Of a stretch of 9,233 nucleotides of DNA, positions 1-9,233 are shown piece after piece; position 1 is the first letter of the stretch; the number at the start of each line of letters is the position of its first letter. This DNA is from Giardia intestinalis (lineage: Eukaryota). A program made the translations under genes and the position numbers. Below the pieces are notes generated by a model. That model saw nothing but the letters and a program-made list of their open reading frames with translations, was not told the DNA's origin and did not search any database. Where the stretch lies: the NCBI GenBank assembly GCA_000002435.2, contig AACB03000014.1, one strand, 5' to 3'.

Positions 1-1
1 T

Positions 2-1386
2 GGGTTTGGGTGGATAGCTGCAATACGGTCTCCACGCCAGAAGGTTGCTTTTTCGATCGAGATGGTGGATATTATTTCTAATATCCAGGGGCCTATTTCG
101 TTAGACATAATCCACAAGGAGACGATGTCGTCGGTCTATCAAACTCCTCTTAAGGTGTTCCAGCGTGATGATGTTTATCCCTGTAGCAGAAAAGTCTCCA
201 AGACGCTTTCTCCTGGCGAATATATTGCCAGGCTCGTAGACATTCCACGGGCATCATTCACGAGGAGTCTACAATTACGGTGGTTCCGCGAAACACTGCG
301 CAATTTGGTGAATTTTCTCCCGAAGATCTGGCTAAGCACAAACATTTCCCTAGACAATGTGGATGTCACTATGACTTTGAAGATGACATGCGACACTGAA
401 GGATTCTTCCATTTCACGCAGATAAGGCGTACGGATCCTACTGTTCGCGTGAAGAGGGTTCTACGTGAACAGCCAATCCAAAATGGACCGAAGAAATAGA
501 GGCACAGGAAGCAGAGAGGGAGAAGGCCGCAGAAGCACAGTACGCGATGAACTGGCTCAGCATGAGGCAAAGCTGAAGGAACTAAACGAGGCACTTTCTA
601 ACCGCTGCAGACGCCAATAAGGACGCACTAACAAAGGACATAGCCGATCACAAGGCAAAGGCGCCGAAGAAGCAGATCGTCGTCCGCACGCCAAAGATGG
701 TTCAAGTGTCCGTTGAGGAGAAAGACTTAACTACAGAGATCACCAATGTTGATCGCAAGGTCCTTATAAATATCGGTGAAACGGCAGATCTGGCTAAGCA
801 GCTTGAGGACTTCGAGAAGTGTTGCAAGGAGGTCGACCGCAAGGCTCTCCGCTAATGAGCACGCCCGCAATACTTTTGAGTCCCTTGTCTACGATACAAG
901 AAATATATGGATTGGGGGAAGTTCGCTGAGTTTACGACTGAGGAAGACAAGAGGAAGATTATTCCTCATCTTGACGAGCACAGCGCTTTCATTAGCAGCA
1001 TCGAAGGGCCTCACCAGACCGCTGAGATCGAAGAGCGCATTCAGAGGCTCGAAAACGAAATCCGCTTCCTTCATGAGCGTAAGGAGTCCCATGATTCAGC
1101 CGACCTTCGCTTGATGAGCTTGCGCAGCAGTGTAGACTCTCTTTTAGAGAGATGGCCAGCAAATGGTGTTAATAATGAAGCTCGGGACAGGCTAACAGCA
1201 TTCTATGCAGAATGTGAGAAAGCTGTTCGACAAGCGTCTAAGCACGAGCTCGCCCCACTAACTCTTTTTGAGGATGCGGATCGACGTCTTGCAGACTTTG
1301 AAAAGGCTCTCCAGGCTAAGGCGGAGCCCGCAAAGTCCGATAATACATCTGATGCAGCTCCAAAAGAGGCTGACAAAAGTAAATGA
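2..1386 (+). CDS. Hsp70-superfamily (Hsp110/Sse1-like) chaperone, C-terminal substrate-binding beta domain plus helical lid. 5'-partial (open from the window edge), with 3-5 frame breaks between about 497 and 915; possible pseudogene
   Basis: Frame 2 is open from nt 2 to the TAG at 497-499. Its translation reads ...AAIRSPRQKVAFSIEMVDIISNIQGPISL..., which parallels Hsp110 ...AILSPAFKVREFSV...PFPISL... Further downstream, ...SANEHARNTFESLVYDTRNI (frame 2, about 846-910) matches the Hsp70/Hsp110 lid motif ...DAKNAVEEYVYEMRDKL. Then GKFAEFTTEEDKRKIIPHLDEHSAF...PHQTAEIEERIQRLENEI (frame 1, 917-1386) parallels Hsp70 ...[22 protein letters not shown]...NQTAEKEEFEHQQKELE. The continuation switches frame near 497, about 545, about 598, about 850 and about 910. 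Stop is TGA at 1384-1386. Similarity is from memory of family consensus, not a database search. Confidence 0.6.
1378..1384 (+). promoter_or_regulatory. AGTAAAT, matching the Giardia-type polyadenylation signal AGTRAAY, overlapping the chaperone stop codon
   Basis: The sequence ...gac aaa AGT AAA TGA... places the heptamer over the last sense codons and the stop. This is the position at which diplomonad poly(A) signals usually sit. Inference from a known motif. Confidence 0.4.
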
Positions 1387-1398
1387 TTGTTATCCTAC

Positions 1399-1656
1399 CT
1401 ATTTACTCATAGGAGGCTCTTTGGGCGCTATTGTGTGTACCATTGCGATTGTATCTGCACGGACAAGCACAACAGGAAGAGAAGTTGGGTCAGAACCAGG
1501 AATCTCGAGAGTGGCGTCTTGGAGGACCACATTAAAGAATTCGTCCAGTCCGACACAAGTGCCGGTGAGGACGCCGCTATGGGGGTCTACCGGCCAAAGT
1601 GTGACACGGGAGTTTGCACGGGCGAAGGCGCAGAGTTCGAGAGCAGGAGAAGGCAT
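1399..1656 (-). CDS. Sm/LSm-fold small protein (LSm5-like), 85 aa
   Basis: The translation PALELCAFARANSRVTLWPVDPHSGVLTGTCVGLDEFFNVVLQDATLEIPGSDPTSLPVVLVRADTIAMVHTI carries the Sm1 motif (G.L.GFDEFMNLVL.DA.E) and the Sm2 motif (hhhRGxxIxxh). It is collinear with LSm5 (PLELVDKCIGSRIHIV...GTLLGFDDFVNMVLEDVTEFEITPEG...LDQILLNGNNITMLV). ATG is at 1656-1654 and is preceded on the minus strand by the AT-rich AAACTTACTTTTT. TAG is at 1401-1399. The size is typical of LSm proteins. Confidence 0.6.
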   Translation of the reverse strand: MPSPALELCAFARANSRVTLWPVDPHSGVLTGTCVGLDEFFNVVLQDATLEIPGSDPTSLPVVLVRADTIAMVHTIAPKEPPMSK

Positions 1657-1670
1657 AAAAAGTAAGTTTC
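1657..1670 (-). promoter_or_regulatory. Short AT-rich initiator-like element directly upstream of the LSm-like ATG
   Basis: The minus strand reads ...GTGAAACTTACTTTTT|ATG. Diplomonad promoters are typically short AT-rich tracts abutting the start codon. Weak, inferential. Confidence 0.25.
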
Positions 1671-1806
1671 ACTCCAGCATGCTTCTTTCACTCTGCGTTG
1701 GCCGGCCACGCAGTGAACTCATCATGATGTCTGCAGATCAGCAGCCCTCTAAACGTACTATAAGACCGTTGACATTAGTGATGCGTTTATTGCATAAGTA
1801 CATATC

Positions 1807-2265
1807 TTATGTCCTTCCTCTGCAGATGAACCACCAGTAAAGGAAACCGACCAAGACACTGACGATAAACATAATCACCGTTGCACTGACCGTAACTACT
1901 ACCATCTTCCTTCCGGTAAGAGTATTGACAGGAATGCAGACACCCTTGTCAAGAATTGTATCAGACTCGCACATGCACACCCCCTGGTTCGATGAGGCCC
2001 TGGCACCGCACCCCTCTGCACACGTCCGCTGATCTGTCTGGATGTTATGATTCGAGGCGGCACACAAGAGGCACCTACCCAACTCATCGCAGGCAGCACA
2101 CCACGGCATGTCAGGGGGACACTCAGCTGCGGGCACACACTCGGATCTGTCCAGTGCCGGCAGGAGGCCCCGCTCGCACCAGCACCTCCGCACGCCGCCG
2201 GACACCTCTCCCACCACTTTGTCCCCGGTGCACTCCCCTAGGCACGACTGCCCGTCCAGGCTCAC
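1807..2265 (-). pseudogene. C-terminal fragment of a Giardia VSP-like cysteine-rich surface protein (Cys-rich ectodomain, TM helix, 5-aa tail CRGRT). The N-terminus is replaced or truncated by the 14-bp microsatellite
   Basis: The minus-strand translation ends ...[97 protein letters not shown]. It contains CxxC/CxC motifs, a hydrophobic helix of about 25 aa, and the motif GFLxWWFxCRGxx immediately before the stop, as in Giardia VSPs (canonical ...GFLCWWFVCRGKA). There is no signal peptide or start codon. Upstream, the frame reads through a 14-nt (non-triplet) repeat. Stop is TAA at 1809-1807. Confidence 0.6.
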
Positions 2266-2498
2266 GAGGACCCACCACAGAGGACCCACCACAGAGGACC
2301 CACCACAGAGGACCCACCACAGAGGACCCACCACAGAGGACCCACCACAGAGGACCCACCACAGAGGACCCACCACAGAGGACCCACCACAGAGGACCCA
2401 CCACAGAGGACCCACCACAGAGGACCCACCACAGAGGACCCACCACAGAGGACCCACCACAGAGGACCCACCACAGAGGACCCACCACAGAGGACCCA
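2266..2498. repeat. 14-bp tandem microsatellite (GAGGACCCACCACA)n, about 16.6 copies, perfect
   Basis: Direct reading gives unit starts at 2266 + 14k. The array degenerates at 2499 (...gaggacccaTTatgg). The period is not a multiple of 3, so the six-frame ORFs across it ([14 protein letters not shown] / [14 protein letters not shown] repeats) are artefacts. Confidence 0.97.
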
Positions 2499-2514
2499 TT
2501 ATGGAAGACAAAGT

Positions 2515-2586
2515 GGTCGGTGGGGGGCTCGAACCCCCGACCTTCAGCTTATCAGACTGACGCTCTACCGACTGAGCTAACCGACC
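2515..2586 (-). tRNA. tRNA-Ile(GAU): Complete tRNA gene with anticodon GAU (Ile), eukaryote cytosolic tRNA-Ile-like body
   Basis: The reverse complement is GGTCGGT TA GCTC AGTCGGTA GAGC G TCAGT CTGATAA GCTGA AGGTC GGGGG TTCGAGC CCCCC ACCGACC, 72 nt. It has a perfect 7-bp acceptor stem, D stem GCTC/GAGC with A14 G18 G19 A21, a 5-bp anticodon stem (one U-G), U33-GAU-A37, a 5-nt variable loop, and a 5-bp T stem with T loop TTCGAGC. A box is TAGCTCAGTCGG (positions 8-19). B box is GGTTCGAGCCC (positions 52-62). The discriminator A is at 2514. No CCA is encoded. The downstream T-run is weak (ACTTTGTCTT). Confidence 0.8.
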
Positions 2587-5500
2587 GCGGCCCCTCGCCG
2601 GACCCCCCGCCGGCCCAGCACCCGCCTTCAGCTTATCAGACTGACGCTCTACCGACTGAGCTAACCGACCGCGGCCCCTCGCCGGACCCCCCGCCGGCCC
2701 AGCACCCGCCTTCAGCTTATCAGACTGACGCTCTACCGACTGAGCTAACCGACCGCGGCCCCTCGCCGGACCCCCCGCCGGCCCAGCACCCGCCTTCAGC
2801 TTATCAGACTGACGCTCTACCGACTGAGCTAACCGACCGCGGCCCCTCGCCGGACCCCCCGCCGGCCCAGCACCCGCCTTCAGCTTATCAGACTGACGCT
2901 CTACCGACTGAGCTAACCGACCGCGGCCCCTCGCCGGACCCCCCGCCGGCCCAGCACCCGCCTTCAGCTTATCAGACTGACGCTCTACCGACTGAGCTAA
3001 CCGACCGCGGCCCCTCGCCGGACCCCCCGCCGGCCCAGCACCCGCCTTCAGCTTATCAGACTGACGCTCTACCGACTGAGCTAACCGACCGCGGCCCCTC
3101 GCCGGACCCCCCGCCGGCCCAGCACCCGCCTTCAGCTTATCAGACTGACGCTCTACCGACTGAGCTAACCGACCGCGGCCCCTCGCCGGACCCCCGCCGG
3201 CCCAGCACCCGCCTTCAGCTTATCAGACTGACGCTCTACCGACTGAGCTAACCGACCGCGGCCCCTCGCCGGACCCCCCGCCGGCCCAGCACCCGCCTTC
3301 AGCTTATCAGACTGACGCTCTACCGACTGAGCTAACCGACCGCGGCCCCTCGCCGGACCCCCCGCCGGCCCAGCACCCGCCTTCAGCTTATCAGACTGAC
3401 GCTCTACCGACTGAGCTAACCGACCGCGGCCCCTCGCCGGACCCCCCGCCGGCCCAGCACCCGCCTTCAGCTTATCAGACTGACGCTCTACCGACTGAGC
3501 TAACCGACCGCGGCCCCTCGCCGGACCCCCCGCCGGCCCAGCACCCGCCTTCAGCTTATCAGACTGACGCTCTACCGACTGAGCTAACCGACCGCGGCCC
3601 CTCGCCGGACCCCCCGCCGGCCCAGCACCCGCCTTCAGCTTATCAGACTGACGCTCTACCGACTGAGCTAACCGACCGCGGCCCCTCGCCGGACCCCCCG
3701 CCGGCCCAGCACCCGCCTTCAGCTTATCAGACTGACGCTCTACCGACTGAGCTAACCGACCGCGGCCCCTCGCCGGACCCCCCGCCGGCCCAGCACCCGC
3801 CTTCAGCTTATCAGACTGACGCTCTACCGACTGAGCTAACCGACCGCGGCCCCTCGCCGGACCCCCCGCCGGCCCAGCACCCGCCTTCAGCTTATCAGAC
3901 TGACGCTCTACCGACTGAGCTAACCGACCGCGGCCCCTCGCCGGACCCCCCGCCGGCCCAGCACCCGCCTTCAGCTTATCAGACTGACGCTCTACCGACT
4001 GAGCTAACCGACCGCGGCCCCTCGCCGGACCCCCCGCCGGCCCAGCACCCGCCTTCAGCTTATCAGACTGACGCTCTACCGACTGAGCTAACCGACCGCG
4101 GCCCCTCGCCGGACCCCCCGCCGGCCCAGCACCCGCCTTCAGCTTATCAGACTGACGCTCTACCGACTGAGCTAACCGACCGCGGCCCCTCGCCGGACCC
4201 CCCGCCGGCCCAGCACCCGCCTTCAGCTTATCAGACTGACGCTCTACCGACTGAGCTAACCGACCGCGGCCCCTCGCCGGACCCCCCGCCGGCCCAGCAC
4301 CCGCCTTCAGCTTATCAGACTGACGCTCTACCGACTGAGCTAACCGACCGCGGCCCCTCGCCGGACCCCCCGCCGGCCCAGCACCCGCCTTCAGCTTATC
4401 AGACTGACGCTCTACCGACTGAGCTAACCGACCGCGGCCCCTCGCCGGACCCCCCGCCGGCCCAGCACCCGCCTTCAGCTTATCAGACTGACGCTCTACC
4501 GACTGAGCTAACCGACCGCGGCCCCTCGCCGGACCCCCCGCCGGCCCAGCACCCGCCTTCAGCTTATCAGACTGACGCTCTACCGACTGAGCTAACCGAC
4601 CGCGGCCCCTCGCCGGACCCCCCGCCGGCCCAGCACCCGCCTTCAGCTTATCAGACTGACGCTCTACCGACTGAGCTAACCGACCGCGGCCCCTCGCCGG
4701 ACCCCCCGCCGGCCCAGCACCCGCCTTCAGCTTATCAGACTGACGCTCTACCGACTGAGCTAACCGACCGCGGCCCCTCGCCGGACCCCCCGCCGGCCCA
4801 GCACCCGCCTTCAGCTTATCAGACTGACGCTCTACCGACTGAGCTAACCGACCGCGGCCCCTCGCCGGACCCCCCGCCGGCCCAGCACCCGCCTTCAGCT
4901 TATCAGACTGACGCTCTACCGACTGAGCTAACCGACCGCGGCCCCTCGCCGGACCCCCCGCCGGCCCAGCACCCGCCTTCAGCTTATCAGACTGACGCTC
5001 TACCGACTGAGCTAACCGACCGCGGCCCCTCGCCGGACCCCCCGCCGGCCCAGCACCCGCCTTCAGCTTATCAGACTGACGCTCTACCGACTGAGCTAAC
5101 CGACCGCGGCCCCTCGCCGGACCCCCCGCCGGCCCAGCACCCGCCTTCAGCTTATCAGACTGACGCTCTACCGACTGAGCTAACCGACCGCGGCCCCTCG
5201 CCGGACCCCCCGCCGGCCCAGCACCCGCCTTCAGCTTATCAGACTGACGCTCTACCGACTGAGCTAACCGACCGCGGCCCCTCGCCGGACCCCCCGCCGG
5301 CCCAGCACCCGCCTTCAGCTTATCAGACTGACGCTCTACCGACTGAGCTAACCGACCGCGGCCCCTCGCCGGACCCCCCGCCGGCCCAGCACCCGCCTTC
5401 AGCTTATCAGACTGACGCTCTACCGACTGAGCTAACCGACCGCGGCCCCTCGCCGGACCCCCCGCCGGCCCAGCACCCGCCTTCAGCTTATCAGACTGAC

Positions 5501-8500
5501 GCTCTACCGACTGAGCTAACCGACCGCGGCCCCTCGCCGGACCCCCGCCGGCCCAGCACCCGCCTTCAGCTTATCAGACTGACGCTCTACCGACTGAGCT
5601 AACCGACCGCGGCCCCTCGCCGGACCCCCCGCCGGCCCAGCACCCGCCTTCAGCTTATCAGACTGACGCTCTACCGACTGAGCTAACCGACCGCGGCCCC
5701 TCGCCGGACCCCCCGCCGGCCCAGCACCCGCCTTCAGCTTATCAGACTGACGCTCTACCGACTGAGCTAACCGACCGCGGCCCCTCGCCGGACCCCCCGC
5801 CGGCCCAGCACCCGCCTTCAGCTTATCAGACTGACGCTCTACCGACTGAGCTAACCGACCGCGGCCCCTCGCCGGACCCCCCGCCGGCCCAGCACCCGCC
5901 TTCAGCTTATCAGACTGACGCTCTACCGACTGAGCTAACCGACCGCGGCCCCTCGCCGGACCCCCCGCCGGCCCAGCACCCGCCTTCAGCTTATCAGACT
6001 GACGCTCTACCGACTGAGCTAACCGACCGCGGCCCCTCGCCGGACCCCCCGCCGGCCCAGCACCCGCCTTCAGCTTATCAGACTGACGCTCTACCGACTG
6101 AGCTAACCGACCGCGGCCCCTCGCCGGACCCCCCGCCGGCCCAGCACCCGCCTTCAGCTTATCAGACTGACGCTCTACCGACTGAGCTAACCGACCGCGG
6201 CCCCTCGCCGGACCCCCCGCCGGCCCAGCACCCGCCTTCAGCTTATCAGACTGACGCTCTACCGACTGAGCTAACCGACCGCGGCCCCTCGCCGGACCCC
6301 CCGCCGGCCCAGCACCCGCCTTCAGCTTATCAGACTGACGCTCTACCGACTGAGCTAACCGACCGCGGCCCCTCGCCGGACCCCCCGCCGGCCCAGCACC
6401 CGCCTTCAGCTTATCAGACTGACGCTCTACCGACTGAGCTAACCGACCGCGGCCCCTCGCCGGACCCCCCGCCGGCCCAGCACCCGCCTTCAGCTTATCA
6501 GACTGACGCTCTACCGACTGAGCTAACCGACCGCGGCCCCTCGCCGGACCCCCCGCCGGCCCAGCACCCGCCTTCAGCTTATCAGACTGACGCTCTACCG
6601 ACTGAGCTAACCGACCGCGGCCCCTCGCCGGACCCCCCGCCGGCCCAGCACCCGCCTTCAGCTTATCAGACTGACGCTCTACCGACTGAGCTAACCGACC
6701 GCGGCCCCTCGCCGGACCCCCCGCCGGCCCAGCACCCGCCTTCAGCTTATCAGACTGACGCTCTACCGACTGAGCTAACCGACCGCGGCCCCTCGCCGGA
6801 CCCCCGCCGGCCCAGCACCCGCCTTCAGCTTATCAGACTGACGCTCTACCGACTGAGCTAACCGACCGCGGCCCCTCGCCGGACCCCCCGCCGGCCCAGC
6901 ACCCGCCTTCAGCTTATCAGACTGACGCTCTACCGACTGAGCTAACCGACCGCGGCCCCTCGCCGGACCCCCCGCCGGCCCAGCACCCGCCTTCAGCTTA
7001 TCAGACTGACGCTCTACCGACTGAGCTAACCGACCGCGGCCCCTCGCCGGACCCCCGCCGGCCCAGCACCCGCCTTCAGCTTATCAGACTGACGCTCTAC
7101 CGACTGAGCTAACCGACCGCGGCCCCTCGCCGGACCCCCCGCCGGCCCAGCACCCGCCTTCAGCTTATCAGACTGACGCTCTACCGACTGAGCTAACCGA
7201 CCGCGGCCCCTCGCCGGACCCCCCGCCGGCCCAGCACCCGCCTTCAGCTTATCAGACTGACGCTCTACCGACTGAGCTAACCGACCGCGGCCCCTCGCCG
7301 GACCCCCCGCCGGCCCAGCACCCGCCTTCAGCTTATCAGACTGACGCTCTACCGACTGAGCTAACCGACCGCGGCCCCTCGCCGGACCCCCCGCCGGCCC
7401 AGCACCCGCCTTCAGCTTATCAGACTGACGCTCTACCGACTGAGCTAACCGACCGCGGCCCCTCGCCGGACCCCCCGCCGGCCCAGCACCCGCCTTCAGC
7501 TTATCAGACTGACGCTCTACCGACTGAGCTAACCGACCGCGGCCCCTCGCCGGACCCCCCGCCGGCCCAGCACCCGCCTTCAGCTTATCAGACTGACGCT
7601 CTACCGACTGAGCTAACCGACCGCGGCCCCTCGCCGGACCCCCCGCCGGCCCAGCACCCGCCTTCAGCTTATCAGACTGACGCTCTACCGACTGAGCTAA
7701 CCGACCGCGGCCCCTCGCCGGACCCCCCGCCGGCCCAGCACCCGCCTTCAGCTTATCAGACTGACGCTCTACCGACTGAGCTAACCGACCGCGGCCCCTC
7801 GCCGGACCCCCCGCCGGCCCAGCACCCGCCTTCAGCTTATCAGACTGACGCTCTACCGACTGAGCTAACCGACCGCGGCCCCTCGCCGGACCCCCCGCCG
7901 GCCCAGCACCCGCCTTCAGCTTATCAGACTGACGCTCTACCGACTGAGCTAACCGACCGCGGCCCCTCGCCGGACCCCCCGCCGGCCCAGCACCCGCCTT
8001 CAGCTTATCAGACTGACGCTCTACCGACTGAGCTAACCGACCGCGGCCCCTCGCCGGACCCCCCGCCGGCCCAGCACCCGCCTTCAGCTTATCAGACTGA
8101 CGCTCTACCGACTGAGCTAACCGACCGCGGCCCCTCGCCGGACCCCCCGCCGGCCCAGCACCCGCCTTCAGCTTATCAGACTGACGCTCTACCGACTGAG
8201 CTAACCGACCGCGGCCCCTCGCCGGACCCCCCGCCGGCCCAGCACCCGCCTTCAGCTTATCAGACTGACGCTCTACCGACTGAGCTAACCGACCGCGGCC
8301 CCTCGCCGGACCCCCCGCCGGCCCAGCACCCGCCTTCAGCTTATCAGACTGACGCTCTACCGACTGAGCTAACCGACCGCGGCCCCTCGCCGGACCCCCC
8401 GCCGGCCCAGCACCCGCCTTCAGCTTATCAGACTGACGCTCTACCGACTGAGCTAACCGACCGCGGCCCCTCGCCGGACCCCCCGCCGGCCCAGCACCCG

Positions 8501-9233
8501 CCTTCAGCTTATCAGACTGACGCTCTACCGACTGAGCTAACCGACCGCGGCCCCTCGCCGGACCCCCCGCCGGCCCAGCACCCGCCTTCAGCTTATCAGA
8601 CTGACGCTCTACCGACTGAGCTAACCGACCGCGGCCCCTCGCCGGACCCCCCGCCGGCCCAGCACCCGCCTTCAGCTTATCAGACTGACGCTCTACCGAC
8701 TGAGCTAACCGACCGCGGCCCCTCGCCGGACCCCCCCGCCGGCCCAGCACCCGCCTTCAGCTTATCAGACTGACGCTCTACGACTGAGCTAACCGACCGC
8801 GGCCCCTCGCCGGACCCCCCGCCGGCCCAGCACCCGCCTTCAGCTTATCAGACTGACGCTTCTACCGACTGAGCTAACCGACCGCGGCCCCCTCGCCGGA
8901 CCCCCCGCCGGCCCAGCACCCGCCTTCAGCTTATCAGACTGACGCTTCTACCGACTGAGCTAACCGACCGCGGCCCCTCGCCGGACCCCCCGCCGGCCCA
9001 GCACCCCGCCTTCAGCTTATCAGACTGACGCTCTACCGACTGAGCTAACCGACCGCGGCCCCTCGCCGGACCCCCGCCGGCCCAGCACCCGCCTTCAGCT
9101 TATCAGACTGACGCTCTACCGACTGAGCTAACCGACCGCGCCCCTCGCCGGACCCCCCGCCGGCCCAGCACCCGCCTTCAGCTTATCAGACTGACGCTCT
9201 ACCGACTGAGCTAACCGACCGCGGCCCTCGCCG
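2541..9233 (-). repeat. 84-bp tRNA-derived satellite, at least about 79.7 head-to-tail copies. Each unit is tRNA-Ile(GAU) positions 1-46 plus a 38-nt GC-rich segment. It runs off the window end
   Basis: The period was measured directly: ccttcagctt recurs at 2541, 2625, 2709 and onward. The minus-strand unit is GGTCGGTTAGCTCAGTCGGTAGAGCGTCAGTCTGATAAGCTGAAGG + CGGGTGCTGGGCCGGCGGGGGGTCCGGCGAGGGGCCGC. The first 46 nt are identical to positions 1-46 of the complete tRNA at 2515-2586. The array is nearly invariant to about 8730 and has more single-base variants after that. Confidence 0.98.

Follow-up and report, generated by a model that had tools for sequence, protein, structure and literature searches.

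Giardia VSPs are defined by a signal peptide, CXXC motifs, a conserved transmembrane domain (TMD) and the C-terminal tail CRGKA, and a protein with a different tail is classed as a CRMP, for which the criteria are a cysteine content of at least 4% and at least two CXC, CXXC or CXXXC motifs (bioRxiv 10.1101/2022.03.07.483299). Genes of the VSP type carry an extended polyadenylation signal, ACTTAGRTAGTRAAYRY, within ~28 nt of the stop codon, and this motif is nearly exclusive to VSPs and pVSPs (bioRxiv 10.1101/2022.03.07.483299). The border between VSPs and HCMPs is occupied by a class of VSP-like HCMPs with short, CRGKA-like tails of five residues (YRGKA in GL50803_00101589, GRRKA in GL50803_00113512, CRRSR in GL50803_00112135 and CHKKK in GL50803_00115158), some of which have a VSP-like extended polyadenylation signal, and these are suspected by the authors who described them to be pseudogenised VSPs (bioRxiv 10.1101/2022.03.07.483299). 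Partial cysteine-rich copies are suggested in that preprint to act as a reservoir of sequence (bioRxiv 10.1101/2022.03.07.483299).

The locus described here lies in a stretch of 9,233 nucleotides from Giardia intestinalis (contig AACB03000014.1, assembly GCA_000002435.2), which we refer to in its entirety as the window. At positions 1807-2265 on the minus strand, the window carries a 5'-truncated, HCMP Group 4-like (VSP-related) pseudogene of 152 codons plus a TAA stop codon. It is very probably a dead 3' remnant, the last fifth, of a gene for a cysteine-rich type-I membrane protein of the HCMP (CRMP) Group 4 kind. The locus is real and has already been catalogued in the WB reference as pseudogene GL50803_0032701. 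Under this identifier, table S7 of Rodriguez-Walker et al. contains the fragment's exact sequence, both nucleotide and protein; the 'type I pseudogenes' sheet marks it N for ORF, N for inner stop codons and N for CRGKA, and the scaffold that carries it in the Giardia WB reference, NW_024037085.1, is unplaced (bioRxiv 10.1101/2022.03.07.483299). Its annotation class is pseudo HCMP Group 4 (Rodriguez-Walker et al. 2022). We likewise observed the characteristics of a type I pseudogene, namely cysteine-rich similarity with neither a proper start nor a proper ORF and a copy that is disabled in a second isolate, with the caveat that an in-frame ATG is found in the window outside the annotated 465 nt, either within the repeat that adjoins the fragment or ahead of it.

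Translation of positions 1807-2265 on the minus strand reads without interruption as VSLDGQSC...VLVGFLYWWFICRGRT, ending in ...GRKMVVVTVSATVIMFIVSVLVGFLYWWFICRGRT and the TAA codon. All 16 cysteines are kept in the window copy, the reading frame is intact and there are no internal stop codons. Fifteen of the cysteines fall within residues 1-120 (positions 1906-2265, minus strand), which we identify from motif counts as a remnant of a cysteine-rich ectodomain, and the remaining one is the cysteine of the tail. Residues 121-147 (positions 1825-1905, minus strand; MVVVTVSATVIMFIVSVLVGFLYWWFI) form a single C-terminal transmembrane segment by hydropathy, with a best 19-residue Kyte-Doolittle mean of 2.7. 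The cytoplasmic tail and stop codon occupy positions 1807-1824 on the minus strand, the five codons at 1810-1824 specifying CRGRT rather than the canonical CRGKA, just as the original prediction had it. The same prediction described the ectodomain as rich in CXXC, which overstates the case: cysteine makes up 10.5% of the 152 residues, and despite this there are only two CXXC motifs, alongside two CXC and two CXXXC motifs. This cysteine content, this number of motifs, one C-terminal TMD and a basic tail other than CRGKA are together what is expected of an HCMP/CRMP.

We searched 1.84 billion representative proteins exhaustively with HMMER and obtained 24 matches to the fragment. The best of these is an 805-aa protein of isolate DH (P0004, ESU37022.1), with an E-value of 1.2e-75 and 78% identity, and it aligns through its residues 651-800 with residues 2-151 of the fragment. 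Its WB counterpart (P0027; XP_001709682.1 / KAE8303754.1, 805 aa) is named HCMP Group 4, so the top sequence match is a member of that group. GL50803_100877, for which we found no literature, matches the fragment with an E-value of 1.7e-50. VSPs that end in CRGKA (...GLVGFLCWWFLCRGKA) are 33-37% identical to the fragment. Homology at the DNA level to the HCMP Group 4 gene (L010) extends from window position 2270 to position 1815 with 86% identity and stops at the CRG codons, and homology to a second paralogue (L001) begins at position 2265 exactly. The fragment shares with the 805-aa HCMP Group 4 protein its cysteine spacing, its juxtamembrane stretch and the start of its transmembrane segment, and it differs from that protein in lacking its signal peptide and ~650 N-terminal residues. 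Homology to the parent begins at residue ~651, and neither a signal peptide nor a complete, full-length ORF of the kind found in VSPs and HCMPs is present in the fragment. Because the 5' ~650 codons are missing, the fragment is a pseudogene of the HCMP family and not a member gene.

The resemblance to VSPs is that of a cysteine-rich type-I protein whose transmembrane segment ends in ...LVGFL(C/Y)WWF(L/I)CRG. The sole Pfam match is to the VSP family (PF03302), covers residues 123-151 (the transmembrane segment and tail), and scores 20.5 bits against a gathering cut-off of 31.4 bits. Only the final ~11 residues of the transmembrane segment resemble the VSP consensus, and the juxtamembrane stretch and first half of the segment match the HCMP Group 4 parent. 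We did not find in the fragment the VSP stretch GGSTNKSSGLSTG, the GAIAGI start of the VSP transmembrane segment, the G-XXX-G motif of the conserved TMD, the GGCY motif or the CRGKA tail. The original prediction had noted that the transmembrane segment lacks the usual G/A-rich start, and we can now add that its start is that of HCMP Group 4. As for the family to which the fragment had been assigned, its similarity to the Giardia VSP/HCMP sets is far above chance, as the E-value of the best match makes plain, but its nearest full-length relative is an HCMP Group 4 protein and not a VSP. The VSP-like HCMPs offer a further point of comparison, which we make from their published description: they are full-length ORFs with signal peptides, whereas the fragment is 5'-truncated.

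On the minus strand, the window presents in order a satellite, a tRNA gene, a short repeat, the fragment, a gap of 150 bp and an LSm gene, and the coordinates of these features agree with the layout that the original prediction had given. The LSm-domain gene (positions 1399-1656, minus strand; 85 aa; Pfam LSM, E 1.7e-7) is downstream of the pseudogene, and the gap that separates it from the stop codon of the pseudogene is exactly 150 bp. Its protein is identical on 20 Giardia intestinalis contigs, among them AHGT01000015.1 of isolate DH and contigs of short-read assemblies from several sequencing runs. Upstream of the fragment, a 14-bp minisatellite (positions 2266-2498; GAGGACCCACCACA, 16.6 copies with 100% matches by TRF) occupies the place of the 5' four-fifths of the gene. 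Two ideas about this array were considered and set aside. Derivation of the 14-bp unit from the parent gene at the breakpoint has in its favor only a microhomology of 4 out of 5 nt (TCCTC vs TCTTC), and the HCMP4 locus contains no copy of the unit within 2 mismatches. The Girep-1-type tandem repeats, which are complementary to VSPs (PMC1950533), were weighed as a precedent, and we found no link between them and the array.

An intact tRNA-Ile(GAU) gene (positions 2513-2586, minus strand; ARAGORN; 74.7 bits for Rfam tRNA) is located 14 nt upstream of the 14-bp repeat on the same strand, and the gene is also present in DH. Ile tRNA genes in eukaryotic nuclear genomes mostly have the anticodons AAU and UAU; the one at 2513-2586 has GAU. 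The 84-bp satellite (positions 2536-9233; ~80 near-identical copies by TRF) runs off the end of the window. Its unit consists of the 5' half of tRNA-Ile(GAU), comprising the A-box region without the T-arm, and 36 nt of GC-rich upstream spacer, and the units score 27.8 bits for tRNA against an Rfam cut-off of 29 bits, which makes them sub-threshold partial tRNAs. We found no description of this satellite for Giardia in the literature; in Entamoeba, tandem arrays linked to tRNA genes offer a reminiscent case. The suggestion that the locus occupies a subtelomere-like position is unsupported. The WB scaffold is unplaced, and in DH, where the contig is 163 kb long, the LSm side of the locus continues for at least 10 kb into housekeeping genes, namely those for HSP70, an EF-hand protein, a methyltransferase, a HORMA protein, a kinase and a kinesin. 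On the satellite side, both the window and the DH assembly end.

Isolate DH (assemblage A2, contig AHGT01000015.1) was independently sequenced and assembled, and we used it for comparison with the window. The order of features is the same in DH as in the window: satellite, tRNA-Ile, repeat, fragment and LSm. The junction between the repeat and the fragment, at which ...GGGTCCTC is followed directly by GTGAGCCTGGA, is identical base for base, so that both assemblies, made independently, show the truncation. In DH, the fragment has lost 1 bp and acquired a TAG codon, which leaves an ORF of 57 aa. Thus, the view that the fragment is a pseudogene or gene fragment holds up, given the missing signal peptide and N-terminal four-fifths in the window and the frameshift in DH. 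The unit of the short repeat is 15 bp long at the matching place in DH (L002 326-510; GGGGTCCTCTGTGGT, 12.3 copies), as opposed to 14 bp in the window (GGGTCCTCTGTGGT, 16.6 copies), such that each copy differs by one G from that of the window. This difference reflects either concerted evolution with different homogenisation in the two isolates or a systematic miscall of the G-run in one assembly, and on it depends whether the array is a multiple of the triplet. The satellite in DH also occupies the matching place (L002 1-284), with unit variants of 103 and 72 bp, and the DH contig begins there. A scan of metagenome DNA for the tRNA/repeat and repeat/fragment junctions gave 0 matches, and a further metagenome scan for junctions gave 51 matches, of which 0 aligned to window positions 1-2700, so that none of them represents this locus.

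Overall, the window and DH are 97% identical, and the differences between them are unevenly distributed. Substitutions amount to ~0.9% over positions 1-1900. Over the ~550 bp from position 1400 to position 1945, which take in LSm, the intergenic gap and the transmembrane and tail codons of the pseudogene, we observed 0 substitutions, and at position 1946 there is an abrupt jump, with 36 substitutions (11%) across positions 1946-2265. Within this hypervariable stretch, which makes up most of the ectodomain remnant, DH shows 94.7% identity to a paralogue (L011) and 88.7% identity to the window, and its nonsense codon, TAG, is common to that paralogue. In the transmembrane segment and tail, the window is 100% identical to DH and 57% identical to the paralogue. 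This mosaic of divergence points to gene conversion of the ectodomain portion with a paralogue, a probable explanation in which the paralogue, L011, comes from a metagenome, and it fits the published suggestion that partial cysteine-rich copies serve as a sequence reservoir. The recombinogenic setting that had been proposed for the locus thus gains some support, both from the contrast between the ectodomain and the flanks and from the DH copy, whose closer match is a paralogue and not its orthologue in the window. The L011 sequence is itself an HCMP Group 4-like pseudogene of the GL50803_100877 type, with frameshifts of its own (200-1006). Directly before that pseudogene, at L011 1-200, is the end of a gene with an acidic, tubulin-like tail (...EEEEDFGDEYA*).

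We calculated dN/dS values of 0.35-0.68 for the window copy against its relatives, where a value of ~1 would be expected of long neutral decay. These values are uninformative, confounded as they are by conversion from functional paralogues. The intact frame and low dN/dS fit a copy that is young or that gene conversion has refreshed, and do not of themselves prove non-function.

The 3' end of the fragment raises the question of whether its origin was in fact a VSP gene. At positions 1783-1799 on the minus strand, 8-24 nt past the stop codon, we read a putative, degenerate VSP-type extended polyadenylation signal, ACTTATGCAATAAACGC, which agrees with ACTTAGRTAGTRAAYRY at 14 of 17 positions and in which AATAAA replaces AGTRAA. 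A motif scan in table S6 likewise lists a signal for GL50803_0032701, with p 8.2e-6, q 0.0088 and the label 'HCMP pseudo' (bioRxiv 10.1101/2022.03.07.483299). The HCMP Group 4 gene, by comparison, has a tail, CRGKRRYYR, that differs from the five residues of CRGRT, and a 3' flank unrelated to that of the fragment. A basic five-residue tail and an ACTTA...AATAAAC-type signal just past the stop codon are what might remain of a true VSP gene whose former CRGKA tail had mutated from KA to RT, a change that takes only two single-nucleotide substitutions (AAG GCN to AGG ACA), and such an origin would also suit both the single Pfam match, to the VSP family, and another type I pseudogene in table S7, which ends in ...GFLYWWFICRGKA. 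We nevertheless consider a VSP origin unlikely, since everything from the ectodomain through the first half of the transmembrane segment, juxtamembrane stretch included, shows 78-86% identity to HCMP Group 4, far from the values obtained with CRGKA VSPs, since GGSTNKSSGLSTG and the GAIAGI start are missing, and since the label given both by the authors and by RefSeq is pseudo-HCMP. Among the supplementary-table entries listed, CRGRT occurs in this pseudogene only, and we found there no full-length paralogue with this tail (bioRxiv 10.1101/2022.03.07.483299). The body of the fragment is HCMP Group 4-like, its tail length is VSP-like and its polyadenylation signal may be so too; a mosaic of an HCMP4 body with a 3' end from a VSP-like gene is possible. 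The locus should be labelled a pseudogene of HCMP/CRMP Group 4 in which the 3' end is VSP-like.

Two other explanations bear on whether the truncation is genuine and whether the fragment is dead, and we regard each of them as highly improbable. A chimeric or collapsed small contig could have fused the repeat with the interior of an HCMP gene that is in reality intact, and the window does look like the whole of a small, unplaced long-read (PacBio) contig with error-rich, poorly polished ends. Compared with short-read contigs, it has 7 single-base indels at positions 242-904 and 0 substitutions, and these indels split a neighboring 845-aa gene of the HSP70 family into several overlapping ORFs. 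Further indels occur in the final ~500 bases of the satellite (after position 8700), and the presence of indels at both ends therefore indicates low-quality contig ends. For the WB reference, moreover, PacBio homopolymer frameshifts have been noted, and its assembly includes 33 small leftover contigs (<33 kb) rich in repeats and gene families (PMC7000408). The LSm-bearing short-read contigs, too, end at position 1919 or 1947 in all seven that were fetched (L003-L009). These ends, however, fall in a stretch that the locus shares, without a single difference, with the full-length HCMP Group 4 gene, and the short-read assemblies never cross the locus because the de Bruijn graph is expected to branch there. 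The C-terminal part of the fragment is not a sequencing artefact because, apart from the 7 indels, window positions 8-1919 are identical to a short-read contig (L005), leaving them free of substitutions relative to short-read contigs of other isolates. Against a false join stands the independent DH assembly, with its base-identical junction and its tRNA-Ile gene upstream. The original prediction had held that an intact gene might come to light if the repeat proved to be an artefact; because the order and the junction in DH are the same as in the window, no full-length gene is hidden in this way. With the truncation genuine, the fragment might still belong to a small functional gene. The original prediction had it that there is neither a signal peptide nor a start codon, and while a signal peptide is indeed absent, the minus strand does have an in-frame ATG at positions 2497-2499, which places it 78 codons (234 nt) upstream of position 2265. 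It opens a 230-aa ORF through the repeat, in which a hydrophobic, repeat-encoded peptide might act as a signal or anchor and changes in the copy number of the 14-bp unit might switch the frame. The absence of internal stop codons, the retention of every cysteine and the AATAAA signal past the stop codon would all suit such a gene. The open frame through the repeat is uninformative, however, because every frame of the repeat, on either strand, is open, and an in-frame ATG has a 1-in-3 probability of arising by chance. In DH, where the repeat unit is 15 bp, the frame of the ATG (MDPLWWGPLWW...) and that of the fragment (GVLCG...) do not coincide, and the fragment itself bears a frameshift and a stop codon. 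The 230-aa ORF is consequently of little weight. Furthermore, the ATG is 14 nt past the tRNA gene with no AT-rich initiator, and there is no recorded protein with the sequence of the 230-aa ORF. An exact-protein look-up with the 55-aa and 230-aa ORFs and with P0001 and P0002 found no encoding contigs. We give equally little credence to two more elaborate roles, namely a slippage-controlled on/off switch of a small cysteine-rich membrane protein, and sense RNA from read-through of the tRNA and satellite that would feed small-RNA control of HCMP Group 4 genes.

Taken as a dead remnant of an HCMP Group 4 gene, the locus suggests the following history, in which the order of events at the junction is one that we infer. 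A rearrangement would have joined approximately codon 651 of a gene of ~805 codons to a short tandem array beside the tRNA-Ile gene. The join would have been made exactly at ...TC(C/T)TC and GTGAGC, the end of the repeat reading TCCTC before GTGAGC and the HCMP4 gene reading TCTTC before the same bases. The signal peptide and ~80% of the ectodomain would have been lost in this event, and the final 120 residues of the ectodomain, the transmembrane helix, the VSP-like CRGRT tail and a putative, decayed VSP-type polyadenylation signal would have been kept. Such a remnant would have no promoter, initiator or signal peptide of its own, and it most likely is silent and not translated into a functional protein. 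It may persist as one of many partial cysteine-rich copies that trade sequence with their paralogues by gene conversion.

By itself, the locus is of little importance, as the Giardia WB genome contains more than 200 cysteine-rich pseudogenes. It does provide a clean case of a VSP/HCMP remnant, with a 5' break that can be mapped to a single base. It also indicates that 'VSP-like' C-termini are better classed by homology over their whole length than by the WWF-CRG motif alone. Between the two isolates, an ectodomain module appears to have been overwritten by paralogue sequence while the transmembrane segment, the tail and the flank are identical, and this supports the idea that partial cysteine-rich copies may act as a reservoir of sequence for the family.

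What the first reader, a model, noticed from the sequence alone, without database searches (positions are those of the whole stretch)
2541..2708. Unit architecture: tRNA positions 1-46 fused to a 38-nt GC-rich segment at a CGGG microhomology; A box and anticodon loop kept, T arm and B box lost
The complete gene reads ...CTGAAGG-T-CGGGGGTTCGAGCC... The units read ...CTGAAGG-CGGGTGCTGGGCC... The breakpoint therefore lies at tRNA position 46/47 with a shared CGGG. The 38-nt segment CGGGTGCTGGGCCGGCGGGGGGTCCGGCGAGGGGCCGC is not a degenerate T arm. It is also the sequence immediately 5' of the intact tRNA, so the unit is (5' flank + tRNA 5' two-thirds). This fits an initial microhomology-mediated duplication followed by unequal exchange, with polarity such that the intact gene is the 3'-most copy on its strand. 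Each unit retains a pol III A box (TAGCTCAGTCGG) but no B box (GGTTCGAGCCC is present only in the full copy). Units are therefore probably not autonomous pol III genes, though they present about 80 tandem A-box sites.
Basis: seen in the sequence. Interest (0 to 1): 0.7.

Follow-up and report, generated by a model that had tools for sequence, protein, structure and literature searches.

The report
Truncated tRNA-Ile minisatellite in Giardia
In Giardia intestinalis assemblage A, an intact isoleucine tRNA gene lies at the end of a tandem array of at least 79 copies of its own first 46 bases joined to a GC-rich spacer; this looks like a young, isolate-variable minisatellite made by local duplication, not a set of working genes.

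Summary
On the minus strand, an intact tRNA-Ile(GAU) (2513-2586) is the 3'-most copy. It is preceded by 79 units of 84 nt (tRNA positions 1-46 plus a 38-nt spacer) that run off the window end. Units differ only by homopolymer-length indels. The same error type occurs in the unique flank, so the window is a noisy long-read assembly.

The locus belongs to Giardia intestinalis assemblage A. An independent assembly (isolate DH) starts inside the same array, with the same GAAGG|CGGGTGC junction but spacers of 58, 57 and 26 nt built from short modules. Assemblage E (P15) has no 5' array and a different 5' flank. It carries instead two extra downstream copies of the tRNA's 3' part.

The array is therefore real, lineage-specific and unstable. 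The spacer is not a decayed T arm (p = 0.26). The "CGGG microhomology" is out of register, because T47 is missing, and is weak statistically (p about 0.07). The A-box/B-box argument is unsafe because no TFIIIC has been found in Giardia. Units do not fold better than shuffled sequence.

Most likely this is a neutral partial-gene minisatellite. Interest is modest.

The parts
2513..2586 (-). Intact tRNA-Ile(GAU) gene. It is the terminal, 3'-most copy of the array on its strand.
   Evidence: ARAGORN. Rfam RF00005 74.7 bits, full length. Cloverleaf MFE -33.1 kcal/mol, z = -3.58. Sequence identical in isolate DH.
2587..9233 (-). Tandem array of 79 units of 84 nt (38-nt GC-rich spacer plus tRNA positions 1-46). 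It runs off the window end; 9221-9233 is a partial spacer.
   Evidence: TRF period 84, 79.8 copies, 99%. Unit parse: 69 identical, 10 with homopolymer indels only. Each unit scores 27.8 bits against Rfam tRNA, below the gathering score of 29.
2541..2708 (-). The stretch named in the finding: exactly two repeat periods, comprising tRNA 1-46 of the intact gene, the proximal spacer, the first truncated copy and its spacer.
   Evidence: Direct reading. Breakpoint lies between 2541 (G46) and 2540 (T47).
2587..2624 (-). Proximal 38-nt spacer CGGGTGCTGGGCCGGCGGGGGGTCCGGCGAGGGGCCGC, made of modules b (15 nt), c (12 nt) and d (11 nt).
   Evidence: Modules were defined by comparison with the DH spacers of 58, 57 and 26 nt. 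Only module d resembles the P15 5' flank.
2625..2670 (-). First truncated copy: tRNA positions 1-46 (acceptor 5' strand, D arm, anticodon arm, first bases of the variable loop).
2266..2498 (.). 14-bp tandem repeat GAGGACCCACCACA, 16.6 copies, starting 14 nt 3' of the tRNA. It is the second unstable repeat flanking the gene.
   Evidence: TRF 100% matches. DH has a 15-bp period with an extra G and fewer copies.
1807..2250 (-). Remnant of a variant-specific surface protein (VSP) gene: C-terminal Cys-rich part, transmembrane segment and a ...CRGRT tail.
   Evidence: Pfam PF03302 VSP, E = 2.2e-4, profile positions 339-396 of 397, below the curated cut-off. The remnant is also present in DH and P15.
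1399..1656 (-). SnRNP Sm-like protein gene (85 aa). It anchors the locus to Giardia intestinalis.
   Evidence: Pfam LSM. Exact match to XP_001705624.1 / A8BQC4_GIAIC. Found on Giardia contigs.
1..1386 (+). 3' part of an HSP70-family gene, broken into several ORFs here by single-base indels.
   Evidence: Intact 845-aa PF00012 gene in DH, P15, GS and Logan contigs. In the window's first 1919 bp (which also span the Sm-like gene and part of the VSP remnant) there are 8 homopolymer-length indels relative to an Illumina contig.

Best explanation
This is a lineage-specific minisatellite at the tRNA-Ile(GAU) locus of Giardia intestinalis assemblage A.

Proposed history (inferred):
- A segment made of the GC-rich 5' flank plus the first 46 nt of the tRNA gene was duplicated in tandem.
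- The join lay between the variable loop (after G46) and a GG/CGGG-type motif in the flank.
- Once two 84-100-nt direct repeats existed, replication slippage or unequal sister-chromatid exchange expanded and homogenised the array to at least 79 copies in this isolate.
- The same slippage between short GG|CG(G/A)G motifs adds and removes 12-19-nt modules inside the spacer. This explains why another isolate has 58-, 57- and 26-nt spacers.

Shown: the truncated copies lack the T arm, the acceptor 3' strand and any terminator-like T run, and they do not fold like an RNA gene.

Inferred: they are most likely inert pseudogene fragments, and only the terminal copy is a functional tRNA gene.

Also inferred: the locus is intrinsically unstable. 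It lies between VSP sequences, has a second short tandem repeat on its 3' side, and carries an independent mirror-image partial duplication in assemblage E. The instability may arise because an active tRNA gene and G-rich hairpin- or G4-prone DNA stall replication forks.
For: Architecture and copy number.

Real, not an assembly artefact: the DH contig AHGT01000015.1 (GCA_000498715.1) begins inside the array. It has three units with the same GAAGG|CGGGTGC junction followed by the intact gene.

Derived state: the orthologous P15 locus has one intact gene with a unique 5' flank next to an intact VSP, and no 5' array.

Modular spacer variation: a+b+c+d, b+c+d and b+d, with every boundary GG|CG(G/A)G.

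Spacer is not T-arm-derived.

No RNA-structure signal: unit z = -0.04; the 64-nt T-armless reading z = -0.26; the intact tRNA z = -3.58. Rfam 27.8 bits is below the gathering score of 29.

Not protein coding: the array has one open frame on each strand, but the DH units of 103-104 nt are not multiples of 3, and no homologous proteins were found.

No TTTT on the array's sense strand.

Instability of the locus: P15 carries two extra copies of a 67-73-nt spacer plus tRNA positions 24-73, with a D-arm remnant (p = 0.006). The 3' repeat has a 14-bp period here and 15 bp in DH.

Unit variants are sequencing noise: they are all homopolymer-length indels, the same type as the 8 indels in the unique flank relative to Illumina contigs.
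Against: - The far end of the array is not in the window or in DH, so the original left boundary, and hence the true microhomology, is unseen.
- The junction lacks T47. It is therefore not a textbook microhomology product, and the CGGG coincidence is only p about 0.07.
- Perfect identity of the 79 units could partly reflect consensus polishing of a collapsed repeat. Copy number and homogeneity are not independently verified for this isolate.
- No expression data were available, so the claim that the copies are inert is an inference.
- Giardia pol III promoters are uncharacterised and TFIIIC is unidentified. Loss of the B box therefore does not prove the units are silent.
- The replication-stalling cause is inferred from general knowledge of tRNA genes in yeast and was not tested here.
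Confidence: 0.78

Rival explanations
1. Functional array. The units are transcribed, either individually from A-box or upstream elements or as a long precursor. They yield tRNA-Ile 5'-fragment-like small RNAs, or act as a sink, boundary element or fork barrier through about 80 binding sites for the pol III machinery.
For: - 79-80 intact A-box, D-arm and anticodon-arm segments.
- In the three DH units the 46-nt tRNA part has no substitutions, while the spacers carry 2 substitutions and 1 indel. The numbers are too small to be significant.
- Giardia makes regulated tRNA-derived small RNAs of about 46 nt (PMC11764236), although these come from the 3' part of mature tRNAs.
- Giardia pol III initiation may not need a B box, since no TFIIIC has been identified.
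Against: - The units show no folding signal (z = -0.04).
- There is no terminator-like T run.
- Spacer length is not conserved between isolates: 26 to 58 nt.
- The array is absent in assemblage E, so it cannot be a conserved function.
- The GC-rich spacer has no AT-rich element like the A7 run at -36 to -28 of the P15 gene.
Confidence: 0.12
2. Assembly artefact. The array, or most of its 79 copies, was produced by a long-read assembler at a contig end from a locus with only a few copies.
For: - The window is an error-prone long-read assembly with homopolymer indels.
- The array sits at the window end and errors pile up in the last 520 bases.
- Short-read contigs never reach it.
Against: - An independent assembly of another isolate (DH) contains at least three units at the same place with the same junction.
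- Short-read contigs stop earlier, in the VSP tail at about window 1919, for an unrelated reason.
- Artefactual run-on would not normally produce 6.6 kb of in-register 84-nt units.
Confidence: 0.06
3. Decay of an ancestral array of complete tRNA-Ile genes, or a tRNA-derived SINE-like retroposon array. Under the second they were inserted by retroposition.
For: - An 84-nt unit could hold a 73-nt tRNA plus an 11-nt spacer.
- P15 also has multiple tRNA-Ile-derived copies at this locus.
- The spacer core GGGGGTCCG matches the P15 T arm 9 of 9 (p = 0.03 before correction for several comparisons).
Against: - The boundary is sharp: 46 of 46 identity, then no significant similarity (p = 0.26 local, 0.59 global). 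This fits a breakpoint, not gradual decay.
- The P15 copies retain the opposite part of the gene, with an unrelated CT-rich spacer.
- The arrangement is head-to-tail next to the parent gene, with no A-rich tail, no target-site duplications and no dispersed copies. This argues against retroposition.
Confidence: 0.04

Closest known systems
Entamoeba histolytica tRNA gene arrays with tRNA-linked short tandem repeats
   Same: A protist parasite carries tRNA sequences in long head-to-tail arrays. The intergenic short repeats vary between isolates and are used for strain typing (PMC7924757). PMC2888827 states that tRNA tandem repeats had been reported only in Entamoeba.
   Different: Entamoeba units carry complete, presumably functional tRNA genes, often several different ones, and make up a large share of the genome. 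Here there is a single locus. The units hold only positions 1-46 of one tRNA, and only the terminal copy is complete.
Minisatellites and partial-gene tandem duplications generated by slippage or unequal exchange, including tandem repeats with partial tRNA copies in animal mitochondrial control regions (from general knowledge, not tested here)
   Same: The unit is a gene fragment plus adjacent flank. The intact gene sits at one edge. Units are highly homogeneous. Copy number and unit length vary between strains. Short direct repeats lie at the junctions.
   Different: This array is nuclear, has an unusually high copy number (at least 79) for a very compact genome, and has a modular GC-rich, G-run-rich spacer.
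tRNA-derived SINEs and tRNA-derived satellite DNAs (from general knowledge)
   Same: The sequence combines a tRNA-related 5' part bearing an A box with a tRNA-unrelated segment.
   Different: SINEs keep both A and B boxes, are dispersed by retroposition and carry tails and target-site duplications. None of that is seen here.
Partial tRNA-Ile duplication at the orthologous locus of Giardia assemblage E (P15, ACVC01000143.1)
   Same: The same gene, the same neighbours (VSP remnant, Sm-like gene, HSP70), and tandem copies with one breakpoint inside the tRNA.
   Different: It is a mirror image. The copies lie 3' of the gene and retain positions 24-73 plus a D-arm remnant. The spacer is 67-73 nt and CT-rich. 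There are only two extra copies, and they are already diverging (GAT to GGT in the last).

Membership tests
tRNA gene (Rfam RF00005) | Full cloverleaf scoring above the curated gathering score | tested here: met
   This applies to the intact copy at 2513-2586 only: 74.7 bits against a gathering score of 29. ARAGORN calls Ile-GAT. Fold z = -3.58.
tRNA gene (Rfam RF00005), applied to the 84-nt units | Full cloverleaf scoring above the curated gathering score; T arm and acceptor 3' strand present | tested here: not met
   27.8 bits is below 29. The T arm is replaced by a 10-nt gap, with a fortuitous 6-of-7 pseudo-acceptor pairing. ARAGORN calls none of them. Fold z = -0.04 and -0.26.
Tandem minisatellite formed by local partial-gene duplication | Head-to-tail units in register, adjacent to the parent gene, which forms the terminal copy | tested here: met
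   The polarity is the same in DH.
Tandem minisatellite formed by local partial-gene duplication | Variation between strains in copy number or unit length, and absence in an outgroup | tested here: met
   The window has 38-nt spacers. DH has spacers of 58, 57 and 26 nt. P15 has no 5' array.
Tandem minisatellite formed by local partial-gene duplication | Microhomology at the founding junction | tested here: inconclusive
   GG(T)CGGG versus GG|CGGG matches only with a 1-base offset, p about 0.07. The original left boundary lies beyond the window.
tRNA-derived SINE | Internal A and B boxes, dispersed copies, 3' tail, target-site duplications | tested here: not met
   The B box occurs once, in the intact gene only. 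No tail or target-site duplications are visible. The 30-mer spacer core and the tRNA 5' 26-mer have no hits in the collections searched, and a 17-nt spacer motif matches the other fetched loci only in the DH array. Whole Giardia genomes could not be searched.
Entamoeba-type tRNA gene array | Units contain complete tRNA genes | tested here: not met
   The units end at tRNA position 46.
Autonomous type-2 pol III gene (A box + B box + T-run terminator, TFIIIC-dependent) | B box and terminator present in each unit; TFIIIC present in the organism | tested here: not met
   No unit has a B box or a TTTT run. TFIIIC is reported as unidentifiable in Giardia (PMC3369914). The criterion itself may therefore not apply to this organism, and actual transcription cannot be tested with these tools.

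The most novel reading that the evidence does not exclude
The tRNA-Ile(GAU) gene of Giardia may be a recurrent, gene-internal breakpoint hotspot. Under this reading, pol III transcription or tRNA-like DNA structure, together with G4- or hairpin-prone flanks, repeatedly triggers template switching. That would explain independent partial-tRNA tandem arrays on opposite sides of the gene in different assemblages. The expanded assemblage-A array might also be expressed, for example as junction-bearing 5' tRNA-Ile fragments, or might titrate the minimal TBP/BRF pol III machinery of an organism that lacks TFIIIC. If so, the locus would be a natural experiment on promoter requirements and on tRNA-gene-induced genome instability in a deep-branching eukaryote.
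Probability: 0.12. Interest if true: 0.6.

Novelty: new member of a known kind. Interest (0 to 1): 0.36.

Why it matters
- Giardia genomes are compact and repeat-poor outside rDNA, VSP and retrotransposon regions. A tandem array of more than 6.6 kb built from a truncated tRNA is unusual there, and I found no description of it in the searchable literature.
- Annotation risk: the array breaks assemblies. It produces about 79 near-threshold 'tRNA pseudogene' hits and long spurious ORFs on both strands.
- Typing: unit structure differs between A1-like, A2 (DH) and E isolates. The locus could serve as a high-resolution marker, as tRNA-linked repeats do in Entamoeba.
- Biology: opposite-sided partial duplications of the same tRNA gene in two assemblages suggest a fragile site that could be tested. 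In an organism without recognisable TFIIIC, the array also separates A-box-only copies from a complete gene.

Tried and rejected
- Protein search with the two open frames of the array (sense [28 protein letters not shown], antisense [28 protein letters not shown]): no hit at E <= 1e-3. Together with the DH units that are not multiples of 3, this led me to reject a coding repeat.
- Exact scans of metagenome contigs and genome contigs with the tRNA 5' 26-mer and the spacer 30-mer: 0 hits in each. These collections evidently hold no Giardia assemblage A DNA, so the scans say little about Giardia paralogues.
- Exact-protein look-ups of the VSP-tail ORF (57-aa and 55-aa versions), intended to find contigs that cross the short-read break: not on record.
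- All Logan short-read contigs stop at about window 1919-1947, inside the VSP tail. They cannot show the array.
- Assemblage B contigs (GS, GS_B) end 53 and 615 nt upstream of the Sm-like gene without a tRNA. That locus is unresolved.
- T-armless tRNA reading of the units, suggested by the Rfam alignment: rejected, because folding is no better than shuffles.
- Spacer as a decayed T arm: rejected. The 9-of-9 match to the P15 T arm (p = 0.03) is not significant after several comparisons.
- Literature searches on Giardia with tRNA, tandem repeat, tRNA pseudogene, minisatellite and PacBio, and on tRNA-derived satellites: no paper describes this array. PMC4191773 is not held.
- The Giardia tRNA-Ile gene complement (GAU, AAU, UAU) could not be established.
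Full report
**1. What is in the window**

ARAGORN finds one tRNA gene, tRNA-Ile with anticodon GAT, at 2513-2586 on the minus strand. Rfam scores it 74.7 bits over the full model.

Tandem Repeats Finder reports an 84-bp period with 79.8 copies and 99% matches from 2536 to the last base, 9233. It also reports a perfect 14-bp repeat (16.6 copies) at 2266-2498.

Read on the minus strand, each unit is made of two parts:
- GGTCGGTTAGCTCAGTCGGTAGAGCGTCAGTCTGATAAGCTGAAGG, which is tRNA positions 1-46.
- CGGGTGCTGGGCCGGCGGGGGGTCCGGCGAGGGGCCGC, a 38-nt spacer.

The intact gene continues after G46 with T-CGGGGGTTCGAGCC... The 38-mer lies immediately 5' of the intact gene, and the intact gene is the 3'-most copy. 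The coordinates 2541-2708 in the finding are exactly two periods.

My parse gives 79 truncated units plus the intact gene:
- 69 units are identical.
- The other 10 differ only by single-base homopolymer-length indels, with no substitutions.
- 6 of those 10 lie in the last 520 bases.

Exact motif counts on the minus strand:

| Motif | Count |
|---|---|
| A box TAGCTCAGTCGG | 79 |
| B box GGTTCGAGCCC | 1 |
| Unit junction GAAGGCGGGTGC | 78 |
| TTTT on the array's sense strand | 0 |

The array is cut by the window end, so 79 is a minimum.

**2. Where it comes from and how good the sequence is**

The flank encodes three recognisable features:
- An LSM-domain protein of 85 aa at 1399-1656 (-).
- A weak but specific match to the C-terminal end of Pfam VSP ('Giardia variant-specific surface protein') at about 1807-2250 (-).
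- The 3' part of an HSP70-family gene at 1-1386 (+).

The LSM protein is identical to XP_001705624.1 / A8BQC4_GIAIC, a 'SnRNP Sm-like protein' of Giardia intestinalis. It is carried by Giardia contigs in NCBI and in Logan assemblies.

In all those assemblies the HSP70 gene is an intact 845-aa ORF. In the window it is split. Over 1919 bp the window differs from an Illumina-derived contig by 8 indels, all in homopolymer length, plus a few SNPs. The window is therefore an unpolished long-read assembly of an assemblage A isolate. The indel 'variants' among units are best read as the same kind of error.

**3. Is the array real?**

Yes. The contig AHGT01000015.1 of isolate DH (GCA_000498715.1, an independent assembly; 97% identical to the window in the flank) begins inside the array. 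It shows three units followed by the intact gene, with the identical junction GAAGG|CGGGTGC.

Its spacers differ from those of the window: 58, 57 and 26 nt. Comparison resolves the spacer into four modules:

| Module | Sequence |
|---|---|
| a | CGGGTGCGCAGAGGGCCGG |
| b | CGGGTGCTGGGCCGG |
| c | CGGGGGGTCCGG |
| d | CGAGGGGCCGC |

- DH distal units are a+b+c+d.
- Window units are b+c+d.
- The DH proximal unit is b+d.
- Every boundary, including tRNA46|spacer, reads GG|CG(G/A)G.

Short-read contigs never reach the tRNA because they break earlier, at about window 1919, in the repeated VSP tail.

**4. Outgroup**

The orthologous locus of assemblage E (P15, ACVC01000143.1) has the same neighbours and one intact tRNA-Ile(GAT). 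Its 5' flank is unique (...CTCTAAAAAAAGTCCTCATGCCCTGTTCCCACGGGCCGC) and leads to an intact divergent VSP gene. There is no 5' array.

Only the last ~11 nt of that flank resemble the window spacer (CCACGGGCCGC versus module d CGAGGGGCCGC). The array and most of the 38-mer are therefore derived in the assemblage A lineage.

P15 carries a different duplication on the other side of the gene:
- Two extra tandem copies, each made of a 67- or 73-nt CT-rich spacer plus tRNA positions 24-73.
- Each copy is preceded by a D-arm remnant, GCTCGTCGGTG (alignment to tRNA 1-23, p = 0.006).
- The last copy is already mutated in the anticodon.

Assemblage B contigs end too close to the Sm-like gene to be informative.

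**5.

(a) 'Not a degenerate T arm' is supported. Local alignment of the spacer to its own T arm and 3' flank is no better than shuffles (p = 0.26; global p = 0.59).

(b) 'CGGG microhomology' is only partly supported.
- In register, the unit has C where the gene has T47.
- CGGG is shared only after skipping T47, so the observed junction is not what a clean CGGG-mediated join would give (that join would read GAAGGTCGGGTG).
- Shuffled spacers begin with CGGG at that offset 6.5% of the time.
- The recurrent GG|CG(G/A)G boundaries do point to this motif class as the slippage site.

(c) 'Local duplication rather than a composite of two elements' is favoured. The array is absent in P15. No copy of the spacer core was found in the collections searched, and a 17-nt spacer motif matches the other fetched Giardia loci only in the DH array. 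Whole Giardia genomes and tRNA-Ile paralogues could not be searched.

(d) 'A box without B box, so not autonomous pol III genes' rests on correct sequence facts. The logic, however, assumes TFIIIC. Homology searches found no TFIIIC and only TBP and BRF of TFIIIB in Giardia WB, GS and P15 (PMC3369914). This inference cannot be judged here.

**6. Do the units look functional?**

No positive sign was found.
- The unit folds no better than shuffles (z = -0.04). The intact tRNA gives z = -3.58.
- Rfam aligns each unit as a T-armless tRNA with a 6-of-7 pseudo-acceptor pairing, at 27.8 bits, below the gathering score of 29. That 64-nt reading also folds no better than shuffles (z = -0.26).
- The pairing distance changes in the DH units.
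- One frame on each strand of the 84-nt array is open. The DH units of 103-104 nt break the frame, and no related proteins exist.
- The array is absent in assemblage E.

**7. Best explanation**

This is a young, unstable minisatellite. It was founded by a tandem duplication of [5' flank + tRNA 1-46], with a breakpoint in the variable loop. It was then expanded and homogenised by slippage or unequal exchange, and the spacer modules turn over by the same process.

The cause of instability is inferred. It may involve:
- Fork stalling at an active tRNA gene. This is established in yeast, from general knowledge; PMC2888827 notes the link between tRNA genes and fragile sites.
- A G-run-rich spacer. 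It contains GGG-N4-GGG-N5-GGGGGG-N8-GGGG, a loose G-quadruplex motif, and GCCGG/CCGGC hairpins.
- A recombination-prone VSP neighbourhood.

Rivals are ranked in the rival-explanations section: functional small-RNA source or factor sink (about 0.12), assembly artefact (about 0.06), and decayed full-gene array or SINE (about 0.04).

**8. Comparison with known systems and novelty**

The closest named case is the tRNA gene arrays of Entamoeba, with their tRNA-linked short repeats. Those units are complete genes, so this locus is not a member of that family.

Mechanistically it is an ordinary partial-gene minisatellite. What is new is the instance: a truncated-tRNA unit, at least 79 copies, in Giardia, with a mirror-image counterpart in another assemblage. 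I found no paper describing it. I rate it a new member of a known kind, of modest interest. Its practical value lies in annotation and strain typing.

Noticed in passing
L011:2560-2872 (Giardia P15, ACVC01000143.1): Mirror-image duplication in assemblage E. The intact tRNA-Ile is followed by two tandem copies of a 67- or 73-nt CT-rich spacer plus tRNA positions 24-73. Each copy is preceded by a D-arm remnant lacking three A's (GCTCGTCGGTGGC versus GCTCAGTCGGTAGAGC). Rfam scores these copies 29.8 and 29.0 bits as D-armless tRNA-like, because GTCGGTG pairs perfectly with CACCGAC.
   Followed up: partly
L011:2613-2619 and both partial copies: All three P15 copies have the T loop TCCGAGC (C at position 55), where the window and DH have TTCGAGC. 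U55 is almost universal in tRNAs, so the P15 gene may be impaired or unusual.
   Followed up: no
window 2266-2498; L001:320-510: A perfect 14-bp repeat (TGTGGTGGGTCCTC on the tRNA strand, 16.6 copies) starts 14 nt 3' of the tRNA. In DH the period is 15 bp (one extra G) with fewer copies, and it is in frame with an ATG and the VSP remnant. This is a second isolate-variable repeat at the same gene.
   Followed up: partly
window 1-1919: There are eight homopolymer-length indels relative to Illumina-derived Giardia contigs. They split the HSP70-family gene (845 aa elsewhere) into several ORFs. The window is an unpolished long-read assembly, so frameshifts here are not biology.
   Followed up: yes
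window 1807-2250 (-): A VSP gene remnant ends in ...FLYWWFICRGRT. From my own knowledge, the canonical VSP tail is CRGKA. The remnant is conserved in position in DH and P15, where the tail reads ...FICQEKT. Short-read assemblies all break inside it.
   Followed up: partly
window 2587-9233, both strands: Because 84 is a multiple of 3 and one frame on each strand has no stop codon, the array yields very long spurious ORFs (28-aa repeats). It also gives about 79 Rfam tRNA hits just under threshold. Both are likely sources of mis-annotation.
   Followed up: yes
window 2587-2624 and every spacer (minus strand): The spacer has four G runs (GGG, GGG, GGGGGG, GGGG) with loops of 4, 5 and 8 nt, and a GCCGG/CCGGC hairpin. 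It could therefore form a G-quadruplex or hairpin about 80 times on the tRNA-sense strand. DNA folding of the spacer alone is not significantly stronger than shuffles (z = -1.19).
   Followed up: partly
window 2500-2512; L011:2633-2650: No run of four or more T follows the intact tRNA in the window (CACTTTGTCTTCC) or in P15 (GCCTGCTGCTTCTC). P15 has an A7 run at -36 to -28 upstream of the gene. The window gene has only GC-rich spacer there. This bears on how Giardia pol III starts and stops.
   Followed up: no
window 2513-2586: The isoleucine tRNA has a G34 anticodon (GAU). From general knowledge, eukaryotic nuclear genomes usually rely on A34 (inosine) tRNA-Ile. I could not check whether Giardia also has an AAU gene or other GAU copies.
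   Followed up: no
window 2567-2585 (tRNA positions 2-7 and 15-20): The tRNA contains an internal direct repeat, GTCGGT, once in the acceptor 5' strand and once in the D loop. This may favour slippage within the gene and explains the D-armless alignment of the P15 copies.
   Followed up: no
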